Below are positions 1 to 64,000 of a DNA stretch of 64,000 nucleotides, in pieces. A program made the position numbers and the translations under genes. The notes under the pieces were generated by a model. The model ran no database searches, was not told the origin of the DNA, and saw only the letters and a program-made list of their open reading frames with translations. Source of the stretch: Eubacteriales bacterium (GTDB lineage Bacteria > Bacillota > Clostridia > Oscillospirales > CAG-272); the NCBI GenBank assembly GCA_045128735.1, contig JBGVRT010000052.1, forward strand, positions 88,137 through 152,136, given 5' to 3'. Each line of letters starts with the position of its first letter. Positions within the stretch are counted from its first letter, which is position 1.

Positions 1-342
1 CGCAAAAACCTTAAGTATCTGTCTGAGTCGGGCGTGCTTTCAGACCCTGCGTTTATTGTGAACGACAGACGGATGTACCTGCTCCACCTTTCGGAAAAGC
101 TTGACATTATAGCCGCAAAACGTACAGATAAAGCACGGGCACAGCTTGCGGGTGTTGCCGCAAAGCTTGAAGCCTTGAGTCCGCTTGCAGTGGTGGCAAG
201 GGGCTACGGCGTTGTAACAGATAAGGACGGCAACGGTATTAAAAGCGTTGACGATACAAAAGCAGGAGAAAATATTAAAGTGATAATGAGTGACGGAAGT
301 ATAAATGCAACCGTTGTTGAGATAAAAAAGGAGAAAAGGTAA
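1..342 (+). CDS. xseA: Exodeoxyribonuclease VII large subunit, 3' part (truncated by window start)
   Basis: Frame open from base 1; C-terminal LEALSPLAVVARGYGVV...DG motif; followed by xseB-ispA. Confidence 0.9.
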   Translation, partial: RKNLKYLSESGVLSDPAFIVNDRRMYLLHLSEKLDIIAAKRTDKARAQLAGVAAKLEALSPLAVVARGYGVVTDKDGNGIKSVDDTKAGENIKVIMSDGSINATVVEIKKEKR

Positions 343-566
343 TGGCAAACAAGGCTATGAGCTTTGAGAGTGCAATCGAAAGGCTTGAGGAAATCGTGCG
401 AAAGCTTGAGAGCGGTGACGCTTCGCTTGATGAGTCGATAAAGCTGTACAGCGAGGGTGTTGAGCTTGTCGGCAAATGCAACAAAAAGCTTGACGATACC
501 GAGCTTAAAATCAAGCTTCTTACAATAGACCCCGACGGTGAAGCCTCGGAGTCGGATTTTAACTAA
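342..566 (+). CDS. xseB: Exodeoxyribonuclease VII small subunit
   Basis: FESAIERLEEIVRKLESGDASLDESIKLYSEG; 74 aa; synteny. Confidence 0.95.
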   Translation: MANKAMSFESAIERLEEIVRKLESGDASLDESIKLYSEGVELVGKCNKKLDDTELKIKLLTIDPDGEASESDFN

Positions 567-578
567 AGGAAACAGACC

Positions 579-1466
579 ATGGAGTTTGAGAGTATACTAA
601 AAAAGTACGCCCAAAAGACAGAGGAATATCTGGCGGCTTGCTTTGACGAGTCTGACCGGGATCTTGAAAAGATTTTTGAGGCTGAGAAATACAGCCTTTT
701 GTCGGGCGGTAAAAGAATACGCGCGTATCTTGTTTTTGCGCTTTGCCAAATGTTCGGCAAGAGCGAAAAGGAAGCCGCGCCATTCGCATGCGCCGTTGAA
801 ATGGTGCACGCTTATTCGCTTATACACGATGATCTTCCTTGTATGGATGACGACGATTACCGTCGCGGAAAGCTTACAAATCATAAGGTCTTCGGTGAGG
901 CAACTGCGGTGCTTGCGGGTGACGCCTTGCTGACTAAAGCCTTTGAGGTGGCGGCAGGTAATAAATACGTTTCGGCGGAATCCGCGCTTGAAGCTGTATC
1001 GTCGCTTGCCAAAGCGGCAGGAGACTCCGGTATGGTAGGCGGTCAGATACTTGACCTTGAGGCTGAAAATAACAAAAAAAATAGTATGTCCGACCTTGAG
1101 AAGATACATCTTCTTAAGACGGGAGCTATGATAAAGGTTTCGGCTCGTCTTGGGTGTCTTGCAGCGGGAATCGACAGAAATTGCGAAATAATGCGTGACG
1201 CCGAAAGCTTTGCCGAGAAGCTTGGAATTGCCTTTCAGATAGTTGACGACGTGCTTGACGTGGTGGGCGACAGCAGCTTGCTTGGCAAAAACGTCGGATC
1301 GGATAAGGAAAATCAAAAGCTTACTTATATGAGCTTTTACACGGTTGACGAAGCAAGAGAACTTGCTGAAAAGCTGACAAATGAGGCAATAAATTGTATT
1401 TCAGAATACGGTAATTCGGAAGAGCTTATAGCCTTTGCCGAATATTTGCTTAACAGAGATCATTGA
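579..1466 (+). CDS. ispA: Farnesyl/geranylgeranyl diphosphate synthase
   Basis: GGKRIR, SLIHDDLPCMDDDDYRRGK, FQIVDDVLD motifs. Confidence 0.95.
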   Translation: MEFESILKKYAQKTEEYLAACFDESDRDLEKIFEAEKYSLLSGGKRIRAYLVFALCQMFGKSEKEAAPFACAVEMVHAYSLIHDDLPCMDDDDYRRGKLTNHKVFGEATAVLAGDALLTKAFEVAAGNKYVSAESALEAVSSLAKAAGDSGMVGGQILDLEAENNKKNSMSDLEKIHLLKTGAMIKVSARLGCLAAGIDRNCEIMRDAESFAEKLGIAFQIVDDVLDVVGDSSLLGKNVGSDKENQKLTYMSFYTVDEARELAEKLTNEAINCISEYGNSEELIAFAEYLLNRDH

Positions 1467-1476
1467 GGAGAATTTT

Positions 1477-1947
1477 ATGTACGGAATGCACAGCATACAA
1501 GCATTGCTTGATAATTATTGCATTATAAGCATTGCCTGCGCGTGGATATTGGCGCAGATAATAAAGGTTTTTACGGGATATTTTCAGCAGGATGACTTTA
1601 GTATTACAAAGTTTTTCTGCGGAACGGGCGGAATGCCAAGCGCACACAGCGCAACAGTTATGGCGCTTGTTGTGTCAAGCGCGTGGGAATATGGCTTTGC
1701 AAGCTATACTTTCGCGATCTCTGTGCTTCTTGCTACCATAGTTATGAGTGACGCTATGGGTGTTCGTCTGGAGACCGGTAAGCAGGCAAAAATAATAAAT
1801 CAGATAATTCCCGAGATATTTACGGGAAAGGGAGATATGCAGGCGAACCTTAAGGAGCTTATCGGACACACCCCCTTCCAGGTTATGGTTGGCGCAATTC
1901 TTGGAGTAATTGTTGCGGTGGTCCTTAAGCTTACGGTATACCGCTGA
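1477..1947 (+). CDS. Divergent PAP2 (DUF212) family membrane protein
   Basis: GGMPSAHSA, DAMGVRLETGKQA, LKELIGHTPFQV motifs; ATG 1477 follows GAGGAG RBS. Confidence 0.9.
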   Translation: MYGMHSIQALLDNYCIISIACAWILAQIIKVFTGYFQQDDFSITKFFCGTGGMPSAHSATVMALVVSSAWEYGFASYTFAISVLLATIVMSDAMGVRLETGKQAKIINQIIPEIFTGKGDMQANLKELIGHTPFQVMVGAILGVIVAVVLKLTVYR

Positions 1948-2708
1948 TGCGCGCCGACGTATTTCTTTTCTCAAATGGATATTCTAAAAGCCGTTCTGCG
2001 GCGCAGGCTCTCATTGCGGATGGCGGTGTGAGCGTAAACGGCAGAAAAATAGAAAAGCCATCTGAGAATATAGACGAGACGGTTGAAAACAAGGTAGATA
2101 TAACCGCAGAACAGAAATTTGTGGGGCGCGGCGGCTACAAGCTTGAATACGCGCTTGAAAAATTCGGGATTGACGTGATTGGGCTTACGGCAATAGATGT
2201 GGGCGCATCTACGGGGGGATTTACCGACTGCCTTTTGCAAAGAGGCGCGGTTAAGGTCTTCGCGGTGGATTCGGGCGAGGGACAGCTTGACAACTCGCTT
2301 GCTTCCGACGTCCGAGTAGTGAATATTGAAAAATACAACGCGAGAAATCTGAAAAAAGCGGATTTCAATCAAAAGATAGATATAGCGGTTATGGACGTTT
2401 CGTTTATATCCCAGACACTTATCATTCCGTCTCTTTCTTTGCTTCTTGATGATGGCGCGTGGTTCGTCAGTCTTATAAAGCCGCAATTTGAGGTGGGAAG
2501 AAGCGCAGTAGGCAAAAAGGGAATAGTCAAGAATCCCAAAGACCGTATAAACGCTGTTAAAAACGTGGTAAGCTTTGCCGAAAGCTTTGGCTTTGGCTGT
2601 TTTGGAGTTGCAGAATCGGCAATTACGGGCGGTGACGGAAATATTGAGTACGTGGCGGCATTCAAAAAAGGTGAAAAAAGAAAAATAAATATAGATTTGA
2701 AGAGGTAA
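1947..2708 (+). CDS. tlyA: TlyA family RNA methyltransferase
   Basis: S4-like N-terminus; DVGASTGGFTDCLLQRGA, DVSFIS, LIKPQFE, GGDGNIEY. Confidence 0.95.
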   Translation: MRADVFLFSNGYSKSRSAAQALIADGGVSVNGRKIEKPSENIDETVENKVDITAEQKFVGRGGYKLEYALEKFGIDVIGLTAIDVGASTGGFTDCLLQRGAVKVFAVDSGEGQLDNSLASDVRVVNIEKYNARNLKKADFNQKIDIAVMDVSFISQTLIIPSLSLLLDDGAWFVSLIKPQFEVGRSAVGKKGIVKNPKDRINAVKNVVSFAESFGFGCFGVAESAITGGDGNIEYVAAFKKGEKRKINIDLKR

Positions 2709-2712
2709 TACA

Positions 2713-3573
2713 TTGAGGATAGCATTATTAACCAACTACAATATAGGCGAAAAATCCGCCGCCGCAATGACGGTTGCCGAAAAGCTCGGCAAGTACGACT
2801 GCGAAATTCTTGTTCCGATGAACTATAAGGACAGAATAGAGCGAATGTACCGCAAGCGTCCCAAGGTAAGATTTGAAAACCTGCAGACCATATACGATAC
2901 TGTGGATATGTTTGTCGTTCTTGGCGGTGACGGAACAATTATGGACGTTGCCTGCAAGGCGGCTTTGCGGCAGGTGCCCATTCTTGGCATCAATCTTGGC
3001 AGAGTGGGATATCTTGCCGAACTTGAAATGAGTGAGCTTGATAAGCTTGATGACGTTATGAAGGGCAACTACACGGTAGACAAAAGAACAATGATAAAAG
3101 CCGAGATAATCAGCAAAAGCCGTGAGCCTATTTCGGCATACGCGCTTAACGAGGCGGTTATCTCAAATGGTTCAATTGCCCGCATAATAGATCTTCAGCT
3201 TAGTGAAGGCGGTAAAATTATAAATACATACCGCGCTGACGGTCTTATAGTCTGTACGCCTACGGGGTCAACAGCATATTCGTTGTCTGCGGGCGGACCG
3301 ATTACAGATCCGCGGCTCGCTTGCTTTTGCGTTACACCAGTATGCCCCCATATGATGAATGCAAGACCGATTCTTTTCCCCGATGACGTTGTTCTTGAGG
3401 TCAAGCACATATGCAAGCGCGAAAAAACGCTTTATCTTACACTTGACGGACGTACCAATTATGAGCTTCTTAAAAATGATGTTGTGAAAATATCAAAATC
3501 CGAGCTTTTTGCCTCGATTATTCACGTTGAGGACAGAAGCTTTTACGATAAACTCAGAAATAAGTTTTATTGA
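2713..3573 (+). CDS. nadK: NAD kinase
   Basis: GGDGT, ALNE, ADGLIVCTPTGSTAYSLSAGGP; TTG start after GAGG. Confidence 0.95.
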   Translation: MRIALLTNYNIGEKSAAAMTVAEKLGKYDCEILVPMNYKDRIERMYRKRPKVRFENLQTIYDTVDMFVVLGGDGTIMDVACKAALRQVPILGINLGRVGYLAELEMSELDKLDDVMKGNYTVDKRTMIKAEIISKSREPISAYALNEAVISNGSIARIIDLQLSEGGKIINTYRADGLIVCTPTGSTAYSLSAGGPITDPRLACFCVTPVCPHMMNARPILFPDDVVLEVKHICKREKTLYLTLDGRTNYELLKNDVVKISKSELFASIIHVEDRSFYDKLRNKFY

Positions 3574-3589
3574 TTGAAAGGATCGTAAG

Positions 3590-4045
3590 ATGAAAACACA
3601 GAGACAGCAGGCTATAATGCAGCTTATTTCGGAACACGAAATAGAGACTCAGGACGAGCTTATCGCAAAGCTCAATGCAGACGGATACAAGGTAACTCAG
3701 GCGACAATATCGAGAGATATTCGTGAGCTTAAAATTTCAAAGGTGCTTAGCTCGGGCGGGAAATACAGGTATTCTGTGAGTGAAAATGCCCATTCGGTGC
3801 ACAGTGGAACGTTAAAAAACGCTTACGCATCGGCGATTGTCAGCATTGAAAACGCTGAAAATATTATTGTTGTAAAAACTCACCCCGGACTTGCGCAGGC
3901 AGTAGCGGCAGGAATGGACGCTATGCATATAAGGGGCGTGCTTGGCTGTGTTGCGGGTGACGATACGATTATAACCGTTGCGCGTGATTCGTTTTTGGCG
4001 GCAGAGGCCGTTAAGAGACTGAAAGAGGAAATCACGGCAAAATGA
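3590..4045 (+). CDS. argR: Arginine repressor
   Basis: TQATISRDI helix, C-terminal AGDDT; directly upstream of recN. Confidence 0.95.
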   Translation: MKTQRQQAIMQLISEHEIETQDELIAKLNADGYKVTQATISRDIRELKISKVLSSGGKYRYSVSENAHSVHSGTLKNAYASAIVSIENAENIIVVKTHPGLAQAVAAGMDAMHIRGVLGCVAGDDTIITVARDSFLAAEAVKRLKEEITAK

Positions 4046-4061
4046 ACGAAAGGAGAGCAGA

Positions 4062-5729
4062 ATGCTTCAATCGTTGCATATAGAAAATATAGCGGTAATA
4101 AAAAAGCTTGATATTGATTTCGAAGCCGGATTTTCGGTGCTCAGCGGAGAGACAGGCGCTGGAAAATCAATAATCATTGACAGTATAAATATGCTTTCGG
4201 GTAACCGCATATCACGCGAGCTTGTAAGAACGGGTGAGGAAAAGGCGCTTGTCAGCGCGGTTTTTTCCGACGTGGGCGCAGAAATCCAAAGGCTTCTTGA
4301 GGAGTACGGATTTGAGACCGACGACGTTGTTATGCTTCAGCGCACGCTGTCAAAGGATGGCAAAAGCGTAGTAAAGCTTAACGGCAGAACGGTTACTCAA
4401 GCTATTCAGCGCGATGTGTGCAGGCTTTTGATAAACATTCACGGACAGAATGACAATCAGCGTTTGATGCACAAAAGCGCACAGTTAGAGATACTTGATG
4501 CGTTTGCCGAAAACGACGAGCTTCTCGCTGAATATTCCGAAATATACAGACAGCTTACCGAGGCAAAAAGCCGCCTTGACGAGTTGAATTCTAATACCGC
4601 CGAAAAGGCGAGAATGAGAGACATATACGCATTTCAGCTTGAAGAAATAAACTCCGTAAAGCTTAAGGACGGAGAGGAAGATGAGCTTGAAGCGGAACGG
4701 CTCAGACTCGGAAGCATCGAAAAAATAGAGGAAAAAGTAAATCTCGTTTATCGCGCGCTGTACGCGGGAGATAAGGGCTCGGCGGTCTATTTGCTTGACC
4801 GTTCGGCGGCGGCACTCGACAAAATTGCCGACGTGCTTCCCGAGGTTAAGGAGCTTTCCCAAAAGTTGAACGAGTATAGGTACGAGATAGAGGACATCGC
4901 TCTTACAGTGAGAGATTTTGCCTCGGATTCTGAAAATCCTACTGCACAGCTCAATAAAATTGAGAGTAGACTTGATGCCATCAATAAGTTGAAAAGAAAA
5001 TACGGTTCAAGTGTAGGAGAAATACTCGAATTCCGCGATAAAACCGCCAAGCTGCTTGATGAAATAGATAATTCCGACGATATTAAAGAGGATGTGACCA
5101 ACGAAATCAAACGTCTTGGAAAGATTGCGGTTGGAATTGCAGAGCAGATACATGACCGCAGAAGCGCGGCGGCGGAGAAAATAACCGCAGGGGTTATGGA
5201 AAATCTTGAATTTCTCGATATGCCAAAGGTGAGGTTTGAAGTTTCGGTAAAGTCGCAGACAAAACTCAGGAGTGACGGCGCCGACGACGTGGATTTTCTT
5301 ATTGCGACAAATGCGGGCGAACCGCTTATGCCTCTTGAAAAGATAGCATCGGGCGGTGAGCTTTCAAGAATAATGCTTTCGCTTAAATGCGTTCTTTCGG
5401 ATAAGGACGGTGTCGGTACGGTAATATACGACGAGGTTGACGCGGGAATTTCGGGTAAGACCTCGCGTAAGGTCGGTATAAAGCTTAAGGAAATCTCAAA
5501 GCTTATGCAGATAATATCGGTTACTCACTCGGCGCAGATTGCGTCGCTTGCAGATAACCATTATCTTATTTCCAAGCACGATATTGACGGAAGAACCGAG
5601 TCGCGGGTGGACCTGCTTGACGGCGAGGGGCGTGTCAACGAGATAGCGAGAATTCTTGGCGGTATAAACGTCACAGAGTCGCAAATGAACGCCGCACGCG
5701 AAATGATTGAGGAGGGCAAAAGCTACTGA
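4062..5729 (+). CDS. recN: DNA repair protein RecN
   Basis: GETGAGKS Walker A, ASGGELSR signature, YDEVDAGISG Walker B, coiled coil. Confidence 0.96.
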   Translation: MLQSLHIENIAVIKKLDIDFEAGFSVLSGETGAGKSIIIDSINMLSGNRISRELVRTGEEKALVSAVFSDVGAEIQRLLEEYGFETDDVVMLQRTLSKDGKSVVKLNGRTVTQAIQRDVCRLLINIHGQNDNQRLMHKSAQLEILDAFAENDELLAEYSEIYRQLTEAKSRLDELNSNTAEKARMRDIYAFQLEEINSVKLKDGEEDELEAERLRLGSIEKIEEKVNLVYRALYAGDKGSAVYLLDRSAAALDKIADVLPEVKELSQKLNEYRYEIEDIALTVRDFASDSENPTAQLNKIESRLDAINKLKRKYGSSVGEILEFRDKTAKLLDEIDNSDDIKEDVTNEIKRLGKIAVGIAEQIHDRRSAAAEKITAGVMENLEFLDMPKVRFEVSVKSQTKLRSDGADDVDFLIATNAGEPLMPLEKIASGGELSRIMLSLKCVLSDKDGVGTVIYDEVDAGISGKTSRKVGIKLKEISKLMQIISVTHSAQIASLADNHYLISKHDIDGRTESRVDLLDGEGRVNEIARILGGINVTESQMNAAREMIEEGKSY

Positions 5730-6196
5730 TGACAAAAACAAATGCTATGCGCCGACTTGACGCGGCGAAAATAAAATATGAGGTAAAGGAATATGAGGTG
5801 GACGAAAACGATCTTTCGGGAACTCATATTGCCGAGCAGATAGGTCTGCCATTTGAGCAGGTGTTCAAAACTCTCGTCGCAAAGGGCGAGAAAAGCGGAG
5901 TGGTGGTTTTCTGTATTCCCGTAGACAGAGAAATCGACTTAAAAAAGGCGGCAATAGTTACGGGCAATAAAAAGCTTGAAATGCTCCACGTAAAGGATTT
6001 GCTCGGAACTACCGGCTATATTCGCGGAGGCTGTTCGCCTATAGGTATGAAGAAAAAATTTCCTACCTATATCGACGAAAGCTCGCAGGGCTTTGAGCAG
6101 ATAACCGTCAGCGCGGGTGTGCGCGGAGCACAGCTTTTGCTGAAGGTAGATGAGCTTGTTAAATTTACTGAGGCAAAAATCTGCCAAATTACTTAA
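5729..6196 (+). CDS. ybaK: Cys-tRNA(Pro) deacylase YbaK/EbsC family
   Basis: KTNAMRRLD, VFKTLV, TGYIRGGCSPIGMKK, SAGVRG. Confidence 0.92.
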   Translation: MTKTNAMRRLDAAKIKYEVKEYEVDENDLSGTHIAEQIGLPFEQVFKTLVAKGEKSGVVVFCIPVDREIDLKKAAIVTGNKKLEMLHVKDLLGTTGYIRGGCSPIGMKKKFPTYIDESSQGFEQITVSAGVRGAQLLLKVDELVKFTEAKICQIT

Positions 6197-6202
6197 AAGC
6201 TC

Positions 6203-6231
6203 TTGAAAAAAATGTAATAATGTAGTATAAT
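6203..6231 (+). promoter_or_regulatory. Sigma-A promoter of argS
   Basis: TTGAAA-17 bp-TATAAT. Confidence 0.65.
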
Positions 6232-6269
6232 AAAGTTTGTTTTGATAGACAGTGAAAGGAAAAAGCAGT

Positions 6270-7982
6270 ATGTTAAAAATAAAGGAAATTATTTCCGAGA
6301 AAATAGCAGAGCAGATAAAGGTTATCAATTCCGAGGCTGAAATAAGCGCCGCAGAGATAGCAACAATGCTCGAATATCCGCCCGATGCAAATATGGGCGA
6401 CCTGGCGTTGCCTTGCTTTAAGTTCAGTAAAATGCTTCGCCGTGCACCGGTGCAGATAGCGCAGGCGCTTGCAGATGCTGTGGCAGACGAGTGCATCGAA
6501 AAAATCGAGAACGTAAACGGATACCTCAATATCCGTATCAGTGATAAATATCTTGGTGAAAAGGTTGTCAAGAATATTCTTGATGCAGGCGAAAAATACG
6601 GCTCTCATAGCTTTGGCGAGGGAAAGACGGTCGTTCTCGACTACTCATCACCCAACGTTGCAAAGCCCTTCCATATAGGACATCTCGGAAGTACTATGAT
6701 AGGTCACTCCCTCAAAAAGCTTCACGAGTTTGCCGGATATAACTGTGTGGGAATCAACTACCTTGGTGACTGGGGAACTCAGTTCGGTAAAATGATCGTT
6801 GCCTACAAAAAGTGGGGAGATAAGGACGAGGTAGAGGCAGGCGGAGTCGATAAGCTTGTTGAGCTTTACGTTAAATTCCACAGCGAGGCAGAGGCAGACA
6901 AAGCACTTGAGGACGAGGCGAGAGCCGAATTCCACAAGCTTGAGCTTGGAGATGCGGAGAATATCGAGCTTTGGAAGTGGTTTATTGACGTCAGCCTTAA
7001 GGAATACAGCAAGACCTACGGCTTGCTTGGCGTTGAATTTGACAGCTATAAGGGCGAAAGCTTTTATACCGATAAAATGCCCGCACAGGTTGAAAAGCTC
7101 CGTGAAAGCGGACTTCTCAAGATAGACGACGGCGCATCCATCGTTCCTCTTGAGGATTACGGGATGCCACCTTGCCTTATTCTTAAGCGCGACGGCTCAA
7201 CGCTTTATCCTACGCGCGACATTGCGGCGGCGGTTTACCGCAAGGAGACCTATAACTTTGATAAGGCAATATACGTAACCGCGGCGGCACAGTGTCTCCA
7301 CTTCCAACAGTGGTTCAAGGTGGTTGACCTTATGGGATATGAGTGGGCTGACGAGCTTGTTCACGTTCCTTACGGAATGGTAAGCCTTAACGGTGAAAAG
7401 CTTGCAACGAGAACGGGTAACGTTATTCTTCTTAAGGACCTTCTTGCAATGGCGATTGAAAAGGTCGGCAATATTATCGAGGAGAAGAGCCCTGACCTTG
7501 AAAATAAGCAGGCTGTTGCCGAGTCTGTGGGTGTTGGAGCGATAGTGTTCTATTATCTCTACAACAACAGAATGAAGGACATCAACTTTATGCTTGACGA
7601 TGCGCTCAGCTTCGACGGTAATACGGGACCCTACGCGCAGTATACCTACGCAAGAGCTTGCTCGGTGCTTCAGAAGGCGGGATCGTTCGACGCGGATGCG
7701 CCTGTTAAGATTACCTGCGGCGAAGAAAGCGCACTTGTCAAGACGTTAGCAAGATTCCCCGAGAAGGTTCTCGACGCTATAAAGGACTATGAGCCTTCGG
7801 TTATCACAAGATACATTATCGACGTTGCAACTGAGTTTAACCGCTTCTACCATAACTGCAAGATAATGAATGCAGAAAGCGAAGAGATCAAGAACACAAG
7901 ACTTGCACTTACTGCGGCGGCAAAGACCGTGCTTGGTAATGCGTTTGGTCTTATTTGTTTGAAGAAAGAAGAAAAAATTTAA
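6270..7982 (+). CDS. argS: Arginine--tRNA ligase
   Basis: DYSSPNVAKPFHIGH, GDWGTQFG, FDGNTGPYAQY, DALR-type C-terminus. Confidence 0.96.
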   Translation: MLKIKEIISEKIAEQIKVINSEAEISAAEIATMLEYPPDANMGDLALPCFKFSKMLRRAPVQIAQALADAVADECIEKIENVNGYLNIRISDKYLGEKVVKNILDAGEKYGSHSFGEGKTVVLDYSSPNVAKPFHIGHLGSTMIGHSLKKLHEFAGYNCVGINYLGDWGTQFGKMIVAYKKWGDKDEVEAGGVDKLVELYVKFHSEAEADKALEDEARAEFHKLELGDAENIELWKWFIDVSLKEYSKTYGLLGVEFDSYKGESFYTDKMPAQVEKLRESGLLKIDDGASIVPLEDYGMPPCLILKRDGSTLYPTRDIAAAVYRKETYNFDKAIYVTAAAQCLHFQQWFKVVDLMGYEWADELVHVPYGMVSLNGEKLATRTGNVILLKDLLAMAIEKVGNIIEEKSPDLENKQAVAESVGVGAIVFYYLYNNRMKDINFMLDDALSFDGNTGPYAQYTYARACSVLQKAGSFDADAPVKITCGEESALVKTLARFPEKVLDAIKDYEPSVITRYIIDVATEFNRFYHNCKIMNAESEEIKNTRLALTAAAKTVLGNAFGLICLKKEEKI

Positions 7983-7997
7983 GGAAGGTATATAAAT

Positions 7998-8729
7998 ATG
8001 TCAGGACATAGCAAATGGGCTAATATCAAGCACAAAAAAGAAAAGACCGACGCGCAGAAGGCAAAGGTCTTTACAAAGATCGGTAAGGAGATTTCGATTG
8101 CAGTAAAGGAAGGCGGCGGAGACCCCAACTCCAACGCAAAGCTTCGCGACCTTATCCAGAAGGCTAAGGCTAACAACGTACCCAACGATAATATCGAAAG
8201 AACTATCAAAAAGGCACTTGGCGCAGGCGGCGAAAACTATGAAGAAATCGTATACGAGGGCTATGGCCCCGGCGGAGTTGCTGTTATCGTTGAAACCACT
8301 ACAGACAACAGAAACAGAACTGCGGGTAACGTTCGCTCCTATTTCTCCAAGTATCACGGAAATATGGGTCAGACGGGAAGCGTAAGCTTTATGTTTGAGG
8401 ATAAGGGCGTTATAGTTATCGCTAACGAGGACGGCGACATAGACGAGGATAAGCTTATGGAAACTGCACTTGAGGCAGGTGCAGAGGACTTTATGGCTAA
8501 CGAGGATTCCTTCGAAATCTATACGGTTCCCGAGGACCTTTACGCTATCAACGATGCTCTTGTTGCCGCAGGCTACGCTATTGCTTCGGCAGAGAAGAGC
8601 AAGATTCCTTCTAACTACGTAACACTTGATAACGAGGACGACCTTAAGTTTATGAATCTTCTTATCGAAAAGTTCGAGGAAGACGACGACGTTATGGAAG
8701 TTTACCATAACTGCGAAAATTGCGACTAA
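7998..8729 (+). CDS. yebC: YebC/PmpR family protein
   Basis: MSGHSKWANIKHKK, YEGYGPGG, TDNRNRT. Confidence 0.95.
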   Translation: MSGHSKWANIKHKKEKTDAQKAKVFTKIGKEISIAVKEGGGDPNSNAKLRDLIQKAKANNVPNDNIERTIKKALGAGGENYEEIVYEGYGPGGVAVIVETTTDNRNRTAGNVRSYFSKYHGNMGQTGSVSFMFEDKGVIVIANEDGDIDEDKLMETALEAGAEDFMANEDSFEIYTVPEDLYAINDALVAAGYAIASAEKSKIPSNYVTLDNEDDLKFMNLLIEKFEEDDDVMEVYHNCENCD

Positions 8730-8733
8730 AATA

Positions 8734-8762
8734 AAAACAGCAGAGCGTTGCTCTGCTGTTTT
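8734..8762. terminator. Bidirectional intrinsic terminator
   Basis: AAAACAGCAGAGC-gtt-GCTCTGCTGTTTT between convergent genes. Confidence 0.85.
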
Positions 8763-8771
8763 GCCCTAATC

Positions 8772-9329
8772 TTAAGAGTTTTCCTTGTCCTTACCGTTGC
8801 CAAAGAGCTTGAAGCCTTTACTTCCCGCGTAGTACGCGAGAAAAGCGGTGAGGATAAGGGGTATCATTATAATAAAGTACATAAACCACATTGAATTGAG
8901 TGATACGCCCCCGACCTTGAGCGCAAGCAGTCCGGTGTACATTCCCTCTGTAAGCAGGGCGATTACCTTGGCGACAGCACCTATGGAGCCGCACATCTCA
9001 CTTGTCGGAAAAGCAATGCCAACGGTGATAAGCAGAGCGAGAATAAAGTTTATCACGCTTGCAAAAAGCCCCATGTAAAGCCCCTCAAGCCTTGTTATGC
9101 CGATTTCGCCGCGCTCAATAATGCGGCTTTCCTTGTAACCAAGCTCCCACACTTTTGCGTATATGAGATAGAGATAAAAGAGAATCGCAAATACACTCGT
9201 GCAGGTTTGAAGCGTGGAGTGGTTGGCGGCTGTGGCAAGTGCCAGCGCCATTCCAAAAATTGAAATGGCAAGTTGGGTTATAAACATATGGACAAGATCG
9301 TAGGATCTTCTTTTCAAAAAATCAATCAT
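8772..9329 (-). CDS. Hypothetical membrane protein (about 4-5 TM)
   Basis: 185-aa hydrophobic ORF with GAGG RBS; no recognised motif. Confidence 0.75.
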   Translation of the reverse strand: MIDFLKRRSYDLVHMFITQLAISIFGMALALATAANHSTLQTCTSVFAILFYLYLIYAKVWELGYKESRIIERGEIGITRLEGLYMGLFASVINFILALLITVGIAFPTSEMCGSIGAVAKVIALLTEGMYTGLLALKVGGVSLNSMWFMYFIIMIPLILTAFLAYYAGSKGFKLFGNGKDKENS

Positions 9330-9469
9330 ACTATACCTCGTTGAAATGAGTTGGTATTATTATAACTCTCAAAAAGAAAAATTGCAATAAAAAATATAAA
9401 AGTTTACACTTTATCCACTAAAATATAAATTGTTATTGTATAATATAAGGTGAAAGCCGAGGTGAAAAC

Positions 9470-10480
9470 GTGAATATATCCGAAGAATATGCAGATTTTC
9501 CCGAAATAATCAGAGAGTTTATATCGTATAAGCTTGCAATTCAGGGCTGTTCGGTAAAAACGGTAAGTGAATACTCGCTTGACCTTAAAAACTTCTTCAA
9601 ATATTACCTTGCATGTAAAAGCGGAACACCTACCGATGATGTGTCGCTTTCAAAAGTAAGCATTATGCCTGTAGACCTTGAAATTGTAAAGAACGTCCGT
9701 ACAGAGGATATATATCAATATCTGTTCTTCGTGACCGAGGCAAAGGCTAACTCAAACGCTGCCAAGGCGCGGAAGCTTTCCTCTATAAAGGGCTTTTACA
9801 AGTATCTTGTTGCAAAGAGACGTTATTTTGAGGATAATCCGGCGGTGAATATCGAGTCACCCAAGCAGAAAAAGTCGCTGCCCAAATATCTTACCCTTGA
9901 AGAATCGCTGAATTTACTTGAAACTGTAAAAAACGATAAAGATTCAAAAAGCATTTCACGCGATTACGCTATAATTACACTGTTTCTTAACTGCGGAATG
10001 CGTGTGTCAGAGCTTGTGGGCATAAATATCAGCGACGTTGACCGAGAGCTTCGCTCGTTGCGCGTTCTCGGAAAGGGTAACAAAGAGCGTATAATTTACC
10101 TTAACGATGCTTGTCGCGAGGCGATTTCAGCATATATGGTTGACCGTAGAAACAGAACGTCAAACAGCAACGCACTTTTCTTGTCATCAAGAGACCAAAG
10201 AATCAGCGTAAAGACCGTTCAATGGATGGTTTATAAGTATCTCGATATGTCGGGACTTGAGTCCAAGCATTATTCGGTGCATAAGCTTCGCCATACTGCG
10301 GCAACGCTTATGTATCAGTCGGGCAACGTGGACGTGCGAGTCCTTAAGGATATTCTCGGACACGAACAGCTCAATACAACACAGATATATACGCACGTGA
10401 GCAACGCAAGTATGGAGGAGGCAATGCGCCAAAATCCGCTTTCCGGCGTAAAAAAGAACCAAAAGAAAGGCGAATCATGA
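9470..10480 (+). CDS. XerC/XerD-family tyrosine recombinase
   Basis: [40 protein letters not shown]-like N-terminus; GTG start after GAGGTG. Confidence 0.92.
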
Positions 10481-12480
10481 CCGAAGCTGTTTTTAAGCTG
10501 CACAGCGACTATAAGCCTACGGGAGATCAGCCCGAGGCGATAGAGGCTTTGACAAAAGGAATATTGCGCGGAGACAGACTGCAGACACTTCTCGGCGTAA
10601 CCGGTTCGGGTAAGACATTTACGATGGCAAACGTAATTGCCAACGTAAACCGTCCTACTCTTGTTTTGGCGCACAATAAAACTCTTGCCGCCCAGCTTTG
10701 CTCTGAGTTTCGTGAGTTCTTTCCCGAGAACGCTGTAGAATATTTTGTTTCGTATTACGACTATTATCAGCCCGAGGCGTACGTTCCCGGACGCGATATG
10801 TATATAGAAAAGGATGCTCAGATAAACGACGAAATAGATATGCTCAGGCACAGCGCAACCTCGGCGTTGCTTGAACGCAGAGACGTTATAATCGTTGCCA
10901 GCGTTTCGTGTATCTATACCCTCGGTGACCCCTCGGAATACGCAAAGCTTGTCCTTGCGGTACGTCCCGGAATGCTTATGAGCAGAGAAGAATTTATCAG
11001 ACATCTCATAGCTATAAACTATGACCGAAACGATATCAATTTTGTCCGTGATAAGTTCAGAGTAAACGGAGATACTGTAGACGTATTTCCTGCCTCGTAT
11101 TCGGACAAGGCAATACGCGTTGAATTTTTTGGAGATGAAATAGACCGTGTTTGTGAGGTCAACGTGGTTACGGGCGAGCTTGTAAGAATACTGTCTTACG
11201 CCGCAATATATCCCGCCTCGCACTACGTTGTTACCGATGAGAGAAGGGAAAAGGCGCTCCGCGAAATTGAAAACGAAATGCACGAGCGCGTGGAATATTA
11301 TAAATCGGAAGGAAAGCTTATAGAGGCGCAGAGAATCGAGGAGCGCGTTAAGTACGACGTGGAGATGCTTCGTGAGGTTGGCTTCTGTTCGGGAATCGAG
11401 AACTATTCCCGAGTGCTTTCGGGGCGCCCCGCAGGCTCAACTCCGTATACACTGCTCGATTTCTTCCCCAAGGATTTCGTTCTTTTTGTTGACGAGTCGC
11501 ATATGACGCTTCCGCAGGTGCGCGGAATGAGTCGGGGTGATAGAGCAAGAAAGACTAATCTTGTTGAATACGGCTTCCGTTTGCCGTCGGCTTACGATAA
11601 CCGCCCGCTTTTCTTTGAGGAGTTTCTCGAAAAGCTTAATCAGGTGGTGTGTGTCAGCGCAACTCCGGGAGACTACGAGATTGAAAATGCCGAGAATACC
11701 GTTGAACAGATAATTCGTCCTACGGGACTTCTTGACCCCGAAATAGAGGTGCGCCCCGTATCGGGACAGGTGGACGACCTTCTTGGAGAGATACGGATTC
11801 GAGCCGCTAAAAACGAGCGTGTCCTTGTGACAACTCTTACAAGACAGATGGCTGAGGATTTGAGCGAATATTTCGAGCAAAACGGCGTAAAAGTGAAATA
11901 TATCCATTACAATGTTCAGACGATTGAACGCATGGAGATAATCCGTGATCTGCGACTCGGCGAGTTCGACGTGCTTATAGGAATAAATCTTCTCCGCGAG
12001 GGAATAGATATTCCCGAGGTGTCGCTTGTGGCTATTCTCGATGCCGATAAAGAGGGCTTCTTGCGTGCCGAGCGAGGACTTATTCAGACTGTGGGACGCG
12101 CGGCAAGAAATGCCAACGGAAAGGTCATTATGTACGCCGATACAATGACCGAATCAATGCGCAAGGCTATAGCAGAAACCAACCGCCGCCGCGCAATACA
12201 GCACGAATATAACGTGGCACACGGAATAACCCCCACAACTGTTATCAAGGGCGTGCGCGACGTTATAGAGATAGGTGTCCAAGGCGACCTTGCCGACAAT
12301 AAGCACATCAAGGCAAAGGCAAAGGCGGGCAAGCTTACCGCAAAGGAAAAGGAAAAGCTCATTGCCGAATTCACGGTAAAGATGAAGGAAGCCGCAAAGC
12401 GTCTTGATTTCGAAGAGGCAATGTACTACAGAGATAAAATAAAAGAGCTTGAAACAAGCAGTAAAAAGGGACAAAAATAA
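10477..12480 (+). CDS. uvrB: Excinuclease ABC subunit B
   Basis: [29 protein letters not shown]-terminal UVR domain. Confidence 0.98.
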
Positions 12481-15317
12481 TGACAGAAAATATAGTTATC
12501 AGAGGCGCAAGAGTCAATAATCTGAAAAATATAGACGTAACCATACCGCGAGACCGACTTGTGGTGCTTTCGGGACTTTCGGGCTCGGGAAAATCGTCGC
12601 TTGCCTTTGACACGCTTTACGCGGAGGGGCACAGACGCTTTGTTGAGTCGCTTTCCTCATACGCAAGACAGTTTTTGGGGCAGATGGACAAGCCCGACGT
12701 TGACCTTATCGAAGGGCTTTCACCCGCAATTTCCATCGACCAGAAGACTACCTCTAAAAACCCGCGTTCAACGGTTGGAACCGTAACCGAGATATACGAC
12801 TATCTCAGGCTTCTTTACGCAAGAGTGGGCGTACCCCACTGTCCCGTATGCCATAAGGAGATAAGACAGCAGACCACCGATCAGATAATCGAGCGTATAC
12901 TTGAATTGCCCGAGGGTGAGCGCTTTATGGTGCTTTCGCCCGTTGTAAAGGCAAAAAAGGGTATGCACGAAAAGGTGTTTGCAGACGCTAAAAAAAGCGG
13001 TTATTCAAGAGTCAGAGTTGACGGAAATATATACGACCTCTCCGAGGAATTTAAGCTTGACAAAAATCTCAAGCACAATATAGAGATAATCGTTGACCGA
13101 CTTATTATGCGTGGAGAGATACGCTCCCGTCTTGCAGATTCCATAGAAAATGCGCTTCGCCTTGCCGACGGACATTTGACTGTTGTGGTAATGCCGAGAG
13201 AGGCGGAGGAATATGAGCTTGAGTTTTCGCAAAGCTATGCCTGCGAGGAGCACGGAATTTCATTTGGTGAGCTTGAACCGAGAATGTTCTCATTCAACAA
13301 TCCTGCGGGAGCTTGCGATTACTGTCTCGGTATCGGTGAGCTTAATAAAATATCGGTGGATAAAATTATTCCCAATAAAGATATTTCGCTTGAGGACGGG
13401 GCAATCGCGGTTAACGGCTTCAAAACGCTTGAGGAAGAAAGCTGGAACGGTCCGCTTTTCCGTGCGGTTGGAGAACGGTGCGGATTTACGCTCGATATGC
13501 CCATAAAGGACTTTTCGGAAAATTCGCTTAATGCGCTTCTTTACGGTACGGGCAACGAGCTGTATAGCGTAACGCGCTATTTCGGAGGTGAGGCGTATAA
13601 CCAAAAGGTAAAATTTGACGGCGTAATAAAAATAATGGAGCAGAGAATGGCTCAGGGAATGAACGCCGACTATTACGAGCAGTTCTTTGACCAGACGGTT
13701 TGCCCTAAGTGTAAGGGTAGCAGACTTTCGGCAAATTCGGCGGCTGTTACTGTCGGCGGATTGAATATTCACGAGTTTTGCAGTATGTCGGTTGAAAAAT
13801 CGCTTGAGTTTGTCAATATGCTTAAGCTGACCGAAAGCGAGAAAATTATTTCCAAGGATATTTTCAAGGAGATAAAAGCCCGTCTCGGCTTCCTTGTGAA
13901 CGTTGGCCTTGAATATCTTACACTTGCGAGAAAATCTGGGACACTTTCGGGCGGTGAGCTTCAAAGAATACGCCTCGCGACTCAGATAGGCTCCGCGCTT
14001 GTGGGCGTGCTTTACGTTCTTGACGAGCCAAGCATAGGTCTTCATCAGCGCGATAACTCAAAGCTTATAAAAACACTTGAAAAGCTCCGCGACGTTGGAA
14101 ATACGGTTATCGTTGTTGAACACGACGAGGAGACTATGGAAGCAGCCGACTATATCGTTGATATCGGACCGGGAGCAGGCATACACGGCGGCGAGGTCGT
14201 TGCCTCTGGCACGCCCGAGGAGATAAAGAAATCTGAAAAATCGCTTACGGGCGCATATCTGTCGGGAAGAAAGAAAATAGAGGTGCCCCAAAAGCGCCGC
14301 GAAGGTAACGGCAACTTCCTTCGTGTGTTCGGGGCTGAACAAAATAATCTTAAATCAATAGACGTGGAAATACCTCTCGGTTGCTTCGTGTGTGTCACGG
14401 GCGTTTCGGGCTCGGGAAAATCCTCGCTTGTTAACGGAATTCTTTATCCGTATCTTGCAAACAAGCTTAACGGCGCGTATACTATCGCGGGCAAGCATAA
14501 GCGTGTAGAAGGACTTGAGCATCTTGATAAGGTGATTGATATAGACCAAAGCCCCATTGGAAGAACTCCGCGTTCAAATCCCGCAACCTATACCGGACTT
14601 TTCACCGACATACGCGAGTTGTTTGCACAGACTCAGGACGCAAAGGCGAGAGGCTATAAATCTGGTAGGTTTTCCTTTAACGTAAAGGGCGGACGCTGTG
14701 AGGCGTGCGAGGGAGACGGAGTAAAGTGCATAGAAATGCACTTCCTGCCCGACGTATACGTAAAGTGTGACGTCTGCAAGGGTAAGCGCTACAATGCCGA
14801 TACGCTTGAAGTAAGATATAAGGGCAAAAATATATACGACGTTCTTGAAATGACAGTAGAGGAGGGAGTAGGCTTTTTTGACGGACTTCCCAAATTACAG
14901 CGCAAGCTGAAAACGCTCTACGACGTAGGGCTTGGATATATCAAAATCGGTCAGTCGTCTACCACGCTTTCGGGCGGCGAGGCACAGCGAGTCAAGCTTG
15001 CTACCGAGCTTTCCAAGCGCAGTACAGGCAAAACCATATATATACTCGACGAGCCCACTACCGGTCTCCACACTGCAGACGTGGCAAATCTTATTGAGGT
15101 TCTTAAGCAGCTTGTAGATGCGGGAAATACCGTTCTTGTTATCGAGCATAACCTTGACGTGATAAAAACCGCCGACTATATAATCGACTTGGGCCCCGAG
15201 GGCGGTGATAAAGGCGGAACGGTAGTTGCAACTGGAACTCCCGAGGAAATTGCCGCGGTTGAAGAGTCTTATACCGGTCAATATCTCAAAAAAATGATTT
15301 TATGCAATCGAAAATGA
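12480..15317 (+). CDS. uvrA: Excinuclease ABC subunit A
   Basis: Two ABC modules ([23 protein letters not shown]), zinc fingers. Confidence 0.98.
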
Positions 15318-15410
15318 ATATTTATGCATAAAAACACAAAAATTCTAAAAAAAATCGAATTTTTATTCAACTTTTTTTCAAAAACCTATTGACAAGTGAA
15401 TTTTTATGTG
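15315..15410. promoter_or_regulatory. Putative ARG boxes (ArgR operators)
   Basis: TGAATATTTATGCA (15315-15328), CGAATTTTTATTCA (15356-15369), TGAATTTTTATGTG (15397-15410) resemble TGAATwwwwATTCA. Confidence 0.7.
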
Positions 15411-15417
15411 ATATAAT
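15389..15417 (+). promoter_or_regulatory. Sigma-A promoter of the ABC transporter operon
   Basis: TTGACA-17 bp-TATAAT with TG extension. Confidence 0.85.
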
Positions 15418-15479
15418 ACGCACATCAAAAGACAAGAATTCACATTCTTAAAATTTAACAACAGAAAGGAAATATTATC

Positions 15480-16268
15480 ATGAAAAAAATTTTGTCTTTG
15501 GTTTTAGTCGCACTTATGCTCGCATCTGCTCTTTGCATTGCAGGTTGCGGAGGAAAGGATGACGCACTTGTAGTTTACACAGAAGCAGGCTTTGCACCCT
15601 ATGAATTCATCTACAATGATGAAATCGTAGGCGTTGATATTGCCATCGTTAAGGCAGTTGCTGAGGAGCTCGGCAAAGAGGTTATCGTTACCGACGTTGC
15701 TTTTGATACCATCTGCACATCCGTACAGAACGGCAAGGCAGACATCGGTGCCGCAGGTATCACAATCAGACCCGACCGTGCTGAGCAGGTTGACTTCTCG
15801 ATTCCTTACTCCTCCACAGAGCAGTATGTAATCGTTCCCGCAACAAACGACAGCATCAAGGTTCTTGAGGACCTTGTTGGCAAGAAGATCGGTATCCAGA
15901 ATGGTACAACATCCGATATGCTTGTTGCTGACCTTATCGCTGACGGAACTCTCGGCTCCGCAGAGCTTATTCCTTACAGCTCGCCCGCAGTTGCAGCAGC
16001 TTCTATGAACAAGCAGGATGCAGTTGTTACCGACAAGCTTACAGCTCAGCTTATCGTTGCTAACGACAGCAACCTTAAGGCATTCGCTCTCGTTAAGGCT
16101 GACGGTACACCCGCCGCAGAGGTTGAGGAGTACGGTATTGCAGTACAGAAGGGCAACAAGGAGCTCCTTGACGCTATCAATAAGGTTCTTACAGAGCTTA
16201 TGGCTGACGGAACAATCGATAAGTGGGTTGAAGAGTATTCCGCAAAGGCTAAGGAAGTTGGCGCGTAA
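15480..16268 (+). CDS. Polar amino-acid ABC transporter substrate-binding lipoprotein
   Basis: Lipobox IAGC; AGFAPYEF, GVDIAI, VDFSIPY. Confidence 0.92.
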   Translation: MKKILSLVLVALMLASALCIAGCGGKDDALVVYTEAGFAPYEFIYNDEIVGVDIAIVKAVAEELGKEVIVTDVAFDTICTSVQNGKADIGAAGITIRPDRAEQVDFSIPYSSTEQYVIVPATNDSIKVLEDLVGKKIGIQNGTTSDMLVADLIADGTLGSAELIPYSSPAVAAASMNKQDAVVTDKLTAQLIVANDSNLKAFALVKADGTPAAEVEEYGIAVQKGNKELLDAINKVLTELMADGTIDKWVEEYSAKAKEVGA

Positions 16269-16348
16269 TCTTTAATATCCGACTTGAAATTTATAACAGC
16301 GGGGGACCGTAAGATCTCCCGCTGATAATTATTTGAAAGGATTTACAT

Positions 16349-17038
16349 ATGTTTGACAAAATAATAGACGGCTTTGTCAAAACCTTTATAGCAGAAGACA
16401 GATATAAAATGTTTCTGAGAGGTTTTTGGAATACGATTCAGATTGCACTTGTTGCTACCATCATCGGTGTGTTGATCGGTGCTATCGTTGCCGTTGTCCG
16501 TGTGTTCCACAAACAGACGGGAAAGCTCGGTATTCTTGACAAGATCTGTGAAATATATACCACCGTTATAAGAGGAACCCCCGTTGTTGTTCAGCTTTTG
16601 ATTACATATAACATCATTTTTGCTTGGTCAACCAGGGCAGTGCTTATCGGTATGATAGGATTCGGTCTTAACTCGGGCGCATATGTTGCAGAGATAATGC
16701 GCGGAGGAATCAATGCGGTGGATATCGGTCAGACCGAGGCGGGGCGCTCGCTTGGTCTGTCGTCTGCAACCACGATGAAGAGCATAGTTTTACCTCAGGC
16801 AATAAAGAACGTTTTGCCTGCTATAGGTAACGAGTTTATTTCGCTTCTCAAGGAGACTTCAATTATCGGTTTCCTTGGCGTTATCGACCTTACCAAGGCG
16901 GCAGAGCGTGTAATTTCAAGAACGATGAACGTTTATTTCCCCTATATTTCCATAGCTCTCGTTTATCTTGCGGTTGTCTATGGTTTGAACTACCTGTTCA
17001 AGAAGCTTGAGAGGAGGTTGGCTAAGAGTGACAGATAA
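16349..17038 (+). CDS. Polar amino-acid ABC transporter permease
   Basis: [32 protein letters not shown]. Confidence 0.93.
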
Positions 17039-17975
17039 GAATACAATTATAGAAGTAAAAAACCTATTCAAGACCTTTGACGGCGATAAAATGATTCTTC
17101 AGGGAATCAGCTATGAGATTAAAAAAGGCGAAAAGCTTGTTATTATCGGACCTTCGGGCGGCGGAAAATCCACCTTCCTCAGATGTCTTAACCTTCTTGA
17201 AAAGCCTACTTACGGAGAAATCTGGGTAAACGGCAAGTTAATTACCCCCGTTGACCCTTATCTCCACTTTGACGTTATCGAGGCTTCCTTGACCTACGGA
17301 AAAATGTTCAAGGAGTACAGCGCACAGAATCCCGATGCTACAGAGGCAGAGCTTAAAGAAAAGATCATTGCCGAGATAAAGCAGAAGGACCTTCTCAATG
17401 AAAAGAGGGAGGGCAGGGCGTATAAGGCCTTGATGAAGCAAATATTTGAGAACAATTATATCCAAATCGACCTTGCGCGTCAGAAAATGGGAATGGTATT
17501 CCAGCACTTCAATCTTTTCCCCCATATGACGGTAAAGGAAAATATCACCTTCGCTCCCGTTAAGCTCAAGCTTAAGACTCCCGAGGAGGCTTCGAAGAGA
17601 GCGGACGAGCTTTTGGCTCGCGTTGGACTTTCCGAAAAAGCCGATTCTTATCCCAGCCAGCTTTCGGGCGGACAGAAGCAGAGAATCGCGATAATCCGAG
17701 CTCTCGCTATGGACCCCGAGGTAATGCTTTTCGACGAGCCCACCTCCGCGCTTGACCCCGAAATGGTTGGAGAGGTTCTCGACCTTATTAAGCAGCTCGC
17801 ATCAGAGGGAATTACAATGCTTGTAGTTACCCACGAAATGGGTTTTGCGAGAGAGGTTGCAGACCGTGTACTCTTTATGTGTGACGGTATTATCGAGGAG
17901 GATGCTCACCCCGAGGAGTTCTTCGGCGCACCCAAGAGTCCAAGACTTCAGCAGTTCCTGAAAAGCGTGCTTTGA
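17028..17975 (+). CDS. Polar amino-acid ABC transporter ATPase (GlnQ-like) with internal insertion
   Basis: [39 protein letters not shown]; probable GTG start at 17028. Confidence 0.92.
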
Positions 17976-18039
17976 TGCACCGATTTGTGCTGATTTGATA
18001 CAGTTCATAAAATATTAACAAAAATACACAAATTAGTTC

Positions 18040-18068
18040 TTGACAAAAGACCCGAAAAGTGGTAAATT
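18040..18068 (+). promoter_or_regulatory. Sigma-A promoter of the hrcA operon
   Basis: TTGACA-17 bp-TAAATT with TG extension, just upstream of CIRCE. Confidence 0.7.
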
Positions 18069-18078
18069 ATAGTCGTGG

Positions 18079-18105
18079 TTAGCACTCAAACAAAAAGAGT
18101 GCTAA
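18079..18105. promoter_or_regulatory. CIRCE element (HrcA operator)
   Basis: Exact TTAGCACTC-N9-GAGTGCTAA upstream of hrcA. Confidence 0.97.
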
Positions 18106-18161
18106 AAACGGGTGGTTTACAACTTCGGGTCTTTTATTTTTGTGAAACGGAGGTGTTTAGC

Positions 18162-19247
18162 GTGGCAGATATTGAATTGAGTGAACGAAAAAAGCAGATA
18201 CTAAAAGCAATCGTTGAGGCACATATTGCCGAGGGCGAGCCTGTAGGATCTAAATATATTGTGGAAAATCGGCAGTTGACCTGTTCGTCTGCTACCATAA
18301 GAAACGAGATGTCCGAGCTTGAAGAAATGGGCTACCTTGAAAAGCCTCACACTTCGGCAGGCAGAGTGCCAAGTGAGCTTGGTTATCGCTTCTACGTTGA
18401 CTCTCTCGTTCAGCATTATGCTATGACCGCTAACGAAATAGCGGAAATAAACAATATTTTGAAATCTAAGATGTCCGAGCTTGATCAGATACTTGAAAAC
18501 GCGTCAAGATTGGCATCAAACATAACAAACTATACTGGATTTGCCGTTAAACCGAAATTTGCTTCCCACAGCATCTCTAAGTTTGAGGCAATATCCATAG
18601 ATGAGTTTAACCTCCTGCTTGTTATGATAACCGCAGGCGGCGTGGTTAAAACCAAAAAGCTTCGTATGCCCATACCGCTTAACGACGAGCTTATCTCAAA
18701 GATAAACGGTGCGCTTAATCGCCACCTTGCGGGACTTGGAAGTCAGGATATCACACTTCCGATATTGATGAGCATTGAGGATGAGCTTGGCGGTGATGCA
18801 AGAGCCATCGGACCGATAATCAAGGTAATCTATGATACGATGAACGATGTAGAGGACGGTGAACTTCGCATAAGCGGACTTAACAGACTTTTGCAGTATC
18901 CCGAGTTTTCGGACTCTCAGAAGTTTGGTCAACTGCTTACGGCTATTGAAAGCAAGGAGGAAATCCTCAATCTTGTATCGCAGGGTAATTCAGACGGAGA
19001 TGTAAACGTAATAATCGGCTCCGAAAGCTCTGTTAACGTTATGAACAATTCTTCTGTTATCTATAAACCGATAAAAAAGGACGGCAGAACGGTAGGTGCC
19101 ATTGGCGTTATCGGCCCGCTTCGTATGGATTACGCGAAGGTGCTTGCAACAGTAGAGGAATTGAGCGATAATATTTCCAATATAATTGGTAATGATATAA
19201 AAAGCCTGACGGAAGGAGATAAAAATGGAAGAAAAGAAGATGAATGA
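18162..19247 (+). CDS. hrcA: Heat-inducible transcription repressor
   Basis: EPVGSK, SSATIRNEM, PHTSAGRVPS, GVIGPLRMDY; GTG start after GGAGGTG. Confidence 0.96.
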   Translation: MADIELSERKKQILKAIVEAHIAEGEPVGSKYIVENRQLTCSSATIRNEMSELEEMGYLEKPHTSAGRVPSELGYRFYVDSLVQHYAMTANEIAEINNILKSKMSELDQILENASRLASNITNYTGFAVKPKFASHSISKFEAISIDEFNLLLVMITAGGVVKTKKLRMPIPLNDELISKINGALNRHLAGLGSQDITLPILMSIEDELGGDARAIGPIIKVIYDTMNDVEDGELRISGLNRLLQYPEFSDSQKFGQLLTAIESKEEILNLVSQGNSDGDVNVIIGSESSVNVMNNSSVIYKPIKKDGRTVGAIGVIGPLRMDYAKVLATVEELSDNISNIIGNDIKSLTEGDKNGRKEDE

Positions 19248-19776
19248 AGAAATCACCGAAGAAGCTGAAAAGGCAGAAGCAACCGAAGAAAAGGCCGCCA
19301 AGCCCGAAAAAGGTGATAAGAAAAAAATAAAGGCACTTGAAGCAGAGCTTGCCGAGGTTAACAAAAAAGCCGAGGAAATAAACGAAAAATATATGCGAAT
19401 GCTTGCCGAATACGACAATTTCAGAAAACGCTCGGCAAAGGAACGAGAAAGTATCTACGGTGACGCTTATACCGATGCGCTTACTTCAATACTTCCCGTG
19501 CTCGATAATCTGGAAAGAGCCGAGGGATGCACCGATGCCGAGGGACTTGCAAAGGGACTTGAGCTTACGCTTAAGAGCTTCCGAGAAACCCTTGAGAAAA
19601 TGGGTGTTACAGAAATAGAGGCAATTGGCAAAACCTTTGATCCCAATCTTCATAATGCGGTTTTCCATGTGGATGACGAGAGCTTTGGCGAAAGTCAAAT
19701 CGTTGAGGTGCTTATGAAGGGCTACACAAAGGGTGACAAGGTTATCAGATATTCAATGGTCAAGGTAGCCAACTAA
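19225..19776 (+). CDS. grpE: Nucleotide exchange factor GrpE
   Basis: [21 protein letters not shown]...RYSMVKV. Confidence 0.96.
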
Positions 19777-19820
19777 GGCTAAAAATAAAACATAAATACA
19801 TTTTAGGAGGAAATTTTATT

Positions 19821-21656
19821 ATGGGAAAAATTATAGGAATAGATTTGGGCACTACCAACTCTTGCGTAGCAGTATTTGAAGGCGGAGAGCCCATAGTTAT
19901 CCCCAATCCCGAGGGTGCGAGAACAACCCCCTCGGTTGTAGCATTCACAAAGACGGGTGAGAGAATGATCGGTCAGATCGCTAAGCGTCAGGCTATCACC
20001 AACCCCGATAGAACGATTAGCAGTATCAAGCGTGAGATGGGTCTTAACCACAAGACAACCATTGACGGTAAGGATTACACTCCTCAGGAGATTTCCGCAA
20101 TGATCCTTCAGAAGCTCAAGGCTGACGCCGAGGCGTATCTTGGCACAAGCGTTACCGAGGCTGTTATCACCGTTCCCGCGTACTTCTCCGATGCACAGAG
20201 ACAGGCAACAAAGGACGCAGGTAAGATAGCGGGTCTTGAAGTTAAGAGAATCATCAACGAGCCTACCGCCGCAGCGCTTGCTTACGGTATGGATAAGGAG
20301 ACAGACCAGAAGATAATGGTATTCGACCTTGGCGGCGGTACTTTCGACGTTTCGCTTCTTGAAATTTCCGACGGCGTTTTCGAGGTTCTTGCAACTGCGG
20401 GTAACAATCGTCTTGGCGGTGATGACTTCGATGCAAGAGTTATCGACTGGATGGCTGAGCAGTTCAAGAGAGAGAACGGCATCGACCTCAGAAACGATAA
20501 GATGGTTCTTCAGAGACTTAAGGAGGCGGCAGAAAAGGCAAAGATCGAGCTTTCGGGTATGTCCAGCACAAACATCAACCTTCCTTTCATTACCGCAACC
20601 GCAAACGGACCTCTTCACTTTGACGCAACGCTCACAAGAGCAGAGTTTGACAGAATTACAGCTGATCTTGTTGACGCTACTATGCAGCCCACAAGACAGG
20701 TTATTTCCGATGCGGGCGTAAGCGCTTCGCAGATCGACAAGGTCCTTCTTGTTGGCGGATCTACAAGAATTCCCGCTGTTCAGGAAGCAGTTAAGAAGTT
20801 TATCGGTAAAGAGCCCTTCAAGGGTATCAACCCCGACGAATGTGTTGCTCTCGGTGCGGCTATTCAGGGCGGTGTCCTTGGCGGCGACGTAAAGGACCTT
20901 CTCCTTCTTGACGTTACACCTCTTTCTCTCGGTATCGAGACTCTCGGTGGTGTATTTACAAGAATTATTGATAGAAACACAACAATTCCCGTAAAGAAGA
21001 GCCAGATATTCTCCACCGCGGCTGATAGCCAGACCTCGGTTGAGATTCACGTTCTTCAGGGTGAGCGTGAGATGGCGGCTAATAACACAACTCTCGGACG
21101 CTTCAGCCTTGACGGAATTCCCGCCGCTCCTCGCGGAGTACCTCAGATTGAGGTTACTTTCGATATTGACGCTAACGGTATCGTTAACGTAACCGCTCAG
21201 GATAAGGGCACGGGCAAGGAGACTCACATTACAATTACTTCTTCCACAAATATGTCTCAGGAAGATATTGATAAGGCAATCAAGGATGCTGAAAAGTATG
21301 CCGAGGAAGACAAGAAGCAGAAAGAAGCTGTAGACACCAAGAACCACGCTGAGACTCTTATTTTCCAGAGCGAGAAGACTCTCGGTGAGATTGGTGATAA
21401 GATTCCCGAGGAGGATAAGGCTGACGTTAAGGCGGCTGTTGAAAAGCTCCGCGCAACTCTTAACGGTGGTGATACTGAGGCGATCAAGGCTGATACAGAG
21501 GCACTTGAAAAGGCATTCTACGCTCTTTCCGAGAAGCTTTATAAGCAGAGCGGAGCTCAGGGCGCAGATCCCAATATGGGCAATATGGGCGGCGACGGAC
21601 AGAACGGCGACTCCACATATTATAACGCAGATTACGAGGATAAGACCGATAAGTAA
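19821..21656 (+). CDS. dnaK: Chaperone DnaK
   Basis: [32 protein letters not shown]. Confidence 0.99.
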
Positions 21657-21729
21657 TCGTAACGAAATAGGGCGGGAAAGGTAAGATTTTGCCTTTCCCG
21701 CAGAGTCGTTGACAGAAAGGACAAGTCTG

Positions 21730-22872
21730 ATGGCAGATAAAAGAGACTATTATGACGTCCTCGGCGTTGATAAAAGCGCTGATGACGCTACAATAAAAAA
21801 AGCCTATCGCTCGCTTGCCAAAAAATATCATCCCGATATGAACCAGGGGGATGCCGAGGCTGAAAAGAAATTCAAGGAAGTAAACGAGGCATACGCTATA
21901 CTTTCTGATCCACAGAAGAAGCAGCAGTATGACCAGTTCGGACACGCCGCGTTTGAACAGGGCGGTCCCGGTGCAGGCGGCGGATTCGGTGGCTTTGATT
22001 TCAGCGGATTCGGTGGCTTTGGAGATATATTCGGCGACATATTCGGCGGCTTTGGCGGTGGCGGAAGCGCAAGGCGTAACGGACCTCAGAGAGGCGAGGA
22101 CATCGGCGCAACAGTTACCATTACCTTTGAAGAAGCGGCATTTGGTGTAAAAAAGGATATTACCTATAATAGAATACAGCGTTGCTCCGATTGCGGAGGA
22201 AGCGGTGCGGAAAAGGGAACCAAGGCAGAAACCTGTAGTGCCTGCGGCGGATCCGGTCAGCGCAGAGTAGTTCAGCGTATGGCGGGGATGCAGTTCCAAT
22301 CCACAGTTACGTGTGAATCCTGCCGCGGAACGGGTAAGTTTATAAAAACTCCTTGCTCGAATTGCCGCGGAACGGGCTACGTTAAGGTATCCAAAAAGCT
22401 TGGTGTGTCTATTCCCGCAGGTATAGACGACGGAGAGAGAATTGCACTTCGCGGTGAGGGCTGTGACGGTAAGAACGGCGGACCTACGGGCGATCTTTTC
22501 ATTACCGTAAGAGTAAAACGCCACAGCGTTTTCGAGCGTGACGGATACAATATTTATTGTGAAGTGCCTATCACGGTTGCCGAAGCAACTCTTGGTGCAG
22601 AAATAACCGTGCCCTCGCTTGAAGGCAATTTCCAATATACAATTCCCGAGGGAACTCAACCCGGAACTCAGTTCACGGTAAGACAGAAGGGAATTCCCTA
22701 CGTAAATACGCAGAACAGACGCGGCGACCTTATTTTTACGGTTAACGTTGAGATACCCAAGGGGCTTAACGAAAAGCAAAAGGAACATATGCGCGCTTTC
22801 GCAGATAGCTGCGGAGAAAACAATTACGGCAAAAAGACAGGCTTTTTTAAAAAGCTTTTCGATAAAAAATAA
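21730..22872 (+). CDS. dnaJ: Chaperone DnaJ
   Basis: J domain with HPD, G/F-rich linker, four CxxCxGxG repeats. Confidence 0.98.
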
Positions 22873-22884
22873 CGGAGAAAGACT

Positions 22885-23841
22885 ATGATAGATAAGGATT
22901 ATGTTTGCGGAGCGTCATCCGACGTGAAAGAATGGCATCAGGTCAAGGGAACGGTAAAGCTTTGCCACCTTGACGACCTTACAGCCATTATGAGTATGAT
23001 AAGCAATAATCTTATGATAGAGGATTTCAGCGATATTGACCTCAAAACCTGCTACGGCGACCTTATAGACGAGTCTATTCTCAATGCCGATAAAACAATT
23101 GCGTCGGTTTCGGTTTTCCTTCCCGTAGAGCAGAATTTCAATGAAGCTATAAGCTTTATCAAGGAGAGAAGCGAGCAGGATGGATTTGAGGTTGATGTTG
23201 AGGTCGTTGGAGTTAACGAGGAGGATTGGGCAAATTCCTGGAAGGCTTACTACAAGCCTCTTGAAATAGGTGAGCGAATCGTTATAGTTCCCGCGTGGGA
23301 GAAATACGATGCCAAGCCCGACAGCGTTATCGTTACAATGGATCCGGGAATGGCTTTCGGAACGGGAACGCACGAAACCACGAGACTTGTTATCGGTTTG
23401 CTTGAAAAGTACACAAAGCAGGGACAGCGCGTGCTTGACGTTGGTTGCGGAAGCGGAATTTTGGCAATATGTGCCTCAAAGCTTGGCGCAAAGGAGTGCA
23501 GAGCTTACGACATAGATGAGGTTGCTGTTCGCGTTGCGCGTGATAATATCGAAATGAATAATTGTGATAATATCACCTGCGACGTTTCAGACCTTCTTAA
23601 GCAGGTTGAGCTTGAGGGCGGACAGTATGACCTTGTGTGCGCCAATATCGTTGCCGATATTATTATCCGTATGCTTCCCGACGTTGGCCGATATATGAAG
23701 GACGATGCCATATTGCTTGCATCGGGCATCATAAATGAACGCGCGGAGGACGTAATGGAAGCCTTTGAAAAATTCGGTTTTGACATCGTAGAGCACGCTG
23801 TAGATAACGGCTGGTGCGCATTCGCAATAAAAAAGAAATAA
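22885..23841 (+). CDS. prmA: Ribosomal protein L11 methyltransferase
   Basis: DPGMAFGTGTHETT, LDVGCGSGILAI, ANI; follows dnaJ. Confidence 0.95.
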   Translation: MIDKDYVCGASSDVKEWHQVKGTVKLCHLDDLTAIMSMISNNLMIEDFSDIDLKTCYGDLIDESILNADKTIASVSVFLPVEQNFNEAISFIKERSEQDGFEVDVEVVGVNEEDWANSWKAYYKPLEIGERIVIVPAWEKYDAKPDSVIVTMDPGMAFGTGTHETTRLVIGLLEKYTKQGQRVLDVGCGSGILAICASKLGAKECRAYDIDEVAVRVARDNIEMNNCDNITCDVSDLLKQVELEGGQYDLVCANIVADIIIRMLPDVGRYMKDDAILLASGIINERAEDVMEAFEKFGFDIVEHAVDNGWCAFAIKKK

Positions 23842-23845
23842 ATTG

Positions 23846-23881
23846 AAATCCGACAATTTGTAAATAATTGTCGGATTTTTT
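23846..23881 (+). terminator. Intrinsic terminator
   Basis: AAATCCGACAATT...AATTGTCGGATTT followed by T run. Confidence 0.8.
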
Positions 23882-23952
23882 GTTAATGTCTTGAATGTGG
23901 TTCGTGTTTGTGATATAATTTATGGGTAGCATTTGATTGCCGAGGTGATGAC

Positions 23953-24633
23953 GTGAACGAAATACGCAAAACTCTCTTTGAACTTGCCGACGAGGATTAT
24001 AAAAGCTTTCACGCAAAGCTTATTCCAAACGTTCCTCGCGAAAGAATAATCGGCGTAAGGACTCCTGCGCTTCGCAAATACGCCAAAGAGATATTTCGCG
24101 GCGGTGAATACGCTGAGTTTTTGAATGAGCTTCCGCACAAGTATTATGAGGAGGATAATCTTCACGCATTTCTTGTAGAGCAAATAAATGATTATAATGA
24201 GGTCGTTTTACACCTTGATAAATTTTTGCCCTTTGTTGATAATTGGGCGACTTGCGATATGACGTCACCTGATTGTTTCTCCAAAAATCTTGATAAGCTT
24301 TACATCGACGCCTGCCGTTGGATAGATTCAAAAAGCACCTACGCAATCAGATTCGGTGTTTGTATGCTCATGAAGTATTATCTTGACTGTAACTTCAAAC
24401 AGGAGTATGCTGAAAAGGTGGCAGGCATAAAAAGTGAGGAATATTATATAAAAATGGTTGTGGCGTGGTATTTTGCCACCGCGCTTGCAGCGAAATATGA
24501 TGTGGCATTGCCTTTTATTGAAAATATCAGACTTGAGAAATGGACTCATAATAAGGCAATACAAAAAGCTTGCGAGAGCTACCGAGTGTCGGATGAAAAT
24601 AAAAAATATCTCAAATCGTTAAGGGTAAAATAA
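23953..24633 (+). CDS. DNA alkylation repair protein (AlkD-like)
   Basis: GVRTPALRK, DNWATCD, EEYYIKMVVAW. Confidence 0.85.
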   Translation: MNEIRKTLFELADEDYKSFHAKLIPNVPRERIIGVRTPALRKYAKEIFRGGEYAEFLNELPHKYYEEDNLHAFLVEQINDYNEVVLHLDKFLPFVDNWATCDMTSPDCFSKNLDKLYIDACRWIDSKSTYAIRFGVCMLMKYYLDCNFKQEYAEKVAGIKSEEYYIKMVVAWYFATALAAKYDVALPFIENIRLEKWTHNKAIQKACESYRVSDENKKYLKSLRVK

Positions 24634-24636
24634 TAA

Positions 24637-26013
24637 ATGGAAAATGTAAAAAAACGCGGCTTCTTTTCAAAAAAAGACGTCGATATGACAGAAGGAAACA
24701 TTTTTAATCATATACTGATGTTCGCGCTTCCGCTTCTTGTGGGCAATCTTTTTCAACAGTTTTATAACACGGTAGACACTTGGGTTATCGGAAATTACGT
24801 TGAAAACGATGCAGCATATGCGGCGGTTGGCTCGGTTGGTCCTATAATCAATATGATAATAGGACTTTTCGTTGGCTTTTCAAGTGGCGCGGGCGTTGTT
24901 ATTTCGCAAAATTACGGCGCAAAGCGATTCGACAAGGTTGAAAAAGCGGTGCATACCGCTATGTGCGTTACTGTTTTGCTTGCGGCTGTGTTTACCGCGC
25001 TTGGAATTTTCCTTGTGCCTTATATGCTGAGCCTTATGAATACGCCAGAAAGCGTTTTCTCAGAGGCTAAAACCTATCTTACAATTTATTTTGCGGGTGT
25101 AATCGGATTGATGATCTATAACATCGGCTCGGGCATACTTCGCGCGGTGGGGGACTCGACCCGTCCCTTTATTTTCCTTGTTGTATCTGCATTGCTCAAT
25201 GTAGTCCTTGACCTTTTGTTTGTTATAAAATTCAAAATGGGCGTTGCTGGCGTGGCGTATGCGACTATTATTGCCCAAGGTGTTTCGGCAATCCTTGTGA
25301 TTATTACATTGCTTACTGCAAAAAACTGTATAAAAATGATACCGAGTCACCTGAGTATCGACAAGGAATCGCTTTTCAAAATCGCTAAAATCGGATTTCC
25401 CGCAGCACTTCAACTTTCAATTACAGCCTTTTCAAACGTTTTTGTGCAGTCTTACATAAATCAGTTCGGTGAGGATTGTATGTCTGGTTGGACCTCTTAC
25501 GCTAAGATAGACCAGTTTATGTTCTTGCCTATGCAGTCGTTGGCTATTGCTATAACCACGTTCGTTGGACAAAATCTGGGGTGCGAAAGAGTGGACAGAG
25601 CAAAAAAGGGTATAAAAATAACCACCCTTATGGCGGTTACCTCAACAGTAATAATTCTTATTCCCGTAATGGTCTTTTCGGATCAACTCGTGTATTTCTT
25701 TAACCAAAATCCCGAGGTCATAAGATACGGAGGAATGTTGCTCAGATATATTTCGCCGTTTTACATTCTCTGCTGCTTTAATCAGATAATCGCGGGTGCG
25801 CTCCGCGGTGCGGGAAACAGCCGTGCACCCATGATAATAATGCTTACTTCCTTTGTGGCGTTCAGACAGGTGTATATGTTTATTATGTCAAACTTTATTT
25901 GCAACGAGATAATTCCCATAGCAATGGGATATCCCGCAGGTTGGCTTTTAAGCTCAATACTCTCGTTTATCTACTATAAAAAGGTTGATCTTAAGAAAAA
26001 AGTTGTTATTTAG
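24637..26013 (+). CDS. MATE family transporter
   Basis: About 12 TM; FQQFYNTVD, LRAVGDS..P, GVAGVAYAT. Confidence 0.92.
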   Translation: MENVKKRGFFSKKDVDMTEGNIFNHILMFALPLLVGNLFQQFYNTVDTWVIGNYVENDAAYAAVGSVGPIINMIIGLFVGFSSGAGVVISQNYGAKRFDKVEKAVHTAMCVTVLLAAVFTALGIFLVPYMLSLMNTPESVFSEAKTYLTIYFAGVIGLMIYNIGSGILRAVGDSTRPFIFLVVSALLNVVLDLLFVIKFKMGVAGVAYATIIAQGVSAILVIITLLTAKNCIKMIPSHLSIDKESLFKIAKIGFPAALQLSITAFSNVFVQSYINQFGEDCMSGWTSYAKIDQFMFLPMQSLAIAITTFVGQNLGCERVDRAKKGIKITTLMAVTSTVIILIPVMVFSDQLVYFFNQNPEVIRYGGMLLRYISPFYILCCFNQIIAGALRGAGNSRAPMIIMLTSFVAFRQVYMFIMSNFICNEIIPIAMGYPAGWLLSSILSFIYYKKVDLKKKVVI

Positions 26014-26022
26014 GAGGTAATT

Positions 26023-26403
26023 ATGAAAAGTATAAAACCGGGAAGAGGACCGTCATTTATGGGCGGTATCGTGAGCCTTTTTATGGGCTTGTTCGGTGTT
26101 GTGTGGACTGTTTTGGTAGCAAGTGTAGGTGGGGGAATATTTGCTCTTTTTGGGGTGATATTTATTGCCGTGGCGATTGTGATGGCTTTATATCATTTTA
26201 AGAATGCGACGGGGAAGAACAGATATTCGGCTTATGATATAACTGAGCAGGGTGAAGAACCTGATCCGTTAAATGAGCGCTTTGAAAATAAAAAACAGGG
26301 TGAGATCAAAAAAGAGGGTGAAAACAGATTTTGCCCATATTGCGGAACCGCGGTTTCCGAGGACTATGAATTTTGCAATAAATGCGGAAGAAAATTGCCT
26401 TGA
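26023..26403 (+). CDS. Small 2-TM protein with C-terminal zinc ribbon
   Basis: Two hydrophobic helices; CPYCG...FCNKCG. Confidence 0.8.
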   Translation: MKSIKPGRGPSFMGGIVSLFMGLFGVVWTVLVASVGGGIFALFGVIFIAVAIVMALYHFKNATGKNRYSAYDITEQGEEPDPLNERFENKKQGEIKKEGENRFCPYCGTAVSEDYEFCNKCGRKLP

Positions 26404-26407
26404 TTTG

Positions 26408-26440
26408 AAAAGGTGCTGAGTTAACAACTCAGCACCTTTT
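26408..26440. terminator. Bidirectional intrinsic terminator
   Basis: AAAAGGTGCTGAGTT-aac-AACTCAGCACCTTTT between convergent genes. Confidence 0.85.
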
Positions 26441-28099
26441 TTAATCTTTTTTGAATGATATTGTGATTTCTGTACCAACGTTCGGAGTGCTTTCAAGGTG
26501 AATGTCTGCATCGTGAAAAAGTGCACCGTGCTTGACGATAGAAAGTCCGAGACCCGTGCCGCCCGTCTGTTTTGAGTGGCTTTTGTCAACTCGGTAGAAC
26601 CGTTCGAAAACGCGGCTTTGGTGGTCGTAGGGAATACCTATTCCCGTGTCCTTTACCGACACGTTGGCGCGTCCGTCCGCCTCCGACAGTTCAATTTTTA
26701 CGCTTCCGTTTTCTTTGTTGTATTTTATGGCGTTGTCGCAAATGTTGTAAATCATTTCGAAAACAATTTGCTTTACGCCGTTTATCTTGGTACGAGTACC
26801 CTCAAGCTCTACGCTGACGCCTTTGCGCTCTGCGGCATCCTCAAGCACCGTAACAGCCTCGTCGCAAAGGTCGTACAGGTCAAGCTCCTCGGTTTCGTAG
26901 GAGCTTCTTGAATCAAGCTCGGAAATTTTGATAATGTCGTTAACAAGCGTTATCAGACGGCGCGATTCCTTGTAAATCGTGGCAGATATATCTGTAATGT
27001 CGGATTGCTTTACCATTCCGTTCATCATTAGCTCGGCAAATCCCGAAATGGACGTGAGCGGTGTTTTCAACTCGTGGGATACGTTTGCAGTAAACTCCTG
27101 TCGCATGGTTTCACGCTGATTTTTCTCACTTATGTCAAGAATGAGTATAATTGCACCAACGGTAACAACCTCATTGTTAACGGGGCTTGCAATTATCTGA
27201 CAGCAGGTTTCACCGCGAAAGAATTTCGCTTCAAAGTGATTTCCCGATAACGCGCTGTTCACGCCCTCGAGTACCGTCTCATTGTCGGTAAGATTTGATA
27301 CGTATCTGTATTCTTTTCCTGTTTCACTGCCAAGAAGTCTCGGGGCGGCAGGATTAAATGAAAGAATATTTCTGAACGAGTCAATTATAATAAATCCCTC
27401 GCTCATATTTTTCGTAATAGTATCAAACTCAGTCTGCTTGCGCTTTAAGTCGGATATCTGTCGGTCTATTGTTGCGTTTTGCTCATTCAGCTTTTTGATA
27501 AGCGGCTTCAGCTCGTCGTAAAGCATTTCCTTGTCGGGATGCGTTACGTCAAGGTTGTTAAGCGGTTCGGTTATTGCCTTTGAAATTTGCGAGCTGACTA
27601 TGGCGGAAATAATGAAAATTACAGCGCCGATAAGCAGAATGGGTTGGGTTATACCTGCGATGATGACCGATGTGGAGCTTTCGGTGTCGGATATTCTGAG
27701 CACTGAACCGTCGGAGAGTCTTACCGCGTGATATATCGTTCGTTCGGTCAGCGTTTCGGATGCGCGTGTGCTTTTGCCCGAACCGTTTTTTATCGCCTCT
27801 GAAATTTCTTCTCGGTTAAGGTGGTTGTCCATCTGTGATACGTCGGTAATGGTGTTATCAAAAAGTACCGTACCTTCAGCAGAAACGTAAGTTATGCGCT
27901 TACTGTGGACCTCAAGATTCCTTAAATATTCTATACCGTTTTCCTCAATCCCCTCGGCAATATAAGCCGCTGAACTTTCAAGCTCGTTGATTACCTGAGT
28001 GTTGAAGTAATTAAAAAGTACTGCGATAACGAAAAGTATGCATGCGAACAGCGCGATAACAGAGGTTAGCGCCATAGCGCGGAAAATTCGTTTAGTCAT
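26441..28099 (-). CDS. PhoR-like sensor histidine kinase with PAS domain
   Basis: Two TM; ANVSHELKTPLT, DNAIKYN, DTGIGIP, FERFYRVDKS, GTGLGLSIVKH. Confidence 0.92.
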   Translation of the reverse strand: MTKRIFRAMALTSVIALFACILFVIAVLFNYFNTQVINELESSAAYIAEGIEENGIEYLRNLEVHSKRITYVSAEGTVLFDNTITDVSQMDNHLNREEISEAIKNGSGKSTRASETLTERTIYHAVRLSDGSVLRISDTESSTSVIIAGITQPILLIGAVIFIISAIVSSQISKAITEPLNNLDVTHPDKEMLYDELKPLIKKLNEQNATIDRQISDLKRKQTEFDTITKNMSEGFIIIDSFRNILSFNPAAPRLLGSETGKEYRYVSNLTDNETVLEGVNSALSGNHFEAKFFRGETCCQIIASPVNNEVVTVGAIILILDISEKNQRETMRQEFTANVSHELKTPLTSISGFAELMMNGMVKQSDITDISATIYKESRRLITLVNDIIKISELDSRSSYETEELDLYDLCDEAVTVLEDAAERKGVSVELEGTRTKINGVKQIVFEMIYNICDNAIKYNKENGSVKIELSEADGRANVSVKDTGIGIPYDHQSRVFERFYRVDKSHSKQTGGTGLGLSIVKHGALFHDADIHLESTPNVGTEITISFKKD

Positions 28100-28775
28100 C
28101 GTTCGCCTCTCCCAATTTGTAACCGACGCCCTTTATGGTCTCAATACAGCTTCCCGCATCTCCCAGCTTTTGGCGTAGGTGCCTTATATGAACGTCAACA
28201 GTTCGGCTTTCGCCGTCAAAGGCGTATCCCCATACGGTGTTGAGAAGAACGTCACGTGAGAGAACTAATCCTTTGTTTTCAAATAGAACCTTTAGAAGCT
28301 CAAATTCCTTGAAGGAGAGGTCTATTTTTACTCCGTTTACCTTTACAACATGCTTTTGAGAAGAAAGCGAAAGAGAACCGCATATAAATTCCTCGGGCTC
28401 CGCCGTGGGAGCTTCTGCCCGTCTTAAGAGTGCCTTTATCCTTGCTATAAGCTCCATCATTCCGAATGGTTTTGCTATGTAGTCGTCTGCACCGAGGTCA
28501 AGACCTATTATCTTGTCATATTCCGAGGATTTTGCGGTGAGCATTATTATGGGCAATCTCTCGTATTTCTTTTGCGCACGAAGCTTTTTGAGAATGGAAA
28601 GCCCGTCTTCCTCGGGAAGCATTATGTCAAGCAAAAGCAACGACGGTGCTGTTTTCTCAAGGGCTGAATAAAAGGCTGACGGAGTAGGGAAGCTTTGAAT
28701 TTCAAATCCGCTGCTTGCTAAAGCGTATTCCACAAGCTTGCGAATATCGCTGTCGTCTTCAACCAGATATATCAT
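28092..28775 (-). CDS. PhoB/OmpR-family response regulator
   Basis: VEDD, LLDIMLP, GADDYIAKPF, SRTVDVHIRHLR, GVGYK. Confidence 0.94.
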   Translation of the reverse strand: MIYLVEDDSDIRKLVEYALASSGFEIQSFPTPSAFYSALEKTAPSLLLLDIMLPEEDGLSILKKLRAQKKYERLPIIMLTAKSSEYDKIIGLDLGADDYIAKPFGMMELIARIKALLRRAEAPTAEPEEFICGSLSLSSQKHVVKVNGVKIDLSFKEFELLKVLFENKGLVLSRDVLLNTVWGYAFDGESRTVDVHIRHLRQKLGDAGSCIETIKGVGYKLGEANDD

Positions 28776-28908
28776 AATAACACCTCCAATTCACCAATTA
28801 TAATACCATATTTTGAAACTTTTTTCAATATGTTTTTATTATAAATTAAATATGTTAATTCCGAAAGTAATCTAATGTTAAATCTCGGTAAAAAATTACG
28901 GAAAACTA

Positions 28909-28937
28909 TTGACAAATCGGTATAAATCGTGTATAAT
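28909..28937 (+). promoter_or_regulatory. Sigma-A promoter of tRNA-Val
   Basis: Consensus TTGACA-17 bp-TATAAT. Confidence 0.85.
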
Positions 28938-28952
28938 ACTGCTTGTGAATAC

Positions 28953-29029
28953 GGAGGCATAGCTCAGTTGGTTAGAGTACTTGCTTGACATGCAAGGGGT
29001 CGCAGATTCGAGTTCTGCTGTCTCCACCA
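28953..29029 (+). tRNA. tRNA-Val (GAC)
   Basis: GGAGGCA/TGTCTCC acceptor stem, D arm AGCTCAGTTGGTTAGAG, anticodon arm CTTGC-TTGACAT-GCAAG, TTCGA T loop, encoded CCA. Confidence 0.96.
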
Positions 29030-29055
29030 AATCCCCGAGTCTTTGACTTGGGGAT
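29030..29055 (+). terminator. Hairpin/terminator after tRNA-Val
   Basis: ATCCCCGAGTC-ttt-GACTTGGGGAT. Confidence 0.6.
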
Positions 29056-29141
29056 TCTACTTTTCGTAGATGTTGGCTTTTTGGCTTGACATCTGCTTTT
29101 TTTTATGATATACTGCAAATAACGTCTTGCGGAGGTGAATT

Positions 29142-31589
29142 ATGAAAAAGTTTTTTCTTGATAAGAATTGGAGCATGTACAACGAAAAGGTGGGCGTGGT
29201 TGAAGCTGCTGTTCCCGGATGTGTACATACCGATTTGATAAATTGCGGACAGATAGAGGATCTTTATTGGCGTGACAATAACGATAAATATCAGTGGATA
29301 GAAAACGAGGATTTTACTTATACCTGCGTTTTTGACGCTGAGGAGTCCGAGGATGCCGTTCTGGTTTTCGAGGGACTTGACACCTATTGCGAAATATATC
29401 TTAACGGCGAGCATATCGGCAGTGCGCAGAATATGTATATTCCGCACGAATACAAGGTAGGCGGTAAGCTAAAGGCAAGCGGTAACGAGCTTCGGGTTGA
29501 GTTGCGTTCGCCAATAAAAGAAGTCGAAAATATGCCCGAGCGCAGGGGCGCGTTCACAAAAGAGCGCATAAATACACGCAGAATGCAGTGCACCTATAGC
29601 TGGGACTGGGTTGACCGATTCGTTACTTGCGGAATATATCGCCCCGTATACATTAAATACGGCAACGATATGCACGTTGACTCGGTTTATATTGTGACTG
29701 AAAATATTGATGAATACAGCGCGCAGATACGTGCTGAAATCGACCTTAACAACTTTGAAAACGGAGGCACAATGCAGATTGAAGTAATCGCTCCCGACGG
29801 AGAGGTTATTGCAAACGAGCGCGTATATTCCAAAGAGCCTAAGGTTGTGCGCCGATACGACATCGAGAATCCCGAACTTTGGTATCCTCTCGGATACGGT
29901 GAGCACCCGATTTATACCTATCGCATAACGCTTGGAGAGAATCTGTTTGAGGACACATTTGGAATCCGTACGATGAAGATTCTTCAGCTTGAGGACAAAG
30001 AGGGAAGCGAGGAAGAAAAGTACTGCCAAGAAATAAGAAAATACGTGGCGGGACAGATAAAAGACCACAATGAAAAAACAAGAGGCTTTCAAATAGTTAT
30101 AAACGGCATAAAGATTCTTGCATTTGGCGGCAACTGGGTACCCTGCGATCCGTTCCCGTCCGAGGTAACTGCCGAAAGATACGAAAAACTTGTCGAAATG
30201 GCAGCCGAAATGAACCTTAATATGCTTCGTGTCTGGGGCGGTGGACTTTTTGAGGACAGAGCTTTTTTCGATGCCTGCGACAGATTTGGAATAATGGTTT
30301 CTCAGGATTTCCTTATGGCGTGCGGAGCATATCCCGATGATGAGGAGTGGTTTATTGATGAACTGAAGAAAGAGGCGGAATACGGCGTAAAGCTTTTGAG
30401 AAATCATCCGTCGTTTATGTGGTATTCGGGTGATAACGAAAACGGCATAGACGGCTCGGATATTGCCGAGGATTACAAAGGCAGACGCGCCGCATATGAA
30501 GCATCTGCTCCCGCCGTTTATAAATATGACCCGAACCGTCAGTTCCTTCCGTCCAGTCCGTACGGCGGAAACGTAAATATGTCGCGTACTGTTGGCACAC
30601 AGCATAACACCAACTATCTCGGTTATTATAATCAGTTTTTCAATGAAACTGAGTGCATAAAGTATAAGGAGCACCTTGAAAACTTCAAGGGACGCTTTAT
30701 AGCCGAAGAGCCCGTCTTTACTATGGCTAATAAAAATACGCTTTTGCGCTTTATGACATCTGAGGATATTGAGGACCCCGATGAAGCCATGCTTGAGCAC
30801 CATACCAAATGTGACCCCAATACCAAGAAGCCCATATATTATTCGATAACAAGATTTGCAAAAAAGATAATGGGTGAGCCCGAAAATCCCGATATCAGGC
30901 TCTTTGAGTATAAGTACGTGGGCTATGAGTGGGCGCGGGTGGTTATGGAGAATATGCGCCGCCATATAGGCTGTTGGAACGGAATGGTTTTCTGGATGTA
31001 TAACGATTGTTGGCCCGCGTCAATGAGCTGGTCGTTTGTCGATTATTACGGAATGCCAAAGGCAAGCTTCTACGCTTTCCGCAGATGTGCCCGTCACGCC
31101 GTCGCTTCTGTAACCTGCGAAAACGGAGAATATAGAGTTACTGTTTCGAATTGTTCGAATAAGAGTCTGGATTCCAAAATTCACGCTTACCTTATGAGGA
31201 AAAGCGAGAACTTCAAAATCGTTGAAGAAAAAGAGCTTCTTCTTTCCGCAGAACGGTATTCCGCAGGCTCCGCGTCGCTTGACTGGAGCTTTGACGAGGA
31301 TTGCGTGGTAGTCTGTGACGCGGATTTCGGAGAATATACCGACCGCGCGTTCTATTCCTACGACAGACTTTTCATTAAGGATTGCTCGGAAAACATTGAG
31401 GTTGTTGACTTTGATTTCGACAGCGTAACTATAAGGGCAAATAGCTACGTACACGCAGTAGAGCTTGAGGGCGAGTGTATTTTCAGCGATAACTATTTCT
31501 CGCTTATGGCAGGCGAGGAAAAGACGGTCACATGGAAACAACTTGGCGAAAACGACGATTTCGGAATATACGCATACACACTTAAATAA
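29142..31589 (+). CDS. GH2 beta-mannosidase-like glycoside hydrolase
   Basis: VPGCVHTDL, FEGLDT, SWDW, GGNWVP, NMLRVWGGG, RNHPS..SGDNE, WMYNDCWP; no signal peptide. Confidence 0.9.
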   Translation: MKKFFLDKNWSMYNEKVGVVEAAVPGCVHTDLINCGQIEDLYWRDNNDKYQWIENEDFTYTCVFDAEESEDAVLVFEGLDTYCEIYLNGEHIGSAQNMYIPHEYKVGGKLKASGNELRVELRSPIKEVENMPERRGAFTKERINTRRMQCTYSWDWVDRFVTCGIYRPVYIKYGNDMHVDSVYIVTENIDEYSAQIRAEIDLNNFENGGTMQIEVIAPDGEVIANERVYSKEPKVVRRYDIENPELWYPLGYGEHPIYTYRITLGENLFEDTFGIRTMKILQLEDKEGSEEEKYCQEIRKYVAGQIKDHNEKTRGFQIVINGIKILAFGGNWVPCDPFPSEVTAERYEKLVEMAAEMNLNMLRVWGGGLFEDRAFFDACDRFGIMVSQDFLMACGAYPDDEEWFIDELKKEAEYGVKLLRNHPSFMWYSGDNENGIDGSDIAEDYKGRRAAYEASAPAVYKYDPNRQFLPSSPYGGNVNMSRTVGTQHNTNYLGYYNQFFNETECIKYKEHLENFKGRFIAEEPVFTMANKNTLLRFMTSEDIEDPDEAMLEHHTKCDPNTKKPIYYSITRFAKKIMGEPENPDIRLFEYKYVGYEWARVVMENMRRHIGCWNGMVFWMYNDCWPASMSWSFVDYYGMPKASFYAFRRCARHAVASVTCENGEYRVTVSNCSNKSLDSKIHAYLMRKSENFKIVEEKELLLSAERYSAGSASLDWSFDEDCVVVCDADFGEYTDRAFYSYDRLFIKDCSENIEVVDFDFDSVTIRANSYVHAVELEGECIFSDNYFSLMAGEEKTVTWKQLGENDDFGIYAYTLK

Positions 31590-31593
31590 TCTT

Positions 31594-31623
31594 AATCCCC
31601 GAACAAAAAGTTCGGGGATTTTT
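31594..31623 (+). terminator. Intrinsic terminator
   Basis: AATCCCCGAAC-aaaaa-GTTCGGGGATT followed by T run. Confidence 0.85.
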
Positions 31624-31633
31624 AATTTTGCTA

Positions 31634-31686
31634 TTGACATAACGGTTTATATATGCTAAAATATATACATCGAGTATCTATGTATA
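31634..31686 (+). promoter_or_regulatory. padR promoter with overlapping inverted-repeat operator
   Basis: TTGACA-17 bp-TAAAAT (TG extended), then TATACATCGA-gta-TCTATGTATA. Confidence 0.7.
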
Positions 31687-31700
31687 ATAAGGAGATAGTT

Positions 31701-32033
31701 ATGAAAATAGGCAAAGAGCTTGCGAAGGGAAGCACAGGGCTTCTTGTTTTAAGTGTGATTTCGGAGCAGGAAATGTACGGTTATCAGATAATACAGGTAA
31801 TATCAGCCCGTTCCGAATCTGTTTTTAATCTTAATGAGGGTACACTGTATCCCATATTGCATGCACTTGAAAAGGAGGGCTGTCTGTCGTCATACCGTGC
31901 GATGAGCGAAAGCGGTAGAGAGCGAAAATATTATCGTATCACACCTCAAGGTGAATTGTGGCTTAAGGTTCACAAGGAAGAGTGGCGGACGTTTTCAAGG
32001 GCTGTCAATAAAATAGTAAACGGAGAGCTTTGA
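31701..32033 (+). CDS. PadR-family transcriptional regulator
   Basis: MYGYQI, EGTLYPILH, GRERKYYRITPQG; ATG 31701 after AAGGAG. Confidence 0.93.
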   Translation: MKIGKELAKGSTGLLVLSVISEQEMYGYQIIQVISARSESVFNLNEGTLYPILHALEKEGCLSSYRAMSESGRERKYYRITPQGELWLKVHKEEWRTFSRAVNKIVNGEL

Positions 32034-32034
32034 G

Positions 32035-32769
32035 ATGTCTGATTTTGATTTGAATAAAAGCATTGATGATTTTGTGGATATAGTCAGTGGTGGTATATTT
32101 TCTGCCAAGGCGCGCCAAGAGGTGGCTCGTGAATATGCAGAGCATATTGAGGATTCAATGATGAGATATCAGCTTGGCGGTGCGACACCCAAGGAAGCAT
32201 TTTATAAAGCCTGTGATGATTTGGGGTCTCCCGAAAAGATTCGAAGAATGCTTGCTAATTTCTACAATAGGGGTAAGTTTATTAAGGTGTCAATAGACTG
32301 GCGGTCGATTAGACAGCATATTTCTTTTTTTGTTGCATTGATAGTTTTCTTTTTTACTTTGAAGTTTTATGAGCCTGCGGGAGATATGACAGTGGCTATT
32401 TGTGTTGCTGTATTTATTGTAATATACGGGATTTTATTTGATATTTGTGCCATATCAAAGAGGAAACTACGTATTCCTTTTTTGCATCATTTTTCCAAAA
32501 TAAAGGTTATAATGTTGTCATTTGGCGTCTGTTCAAATTTGTATTTTGTTTTGTTTGTGTTGTCGCTTTTTCCTATCGTTTACATTGAAATGTTTTTTGT
32601 AACGTTTTTTCCTGCCGTTGTAATGGTTTTACCTATTTTTGCCAGCGTGGCAGATAAGCTTGAGGAATGGAAAATTCCCAAAAAGGTATTTTGGTCTGTT
32701 CATGCCTCGGCTTTTCTTGTAATCTTTGTTATAGGGATTACTCTAACGTCAATTATAAAGAAAATGTAA
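32035..32769 (+). CDS. PadR-associated membrane protein (N-terminal permease-prefix/HAAS-like domain plus about 5 TM)
   Basis: EYAEHIED...EAFYKACDDLGSP followed by hydrophobic helices. Confidence 0.7.
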   Translation: MSDFDLNKSIDDFVDIVSGGIFSAKARQEVAREYAEHIEDSMMRYQLGGATPKEAFYKACDDLGSPEKIRRMLANFYNRGKFIKVSIDWRSIRQHISFFVALIVFFFTLKFYEPAGDMTVAICVAVFIVIYGILFDICAISKRKLRIPFLHHFSKIKVIMLSFGVCSNLYFVLFVLSLFPIVYIEMFFVTFFPAVVMVLPIFASVADKLEEWKIPKKVFWSVHASAFLVIFVIGITLTSIIKKM

Positions 32770-32863
32770 TATGAATTTCCAAATTAATACAATTTTTTCA
32801 AATGCTGTTGACTAATGTTTGTTTGTATGTTAAAATTAGATAACCAAAAACTTGGAGGGCAAA

Positions 32864-33760
32864 ATGAAAAAGATAGGTCTTAGTACTTTCGGATTGCAAA
32901 GAAAATACGGCGACGAGCGCGCTCTCGAAATATGCGCGGAAAGCGGTTTTGACTCTGTAGATTTCAATATGCGAAAATTTGACAAAGACGTCAGCTTTTC
33001 CGATGATGAGGTTATAGAATATTTTTCTAAAATAAAGGAAAAGGCAGACTCGCTTGGACTTGCGGTAAGCCAGACTCACGGACGAGTGAGAAGCTATACA
33101 AAAAATGAGGAATACTGCGAATTTGTGCGTAAGGCAGCCCGTTTTGACCTGCTCGCAACAAAATACATCGGTGCTCCTTCCTGCGTTATACATAACGTAA
33201 CCACGGGTAATTGGGAGGAGGCTGACGCGGCGTTTATGCACGCAAAAAACAAGGAGCTTATCGACTACCTTGTGCCTTTTGCCGAGGAGTTTGACGTTAA
33301 TATCGGAATGGAGACCTTTGGAGATTCCAACAGGTACGGAAAGAGAGTTATTGACTTTTTCGGAGACTCGCGCGAGTTAAAGAAACAGTTTGACTCCATA
33401 GATACTGAGAAAAAGGTTATCTGTATGGATACGGGACACACCAATAAGGCGTTTAACGTTGGGGCCGACGATGGAAGCGCGGTGCCGGGTGTTGTAGAGT
33501 CAATTCATATGTTTGGCAAAGACCTTAAAATTCTCCACCTTAACGACAACAACGGTTTTACCGACCAGCATCTTCCGCCAATGCTTAAAATGCAAGGCGG
33601 TGTAGATTGGAAGGGAACCTTTGAGGCCCTTGACGAAATAGGCTACGACGGATATTATAACTTTGAGCTTGCCCTTGACTATATGGGCGACGGTATGGCT
33701 GATTATGTCGGTTTTCTCGGAAAGCATTTAAGAAACGTGGTGGAGGGGAAGCTTTGGTAA
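32864..33760 (+). CDS. Sugar phosphate isomerase/epimerase (AP endonuclease 2 TIM barrel)
   Basis: GFDSVD, MDTGH, LHLNDNNG..DQHLPP, GYDG..NFE. Confidence 0.85.
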   Translation: MKKIGLSTFGLQRKYGDERALEICAESGFDSVDFNMRKFDKDVSFSDDEVIEYFSKIKEKADSLGLAVSQTHGRVRSYTKNEEYCEFVRKAARFDLLATKYIGAPSCVIHNVTTGNWEEADAAFMHAKNKELIDYLVPFAEEFDVNIGMETFGDSNRYGKRVIDFFGDSRELKKQFDSIDTEKKVICMDTGHTNKAFNVGADDGSAVPGVVESIHMFGKDLKILHLNDNNGFTDQHLPPMLKMQGGVDWKGTFEALDEIGYDGYYNFELALDYMGDGMADYVGFLGKHLRNVVEGKLW

Positions 33761-33761
33761 T

Positions 33762-34433
33762 ATGAAAAACAAAATATGCTCTGTTCTTTTTACGGTGGCT
33801 GTATTCTTTTTCATAATTACTTTTTCAATTGGTCTGCCGATATATTTCAGACCCTTTTATTACGCGCACATAATACCCCTTGACCTTGAGAATGAAAGCG
33901 GATATACTTATTCCGAAATTCGTTCTGCATACAACGAGGTGATTGATTATCTTACTCTTCCTTGTAAAGACTTCGGTACGGGTGTTATGGAGCATTCCGA
34001 AAGCGGTGCGGCACATTTTAAGGATTGCAAGGTGCTTTTTACAATCAATGCGGTTACTTTTTTTAGCTCATCCGTAATTATCATTACGCTGAAAAGACTT
34101 GAAAAAGCAAAAAAGCTTGATAAATTAAAGCTCGGTCGATTTTCCTGCAGATTTTGGGCATCGGTGTCGGCACTTGGCTTGTTTGCGCTTATCGGACTTG
34201 TTGCCTCTGTCAGCTTTTATAATTTCTTTACCGCGTTTCATAAATTATTTTTCCCCGGAAGGGACAACTGGTATTTTGACCCGCGTTACGACGAGATAAT
34301 AAACGTGCTACCGCAGGAGTTTTTCAGAAATTGCGCAATACTTATAGCGGCGAGTGTTTTTGTCTTTTGTGCCGCCACAATCTGCAGGGAAATAATAATG
34401 CAAAGAAAATCAAGAAAAACAACGGGAATTTAA
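33762..34433 (+). CDS. TIGR01906/DUF1461-like integral membrane protein
   Basis: HFKDCKVLF, FTAFHKLFF..NWYFDP.YD..I.VLP..FF. Confidence 0.8.
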   Translation: MKNKICSVLFTVAVFFFIITFSIGLPIYFRPFYYAHIIPLDLENESGYTYSEIRSAYNEVIDYLTLPCKDFGTGVMEHSESGAAHFKDCKVLFTINAVTFFSSSVIIITLKRLEKAKKLDKLKLGRFSCRFWASVSALGLFALIGLVASVSFYNFFTAFHKLFFPGRDNWYFDPRYDEIINVLPQEFFRNCAILIAASVFVFCAATICREIIMQRKSRKTTGI

Positions 34434-34450
34434 CCCGTTGTTTTTCTTTT
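34412..34450 (+). terminator. Intrinsic terminator overlapping the stop codon
   Basis: AAGAAAAACAACGGG...CCCGTTGTTTTTCTT. Confidence 0.75.
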
Positions 34451-34531
34451 GTAAAATATAATTTTCTTTTCTATTGACTTTATCGGATTTTTGTTATAAA
34501 ATAGAGAGGATAATTTCTTTGAGGTGACATA

Positions 34532-35911
34532 ATGAATTTGAAAAGACTTTTCGGTGATAAGAAATTTTACATAATGGTGCTTATCATAGCAATTCCGATA
34601 ATGGTTCAGAACGGCATTACAAACTTTGTAAATATGCTTGATAACGTTATGGTGGGCAGACTCGAAACCGAAGCGATGTCAGGCGTTTCAATTGTAAATC
34701 AGTTCGTATTTGTTTTTAATTTGCTTATTTTCGGTGCGATTTCAAGCGCGGGAATTTTTACAGCACAGTTCCACGGTCTCGGTGACAGGGAGGGGAAGCG
34801 CAACACCTTCCGCTTTAAGTTTATCATCGTCACATTAGCCGCTCTTGTTTGCATCGCAATTTTTTTGATTTTTGACGATCAGATTATCTCGCTTTTCCTC
34901 CACGAAAGTGAACAGCAGGGAGATCTTGCACTTACCCTGGAGTATGGAAAAGAGTATCTTGCAGTAATCGTGGTGGGATTTCTTCCTTTTGCGCTTTCAC
35001 AGGCGTACGGTTCTACCTTGCGTGAGATAGGCAAAACGGTTATTCCTATGGTGGCAAGTATTACGGCAATGCTTGTGAATCTTGTCTTTAACTATGTTCT
35101 CATTTTCGGAAATTTCGGCGCACCTGCTCTCGGTGTCCGTGGCGCGGCAATAGCTACCGTTCTTTCGCGATTTGTCGAGCTTGGTGTTATTGCAAGTTGG
35201 ACTCACATCCATAAAAAAGAAGCCGATTTTATCGTCGGCGCATACCATTCGCTCAAAATTCCACGCACGCTTGTTTCAAGTATAGTTGTACGCGGTCTGC
35301 CGCTTATGTTCAACGAGCTTATGTGGGCGGCGGGAGTTACCTTTACAAATCAATGTTATTCCTTGCGAGGGCTCGGAGTGGTTGCCGCGCTTAATATCTC
35401 GTCAACAATAATCAACGTTCTCAACGTTGTGTATATGGCTCTCGGAGTTTCGATTTCTATTGTTGTCGGCAATCTTCTCGGCGCAGGAAAGCTTGAGGAA
35501 GCAAAGGATACCGACAGAAAGATGATAGCATTCTCATTGATGTGCTCGATTGGTGTCGGACTTATCCTTGTAATACTGGCTCCTATTTTCCCAAAAATGT
35601 ACAATACTACCGACGAGGCTCGGCAGATCGCAACGTATATGATAATGATTTCATCGATGATAATGCCATCGCACGCCTTTGCGAACGCCGCATATTTTAC
35701 GCTCCGTTCAGGCGGTCAGGTATTTATCACCTTGCTATTTGACAGTGTATTTATGTGGGTAGTGGTTATCCCAACGGCATTTATTCTCGGAAACTTTACC
35801 TCTATAAGTATTTATTGGCTTTATCTTGTGTGTCAATCGCTCGAAATACTTAAGGCAATTTTCGGAGCAATTCTCGTTAAACGCGGCACTTGGGTTAAGA
35901 AGCTTGTTTGA
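34532..35911 (+). CDS. MATE family transporter
   Basis: About 12 TM; NMLDNVMVG, FGAPALGVRGAAIAT, TLRSGG. Confidence 0.9.
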   Translation: MNLKRLFGDKKFYIMVLIIAIPIMVQNGITNFVNMLDNVMVGRLETEAMSGVSIVNQFVFVFNLLIFGAISSAGIFTAQFHGLGDREGKRNTFRFKFIIVTLAALVCIAIFLIFDDQIISLFLHESEQQGDLALTLEYGKEYLAVIVVGFLPFALSQAYGSTLREIGKTVIPMVASITAMLVNLVFNYVLIFGNFGAPALGVRGAAIATVLSRFVELGVIASWTHIHKKEADFIVGAYHSLKIPRTLVSSIVVRGLPLMFNELMWAAGVTFTNQCYSLRGLGVVAALNISSTIINVLNVVYMALGVSISIVVGNLLGAGKLEEAKDTDRKMIAFSLMCSIGVGLILVILAPIFPKMYNTTDEARQIATYMIMISSMIMPSHAFANAAYFTLRSGGQVFITLLFDSVFMWVVVIPTAFILGNFTSISIYWLYLVCQSLEILKAIFGAILVKRGTWVKKLV

Positions 35912-36781
35912 TTATTTGAATTTGCTTCTGTATTCTGATGGCTTTCTTCCCGTTGCGCCTTTGAAGGCGCGGTTAAAGTGAGATATGTTATTAAATCCGC
36001 ACTCAAGCGAAATTTCAAGAATTGACTTTGACGAGGTTTCGAGTAGCTTTTTTGCCATTTGTATTCTTTTAAGTCCAATATATTCCCAAGGTGACAAACC
36101 GTTAAGCTTTTTGAATACCGTGCAGAAATAGGTTCGGCTCATATTTGCGCTCTGTGCTATTTCATCAAGTGAGATAGGCGAGGTAATATTTTCGTCAATA
36201 AACCGCAAAGCCTGCTCCATGTCGCCGAGACGGCCTGCGCGCACGCTTTGTGCGGAGTTTTCTTTGGTGTACTTTCGGGATAGAAGAACAAGAATTTCGA
36301 AAAAGTACGAACGGACTATGGTTTCGTACCCAAGCTCCCTGTTTTCAAGCTCAGTTTTAACTTTTTTCATTATTTCGACAATTTGACAGGAAAGAGGGTC
36401 GTCACCTGCAATATGCTTGATAAGCTCTCCATTTTTATCAAAAAACGGGTCGAGAAGGGTGTTGTCAAAGCTTCCGCTTTGCGGTGACCAGATGTATCGC
36501 GGCTCACATTGAATATTCAAAAGAACCATCGGTTCGGAAATCTCATATATCCAGTGTACCTCATTTGTACCGAATATAAAGAGATCGCCTGCTTTTATTT
36601 TTACGTCTTTGCCGTGAATACGGTAAGTTCCGCAACCCTCGGCAATATATGAAATCTCAATAGCGGTGTGATGATGCTCGGTGAAATTGCGGCGCACAAA
36701 ATTCGGGTAAGATTTGAATATTCTGAAAAGTCCGTTTTCAAGACGGTAATCGGAGGATATTTTTCTTGACTTTGTTTCCAT
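35912..36781 (-). CDS. AraC-family regulator (cupin plus HTH)
   Basis: HHHTAIEI cupin; C-terminal CGFNNISHFNRAFK..TG..PSEYR. Confidence 0.92.
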   Translation of the reverse strand: METKSRKISSDYRLENGLFRIFKSYPNFVRRNFTEHHHTAIEISYIAEGCGTYRIHGKDVKIKAGDLFIFGTNEVHWIYEISEPMVLLNIQCEPRYIWSPQSGSFDNTLLDPFFDKNGELIKHIAGDDPLSCQIVEIMKKVKTELENRELGYETIVRSYFFEILVLLSRKYTKENSAQSVRAGRLGDMEQALRFIDENITSPISLDEIAQSANMSRTYFCTVFKKLNGLSPWEYIGLKRIQMAKKLLETSSKSILEISLECGFNNISHFNRAFKGATGRKPSEYRSKFK

Positions 36782-36913
36782 TTTTCTTCTCCAAATCGAA
36801 ATATAGTGTAATAAATTCGTAATATTGTACTTGAAAAAAATTGATTTATGTTATATACTGACAGTATAAAAATGTAATTTATTATATTATGCACCAAAGG
36901 AAGGAATTTGTCA

Positions 36914-38299
36914 ATGGAAAATGTGAAAAATTTTAAGAGCATTGGCGATATGATAAGCGAAAACGTCAACGTATGCTCAAATCCCAGCGAGCTTAAGATA
37001 ACCGACATCAGAGTTTGCAATATCACGGGTGCCCCCAAACATTGTCCCCTTATAAAAGTTTATACCAATCAGGGTCTTGTTGGCTACGGTGAGGTGCGCG
37101 ATGCTTCAAGCGCAACCTACGCGCTTATGCTCAAGAGCCGTCTTATCGGCGAAAACCCCTGCAACGTAGACAAGCTTTTCAGAAGAATAAAGCAGTTCGG
37201 CGGTCCTTCACGTCAAGGCGGAGGCGTTTCGGGTATTGAAATAGCACTTTGGGACTTGGCGGGTAAGGCGTGGGGCGTTCCGCTTTGGCAGATGCTTGGC
37301 GGCAAGTTCCGCGATAAGGTAAGGGTTTACGGTGATACCGACGTAGACGGAAAGCATACGGGAACCGATATGGGTCACGCAATTCAAAAGCGTATTGATA
37401 TGGGCTTCTCTATCGTAAAAATGGACCTTGGAATAGAGCTTCTTTACGACGAGCCGGGCACGCTGAACGCACCTCTCGGTATGCTTGAGGATATGCAGAA
37501 GTATTCTATGAAGGCAATACAGCATCAGAGCGGCTCTATCGATATGGATATGATGCTTGGCAAAAATTACGAGGTGTTTACCATTCCTCACTACGCTACG
37601 GGTATCCATATTACCGAAAAGGGAATGGATATGCTTGAGGACTACGTGAAGCAGGTTCGTGACGTGGTTGGATATGAAGTTCCGCTTGCCATCGACCATT
37701 TTGGTCACGTAGCAATGGAGGATTGCATTAAGTTTGCAAAACGCCTTGAAAAATATAATATCGCATGGCTTGAGGATATTCAGCCGTGGCACTTGACAAA
37801 GCATTACGAGCAGATTGCGGCGGCTTGCAACGTTCCGCTTGCTACAGGAGAGGATATTTATCTTGCTAAGAACTTTGAGCCTCTTATGAAAAATCACGCG
37901 GTTTCTCTCGTTCATCCCGACCTTCTTACAATCGGCGGTGCACTTGAGACAAAGAAGCTTGGAGATATGTGCGAGACTTACGGCGTAGCTATGGCTATCC
38001 ATATGGCTGAAAGCCCTATTGCTTGTATGGCGGCAATTCATACCGCTGCGGCAATTCAGAACGTGCTTGCTGTTGAGTTTCATTCGGTTGATATTCCCTG
38101 GTGGAACGATCTTGCAAACGGTATTGCAAACCCGCTCTTTAAGAATGGCTTTGTAGAAGTTCCCAACACCCCCGGTATTGGTATAGAGTCTCTTAACGAG
38201 GAGCTTATTGCCGAGCACATCCATCCCAAATTCCCCGGACAGTGGAAGCCTACCGATAACTGGAACGGCGAATGGGCTAACGATAGAGAATGGAGCTGA
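36914..38299 (+). CDS. Mandelate racemase/muconate lactonizing enzyme (enolase superfamily), probable sugar-acid dehydratase
   Basis: GLVGYGE, IEIALWDLAGKA, LLGG-like MLGGKFRD, KMD, WLED, ATGED, PGIG. Confidence 0.88.
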   Translation: MENVKNFKSIGDMISENVNVCSNPSELKITDIRVCNITGAPKHCPLIKVYTNQGLVGYGEVRDASSATYALMLKSRLIGENPCNVDKLFRRIKQFGGPSRQGGGVSGIEIALWDLAGKAWGVPLWQMLGGKFRDKVRVYGDTDVDGKHTGTDMGHAIQKRIDMGFSIVKMDLGIELLYDEPGTLNAPLGMLEDMQKYSMKAIQHQSGSIDMDMMLGKNYEVFTIPHYATGIHITEKGMDMLEDYVKQVRDVVGYEVPLAIDHFGHVAMEDCIKFAKRLEKYNIAWLEDIQPWHLTKHYEQIAAACNVPLATGEDIYLAKNFEPLMKNHAVSLVHPDLLTIGGALETKKLGDMCETYGVAMAIHMAESPIACMAAIHTAAAIQNVLAVEFHSVDIPWWNDLANGIANPLFKNGFVEVPNTPGIGIESLNEELIAEHIHPKFPGQWKPTDNWNGEWANDREWS

Positions 38300-38303
38300 T
38301 AAA

Positions 38304-39032
38304 ATGTTTGATCTTACCGGAAAAAAAGCAATAGTAACAGGCTCAACGCAGGGCATAGGCTTTGCAATTGCTAAGGCACTTCACGATGCGGGCGCGGAGG
38401 TTTGGATACACGGCGCAACCAGTGAAGAAAAATGCAAAAAGGCGGTAGCAGAGATAGGCAGCAAGCATTACGTAGTTAAAAATCTTGCCGACAGAGACGC
38501 GGCAGAGGTCATCTATACCGCTACAGGAGACCTTGATATAGTTGTTTTGAATGCAAGTGTTCAATTCAGAGAGCATTGGAATGAGATTACCCGCGATCAG
38601 CTTGACATGCAGATGGCTGTAAACTTCGCCGCTTCGCTTGGGCTTATGCAGAAATATTTTCCTCATATGAAGGCGAGCGGTTTTGGACGTATCGTTACGG
38701 TCGGAAGCGTACAGCAGTATAAGCCGCACGTTGATATGGCTGTATATGCTGCAAGCAAGGACGCACAAATGAGCCTTGTAAGAAATGTGGCAAAGCAGGT
38801 TGCGCCCTATGGAATTACGGTAAACAATCTTTGCCCCGGAGTTATCGCAACTCCGAGAAACGATGCCGCACTCTCCGACCCTGAGTACAGTAAAAAGGTA
38901 ATGGCAGGTATACCCGCAGGATACGCTGGATTGGCGGAAGATTGCGCACCCGCGGCACTTTTCCTTTGCTCGGAGGAATCGAGATACGTGACAGGCAGTG
39001 AAATAATTGTTGACGGTGGAATGCACCTTTAA
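38304..39032 (+). CDS. Short-chain dehydrogenase/reductase
   Basis: TGSTQGIG, YAASK, VNNLCPG, YVTG..I.VDGG. Confidence 0.92.
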   Translation: MFDLTGKKAIVTGSTQGIGFAIAKALHDAGAEVWIHGATSEEKCKKAVAEIGSKHYVVKNLADRDAAEVIYTATGDLDIVVLNASVQFREHWNEITRDQLDMQMAVNFAASLGLMQKYFPHMKASGFGRIVTVGSVQQYKPHVDMAVYAASKDAQMSLVRNVAKQVAPYGITVNNLCPGVIATPRNDAALSDPEYSKKVMAGIPAGYAGLAEDCAPAALFLCSEESRYVTGSEIIVDGGMHL

Positions 39033-39043
39033 TAGGAGAGGTT

Positions 39044-40372
39044 ATGACAAAGCAAGAATTGAGAACGGTATGGTTGAAGTATGCCGAAGCACAGAAGGAC
39101 TTACTTGAGGGAAGAGTTAAGGAAAATATTGAAAAGTACCGTAAGGGTGACTGTAGGCTTTGCTTTAGGGATAAAGACGGAGCTCCTCTTGTGGGCAAAG
39201 CTGTTAAAATAAGTCAGATATCCCACGATTTCAAATACGGCGCAAACATCTTTATGCTTGACGAATTTGAGGATGCCGATTGCAATGCGCGTTACCGAGA
39301 GTCGTTCAAAAAGCATTTCAATCTCGCCACAGTTCCTTTCTATTGGGACGGACTTGAACCCGAGGAGGGCAAACCGAGATATGATAAAAACAGCCCTAAG
39401 GTGTACCGCCGTCCAGCCCCCGACCTTTGCGTGGAATACTGTAACGAAAGCGGTGTTCTGCCTAAGCTTCACTGTCTTGTTTATGACAAGTTTATACCCG
39501 AGTGGCTTCCTCTTGATGATATGGAAGCTATGGAAAAACTCTACGAAAAGCGTTTTGCCGAAATATCCGAAAGATACGCGGGCAAGTTTTACGAGGTAGA
39601 GGTTGTTAATGAATTGTGTTGCGAGTGGGAATGGAAATTTAAGAGTGCCATAAGCAGTAAGCGTGACATAATCGAATGGTCCTTCGAACTTGCGAGAAAG
39701 TATTTTAAGGACGACGTTCTCGTTATAAACGAAGCAAATCCCGTAAAGGCGATAGCCGAAAGAGGATATAGAAACAGTTATTTTATGATGCTTGATTCCG
39801 CGCTTAAGGGCGGTGTTTCCCTAGACAAAATCGGACTTCAGCACCATATCTTTACCGGAGCAAGCACAAACACTGATGAAGCTTACGAAAAAGCGTTGAG
39901 GACAGGGGAGTTTGCACAGTTTAATCCTAAGGTGATACTTAATGCTCTTGATAAGTTTGCAGAGCTTGGCAAGCCTCTCGAAATAACCGAGATAACTGTT
40001 CCCACCTTTGGCGAGACAGAGGAGGACGAACTTTTGCAGGCTGACCTTCTTGACGTAATCTATTCTTGCTTCTTTTCTCACCCTGCAGTTGAAAACGTTG
40101 TGTATTGGAATCTTCCTGACGGATATGCCCACGTAACGAAAATTCCCGGACGTATATGGAACGAAAACAGATGCCGCGGCGGACTTTTCCGCCACGATAT
40201 GACTCCTAAAAAGTCGGCAGAACGAATGTTTGAGATGTTCAATAAAAGGTGGCACACCGATCTTGAGCTTGTTACCGATGAAAACGGATGCGTTGAGTTC
40301 AGAGGCTTCTACGGTGACTATAAATCAGAGATTGACGGAGAGGTAAATAATTTTTCTATTCACAAAAAATAA
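39044..40372 (+). CDS. GH10-like glycoside hydrolase
   Basis: FNLATVPFYW..EP, EVVNE, LVINE, IGLQ.H, ITE, FRGFYGDY; no signal peptide. Confidence 0.8.
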   Translation: MTKQELRTVWLKYAEAQKDLLEGRVKENIEKYRKGDCRLCFRDKDGAPLVGKAVKISQISHDFKYGANIFMLDEFEDADCNARYRESFKKHFNLATVPFYWDGLEPEEGKPRYDKNSPKVYRRPAPDLCVEYCNESGVLPKLHCLVYDKFIPEWLPLDDMEAMEKLYEKRFAEISERYAGKFYEVEVVNELCCEWEWKFKSAISSKRDIIEWSFELARKYFKDDVLVINEANPVKAIAERGYRNSYFMMLDSALKGGVSLDKIGLQHHIFTGASTNTDEAYEKALRTGEFAQFNPKVILNALDKFAELGKPLEITEITVPTFGETEEDELLQADLLDVIYSCFFSHPAVENVVYWNLPDGYAHVTKIPGRIWNENRCRGGLFRHDMTPKKSAERMFEMFNKRWHTDLELVTDENGCVEFRGFYGDYKSEIDGEVNNFSIHKK

Positions 40373-40383
40373 GGAGTTCTAAT

Positions 40384-41604
40384 ATGTCCGATAAGGTTAA
40401 AAGCTATATAAAATCTCATTGGGATAGTTGTATAAAAGAAAACAGGGAAGATAAGGACACCTTAATCGGTATGCCTTATCCTTATACAGTTCCGTCCGTA
40501 GGTTATTTTGACGAAATGTATTATTGGGATACCTATTTCACCAATAAAGGTCTTGAGATATCGGGCAGATGTGATCAGGTAAAAAACAACACCGATAATA
40601 TGCTTTATATGGTCGAAAAATACGGATTTATGCCCAACGGAAACAGAACTTATTATCTTACACGCTCACAGCCTCCGTTCCTTTCGGCAATGGTGTACGA
40701 CGTATACCGACATTATAAAGATAAAGCGTGGCTTCGCGGTGCGTATTTTACACTCAAAAAAGAGTATGATTTCTGGATGACTAAGCGAATAGCTCCAAAC
40801 GGACTAAATGTTTACGGCTCACATAACTACACAGACGGATTGCTTAGACATATGGCAGATCATATTGAAAAAAGGGTTGGATTTATGCCAGAGGGCGACA
40901 CTCGCGATTTGGGGTATCATATCTGCGCTGTTTGCGAAAGCGGTTGGGATATCAGCTCAAGGTGGGACTTTGAAATTTATAATTACAATCCTGTTGATCT
41001 GAACTCCCTTATGTACCTGTTCGAAAAGAATATGCAGTATTTTTCTTCGGAACTTGATGCAGGTGAGGAGGAGGCATGGGAAAAAGCTGCCGAAAAGCGC
41101 AAGAGCTTGATGCTTGAATGTATGGATAACGGAGAGGGCTTGTTGCTTGATTACAATTTTGCCGGAAATACTCACAGCAATGTATTCTCGGTAGCTTCAT
41201 TTTATCCTATGTTCGTCGGACTTGTTGACGGTGACCGTGCAAAAAAATTGGTTGAAAACCTTGGTCGTCTTGAAGTAAAATACGGAGTTCTTACAACTGA
41301 GAAAAACGATATTAAGGGCTCTTACCAATGGGGATATCCAAACGGTTGGGCTTGCCTTCAGTACATAATGTTTTTGGCTTTGCAAAAATACGGATTTGAA
41401 GAAGATGCACGCCGTATAGCTCAAAAATACATCGAGCTTGTTGACAAAACATTTGATGAAACCCATAATCTGTGGGAGAAATATAACGTTATAGACGGAA
41501 GCATCGATGTCGTTGATGAATATAAAATGCCAACTATGATGGGCTGGAGTGCAGGCGTTTATCTGGCGGCTGCCCAATTCCTCGAAAATGGGACTATCTT
41601 TTAA
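40384..41604 (+). CDS. GH37 trehalase-family glycosidase
   Basis: YYWDTYF, PNGNRTYYLTRSQPP, ESGWD.SSRW, PVDLNS, QW.YPNGW, EKYNV, GWS. Confidence 0.88.
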   Translation: MSDKVKSYIKSHWDSCIKENREDKDTLIGMPYPYTVPSVGYFDEMYYWDTYFTNKGLEISGRCDQVKNNTDNMLYMVEKYGFMPNGNRTYYLTRSQPPFLSAMVYDVYRHYKDKAWLRGAYFTLKKEYDFWMTKRIAPNGLNVYGSHNYTDGLLRHMADHIEKRVGFMPEGDTRDLGYHICAVCESGWDISSRWDFEIYNYNPVDLNSLMYLFEKNMQYFSSELDAGEEEAWEKAAEKRKSLMLECMDNGEGLLLDYNFAGNTHSNVFSVASFYPMFVGLVDGDRAKKLVENLGRLEVKYGVLTTEKNDIKGSYQWGYPNGWACLQYIMFLALQKYGFEEDARRIAQKYIELVDKTFDETHNLWEKYNVIDGSIDVVDEYKMPTMMGWSAGVYLAAAQFLENGTIF

Positions 41605-41613
41605 GGAGACCAT

Positions 41614-42564
41614 ATGAAACATTTGTATTTTTGTGCTTGTGCTGATAACGGCGGTATTTACCATTATATGCTTAACGGCGAAAATCTTATTTTCTGTGAA
41701 AAGACAGAACTTGATAAGCCCATGTATATCGCGATAGAAGAAAATAAAGCATACGTTATTCTTAAGGAGACTGACCCGAAAACAAAATACGGCGGCGCGT
41801 TGACCTTTGATATTGATGAGAACGGAAAGCTTGTTAACCCCACGGAGATTATCTCTTCTTTGGGAATAGTGCCTTGCCACCTTTCGGTCGTAAATGGCAC
41901 TGTATATACGGTAAATTATCTTTCGGGAAACGTTGTAAAGCTTCCCAATACCGTTTCCACACATAGTGGTAAAGGTCCTCATCCAACACGACAGACCGAG
42001 GCGCACACCCATTTTGTATCGCCTACGCCCGATAGGAAATATCTGCTTTGTACCGACCTTGGAATTGACAGCATATTTACTTATACGCCCGACCTCAAGC
42101 AGGTTTCGGTTGCTAAAGTGCCCGACGGCTACGGCGCGAGACACTTGGCGTTTTCCGATGACGGAAAGCTTGTTTACTGTGTTAATGAGCTTGTTTCCTC
42201 GGTCAGCGTATTTGATTACGACGACGGTGTTCTGACATATTTTGACACATATGAATGTCTGCCCGACTTTAAGCAAAAGAATACTGCGGCGGCAATTCGT
42301 GTAAGCGGGAAGTATCTGTATATTTCAAACCGAGGCGCGGAGACGGTGACCCGACTTGAAATATGCGGGAAAGAGCTACGATTGCTTGAAAACACCTATT
42401 GCGGCGGCAAAAATCCGCGTGATTTTCTTATCGTTGATGACCTTATGTTTTGCACAAACGAGTTTACTAACGACGTCACCGTTTTGAAAATGATTGACGG
42501 CAAACCGATTCTCACGGAAATAAGGCTTGAGATGCCCAATCCGCTTTGCGTTATTGCAATATAA
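41614..42564 (+). CDS. 6-phosphogluconolactonase-like beta-propeller lactonase
   Basis: PCHL, NYLSG, RQTEAHTH, DLGID, GARH, NEL, SNRG, PRDF. Confidence 0.88.
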   Translation: MKHLYFCACADNGGIYHYMLNGENLIFCEKTELDKPMYIAIEENKAYVILKETDPKTKYGGALTFDIDENGKLVNPTEIISSLGIVPCHLSVVNGTVYTVNYLSGNVVKLPNTVSTHSGKGPHPTRQTEAHTHFVSPTPDRKYLLCTDLGIDSIFTYTPDLKQVSVAKVPDGYGARHLAFSDDGKLVYCVNELVSSVSVFDYDDGVLTYFDTYECLPDFKQKNTAAAIRVSGKYLYISNRGAETVTRLEICGKELRLLENTYCGGKNPRDFLIVDDLMFCTNEFTNDVTVLKMIDGKPILTEIRLEMPNPLCVIAI

Positions 42565-42567
42565 AAC

Positions 42568-42594
42568 AGCGCACCTGCCATTGGCAGGTGCGCT
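42568..42594. terminator. Hairpin between convergent genes
   Basis: AGCGCACCTGCCA-t-TGGCAGGTGCGCT. Confidence 0.75.
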
Positions 42595-42600
42595 TAATAT

Positions 42601-43665
42601 TTATCTCATTTTCTTTCTTATGATGTCAAAATAAACATTCCAGTCGCGGCGGCTTAAATAGTGACCGTCCGTGCGTATCTGATAGCAAATATTTCCCTCG
42701 TCAAATACCGAACCGGGAGTGGGAAGGCGGTTGGGGTGAACAAATCCAACAAGTCCGAGATTTTCCCAAGCTTTTGATGCGGCACAACAGCCGAGATATT
42801 CAGCGTCGGGGTCAGCCCAGGTATCATCAGCCGCACTTCCGACAATAAGTGTTCTCGGCGCAATTGTTGCAAGAAGCATATGCTGGTCAAAGGTCAGCTT
42901 GCTTTCGTCAACGTAATTGGTGTAGTTCTTGCAGAACCAAAAGGGGAATGTTTTTGTTATGAAGTCAATGTGCTCGCCCTCTTTGGCGCGTGTTATCGAA
43001 GCACCGCTGCACCCGGAATCGTTGGAAATAACGTACTTAAAGCGGCTGTCAAGCATACCGGTTACAAGTGCAGTCTTGCCAAGACGTGAGTGACCGATGA
43101 CTGCCGCATTGTCAAAGTCAAGGCAATCAAGAGTCATAGCGTAGTCCATAACGCGCTGTGCCGCCCACGCCCACATCATAATCTTTCCGGGGTCATCACC
43201 CTTCCTTTCACCGTCGGGATAGAGTATTCCCGAAAGTCCGTTTGTCATATCCGCATTGTCGGATGTTACGTCTTCATAGTAGAAATGAAGTGCTGCGAAG
43301 CCGTTGTTTATAATTTCTTCCGTGGGGAAATACTTGTTGGGAACGCCGTTCTCAAAGTTTATTTCAACAAAGAAAGGATATTTTCCCGTCTTATTGGGAA
43401 GCACAACCGAAAAAGGAAATGAAAATTCTTTTCCAAGAATCTCGGTGTGGGCAATGACCTTGTAATAAGTTGCTGTTGCCGCCGCAAATCTGCCATTGAT
43501 TGGCTTTACCTTTTCAAACTCAAGTTTTGTGGGAGCGGGGAGAGGATAACCGTATTCCTCAGAGCAAAGCGTTTTGGTATATTCATTTTTTATATTTTCC
43601 CATTCTGCGGAATTAAAGTCACCTATGGGCTGTAAAACTCTTTCTTCAAGTAATTTGTTGATCAT
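42601..43665 (-). CDS. CE15-like (glucuronoyl esterase-type) alpha/beta hydrolase
   Basis: WAWAAQRVMDY, GHSRLGKTAL, SGCSG, FPFWF, DQHMLLATIAPR, DTWADP; ATG 43665 after AAGGAG. Confidence 0.8.
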   Translation of the reverse strand: MINKLLEERVLQPIGDFNSAEWENIKNEYTKTLCSEEYGYPLPAPTKLEFEKVKPINGRFAAATATYYKVIAHTEILGKEFSFPFSVVLPNKTGKYPFFVEINFENGVPNKYFPTEEIINNGFAALHFYYEDVTSDNADMTNGLSGILYPDGERKGDDPGKIMMWAWAAQRVMDYAMTLDCLDFDNAAVIGHSRLGKTALVTGMLDSRFKYVISNDSGCSGASITRAKEGEHIDFITKTFPFWFCKNYTNYVDESKLTFDQHMLLATIAPRTLIVGSAADDTWADPDAEYLGCCAASKAWENLGLVGFVHPNRLPTPGSVFDEGNICYQIRTDGHYLSRRDWNVYFDIIRKKMR

Positions 43666-43836
43666 AACAGACTCCTTAGTGCCAAATTTACGTAAGTATT
43701 CTACCACTTAATCATATTTTTGTCAATAAAATAAGCAGTTTTTGAATGAAAATTTTTTATTTTCAGCAAAACTGTTGAAATATTTACAATTATAGTGTAA
43801 AATATAAGGGAATGTATTTATACCCAGAGGAGAACT

Positions 43837-45129
43837 ATGATACCGTTAACCAAAAAGCTTTCACCGTGTCTGACCCTAAAAACGGTTTGCACCGATAAAT
43901 TCAAGACCGAAAGAATATCGGTTGTTATAAATGACTCACCCGATGCAAGACGAATGCCTGTAACGAAGTTCGTCTTTTCGGTGCTTAAATGCGGATGTAA
44001 GCAGTACCCAACCAAAAGAGAACTTAATAAGAGATTGGACGAGCTGTATTCCTCGGCTGTTTTTCCCATATTCTCACGCGGAGGCGGTAAGGTGTCGGTG
44101 GGATTTGGTGCGGAAATGCTGGGGAACGAGTACGCCTCTGATGATGTTAAGATTTTTGAGGGAACACTCGAATTGCTTTTTAAGCTTTTGTTTGAACCTG
44201 TACTTGACGAAAAGGGAAATTTTCTTGAAAAATACGTTGAGCGCGAACGAGAGGATATTTGCGACTCCATCAGGTCGGTTATCAACGTTCCGCGCACCTA
44301 TGCCATAAAAAGGCTTATTGAGGTTATGTACGAGGGCGATGACTTTGCAGTTCCGAGCAGCGGCACTGTTGAGATAGTCGAGTCGATAAGTACGGAAGAG
44401 CTGATGAGCACATACAGCGACCTTATTGAAAATTCATCATATGAAGTGTTTTATATCGGTGCAAAGACGGCAGAAGAGGTTGAGGAATGTGTCAAAAAAT
44501 ATTTTGAACGCTATTCGTTCGGGGCTCCCAAGACGGTAAAAAACAAGGTGGATTTCAGCGTTGATACTAAAAAGATAAAGCGTGTTGACGAGGAAATGAA
44601 GCTCTCACAGGGTATACTTACTTTGGGCTATAAGACGGGAGTGAATATAACCTGCGGCAGGGAGTTTTACGCCGCGTTGGTGCTTAATGAAATTTTTGGC
44701 GGTTCACCCGTATCAAAGCTCTTTATGAACGTTCGTGAAAGAATGAGCCTATGTTACTACTGCGGCTCGCGGTTCGACCCACATAAGGGACTTATATACG
44801 TTTCAAGCGGCATAGAAAAGAGCGACAGAAAGAAAGCCGAAAAGGAAATTATAAAGCAGTTTAACGAGATTGTCCGCGGCAACGTGGATGAGGCAGAGTT
44901 TAATGCGGCGAAAAAGTCGATTGTAAATGTCTATTCCGAAACTACCGATTCAGCATCGGGAATCGAGCGTTTTTACAGCTTGAGAGACGAATACGGCGTT
45001 AGCGATAGCATTGAAGAAGCAAAAATGAAAATAAACGCGGTTTCCCTGGAAGAAGTGATTGAAATAGCGAAGAAAACAAAGCTTGATACCGTATATTTTC
45101 TGTGCGGAAAGGAGAACTGCGATGAATAA
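43837..45129 (+). CDS. M16 peptidase-like subunit lacking HxxEH (YmfF-like)
   Basis: TDKFKT, LDELY, FGGSPVSKLFMNVRE..SLCYY; paired with the next gene. Confidence 0.85.
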   Translation: MIPLTKKLSPCLTLKTVCTDKFKTERISVVINDSPDARRMPVTKFVFSVLKCGCKQYPTKRELNKRLDELYSSAVFPIFSRGGGKVSVGFGAEMLGNEYASDDVKIFEGTLELLFKLLFEPVLDEKGNFLEKYVEREREDICDSIRSVINVPRTYAIKRLIEVMYEGDDFAVPSSGTVEIVESISTEELMSTYSDLIENSSYEVFYIGAKTAEEVEECVKKYFERYSFGAPKTVKNKVDFSVDTKKIKRVDEEMKLSQGILTLGYKTGVNITCGREFYAALVLNEIFGGSPVSKLFMNVRERMSLCYYCGSRFDPHKGLIYVSSGIEKSDRKKAEKEIIKQFNEIVRGNVDEAEFNAAKKSIVNVYSETTDSASGIERFYSLRDEYGVSDSIEEAKMKINAVSLEEVIEIAKKTKLDTVYFLCGKENCDE

Positions 45130-46420
45130 GGTCGAATTTTCGGATAGCAGACTTAAGGAACGCTATTACAAGCTTACGCATAAAAGCGGACTTGATATTT
45201 ACGTTTTTCCTAAAAAAATGACGGGCACTTACGCGCTTTTCGGTACAGAGTACGGCTCGGTTGATAATTGCTTCAAAATCAAGGGCGAGAACGGGTTTGT
45301 TACAGTTCCCGACGGAATTGCCCACTATCTTGAGCACAGAATGTTTACTCAAAAGGACGGAAGTGACATAACAGAACGCTTTTCTGCTTGCGGTGCCGAT
45401 TCTAACGCATATACGTCCTTCAATAAAACAGTGTACCTTTGCAGTGCTACGGATAATTTTGAGGAGGCGTTTGCCGCGCTTCTTGATTTTGTTACAGAGC
45501 CTAATTTCACCGAGGAGCTTGTTGAAAAAGAGCGCGGTATAATTATTCAGGAGATTAAAATGACCGACGATTCGCCCTATTCAAGGGGATATCGCCGTGT
45601 GCTCGAGTCTATGTACAAGAGCAACAGTGTCCGCATGGATATTGCGGGAAGCGTTGAAAGCGTATCAAAGATAACCGCTGATATGCTTAATAAATGCTAT
45701 AAAACCTTTTATACTCCAAACAATATGGCGGTAGTTGTATGCGGTGACGTTACTCCGGAAAAAATTATGGAGATAGCAGATAAAACAATTCCCGACGGAT
45801 TTGAGGCTGTAGAGGTTGAGCGCAACTACAGTAACGATGAGCCCGATGAGGTGAGTGTGGCTCTTTGCGAGGACTATATGGAGGTCTCAAAGCCTATATT
45901 CACCATAGGTATTAAGGATAACAAGCTGTGTGGAGACGATAGGCAAAGAATGAAAAAGTTTACCGAAATGGCGGTGCTTTGCGAGCTTGTCTTCTCAAGA
46001 TCGGGAGAGCTTTATAACAATCTTTTTGAAAGCGGAATGATAACTCCTGATTTCAGCGCATCTTATCTCACTTCAAAAACCTTTGCCTATACGGTTATTT
46101 CGGGCGAGTCGGATAAGCCTTGTGATGTGTTTGAGTGTATCAAGAACTCTATAAAGAGCTTTAGCTTTACCGCCGAGGAGCTTTCAAGGTGCAAACGCGT
46201 GCTGTATGCCGAATTTGTTATGGACTTTGATTCTACCGAGGAAATAGCCAATAATATGATTGATTATATTTTCGAGGGCTTTGATCTGTTTGAATACGGT
46301 CGTGTTCTTGAATCGGTGACAGAGGATGACGTAAAGGCGTTGCTTGGCTCTATGTTCAAAGACGAATATTATTCGATGTCGGTTGTTTATCCGATAGAAA
46401 GAGAAGGGAGCAAAAAATGA
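45122..46420 (+). CDS. M16 metallopeptidase (YmfH-like)
   Basis: VPDGIAHYLEH, NAYTSF, EKERGII.QEI.M. Confidence 0.9.
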   Translation: MNKVEFSDSRLKERYYKLTHKSGLDIYVFPKKMTGTYALFGTEYGSVDNCFKIKGENGFVTVPDGIAHYLEHRMFTQKDGSDITERFSACGADSNAYTSFNKTVYLCSATDNFEEAFAALLDFVTEPNFTEELVEKERGIIIQEIKMTDDSPYSRGYRRVLESMYKSNSVRMDIAGSVESVSKITADMLNKCYKTFYTPNNMAVVVCGDVTPEKIMEIADKTIPDGFEAVEVERNYSNDEPDEVSVALCEDYMEVSKPIFTIGIKDNKLCGDDRQRMKKFTEMAVLCELVFSRSGELYNNLFESGMITPDFSASYLTSKTFAYTVISGESDKPCDVFECIKNSIKSFSFTAEELSRCKRVLYAEFVMDFDSTEEIANNMIDYIFEGFDLFEYGRVLESVTEDDVKALLGSMFKDEYYSMSVVYPIEREGSKK

Positions 46421-47340
46421 TAGATAAGCTTACGGGTGATCAGGTTCTAATTTCATTTCCCGGATTAGGGATTGACGAGTTTATTCTCAATAAGGTAGCC
46501 TTAAAAATAGGATCACTTGAAATAAGATGGTACGGAGTTCTTATTGCAATGGGTATGGTTCTTGCTTTTCTTTACGCAGGATACCGGGCAAAGCAGAACG
46601 GAATAATTCTTGACGACCTGCTTGATATGGGGCTTTTTGCCGTAATATTCGGCGTTATCGGAGCAAGACTTTATTACGTTATTATGGAACACGATTCCTA
46701 CCATTCGTTCTATGACGTTATAGCAATATGGAACGGCGGACTCGCTATTTACGGCGGAGTTATAGGCGGCGCGCTTGCGGTGTTCTGTGTGGCTAAATAT
46801 AAGTCGAGAAAAGGGAAGAAGATAAGCTTTCCTCTGTGTGCCGATATGATATTACCGGGTGTAATGATAGCCCAGTCGCTCGGACGTTGGGGCAACTTCT
46901 TTAACGGCGAGGCGTACGGCGGAGTCGTTCCCGAAGGTAGCTTACTTTATTTCCTCAGAATGGGAATTTTTCCGAATAACATTTATTCCGGCATATCCGA
47001 CATAGCTTACGTACACCCGACTTTCCTTTATGAGTCACTTTGGAACGTGCTTGGCTTCGTGCTGATAAACGTCTTTTATAAAAAGAAAAAGTTTGACGGT
47101 GAAGTTGGACTTTGGTACGTTACCTGGTACGGCTTTGGCAGAATGCTTATTGAGGGCTTGCGCACCGACAGCCTTTACGTCGGTCCCATAAGAATATCTC
47201 AGCTTGTGGGATTTGTGTGCTTTATAGTTGGCGCTGGACTTATCACATGGCGCAGAATTGTTGTTTACAAACAGCAGAAAAATGCGTGTGCTGAAGTCGC
47301 GTCTGAAGAAAAGGAGAATGAAAATGGCGAAAATAATTGA
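46417..47340 (+). CDS. lgt: Prolipoprotein diacylglyceryl transferase
   Basis: IRWYG, GARLYYV, GGLAIYGG, GRWGNFFNGEAYG, HPTFLYES. Confidence 0.96.
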   Translation: MIDKLTGDQVLISFPGLGIDEFILNKVALKIGSLEIRWYGVLIAMGMVLAFLYAGYRAKQNGIILDDLLDMGLFAVIFGVIGARLYYVIMEHDSYHSFYDVIAIWNGGLAIYGGVIGGALAVFCVAKYKSRKGKKISFPLCADMILPGVMIAQSLGRWGNFFNGEAYGGVVPEGSLLYFLRMGIFPNNIYSGISDIAYVHPTFLYESLWNVLGFVLINVFYKKKKFDGEVGLWYVTWYGFGRMLIEGLRTDSLYVGPIRISQLVGFVCFIVGAGLITWRRIVVYKQQKNACAEVASEEKENENGENN

Positions 47341-48178
47341 CGGAAAAGCAATATCAAAGCAGATAAGAGAAGAAATTGCGGCTGAAACCGCCGCTTTTGC
47401 CGAGAAAAACGGCTTTAAGCCGGGACTTGCGGTAGTTATAGTCGGCGAAGATCCCGCGTCTCAGGTTTACGTAAGGAACAAAAGAAAGGCATGCGATGAG
47501 GTGGGATTTTATTCCGAGTCGTACGAGCTTCCTGCCGAGACAACGCAGGAGGAGCTTGAGGCTCTCGTGGACAAGCTTAATAACGACGATGCAATTCACG
47601 GTATTCTCGTTCAGCTTCCGTTGCCAAAACACCTTGATGAGACTCGCGTGCTTCTCAAAATAGACCCCAACAAGGACGTTGATGCCTTTCACCCTTATAA
47701 CGTAGGAAAAATAATGATAGGCGATTACAGCTTTTTACCCTGTACCCCTGCGGGAGTTATGGCTCTTATTGAAAGAAGCGGCATTGACGTATGCGGTAAA
47801 AAATGTGTTGTTATTGGTCGCTCCAATATAGTCGGTAAGCCTATGGCAATGCTTCTACTTCACTCTCACGGCACTGTAACAATATGCCACAGCAGAACGA
47901 AGGACCTCGCAGCTATATGTAAGGAGGCAGATATTCTCGTTGCGGCTATCGGTAAGGCAGATTTTGTTGGTGCTGATATGATAAAGGAGGGCGCGGTGGT
48001 TATCGACGTCGGAATGAACCGCAAGGCAGACGGAAAGCTTACAGGTGACGTTAACTTTGCCGAGGCTGAGCCTCTTGCTTCTTATATCACTCCCGTTCCC
48101 GGCGGTGTAGGTCCTATGACCATTACAATGCTTATGCAGAACACTCTTACCGCGGCAAAGAATAAGGCGGCAAAGTAA
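47324..48178 (+). CDS. folD: Methylenetetrahydrofolate dehydrogenase/cyclohydrolase
   Basis: IDGK, YVRNK, GILVQLPLP, KDVD, PCTP, GRSNIVGKP, TPVPGGVGPMT. Confidence 0.97.
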   Translation: MAKIIDGKAISKQIREEIAAETAAFAEKNGFKPGLAVVIVGEDPASQVYVRNKRKACDEVGFYSESYELPAETTQEELEALVDKLNNDDAIHGILVQLPLPKHLDETRVLLKIDPNKDVDAFHPYNVGKIMIGDYSFLPCTPAGVMALIERSGIDVCGKKCVVIGRSNIVGKPMAMLLLHSHGTVTICHSRTKDLAAICKEADILVAAIGKADFVGADMIKEGAVVIDVGMNRKADGKLTGDVNFAEAEPLASYITPVPGGVGPMTITMLMQNTLTAAKNKAAK

Positions 48179-48179
48179 T

Positions 48180-48884
48180 ATGTTCAAAATAAAATTAGCG
48201 GGAATAAACGTTCTTGTTCACAACAAGTACGGCTATACCGAGCTTCTGTGTCGCGATTATGTGACCGACGAGGAGCATACCGATTTTGAAGTTGCTGCAA
48301 TCGAAAGCGATATTGTCAATGAGATAAAAAGCGCCGATATTCCGATAACCGCAGACTATGCCGAGTCGGTTTGTCTACACAGAGAGATAGCCGAAAGACT
48401 TGCAGAATACGATGCTTTTGTGCTTCATTCGGCACTTATTGAGTGTGATGGAAAGGGAATTGCCTTTACCGCGAGAAGCGGCGTGGGGAAATCAACGCAT
48501 ATCGCACTTTGGAAAAAGGTGTATGGTAAAAGTGTCAGAATCGTAAACGGTGATAAACCGATAGTAAGATTTTCAGACGGCGTAGCCTATGGCTTTGGAA
48601 CACCGTGGTGCGGAAAAGAAAACGCAGGCGAAAATATTTACTGCAAATTTGAGGCACTTTGCTTTCTCGAACGCGGAAAGGAAAATGTTATCTTTCCATT
48701 GGCGGCAGAGCTTGGAGCGATATCGCTGTTAAGTCAGATCTATATACCGAAGGATTCCGAAAACGCCGCTAAAACACTTGAGCTTGCAGACAGATTTGCA
48801 CAAAACGTTTCGTTCTACAAACTCGCCTGCAATACCGACGACGAGGCGGCTCGGATCTCACACAACGCAATTATGAAAGGTTGA
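48180..48884 (+). CDS. HPr-kinase-related P-loop protein
   Basis: LHSA, Walker A ARSGVGKSTH, NGDKP, GTPWCGKE. Confidence 0.7.
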   Translation: MFKIKLAGINVLVHNKYGYTELLCRDYVTDEEHTDFEVAAIESDIVNEIKSADIPITADYAESVCLHREIAERLAEYDAFVLHSALIECDGKGIAFTARSGVGKSTHIALWKKVYGKSVRIVNGDKPIVRFSDGVAYGFGTPWCGKENAGENIYCKFEALCFLERGKENVIFPLAAELGAISLLSQIYIPKDSENAAKTLELADRFAQNVSFYKLACNTDDEAARISHNAIMKG

Positions 48885-49157
48885 ATGGTTATGAAAATAA
48901 AAAACGGATTTATTTCAAGACAGGTGGCAGGAAGCAACGTAGTTGTCGCCACCGGCGAGCAAAGCAAGAATTTTAACGGAATAATTAAGCTCAACGACAG
49001 CGGAAAGCTTCTTTGGGATAAGCTTTTTTCGGGCGCAACTCAAGATGAACTTATTGCGGCTTTGCTGGATGAATATGAAATCGACCGCGCAACCGCTGAG
49101 GCTGACGTAGAGAAATTTATAGGAGAACTTCGCAATGCAGGGGCTGTCGAGGACTGA
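48885..49157 (+). CDS. PqqD/RRE-family protein
   Basis: 90 aa; LNDSGKLLW, L..EYEID...A..DV..F...L...G. Confidence 0.85.
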   Translation: MVMKIKNGFISRQVAGSNVVVATGEQSKNFNGIIKLNDSGKLLWDKLFSGATQDELIAALLDEYEIDRATAEADVEKFIGELRNAGAVED

Positions 49158-49617
49158 GTTTGACCTTGCGGAATATGCTCCGATTATTTCCGAGGTGATT
49201 GAAAGCGGCGGAGAATTCAGACTTTTTCCGCGTGGAACAAGTATGCTTCCGCTTATCAGACAAGGGGTTGACTCGGTGATACTTGTCAAGCCCGATGAGA
49301 AGCTCAAAAAGCGCGAAATAATCTTTTACAGACGTGATAACGGGCAGTTTGTGTTGCACCGTATACTTAAGGTGTCAAAGGACGGTACCTATATTTTGTG
49401 CGGAGATAACCAGACCGTGCTTGAAAAACAGGTAAAGAATGATTCTGTAATAGCATCTGTTTCCGCCGTGTACAGAGGTGAAAAGCGCGTTGACGCAACA
49501 GCTTTTTCGTTTCGCGTATATCAATTCTTTTGGTGCGTTATGCCTATAAGAAAAATCATCTTTTTGGCAAGGCGTATTTTGTCAAAGATAAAGCAAATAT
49601 TCAAAGGGCAGGCGTAA
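49135..49617 (+). CDS. S24/S26-family peptidase (Ser-His type)
   Basis: GTSMLPLI, VLHRI, GDN; exact start uncertain. Confidence 0.78.
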   Translation: MQGLSRTEFDLAEYAPIISEVIESGGEFRLFPRGTSMLPLIRQGVDSVILVKPDEKLKKREIIFYRRDNGQFVLHRILKVSKDGTYILCGDNQTVLEKQVKNDSVIASVSAVYRGEKRVDATAFSFRVYQFFWCVMPIRKIIFLARRILSKIKQIFKGQA

Positions 49618-49630
49618 GTCTGCCTTTTTT
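49602..49630 (+). terminator. Intrinsic terminator
   Basis: GGGCAGGC-gtaa-GTCTGCCT followed by T run. Confidence 0.75.
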
Positions 49631-49698
49631 ACCGCTTGCCTTTTGTAATTAACCGAACGCCGAAAACCTATTGAAATATTTTTTTGATTATGTATAAT
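49631..49698 (+). promoter_or_regulatory. Putative LytTR direct-repeat site and promoter
   Basis: ACCGCTTGC-N12-ACCGAACGC, then TTGAAA-16 bp-TATAAT. Confidence 0.55.
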
Positions 49699-49720
49699 GA
49701 GCTTGTAAGGAGGTGAATTC

Positions 49721-50152
49721 ATGAAGTGCAAAACTGTAGTTGACAAAATAAGAGAGGAAGAAGTTGTAATCTACGTCCATCAAAGCTCACAGCTCTCGGC
49801 TGACATAGAAAATTACGTCCGTGCGCGAAGTGAGGAGCTGTTTGGCTTCGACGACAAAAACGCGGTAAAGCTTAACCGTTCGGAGATTTTCTGCTTTACC
49901 GTGGAAAACGACAGAGTTTACGCCTACACCGAAAAAGAACGTTTTTTGATAAAAAGGCGGCTCTATGAGGTTGAGGAAACACTTGACGGTGGATTTGTGA
50001 AAATCAATCAATCCTGCATTGTCAACGTTGAGAAAATTATGCGGTTTGATGCCTCGTTTTCGGGCACGCTGTCTGTCACACTAAAAAACGGATATAAGGA
50101 TTACGTGTCAAGACGGCAAATTAAAAAAGTAAAAGAAAGGATAGGAATATGA
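49721..50152 (+). CDS. Stand-alone LytTR-family regulator (no receiver domain)
   Basis: RLYEVEE.L...FVKINQSCIVN, LKNG...YVSRR. Confidence 0.9.
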   Translation: MKCKTVVDKIREEEVVIYVHQSSQLSADIENYVRARSEELFGFDDKNAVKLNRSEIFCFTVENDRVYAYTEKERFLIKRRLYEVEETLDGGFVKINQSCIVNVEKIMRFDASFSGTLSVTLKNGYKDYVSRRQIKKVKERIGI

Positions 50153-50565
50153 ATAAGTATTTGAAGGAATTTTTACATCGAGGACTTATGTTTGGCGGAT
50201 TCGGACCGATAATTGCGGGAATAATTTATTTTATTCACGACGGCTTTATAGGTGATATCGCTATTGACGGCACAGTCAGCTTTATTGCAATAATATCAAC
50301 TTATCTGCTTGCCTTTGTTCACGCAGGGGCAAGTGTGTTCAATCAGATTGAGAATTGGTCAATTCCAAAATCTTTGTTTGCGCATCTGTCAACTCTGTAT
50401 CTCGCATATCTGGCGTGCTATCTCTTTAATTCGTGGATACCCTTTAAGATTGAGGTAGTGCTGATTTTCACGCTCTGCTTTGTTGTTGCTTATCTTGTGA
50501 TATGGCTTGCGGTGTATTTTATTGTCAAAGCAGTAGAAAAAAAGCTTAATTCGCGCCTCTTGTAG
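50149..50565 (+). CDS. DUF3021-like membrane protein
   Basis: Four TM; GASVFNQIENWS, H, WIP; ATGA-coupled to the LytTR gene. Confidence 0.8.
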   Translation: MNKYLKEFLHRGLMFGGFGPIIAGIIYFIHDGFIGDIAIDGTVSFIAIISTYLLAFVHAGASVFNQIENWSIPKSLFAHLSTLYLAYLACYLFNSWIPFKIEVVLIFTLCFVVAYLVIWLAVYFIVKAVEKKLNSRLL

Positions 50566-50625
50566 ATTGACAAAAGCTTTGGTGTGTGATATAATTTGTT
50601 TGATAAACCACACGGAGGGCAAAAA

Positions 50626-51342
50626 ATGCTGTTTTTCTACGTTCGTCACGGAGACCCCATATATAATCCCGACCAGCTTACACCTCTTGGCGAGAGACAA
50701 GCCGAGGCGGTTGCTAAAAGACTTGCACTTTACGGAATAGATAAGATCTACTCTTCAACCTCAAATCGCGCTATTCAAACTGCACAGCCAACCGCAGAGA
50801 TACTCAAAAAGGATATCGAACAGTTGGATTTTGCAAAAGAAGGATACGCGTGGCGAGAGTTTACCGCAAAGGATAGTGCGGATCGCCAGAAGTGGCTTTT
50901 CCAGGACGATATAATAAGACCGTTGCTTCTTGACAAAAAAATGCGTGACCTCGGTGATAAATGGTATGAGCATCCTTCGCTTGCCGACAGTAAGTGTAAA
51001 GAGGGAATTGAAAGAATAACCGCCGCTTCTGACGAGCTTTTCAGAAATCTCGGATATGAGCATATCGTGGGAACGGGTAAATATAAGGTCATAAACGATA
51101 ATAACGAGCGAGTTGCACTTTTTGCGCATCAAGGCTTTGGTCTTGCCTTTTTCAGTTGCTTCCTCGACATACCTTACCCTCAATTTGCAATGCACTTTGA
51201 TATGGGGCACACGGGAATGACCGTGGTTGAGTTCAAAAACGAAAACGGCTATGCGTATCCCAAGATACTTACCCTCGCCAACGACTCGCATCTCTACAGA
51301 GAAGGTTTGCCCACAAAATATCACAACGAAATATATTTCTAA
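50626..51342 (+). CDS. Histidine phosphatase (phosphoglycerate mutase) family protein
   Basis: YVRHG, LTPLG..QA, SS...RA.QTA, AHQG. Confidence 0.9.
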   Translation: MLFFYVRHGDPIYNPDQLTPLGERQAEAVAKRLALYGIDKIYSSTSNRAIQTAQPTAEILKKDIEQLDFAKEGYAWREFTAKDSADRQKWLFQDDIIRPLLLDKKMRDLGDKWYEHPSLADSKCKEGIERITAASDELFRNLGYEHIVGTGKYKVINDNNERVALFAHQGFGLAFFSCFLDIPYPQFAMHFDMGHTGMTVVEFKNENGYAYPKILTLANDSHLYREGLPTKYHNEIYF

Positions 51343-51491
51343 AAAGGGGCTGTCTCAAGTTTGGGAATGATTTCCATTTAATTGACAACCTATACAAAAA
51401 CACTTGCTTACCGATGGGGGTTCGCAAGTGTTTTTTGTTTAATTATCACAACAGAATTTCATAAAAAATCAATTTGAGACAGCCCCTTTTT
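51341..51491. repeat. About 150-bp element bounded by 18-bp perfect inverted repeats (MITE-like), with an internal hairpin
   Basis: AAAAAGGGGCTGTCTCAA (51341-51358) / TTGAGACAGCCCCTTTTT (51474-51491); inner AAAAACACTTGC / GCAAGTGTTTTT. Confidence 0.7.
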
Positions 51492-51503
51492 TATAATCGC
51501 CCC

Positions 51504-52949
51504 TTATTTTAACGAAATTTCAATAGCCGCAATTCCCGCCTTGGGGAGCATGAACGGTTTTTTTGTTTCAATTACAAACGAGGTAGGGGTAACCTCGTCG
51601 GGAGCTTCAAAGCTGTTATGGGCATGCATATCCTTGTGCGCAAGAAGCGTTACCTTGCCTTTTGCACCGAGGGCAACACTTACTCCTTCAAGTGAAAGCT
51701 CAACGTCCTCGGTACAGGAGAGATTTCCGAGAGTTATAAGCAAATTGCCGTCCTTGACCGAAGCGGAAACGTTCACCGAGCTTGCAAGCTCACTGTTGTC
51801 GGTAACTACCGTTTCAATAGCTTCCGCGCCCTGATGCCCTTTGTACATATCAAATACATGATACGTGGGTGTCACTATACAGTTATCACCGCTCGCCAGG
51901 AAAAGAGCGTGTAGATTGTTGCAAAGCTGTGCCACGTTTGCCATGCGTATTTTGTCACAGTGGTTGTTGAATATGTTGAGAGTCAATGCGGAGACCATTG
52001 CATCGCGCATAGTGCTTTGCTGTTCGAAAAGGTTGTAGCCCTTGCTTGGACCAGAGCCGTCGGGATGCCAACATCCCCACTCGTCAACGACGAGCTTAAG
52101 CTCATTTTGCTTGCCGTGAGCGCAGATAATGTTCCAATTACGTAAAATTATTTCCTCCATTTTTTGCGCCTTGACCATCATCGTATCCCATTCTTCTGAT
52201 GTGAAGCTTAACGGATCGCCCGCTCTGCCGCAATAGTAGTGCATTGCAAAGCCTGTGGTGTGGGGAGAAAGATAAGGAACGGTACCGTGAGTCCACTCGT
52301 ACTTTGCTCCGTCCGTGCCGCAAGCATAAAGCTCGGCTTTGGGAAAAGCATAGTGCATTATTTCCGCGTAACGGCGACATTCGTCCGCGTAAAAACCGGG
52401 ACGCATTCTTCCGCCGCCGCCCCAGTTTTCGTTTCCGACTCCCCAGAAAGGAATGTCAAAAGGTTCTGCGTGACCGTTACTTTCACGCTCAAGCGCAAGT
52501 GTCGTGCTGCCTCGAGGGGAGAGACAGTAATCCATCCAATTTCTTATATGCATGGGCGTCATTGTTGTAAGATTTGCAGCAAAATACGGCTTTGCGCCTA
52601 CCATTTCGCAAAAATCTATAAATTCGTGAGTTCCTACCGCGTTGGATTCCTTGCGACCGTCTTTGTAGTCCCACCAATTTATGCGTGTGGGGCGGTTTTC
52701 GCCTATGCCGTCGCGCCAGTCGTATATCTCAGCATAGCATCCGCCCGGCCAACGGAGCACAGGAGGGTTTATAGCCTTGAATTTTTCAATAATATCCTTT
52801 CTGAATCCGCGAACGTTTGGAATGCTTGAATCTTTACCGACCCACAGACCGTCGTAAAATACGCCGCCGATATGCTCGGAAAAATGACCGTATATCTCGG
52901 GAGCAATAGTGCCTTTTTTCTTGGGGAAAATTAAATAAATTTTTTTCAT
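51504..52949 (-). CDS. GH51 alpha-L-arabinofuranosidase
   Basis: YGHFSEH, LRWPGGC, GTHEF, WGVGNENWG, VDEWG, MANVAQ. Confidence 0.92.
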   Translation of the reverse strand: MKKIYLIFPKKKGTIAPEIYGHFSEHIGGVFYDGLWVGKDSSIPNVRGFRKDIIEKFKAINPPVLRWPGGCYAEIYDWRDGIGENRPTRINWWDYKDGRKESNAVGTHEFIDFCEMVGAKPYFAANLTTMTPMHIRNWMDYCLSPRGSTTLALERESNGHAEPFDIPFWGVGNENWGGGGRMRPGFYADECRRYAEIMHYAFPKAELYACGTDGAKYEWTHGTVPYLSPHTTGFAMHYYCGRAGDPLSFTSEEWDTMMVKAQKMEEIILRNWNIICAHGKQNELKLVVDEWGCWHPDGSGPSKGYNLFEQQSTMRDAMVSALTLNIFNNHCDKIRMANVAQLCNNLHALFLASGDNCIVTPTYHVFDMYKGHQGAEAIETVVTDNSELASSVNVSASVKDGNLLITLGNLSCTEDVELSLEGVSVALGAKGKVTLLAHKDMHAHNSFEAPDEVTPTSFVIETKKPFMLPKAGIAAIEISLK

Positions 52950-53058
52950 AATGAAATTCCTTTCCTGCAATATGTTTTCATTATACTATAAAAACTCTTG
53001 ACAAGTCAAGAAAATTTCGGTATAATTATAGCCAATAGGTAACTTTTTGGGAGGTCGT

Positions 53059-53826
53059 ATGATTTATCAGACACATAATTCGGTGGGGCAAAACTATTTT
53101 GAGTGCATCCGTTATACAAATTTTAGTTTTGTTCCGCATATGCACCGTCACCCCGAGCTTATATGTGTGCGTGAGGGAACCATCGCCGTTGTTACAAACG
53201 GAAAACGTGAGATTATTTCTGCTGGTGAATACGGTTGGATTCCTTCAAATTCAATACATTCCTGTGAAAACGTGGATAATTGCGTGGTTGACGTGTGCAT
53301 TTATTCCGAGGATTTTGTGCCGACCTTTTCAAAGGAAATACGTAAGAAATTTCCCGACAGATCGAAGTTTAATTGCCGTTATTCGGTGTCGAAATTTATT
53401 AACGACGAGCTTTTTGTTTCGGACAAAGAGGTTGATTTCTTTACGCGAAAAGCGGCGCTTTATGCTGTGGCGGGAGAGATATTTGAGCAAATAGAGTTTC
53501 AGGATATTTCCGCCAAAAACGAAGCTCTTATCGACGTAATAATCCGATACGTTGCAGAAAATTATACCGAAAATATAACGTTGAAGGGAATTGCGGAGGA
53601 GCTTGGATACGATGAACGCTATCTTTCGCGTTGCTTCCATAATACCGTTCCGATGCACTTTTCGGCGTACGTTAATCTTTTCAGAGTTGACCACGCTATC
53701 GCTTTGCTCCAAAACACCGATTTGCTTGTCTCAGAGGTGTCAATGGAAAGCGGCTTCCAAAGTATAAGAAGCTTTAACCGCGTTTTTCAGGAGATAACAG
53801 GCAAAAGCCCAAAGGATTTTGTTTGA
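53059..53826 (+). CDS. AraC-family regulator
   Basis: PHMH..PE cupin; ESGFQSIRSFNRVF...TG.SP; divergent from the GH51 gene. Confidence 0.9.
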   Translation: MIYQTHNSVGQNYFECIRYTNFSFVPHMHRHPELICVREGTIAVVTNGKREIISAGEYGWIPSNSIHSCENVDNCVVDVCIYSEDFVPTFSKEIRKKFPDRSKFNCRYSVSKFINDELFVSDKEVDFFTRKAALYAVAGEIFEQIEFQDISAKNEALIDVIIRYVAENYTENITLKGIAEELGYDERYLSRCFHNTVPMHFSAYVNLFRVDHAIALLQNTDLLVSEVSMESGFQSIRSFNRVFQEITGKSPKDFV

Positions 53827-53885
53827 TTTGATCATCTTGAAAGCAACACTGTCAAAAAAAGGCGATAAAAACTTTTATAAATCTA

Positions 53886-53914
53886 TTGCAAAAAACAGGG
53901 AAATGGTGTATAAT
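53886..53914 (+). promoter_or_regulatory. Sigma-A promoter of ssrA
   Basis: TTGCAA-17 bp-TATAAT. Confidence 0.75.
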
Positions 53915-53937
53915 ATATAGCGTTATCCATAAATCAC

Positions 53938-54306
53938 GGGGGCGTAAAGGTTTCGACGGGGATTTTGAGATATGATAAGCGAGTAGAGCTGAGTAACTCT
54001 ATAAAGGCTCAAACTTAAAATTAAACGCTAACAATAAAGTAGCAATGGCTGCCTAACGGCAGTGCCGCGGCTTAATATAGCCGCCCGTTCCCTCGGAGAG
54101 TATCGCGGCTTCGAGCTGAGCGTCATTTGAGCGGTGAACGTGAACCGAGAGTTTGCTTTTGTATCGGTCACGCACTAAAAGGCTACCCAAAGCAGAAGTT
54201 TGTCCGTTGACGTCAGCCAAGGGGAATTCTAAATAACGGAATACACTCGTAGAAAGTTGTATTAACGGGTTTTCGGACAGGGGTTCGACTCCCCTCGCCT
54301 CCACCA
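53938..54306 (+). ncRNA. ssrA: tmRNA
   Basis: 5' GGGGGCGTAAAGGTTTCGACGGG; 3' GGTTCGACTCCCCTCGCCTCCACCA; G:U in acceptor stem; tag reading frame 54027-54056 = ANNKVAMAA*. Confidence 0.96.
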
Positions 54307-54406
54307 TCGGAGGAGTAAACGAACACCCAGCGCTGTATGTTTGCAGCACCATGTTCGTCCTGCTCCTGCCTCTGTCTGCTGTGAGGTAAAAGACAGCAGA
54401 AAAAAG

Positions 54407-54449
54407 AAAAAGCCCACCCGACGGCCTGAGAGGCCGCTGGGTGGGTTTT
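54407..54449 (-). terminator. Terminator of the phage late operon (probably bidirectional)
   Basis: AAAAGCCCACCC..CGGCCT-gag-AGGCCG..GGGTGGGTTTT with A and T runs on both sides. Confidence 0.8.
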
Positions 54450-54465
54450 GTTTGTGTGTAGGTAT

Positions 54466-54858
54466 TTACTCGGCTTTCGCCTCTCCGACGCTCTGTGCGT
54501 CATTCTGAGCAGCCTGCGCGGGCTTTTCTGCGTATGCTTCGAGCAGCGCGGGGTTCTTGGCCCATGCTTCCTTAGCTTTTGCCAGCGCTTCCTCTACCCA
54601 GCGCACGAGTGTGTCGTTGCTGATGAAGGTCTTGATGATGCCGGGCAGTTTGGGATAAATCAGATCAATGACTGCTGCCAGCTTCAGAGAGCCGGTACCG
54701 GCGCCGAGCTGCGTCTCTGCGTCTGTGACCAGCGCGTAGAGCATGTGCATGACGACCGACTTGTTGCCCTTGAAGACGGCGAACACAACGGCCACCACGG
54801 CCGCAACGATCAAAAGAATGAAGTCCCAGTTTGCGATGATAAAGTTCAACACGTTCAT
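54466..54858 (-). CDS. Putative phage holin (N-terminal TM)
   Basis: NWDFILLIVAAVVAVVFAVF, ALVTDAE..LGAGTG.LKLA.V; GGAGG RBS; last gene of the lysis module. Confidence 0.65.
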   Translation of the reverse strand: MNVLNFIIANWDFILLIVAAVVAVVFAVFKGNKSVVMHMLYALVTDAETQLGAGTGSLKLAAVIDLIYPKLPGIIKTFISNDTLVRWVEEALAKAKEAWAKNPALLEAYAEKPAQAAQNDAQSVGEAKAE

Positions 54859-54875
54859 CGTGTTATACCTCCGTA

Positions 54876-55034
54876 TTATGATTTTTTGTTGTGCTCCTCG
54901 CACGGGAACGGGCAGCGGGCGCAGTCCGAACGATCGCAGCCGGCCCCGTCTCCGTTCACGAGGGCGATGATCCAGATGATGGTGCAGCCGAGCCCCAGAA
55001 GGAGCCCGGCCACGTTGAGAACATTTTCCACCAT
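54876..55034 (-). CDS. Small membrane protein with Cys-rich tail (52 aa)
   Basis: One TM then [13 protein letters not shown]; fills the gap between lysin and holin. Confidence 0.6.
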
Positions 55035-55039
55035 GGCGA

Positions 55040-56662
55040 TCACGCCTTGGTGAAGGTTCCGGCGTCTACCCAGCCGTAGACCGTGGCGCCGGCGCCGGAG
55101 ACTCTGACGAGGTGGTAGGGGTGCTTGGACTTGCCGAGCTGGTAGATCTGCGTGATCTTGGCCTTGCCGCCTTTGCAGGCCTTCGGGCTGGAGCTGTTCG
55201 CGCTGGTGTAGTGTGTGCTGCAGGAGTAGTTGACGACGTCGCCCACCTTCGGCGTCCACGTCTGAGGCGTCTGAGGCGTCTCTGTGGCCGCTTCCATGAT
55301 GTCCGCCACGTCTACCCAGCCGTAGACGGTCGAGCCGCCTCCGCTGACGTTTACGAGGTGGTAGGGGTGCTTGCTTTTGCCGAGCTGGTAGATCGCGGTG
55401 ATCTTAGCCTTACCGGGCTTGCAGGCGGGCCCGCTCGCTGCGTTCGCGTTCGCGTAGTGCTTGCTGCCGGTGAAGGTGACGATGTCGCCGACCTTCAGCG
55501 CGGATCCTGAAGGAGCTGCGGGCTTTTCCTGCTCTTTTGGTTCTTCCTTCGGAGCTTCAGCCGCTCCGGAGTATGTAACATAGGGCAGCTTGCCGTGCTT
55601 CGTCCAGTTTCGGCGCTGGTACCCGCTCTTGGAGCAGTTGCAGGCTGTGATCTGCACGCAGTTCTTCCACGCAGGCGTGCACTCGACTGCGAGCCCGTCC
55701 CCCACGTAGATGCCGATGTGGCCCTTCATCCACACCGCCTCGCCGATCTCGATGCTGGAGAAGTCTGTGCTGACCTCTTTGCAGACCGTGATCATGGAGT
55801 CGGCGCCGATGTCCGGCACGTTGTTCGCCTTGTAGCTCGCGCCTCCGTAGATCTTGGAGGCGTCGCCACTCCAGCCCCAGAGCAGTCCCTTGATCAGGCA
55901 GACGCAGTCGAAGCCGAAGGTGTCAGCTGAAGCTGCGGAGATCATGGCCTGCCGATCGGCCGCCTTGTTGTAGCTGTGGTTTGTGCGGTATCTTACCTTG
56001 TTCGTCTCGTTCATGGGCGCACCGAAGCAGCCCATGACGTAGAGCGTCTTGTGGTTTTTTGCGGCGTCGATCGCTCTCTTTGCGAGCTCTGCCGCGGTCG
56101 TGATCTTTCCGGTCACTGTTCCCACGTCCTTTCCGGTGTTGGTTTTTGCGGCAAATTGATCGAAGAACTGCTGCCCGTATGCCGCGCGGGCCTGCTGGAC
56201 GCTCGTCCCTTGGTTCGCCGGGCGCTCGTACTTCAGGAGCACCGCGTCCGACGCCTCTCGGATCGTCTTGGCGTTCTTCAGAGTGGTCAGGACGGAGCCG
56301 TAGCTCTCGCTGAGTTCCTTCCAGAGGAAGCAGAGCTGCATCTCCAGATCTCCGATCGAGGCCTTGCAGCTTCTCGCGTAGTTCAGGAGCTTCTCCTTCC
56401 TTGACCAGTACGTCCACTGGGCGAGGCCGTAGCCGGCGGAGTCCTTCACGAAGTTCGTGTAGGTGCCGGCATCCACGGCGGCCGTGTAGCTGGCGTCAGT
56501 GTGTCCCAGTTTCCGCTCGTAGGTCTGTTGCAGGTTCATGGGGTTCAGGGCGCTCTCGGCTTTCAGGTTTCCCATCAGGCCGGCAGCGCCGCACTCGCTG
56601 AGGCCTTTGGAGATCAGGAAGTTCCAGATCTTCTCGGCCGTCGTGTTTCCTTTAAGGCTCAT
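55040..56662 (-). CDS. Multidomain endolysin: phage-tail-lysozyme-like domain, NlpC/P60-like domain, two cell-wall-binding repeats
   Basis: [13 protein letters not shown]...[16 protein letters not shown]...[13 protein letters not shown]; two KVGD...HPYHLV...VYGWVD repeats; ATG 56662 after AGGAGG. Confidence 0.88.
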
Positions 56663-57023
56663 GTGAGTCCTCCTTTCCGGCTTCGTTCTGAAGCCGCTCC
56701 TCGCGATCCTGATCCTCGCGGATCCACTTGCGGTCTTGCCGGCGTTCCTTGGTGGTCTTGATCCACGCCATGGCGCCGCACTCGCCACCGAGGGCAGCGA
56801 ACACGCAGGTGCAGAGGGTGTCCGGGATCATCCCGGTCTCTCTGAAGATCTTGATCATTTCCAGTGTGAAGGCGACCAGCGCGACGGCTATGATCACGAG
56901 GATCACGTCCATCGTGCGGATCTTCTTCGGGGTTTTGTTTGCTTTGGCCTTCGCTCGGCGACGCTTCAGACGGCGCCACCAGAGCTTCAGCCTGCTGCTT
57001 TTTCTTGCAGCCATTTGGATCAC
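56652..57023 (-). CDS. Phage membrane protein, possible holin
   Basis: Basic N-terminus, two hydrophobic segments, charged C-terminus; overlaps the lysin start. Confidence 0.6.
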   Translation of the reverse strand: MIQMAARKSSRLKLWWRRLKRRRAKAKANKTPKKIRTMDVILVIIAVALVAFTLEMIKIFRETGMIPDTLCTCVFAALGGECGAMAWIKTTKERRQDRKWIREDQDREERLQNEAGKEDSHEP

Positions 57024-57421
57024 CTCGTTTTGAGCGGCAGGTGGTTCACTTCCTCCATGAGGGTGTCGAGGTCGCCGTTTCCGCAGAGTCCGAAGTGGTA
57101 CGTGTGGTGCATATTGTTGAGGATCCGGCGATCGTCAAAGTCGATCTCCTTGTCCGCGATGTATGCCTGCCCCAGAAAACGGATGCGGTCGTAGAGCACG
57201 AACTTCATGGCCTCCTTCAGGACTTCTGTCGTGTCCTCGATGGCTCCGAGACGCTCCTCGGTTTTGAGGGCTGCCTGACGTTCAGCTTCTTCCTGCTTCC
57301 TCTCGACTTTGTCCTCCTTGTCCGCTTGTCGTTTTCGCTTCCATGCGAAGCGATCGGCCAGCACTTTGATCAGTGCGGCCAGCGCTCCGCCGGAGACGAA
57401 GCCTATAAGTAGTTCGATCAT
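57020..57421 (-). CDS. Phage lysis-module protein with N-terminal TM and coiled coil
   Basis: MIELLIGFVSGGALAALI; LYDRI...Y...LCGNG motif; ATGA-coupled to the RT stop. Confidence 0.7.
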   Translation of the reverse strand: MIELLIGFVSGGALAALIKVLADRFAWKRKRQADKEDKVERKQEEAERQAALKTEERLGAIEDTTEVLKEAMKFVLYDRIRFLGQAYIADKEIDFDDRRILNNMHHTYHFGLCGNGDLDTLMEEVNHLPLKTR

Positions 57422-58512
57422 GTGTCTGTGTCCTTCCTTTGGAATGTGATGTTGCGCTCGATCCACCGGCGCAGTCCGTAGCTGTTGCAGTGGCTCATCA
57501 TGCCGTAGTAGCTCGCCATGGTGTTCTGCACCGCCTCCAGATCTATGAGGCCTTCGGCGTACTGCTTCTCTATGAAGCGGATCCGGGCCTTCATTTTCTT
57601 CAGCGGCTTCCGGTTCATCTTCCTCCAGTTCACGTGGATCTGAAGGCCGACGAAGCTGATGCCGTTCCGGACTTTGTTGATGGTGGTCTTGGCATTGAGT
57701 TCGAGATGCAGCTGCTCGTTCAGGAACTCCTCGATCCTTTCCTTGCAGCTGTGCAGCTCCTTCTTGTCTGGCATCAGGAGCACCATGTCGTCCATGTAGC
57801 GGATGTAGTGGTGCACCTTCAGCGTGTGCTTGACGAACTGATCCAGCTCGTTCAGGCAGACGTTCGCCAGCAGTTGGCTCGTGAGGTTTCCGATCGGCAT
57901 CCCGACCTCGAAAAGCCGCTCAGAGGGCGGCACTTCGTCGGCGTTCTTTCCCGGTGGAAGCCCGAAGGGCGTGTGGTCGCAGTTGATGATCGTCTCCATA
58001 AGCCAGAGAAGCCCGTCCTCTCCCTTGAACTTCCGGCGCAGGATGTTCATGAGAACCTCGTGATCCACGCGGTAGAAGTATTTGGAGACGTCGAGCTTCA
58101 GATAATACCACTCGTCCGGTGTCCGGTCGACCTTCTGCATCCAGTATTGCAGCCGATCAGCTGCGCGGGTGGTGCCTTTGCCGACGCGGCAGCCGTATGA
58201 GTGAAATATAAATTGATTGTCGAACAGTGGGTTCAGCTGCAAATAGATCGCCCACTGAACGACGCGGTCGCGGAAGCTCAGCGCCATGATCAGGCGCTTT
58301 TTCGGCTCGTAGACGTAGAACTCACGATAGCGCCCGACGGAGTAGGTGCGCCAGATCAGCTCGTTCTGGATGCTGATCAGGTTCTCCTCCAGATGGGCGG
58401 TGAAGTTCGCGACGTCCTGCTTGAACCACTTCTCCCGGCCGGCTTCGTGGTATGCGTTCAGGAGGTTCTCCCACGAGTAGATCCTCTCGTAAATTGTCAG
58501 TTTTTCGTCCAT
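57418..58512 (-). CDS. DGR reverse transcriptase
   Basis: 364 aa; EPKKRLI, FRDRVVQ, SYGCR.GKG, KLDVSKYF, GMPIGNLTSQLLAN, YIRYMDD; no maturase or endonuclease domain; next to TR and avd. Confidence 0.96.
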   Translation of the reverse strand: MDEKLTIYERIYSWENLLNAYHEAGREKWFKQDVANFTAHLEENLISIQNELIWRTYSVGRYREFYVYEPKKRLIMALSFRDRVVQWAIYLQLNPLFDNQFIFHSYGCRVGKGTTRAADRLQYWMQKVDRTPDEWYYLKLDVSKYFYRVDHEVLMNILRRKFKGEDGLLWLMETIINCDHTPFGLPPGKNADEVPPSERLFEVGMPIGNLTSQLLANVCLNELDQFVKHTLKVHHYIRYMDDMVLLMPDKKELHSCKERIEEFLNEQLHLELNAKTTINKVRNGISFVGLQIHVNWRKMNRKPLKKMKARIRFIEKQYAEGLIDLEAVQNTMASYYGMMSHCNSYGLRRWIERNITFQRKDTDT

Positions 58513-58776
58513 GCTGTTCGTCCTCTTTTCTTATGTGGCACGCGTGTGACAGTCCTTCAGCTCCGGAGCTGCTGCCGGTTGCCAGCTCGGCAGCCTCTCC
58601 GGACTTCTGCCCCGTGTGGGGCGCGTATAGCCTGCGCGGTTTTGCCGCGGTGTTTCGAGGTTTTTGACCACGTCGCCCGCGGCGCCTTTCTTTGGTGCGG
58701 TGCACCGGGAGATGCACCCCTTTGACCTCTGCGTTGCTCTCACCCTTGGGCTTTGAGTCTCTAACAGTCGAGGCCG

Positions 58777-58892
58777 AAGCGGGACGGAAGCCGATGTTCG
58801 TGTTGTAGTTCGAGCGCGGATTGTTGCCATTCGCATAGAACACCCCGGCGTTGCCACCGTTGTTCCAGTTGCCCCCGCGATACACGAGGCGC
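58777..58892 (-). repeat. DGR template repeat (TR)
   Basis: 116-bp ungapped match to 59366-59481; 25 coding-strand adenines, including 10 AAY codons; all 16 mismatches at TR adenines. Confidence 0.97.
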
Positions 58893-58921
58893 GGTTCTTT
58901 TGCGGCACATCCCCCATGATC

Positions 58922-59281
58922 TCAGTCTTTAGACGTGGCCCCTCCGGGGTTCATCCATCGACCGAGCAGACGCCCGATCTCGTTCAGCTCCGCCGACCAG
59001 TCCCGGTGAAGGCCGGGGCTGATGATCTTCGCCTCTGGTGCGACAGCTTGGTCGATCAGAGCACGAAGGACGTCGAGCTCAGCATCGAGCTCGAACTGGT
59101 AGTGCTGGCGCTTTGACGTCCGCGATTTATTTGCGAGAATTGCCAGCCGCAGCATCCGGATCTCGGCCGCCTGAATTTCCGCGCCGAGGGTGTACTTCTC
59201 AGGCTTTCGGAAGTTCGCGATGCGGCCGTAGCTTTTCAGAGTCATGCGGCTGATCTTCTGCTGAAGTATAAACTCTGCCAT
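58922..59281 (-). CDS. avd: DGR accessory variability determinant (four-helix bundle)
   Basis: 119 aa; F.K.EKYTLGAEI, ELD.ELD.LR, EIGRLLGRW; lies between target and TR. Confidence 0.9.
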   Translation of the reverse strand: MAEFILQQKISRMTLKSYGRIANFRKPEKYTLGAEIQAAEIRMLRLAILANKSRTSKRQHYQFELDAELDVLRALIDQAVAPEAKIISPGLHRDWSAELNEIGRLLGRWMNPGGATSKD

Positions 59282-59297
59282 ATTGCCTCCAGATTAT

Positions 59298-59323
59298 AGG
59301 CGCCCGGTGTGAGCCGGACGCCT
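59298..59323 (-). other. GC-rich hairpin downstream of VR (putative DGR target-recognition element)
   Basis: Minus strand AGGCGTCCGG-ctcaca-CCGGGCGCCT, 25 nt after the target stop codon. Confidence 0.7.
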
Positions 59324-59348
59324 TTGTCAGATTACCAGATTACAGAGA

Positions 59349-60485
59349 TCAGATCCCCGGAATAAAAGCGGGACGGAAGCCGATGTACGAGCTGTAGCCC
59401 GAGCGCGGATAGCCGCCAGCCGCATAGAACACCCCGGCGGCGCCACCGTAGTGCCAGCCGCCCCCGCGATACACGAGGCGCTCTCCGATGTTTCTCATGT
59501 AGGCATAGTCGCCACCATAAGAGACGCTGGTGCCGTCAGGCATCAGAGCGAGCGCCTTCAGGCGATCGGGAACGAGGACGCCTTCCGCAGCCTTCAGGCT
59601 CGCGAAGCTCATGGAGCCGTATGGTGCGTCAGCTGTCTGCTGGTAGGTCAGTTTGGTGTTCAGGCCGAACGGGATGCCAGCGCTCGCAGTTCCGGGATCC
59701 TGAGTGTAGTCCCATTTCAGAGATCCGGCAGTTCCGGGCTCCACGAGGGTGCCGTCCTGAAGGATCGCTTTCCAGAGCGTGGACTCAGGGTTCTGCTCGT
59801 ACTGCATCGCGGCGTCGTTGTCGGCGAAGATCTGAAGCTCGCCGTCGACCGTGCGATAGCCGCCCTGCCACTCGTAGACGTTGCCGTTCAGGTCACAGAT
59901 GCCGTCCGGCTGCCAGTTGTCGTTCCACGTTGCAGGGCCGGAGCCGGTGAGAGTGCGGCAGATCGTCTCGCCGTCGAAGTAGGAGCCGATGCCCTTCTCG
60001 TACTTATAGGAGCCGTCCTTGCCGTAGTTGTTGTTGCCGTGGGGCATGGTGCCGTTCTTACGGCTCAGCAGCGCGATCCATGCGTATTCTGCGATGGTCG
60101 GCAGGTGGAAGCCGGCGCCGTTCGCCTCGCACCAGATCTTGGCGTTGTTGAAGTTGACGTAGTTGCTGGTCGCGCTTCCGCGGTCAGCTGTTGCCACCGA
60201 GCTCGCTGCGGGATCCTGAAGAGGAAGGGAGAGAGCTCTGCCCTTGTAAACAGTTGCCAGATACTTGCCCATGTAGAAGGCAGGGATCTCGACGCCGTTC
60301 ACCTTGAAGGCGTAGTGGGTAGTGTCAGGGCCGCCGTCGATGACGTCGGAGATCGCGCCCTTGCCGCGTCTGACGTAGATCGAAGGCATGCCCAGATCGT
60401 TATAGATGGCGACGTTCGTGCCACCGCTCAGAAGTCGAACGGCAGCGTCGAAGTCGCTGACGGGTTTCTTGCTGATTTCTGCCAT
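59349..60485 (-). CDS. DGR target protein, C-type-lectin/FGE-sulfatase-like fold, probable receptor-binding protein (Mtd-like)
   Basis: FYMGKY, GFHLPTIAEY, GICDLNGNVYEW, RGG.W...G.F...PRS.....GFRP; VR at the extreme C-terminus; last gene of the tail module. Confidence 0.9.
   Translation of the reverse strand: MAEISKKPVSDFDAAVRLLSGGTNVAIYNDLGMPSIYVRRGKGAISDVIDGGPDTTHYAFKVNGVEIPAFYMGKYLATVYKGRALSLPLQDPAASSVATADRGSATSNYVNFNNAKIWCEANGAGFHLPTIAEYAWIALLSRKNGTMPHGNNNYGKDGSYKYEKGIGSYFDGETICRTLTGSGPATWNDNWQPDGICDLNGNVYEWQGGYRTVDGELQIFADNDAAMQYEQNPESTLWKAILQDGTLVEPGTAGSLKWDYTQDPGTASAGIPFGLNTKLTYQQTADAPYGSMSFASLKAAEGVLVPDRLKALALMPDGTSVSYGGDYAYMRNIGERLVYRGGGWHYGGAAGVFYAAGGYPRSGYSSYIGFRPAFIPGI
59366..59481 (-). 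repeat. DGR variable repeat (VR)
   Basis: Encodes RLVYRGGGWHYGGAAGVFYAAGGYPRSGYSSYIGFRPA versus TR RLVYRGGNWNNGGNAGVFYANGNNPRSNYNTNIGFRPA. Confidence 0.97.
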
Positions 60486-60487
60486 GG

Positions 60488-60790
60488 TTACACCTCCGCG
60501 TCAACGTCGATCAGGGCCCAGAGCACGAGCGTCACATTCTCCATGCTGAAGGCGACTGCATCGCCGTCCTCGCCGTACTGTCTGGCGGGGATGATGATGT
60601 TCGCGACGAAGTATTTGGAAGGGCCGGCGATCAGGATGTGCTCGTCGTCGGTGCAGACGTCGATCTGAACCTCCTCGTCTCTCTCGTACTTGGCGAGGTT
60701 GAGGGTGATCTCGTCGTCGCCGAAGGTGATCTTGTTGCCGGTTACTTCATAGGCGACCTTGGTGCCTTTGTTCTTCTCGATTACAGTCAT
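60488..60790 (-). CDS. Hypothetical phage tail-region protein
   Basis: 100 aa, AAAGGAG RBS, operonic. Confidence 0.75.
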   Translation of the reverse strand: MTVIEKNKGTKVAYEVTGNKITFGDDEITLNLAKYERDEEVQIDVCTDDEHILIAGPSKYFVANIIIPARQYGEDGDAVAFSMENVTLVLWALIDVDAEV

Positions 60791-60948
60791 TTCTGCATTC
60801 TCCTTTCGATCTCTGCCGTTTTACGGCTGATTTCCTGAGCATACTCGCGCTGCTCTTTGGTTGCGGTCTGAGGGTTCACGCCGAAGGATCTCATGACCTG
60901 AGCCTCGTGGCGCTTCTGTTCTTCGCTTGTGATCTTTACGTTTGCCAT
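60787..60948 (-). CDS. Small phage protein (53 aa), absent from the ORF track
   Basis: MANVKITSEEQKRHEAQVMRSFGVNPQTATKEQREYAQEISRKTAEIERRMQK; TGATG and ATGA overlaps with both neighbours. Confidence 0.75.
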   Translation of the reverse strand: MANVKITSEEQKRHEAQVMRSFGVNPQTATKEQREYAQEISRKTAEIERRMQK

Positions 60949-61358
60949 CAGAACATACCCCCTGATACGTGGAAGCGGACGACGATGCTCGTCGCGTTTC
61001 CGTTGTATTTGACCTTGAAGCCGTTGGCCTGCTTTGTCAGGGGAATGATGTCCCCGGCAGAGCCGCCGGTCACGCTCTTGACCTCTGCGACGACGTTGTA
61101 GGTCGTCATGTTTCTCGTCTTGGACGCGGGAAGGTCGACGGAGTTCTCCGCGCCGGAGCCGGTCAGAGTGGCCTCGACGACGATCGTCTCAGCGTTCAGG
61201 GCCATGTCGTTGCAATACCTGCGGTGCGCGGCGTTCATAGCTGCCAGAGCTGCGGCTTCCATGGTGCCGGCTTCGAGGTTGTTGAAGTTGGCAGCGTTCA
61301 TGTCGGTGCCCTCTTGGATGCCCTCGACGTGATCCTGCCAGATTTGTCGCTTGTACAT
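60948..61358 (-). CDS. Hypothetical tail-fibre-associated protein
   Basis: 136 aa; WQDHV..IQEGT.MNAANFNNLE.G N-terminus, beta-rich C-terminus; GGAGG RBS. Confidence 0.65.
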   Translation of the reverse strand: MYKRQIWQDHVEGIQEGTDMNAANFNNLEAGTMEAAALAAMNAAHRRYCNDMALNAETIVVEATLTGSGAENSVDLPASKTRNMTTYNVVAEVKSVTGGSAGDIIPLTKQANGFKVKYNGNATSIVVRFHVSGGMF

Positions 61359-61361
61359 GCC

Positions 61362-61673
61362 TTATACCTCCTGCTCAGTGATAGGCAGATCGAGCTTGAT
61401 CAGGACGCCCTGACCTGCTGCCTTTGTGATATTGTCGGACTTTTGAGCCGCCACCTCGCCGTCGATGTCGATGACTCTCAGGCTGGTGATGGTGCAGGCG
61501 GAAGCAGTGAGATCCGTGAACACTGCATGGATGACGATCTTCTCGCCCTCCAGTGCCTTCTTCTGGATCGTTCCCGTGTACCACGTGGAGCCGACCAGCG
61601 CCTCGACCTTGGCGATGTTCTTCATCCACCAGACGCGGCGCTTTTGCAGAAAATTGGATGTGTAAAATGCCAT
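61362..61673 (-). CDS. Hypothetical phage baseplate/tail protein
   Basis: 103 aa, AAGGAGG RBS, operonic. Confidence 0.7.
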   Translation of the reverse strand: MAFYTSNFLQKRRVWWMKNIAKVEALVGSTWYTGTIQKKALEGEKIVIHAVFTDLTASACTITSLRVIDIDGEVAAQKSDNITKAAGQGVLIKLDLPITEQEV

Positions 61674-61691
61674 TGTGCTGTGCCTCCTTCT

Positions 61692-62612
61692 TTAGTTGCC
61701 GCACTTCGATGTGCCGCATTTTGCGAGAATGACGCGGCCGTTCCCGGCTGCGTTCGTCACGACCGCCATGGCAGCTGTGCGAACAGCTCCCACGGTTGCC
61801 GTCTTGGGGATCACTCCGGTCGTCTCGGTGCCGGTCTCGGTTGACTCGTACCCGCTCGCCGCGAGCTCTGCTGCAGCTGTGGCAGCGTCGCCCGTGATGA
61901 TCTTGCCGACCACGGCGATGTGCGGGGTGGTTCCGGTTACCTCGGTTCCGGCCTCGATAGACTCGAAGCTGGCAGCAGCGGAGTCCAGCCCGGCGACAGC
62001 TCCGTCCTCGGTCAGGATCTTGCCGATCACTGCGAGGCGCGGGATGGTGCCGCACTTCTTCGGAGTGAAGAAGAAGGCGGTGTCGGTATTGCTGACGACC
62101 ATCCGGCTGCCGTAGGTGTCGGAGAAGTAGACGCCGTCCAGACGGGAGCGCACTGACATGGCGACCTTCGCGATCGCCTTGAACTCTTGCAGGATCGCAT
62201 CGGTCACGTGTCTGTGGCTGGTATAGACGGAGAAGTGGAAGGGCTTCGGGTTGACGTAGCCCTCCTCGTGCCACTCCTCGACGAAGCCGGGCGAGATATA
62301 CGCGGAGATCAGCTCCTCGACCGCCCACTTCGTTCCGCGTCGGCTGTGCACCAGATCCGAGATCTTGATGACCGCCCGCTTGTTCTCCAGAGGAAGGCCG
62401 GAGCTGTACCAGTCGATGTCGAGCTCATAGGCCAGCTCGTCGAGCTGAGCGTCGTCGAGCTCGTCGATCTGATCCCAGACTCGGACGGTCTTGACCTTCC
62501 GGCCCGGATCCCTGATCAGCTTGTTGACGGCAGCGGCCAGTCCTTTCACCGCTTCGTCATCGCGCATAAACTCCGGGACGAGTTTGAGGACGTCGGCCGT
62601 CGATAGACGCAT
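61692..62612 (-). CDS. Phage tail protein I (P2 gpI-like) with C-terminal repeats
   Basis: IDELDDAQLDELAYELDIDWY, KRAVIK...H.RRGTKWAVE, EEW; follows baseplate J. Confidence 0.85.
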   Translation of the reverse strand: MRLSTADVLKLVPEFMRDDEAVKGLAAAVNKLIRDPGRKVKTVRVWDQIDELDDAQLDELAYELDIDWYSSGLPLENKRAVIKISDLVHSRRGTKWAVEELISAYISPGFVEEWHEEGYVNPKPFHFSVYTSHRHVTDAILQEFKAIAKVAMSVRSRLDGVYFSDTYGSRMVVSNTDTAFFFTPKKCGTIPRLAVIGKILTEDGAVAGLDSAAASFESIEAGTEVTGTTPHIAVVGKIITGDAATAAAELAASGYESTETGTETTGVIPKTATVGAVRTAAMAVVTNAAGNGRVILAKCGTSKCGN

Positions 62613-63952
62613 TAGCCGCTGACCTCGTGCCGGATGGTTTTCTTGCCGCTGAAGGCTGCGATCGTCGTGTCGTTGAGCTCAGTGAACTCCGGACTGGTGA
62701 TCACGACGCGCGTCGCTCCGACGGCAGCGTCCCCGGTGGGTGCGAGAATGAGAGCTCGCAGCTTGTCGGGGTTGATGTGACGGCCGAGGACTCCGGCCTG
62801 CCATGCGATGAACTGATCGACGGCTCCGCCTTCTCCTTCGACTGTCTGGATGCAGGCGCCCTCTGTGGCCGCGGTGGTGTAGTATGTCAGCTCGATGTCA
62901 TACTCGTGCACCCTCGGCGCCTCGGCCACGACTTTGTCGGTCATTGGCCGCACTTCTGAAGCGCTGCATGCTGCGAGCACCTTGGCGAGGATGGTCTCGT
63001 CAGGCAGCTCGCCGTTCTCGCAGATCGGGACGATCTTGACGACGCCCTCGTTCGTCTTGTCGATCTCGATCTTCAGCTCTCCGGCTCCTACCAGAGCTCC
63101 ATCGGCCAGCAGCTCGATCGTCAGAAGGTCGTCCTCGTAGGTTGCCTTGTAGTCGGTACCAGCCGTCGCCGGCGTGGTTCCGTCCGAGAGGTAAACGACG
63201 AGAGTCTCAGCGATCAGATCGCTGCCTCCCTTGTAGGCCTTGCTGCCGTTGACTGCCAGAGTCCGGGCGATCGTTTCCTGCTCGCTCTTGACTGTGACGT
63301 CTGCGATGGAGGAGTCGGCGCTCATAGCCCAGTAGCGGTAGCCGTTGACCGGCCCGGCTGTGGAGAGCTTTGAGGGTGCGACTCTGATGCGTTCGCGGAG
63401 GCTGTCGTCATCTTCTTCGTCAGCGCCGCCGGCTGTGACCTCGGTGTTGCTGACTGTGTCGACGTAGGCGATCAGATCGACGAGAGTGTTCACGGATCCG
63501 ACCGCGATGTCATTGAACTGAGTGCCGCCGCCTTCGCTGACCGCATCGACGTCCACGTAGAGATGGCCGGCTTCGATGACGGCCGTCCTCGTGGTTGCGA
63601 AGTAGCGCGTGTTGTCGCTTGTCGCTCTGGTTCCTTCCGGGATGATGACGTTCTCCGTGATCGCGCTGTTCAGAGTGAAGCGCAGCACGGTCGCCGCTTC
63701 CGTCGGAGCCAGTCTTTCGACGCCCACGCGCTCGCCCAGTGCGTCGAGAACTTCGCCGCGAGCATATCGCAGCATCTTCTGACGCGCTGCGTCGTTCATC
63801 GCGTTATACATAGCGACGAACAGCGGCACCAGAGCCTCGCCGAAGATCCTGCGCTCGTCGCCCGGATAGAGTGGCTCGGAGACGTATGACTCCAGCGATG
63901 TGATGACTTCCTCGAAAATGAGGTCGGCATCGGTAGTTATAAACTCATTCAT
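62612..63952 (-). CDS. Baseplate J/gp47-family protein
   Basis: LYPGDERR, LRYARGEVLDALG, GGADEEDDDSLRERI, STAGP..GY.YWA.SA, VRPMTDKV. Confidence 0.92.
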   Translation of the reverse strand: MNEFITTDADLIFEEVITSLESYVSEPLYPGDERRIFGEALVPLFVAMYNAMNDAARQKMLRYARGEVLDALGERVGVERLAPTEAATVLRFTLNSAITENVIIPEGTRATSDNTRYFATTRTAVIEAGHLYVDVDAVSEGGGTQFNDIAVGSVNTLVDLIAYVDTVSNTEVTAGGADEEDDDSLRERIRVAPSKLSTAGPVNGYRYWAMSADSSIADVTVKSEQETIARTLAVNGSKAYKGGSDLIAETLVVYLSDGTTPATAGTDYKATYEDDLLTIELLADGALVGAGELKIEIDKTNEGVVKIVPICENGELPDETILAKVLAACSASEVRPMTDKVVAEAPRVHEYDIELTYYTTAATEGACIQTVEGEGGAVDQFIAWQAGVLGRHINPDKLRALILAPTGDAAVGATRVVITSPEFTELNDTTIAAFSGKKTIRHEVSG

Positions 63953-64000
63953 GCGTCGGCCTCCTTGATGGTGTTAATTTTTGCAGTGATGGCGAAGTGA
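63949..64000 (-). CDS. 3' end of the upstream baseplate gene (truncated by window end)
   Basis: ...HFAITAKINTIKEADA*; stop overlaps the baseplate J ATG. Confidence 0.55.
   Translation of the reverse strand, partial: HFAITAKINTIKEADA

Follow-up and report, generated by a model that had tools for sequence, protein, structure and literature searches.

The question raised by this locus is which proteins a single template repeat rewrites and how the two sites that it appears to serve are found. Here we describe the anatomy of the element, the adenine-only differences between its repeats, the variation of both variable repeats under a constant template and the predicted folds of both targets. The DNA analysed (the window, 64,000 nucleotides of contig JBGVRT010000052.1, here C52) holds on its minus strand a diversity-generating retroelement (DGR) arranged target-avd-TR-RT, in which the ORFs of the target (378 aa), Avd (119 aa) and the reverse transcriptase (RT, 364 aa) are all intact. 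This anatomy had been given in the original prediction and stood on re-analysis, except that a second target, with its own variable repeat (VR2), had been missed. The template repeat (TR, 58777..58892, minus strand) and VR1 (59366..59481, minus strand) align without gaps over 116 nucleotides, as first reported, and all 16 mismatches fall at adenines of the TR coding strand (9 A>G, 4 A>T and 3 A>C; p = 1.2e-13 by chance, with 25 adenines in the TR). Our re-check also returned the same codon changes in VR1, which affect each of the 10 Asn codons and a single Thr codon. The 25 adenines are spread across 15 codons, in none of which an adenine change can give a stop. A genome-wide, adenine-blind repeat scan found exactly three sites, TR, VR1 and VR2, each agreeing at 91/91 non-A positions; VR2 (C52:181657-181772, minus strand) lies outside the window, 34.6 kb off on the same contig, and its 13 mismatches to the TR are likewise all at TR adenines (13/13). 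Probably one TR in a Lagaffevirus-like prophage serves two VRs, the first in a lectin-fold tail gene whose product is likely receptor-binding, and the second in an early-gene paralog whose product is likely an intracellular binder.

This gut prophage is 45.7 kb long and inserted at the tmRNA, the only RNA found by an Rfam search of positions 53500-64000. An 11-bp att core at the tmRNA 3' end (54296..54306, plus strand) has its second copy at C52:188092-188102, within the serine integrase gene, and the GC content is 0.60 inside the prophage against 0.44-0.45 outside. The genome is syntenic with that of the Faecalibacterium phage FP_Lagaffe (Lagaffevirus, NC_047911; PMC5883640, PMC11792537), long matched blocks of DNA being about 63-78% identical, and it is on this synteny and block identity, rather than on a formal intergenomic distance, that we call it Lagaffevirus-like. 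FP_Lagaffe has an RT 71% identical to ours and two Mtd/FGE-like targets, of which the remote one immediately precedes a 3'-5' exonuclease gene; it differs in its IS30-type integrase, where this prophage has a serine integrase and sits at the tmRNA, in its own TR, which shares 69/91 non-A positions, and in a long C-terminal extension on its remote target. By its published description (10.1101/575076), the Roseburia intestinalis prophage Shimadzu is also a Lagaffe-like myovirus, with a large serine integrase whose gene contains the attachment site, VR1 in a predicted tail gene ahead of the RT and, at a distance, VR2 in a gene without assigned function; the words 'hairpin' and 'tmRNA' do not occur in the text of that paper. 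As this two-target layout is already known from such close relatives, the element is ordinary as a DGR. Quimbyvirus and other gut prophages are described as similarly having one TR for two targets, one in the tail module and a distal one that is probably non-structural (PMC8008677, PMC12629997). Quimbyvirus, though, has a Bacteroidetes host and its distal target is encoded on the opposite strand, whereas here the remote target, a paralog of target 1 over its full length, shares the strand of target 1.

Target 1 (59349..60485, minus strand) is an FGE-type protein of C-type-lectin fold whose gene closes the tail module, after the baseplate genes. It matches the Thermus aquaticus protein TaqVP (PDB 5VF4) with a phmmer E of 3e-47, and its predicted model (pLDDT 94.7) with a Foldseek TM of 0.87; it is likely a receptor-binding tail protein, and the fold together with the position makes a role in host recognition plausible. 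The gene directly upstream (60488..60790, minus strand; phrog_8734) encodes a 100-aa protein, possibly an adaptor, for which atlas and profile searches returned no named family; a homolog precedes the target in 23/32 adjacent-target loci vs 0/28 remote-target loci. Target 2 (C52:181598-182575, minus strand), the 325-aa paralog that holds VR2, is also predicted to have a lectin fold (TM 0.83 to 5VF4), with the VR at the C-terminal part of the fold in both models. TaqVP is the closest solved structure to both, at 34-35% identity, although it is described with nine variable residues vs 15 here (PMC6328139). PADLOC matched neither target.

The target 2 gene is flanked by a cro-like gene and by exonuclease, Gam, Erf and SSB genes in a predicted early operon, with a 12/12 sigma-70 promoter upstream that faces away from the repressor-like gene. 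In a quick tree built with the VR left out, target 2 falls in a separate clade with the remote target of Lagaffe, and midpoint rooting puts two target-2-like proteins (P0013 and P0021) on the side of target 1. We considered that both targets could be virion receptor-binding proteins, target 2 being a second adhesin encoded early by chance. The TaqVP/Mtd-like fold common to both, the similar residue spectrum of their VRs and the suggestion of such a role for Lagaffe by Gulyaeva et al. (PMC11792537) speak for it, but the early operon, the absence from the model of target 2 of the N-terminal helix predicted in target 1, the lack of the 100-aa partner gene upstream in all 28 remote loci and the weaker selection reported for Shimadzu VR2 (10.1101/575076) do not fit, and we regard it as unlikely, if still worth keeping in mind.

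The two targets also differ in the DNA 3' of their VRs. Downstream of VR1, four TCTG units with 8-nt spacing run across the target 1 stop codon (59327..59355, minus strand), followed by a GC-rich hairpin or cruciform (59299..59322, minus strand) of 9-10 bp with one G-T pair and a 6-nt loop, a position at which most relatives have perfect stems. Four in-frame TCTG units also come after VR2; in the DNA downstream of it, short-loop stems do not exceed 5 bp, and the one longer stem, of 8 bp around an 18-nt loop, is not conserved. An array of three to four (T/A)CTG units thus follows both VRs and is absent after the TR; it is conserved in relatives, at one target as non-coding DNA and at the second in synonymous positions, and FP_Lagaffe has it at both targets with the hairpin at VR1 only. 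In two counts, a BPP-1-type hairpin was present 3' of adjacent targets in 23/26 and 36/43 cases and 3' of remote targets in 0/22 and 0/14, these counts excluding 12 unclassified loci, among which L104, L122 and L124 have stems of 6-10 bp. The rule that no remote target has a hairpin was rejected as universal, as a 7-bp stem was spotted by eye at the remote target of phage Saumur, and loci L264 and L257, with 6-bp stems, are further exceptions. In BPP-1 the hairpin is an efficiency element with residual activity in its absence (PMC3240598), and therefore a hairpin-free VR2 does not affect the placing of the element among DGRs. The array may be a homing signal; our searches found no earlier description of such an array after both VRs but not the TR. 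We tentatively propose, while holding it to be somewhat less probable than not, that in Bacillota phage DGRs of this clade the array is a hairpin-independent target-site signal by which one template rewrites a remote coding sequence, and that the remote gene encodes a hypervariable protein that binds inside the cell during early infection. Target finding by DGR cDNA is described as still incompletely understood (PMC12875486), and this family offers a natural comparison, with one template, two targets, a hairpin at only one of them and an array common to both; as for the role of remote early-gene targets, the remote target here is a paralog of the tail target, and some phages of the family, such as Lagaffe and Shimadzu, can be cultured.

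It could also be that VR2 is a bystander: target 2 would descend from an early duplication of target 1, would be rewritten through the homology that it retained and would have little function of its own. When a single-strand annealing protein is present, homology alone is reported to be enough for cDNA recombination (DGRec, 10.1101/2025.03.24.644984), and Erf and SSB are encoded nearby in this phage; in Shimadzu, moreover, the VR2 allele was described as different in every isolate, with none dominant in one virome (10.1101/575076). However, the target 2 gene is intact, has a ribosome-binding site and varies little outside the VR (minor fraction 0.013), its position is kept across many phages at about 50% identity, and the TCTG array is fixed at synonymous sites, such that we find this reading distinctly improbable.

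By analogy to BPP-1, RT and Avd would copy the avd-TR-spacer RNA, cDNA synthesis would be primed in cis at a spacer adenine, adenines would be miscopied, and the cDNA would then overwrite VR1 or VR2. VR1 variants would alter host binding, and the target 2 product would bind something inside the cell early in infection, for host takeover or counter-defence; this last step and a contribution of the common (T/A)CTG array to the choice of both target sites are the weakest of the scheme. The spacer RNA (58513..58776) and its arms, all on the minus strand, were assigned from the layout described for BPP-1 (10.1101/2023.10.23.563531) and the predicted fold: a template arm at 58770-58776, a primer arm at 58723-58729, a priming adenine among 58721-58723, and a reverse-transcription stop duplex whose 5' arm (58904..58915) pairs with the stop arm at 58707-58718. 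Over 47 distinct DGRs, cognate pairs outdo non-cognate ones for both predicted duplexes, template:primer and stop (p = 5e-5 for both), in a test from which the kinship of rows was only partly removed. Pairing of the spacer RNA with DNA downstream of the VR, as a means of targeting, had p values of 0.008 (mid-spacer) and 0.33 (primer arm) in a first test of 16 DGRs, and was rejected with 47 DGRs once composition effects were removed (p = 0.11, mean z -0.44). One contig of RNA run X15 covers avd-TR-spacer, although contigs cannot show transcription.

When other assemblies of this phage are compared, the changes in both VRs are almost confined to TR-adenine sites. The TR is identical in L006, L007 and L024 and carries a 9-nt duplication in L025, while other VR1 haplotypes occur in L006/L007, in L024 and in L025, so that the TR stays constant as the VR changes at adenines. 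Among the cluster members listed (15/149 for target 1 and 15/228 for target 2), all 15 adenine-containing codon columns vary, with a mean minor fraction of 0.63 in both VRs, the corresponding values being 0.006-0.022 for the remaining VR codons and 0.010-0.018 for RT, Avd, exonuclease and capsid; the scorable VRs, 14 for VR1 and 12 for VR2, are all distinct. In three independent runs, 43/44 of the VR2 differences listed sit at TR adenines. Remote VRs track the TR of their own phage in 14/17 GTDB candidates. From the constant TR and the adenine-bound variation of both VRs, comparison of sequences supports a DGR active in the population, and it is at this level that the earlier claim of a still functional element holds. 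Run X2 has 6 differences from C52 in 601 nt of the VR2 region and differs in VR1 at 5/11 listed sites, and therefore VR2 may turn over more slowly than VR1. A difference in saturation was not supported, Asn being retained at 22/140 in VR1 and 29/120 in VR2 (p = 0.12). In Shimadzu, both VRs are reported to be mutated in 2% of virion reads, with stronger selection on VR1 (10.1101/575076). A dormant or dead element in this prophage, its variation dating from the past, would agree with the lack of within-sample reads (only 2 raw reads, from run X24, lie over the element) and with the report of Gulyaeva et al. (PMC11792537), in limited data, of Lagaffe_CP without read variation. Nevertheless, this prophage has kept intact its RT, Avd, RNA duplexes, att cores and structural genes, the same RT sequence recurs on 9 contigs and the same Avd on 290 where each target sequence is confined to 1, and the contigs of run X5 break within VR1; we thus consider dormancy quite improbable.

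The machinery itself is that of a BPP-1-type DGR, as originally called, a conclusion supported by the repeat signature, Avd, the conserved RNA duplexes and the RT (57418..58512, minus strand). The best PDB match of the latter is BPP-1 Brt (E 9e-45; group II intron RTs, 6e-20), and it keeps all of the Brt residues R74, I181, Q187, D138, D215 and D216. The phylogeny that had been called for groups it with BPP-1 and ANMV-1 at 99/99 support, in a tree that contained no annotated retron RT, and an AU test did not formally reject grouping of the RT clade with group II intron RTs (p = 0.052). Avd (58922..59281, minus strand; phrog_3206) scores 69.5 bits with Pfam bAvd (PF22296, cut-off 40) and falls slightly short of NCBIfam DivGenRetAVD (77.5 vs 80); phmmer found no match for it in the PDB. 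That the RT is instead of group II intron, retron or defence origin and the repeats unrelated duplications draws on the borderline AU test and weak profile matches to these families, but is hardly credible, as it is already excluded by Avd and the adenine-only signature at two sites, and runs against the tree and the profile scores, which lie far under the cut-offs (group II, 131 vs 300; retron St85, 54 vs 235). With BPP-1 (mtd-avd-TR-Sp-brt) the element shares gene order, adenine mutagenesis, an AAC-rich TR, catalytic and mutagenesis residues, the predicted template:primer and stop duplexes and the hairpin 3' of VR1. It differs in that the RTs are 32% identical, there are two targets here, these are TaqVP-like and single-domain where Mtd is trimeric, the hairpin has a 6-nt loop in place of the GRNA tetraloop (PMC3240598), and the TCTG array stands between VR and hairpin. 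With this RT as query, 60 relatives of the host yielded no close RT, the best full-length match being 34% identical. Close relatives of the RT are mostly in Clostridia-titled genomes, and Spo0A is an indirect indicator of a Clostridia host.

The original prediction placed a gapless 116-nt alignment between the template repeat, TR (58777-58892), and the variable repeat of target 1, VR1 (59366-59481), with all 16 mismatches at TR adenines, and these figures are exact. Among the 25 adenines of TR, nine appear as G, four as T and three as C in VR1 (chance probability 1.2e-13), and the alignment likewise bears out the alteration of 10 Asn codons and one Thr codon. The genes called intact are so, all on the minus strand: the RT has 364 aa, Avd 119 aa and target 1 (59349-60485) 378 aa. 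In profile searches Avd scored above the Pfam cut-off and slightly below that of NCBIfam, and phmmer returned no PDB match for it. The observation was real and correctly read, but incomplete. A whole-genome scan ignoring adenines revealed a third copy of the repeat, VR2 (C52:181657-181772, in contig coordinates), which matches TR at 91/91 non-adenine positions and differs at 13 others, all adenines. It lies in target 2 (C52:181598-182575; 325 aa), a paralog of target 1 with 39% identity by tblastn. VR2 and TR are 34.6 kb apart in the prophage and 10.8 kb apart when measured over the joined ends.

The two targets occupy different surroundings. Target 1 ends the tail module, and changes in VR1 would be expected to alter host binding. 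Target 2 follows a cro-like gene and precedes exonuclease, Gam, Erf, SSB and replication genes, with a 12/12 sigma-70 promoter upstream. We lean, by a small margin, toward target 2 binding a partner inside the cell early in infection. A TaqVP lectin fold is predicted for both proteins (TM 0.87 for target 1, 0.83 for target 2), as a second virion adhesin could have, but with target 2 placed among early genes that role seems unlikely. That target 2 is a bystander is slightly more doubtful still. The gene at 60488-60790 encodes a member of a conserved, unnamed family of 100-aa proteins, with 395 representatives at E<=0.001, which occurs upstream of adjacent targets only and is a candidate adaptor for TaqVP-type targets.

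At the population level, the expectation that the element is still functional was supported, as near-identical phages hold TR constant while their VRs have changed. The single haplotype shared by loci L006 and L007 differs from VR1 at 17 sites, 17/17 of them adenine positions; L024 and L025 provide two further VR1 haplotypes, the former with one non-adenine change. In sequencing runs X3, X5 and X8, adenine positions account for 43/44 of the VR2 differences listed, and X2 carries a VR2 nearly identical to that of this prophage. Runs with the locus, counted without X1, possibly the source sample, came mostly from the gut of cattle and other animals. Among the cluster members listed (15 of 149 for target 1, 15 of 228 for target 2), 15/15 adenine codon columns were variable in both targets, with a minor fraction of 0.63; the remaining VR codons gave 0.006-0.022, and four control proteins 0.010-0.018. 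All scorable VRs in this set were distinct (14/14 and 12/12), one target-1 row and three target-2 rows having been dropped for indels or truncation. The VRs of members P0137 and P0129 have one-residue indels, and the L025 TR (L025:2140-2260) has a 9-nt tandem duplication absent from its VR1. At 59500-59700, 5' of VR1, target 1 shows dense non-DGR divergence from L006/L007 (37 differences in one 100-nt bin), similarly seen in X5 between flanks 96-99% identical; this is probably recombination of an insert domain of the target.

In BPP-1, a hairpin 3' of VR raises homing efficiency >1000-fold, with residual activity in its absence, according to PMC3240598. Among viral contigs and references, excluding two rows with a mis-picked TR and 12 loci left unclassified, a perfect stem of at least 7 bp was found at 23/26 adjacent vs 0/22 exonuclease-linked remote targets (18/20 vs 0/12 with similar rows collapsed). 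In GTDB genomes, where 14/17 candidate remote VRs matched the TR of their own phage, the stem occurred at 0/14 of these vs 36/43 adjacent targets, two mis-picked TR rows having been dropped. As the rows are related, this contrast could stem from a small number of independent events, and hairpin loss is lineage-specific, since phage Saumur retains a hairpin at its remote target. Adjacent and remote VRs alike are followed by an array of three to four TCTG units with a 7-9-nt period (ACTG at both Saumur targets). At least two TCTG units were present at 23/26 adjacent and 22/22 remote targets among viral contigs and references, and at 38/43 and 14/14 in GTDB genomes, whereas 0/28 TRs were followed by the array; at least three CTG units follow 43/47 distinct VR1s vs 2/47 spacers. 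At remote targets the array is translated in frame, and its Ser codons are TCT in 39/39 cases vs 29/245 in gene bodies. A pattern built post hoc from both VR array sites had no other occurrence in the 2.6-Mb genome. From these sequence comparisons, we propose the array as a candidate targeting signal; this testable lead and the role of target 2 are the main value of the analysis. We found no description of the array or of the hairpin asymmetry in the open-access text searched, although these sequences may appear in figures or supplements (Shimadzu Fig. S2, Guo Fig. 5). Pairing of spacer RNA with the DNA 3' of VR as the targeting mechanism was rejected by a test on 47 DGRs.

By analogy to the BPP-1 RNA model (10.1101/2023.10.23.563531), 58904-58915 would pair with 58707-58718 as a stop duplex and 58770-58776 with 58723-58729 as a template:primer duplex, the priming adenine being predicted among 58721-58723. 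Both duplexes covary over 47 distinct DGRs (p=5e-5).

Among solved structures the RT is closest to BPP-1 Brt (E 9e-45), group II intron RTs reaching 6e-20 at best, and group II and retron profiles scored far under their family cut-offs on it. The DGR call also held in a 25-row tree, built without annotated retron RTs and without L175 and L148, which yielded no ORF: the RT groups with BPP-1, ANMV-1 and Lagaffe in a clade of 11 rows (support 99/99) that does not include the four annotated group II intron RTs. When the subclade of this RT was constrained to group with the intron RTs, the AU test gave a borderline result (p=0.052). By residue comparison, the RT keeps the catalytic aspartates as well as R74 and I181 of Brt, which PMC7826257 describes as promoting adenine mutagenesis. 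Two host relatives (G017:C20 and G022:C1; L010, L011) carry other RTs inside the DGR clade. RT relatives L182, L188, L200, L204 and L253 are in assemblies titled Bacteroidales, Paludibacteraceae, Nanoarchaeia or Succinivibrionaceae, likely through misbinning. We infer the host class, Clostridia, from the genomes of RT relatives; the host genome encodes Spo0A.

The prophage (45,660 bp; GC 0.60 vs 0.44-0.45 outside) spans the interval between the tmRNA 3' end and an 11-bp repeat within a serine integrase gene (G000:C52:186611-188263), the other att core copy being at 54296-54306. It has lambda-like head and contractile tail genes and is syntenic with FP_Lagaffe, and run X2 yielded a 44,560-nt contig in the excised arrangement. 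Because the core lies within the integrase gene, the integrated and excised C-termini differ (about 52 vs 26 codons past the core). Such a switch is likewise reported for Shimadzu, which has an integrase of the same kind and two VRs, both mutated, with stronger selection on VR1 (10.1101/575076). For Lagaffe, a pair of Mtd-like targets and the variation in them have already been described (PMC11792537, PMC5883640), as have distal targets in other gut phages (PMC8008677, PMC12629997). The prophage also encodes a tRNA-Leu(CAG) (L001:17146-17232; G000:C52 about 169145-169231), located upstream of its neck/terminase genes. The 582-aa endolysin gene has at its end two 192-nt repeats with 78% identity (55063-55254 and 55309-55500), likely repeated cell-wall-binding domains. 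Between a repressor-like gene and the integrase, L002:14181-14612 encodes a 144-aa product with a hydrophobic C-terminal part and only unnamed PHROG matches, which we would guess to be a superinfection-exclusion protein.
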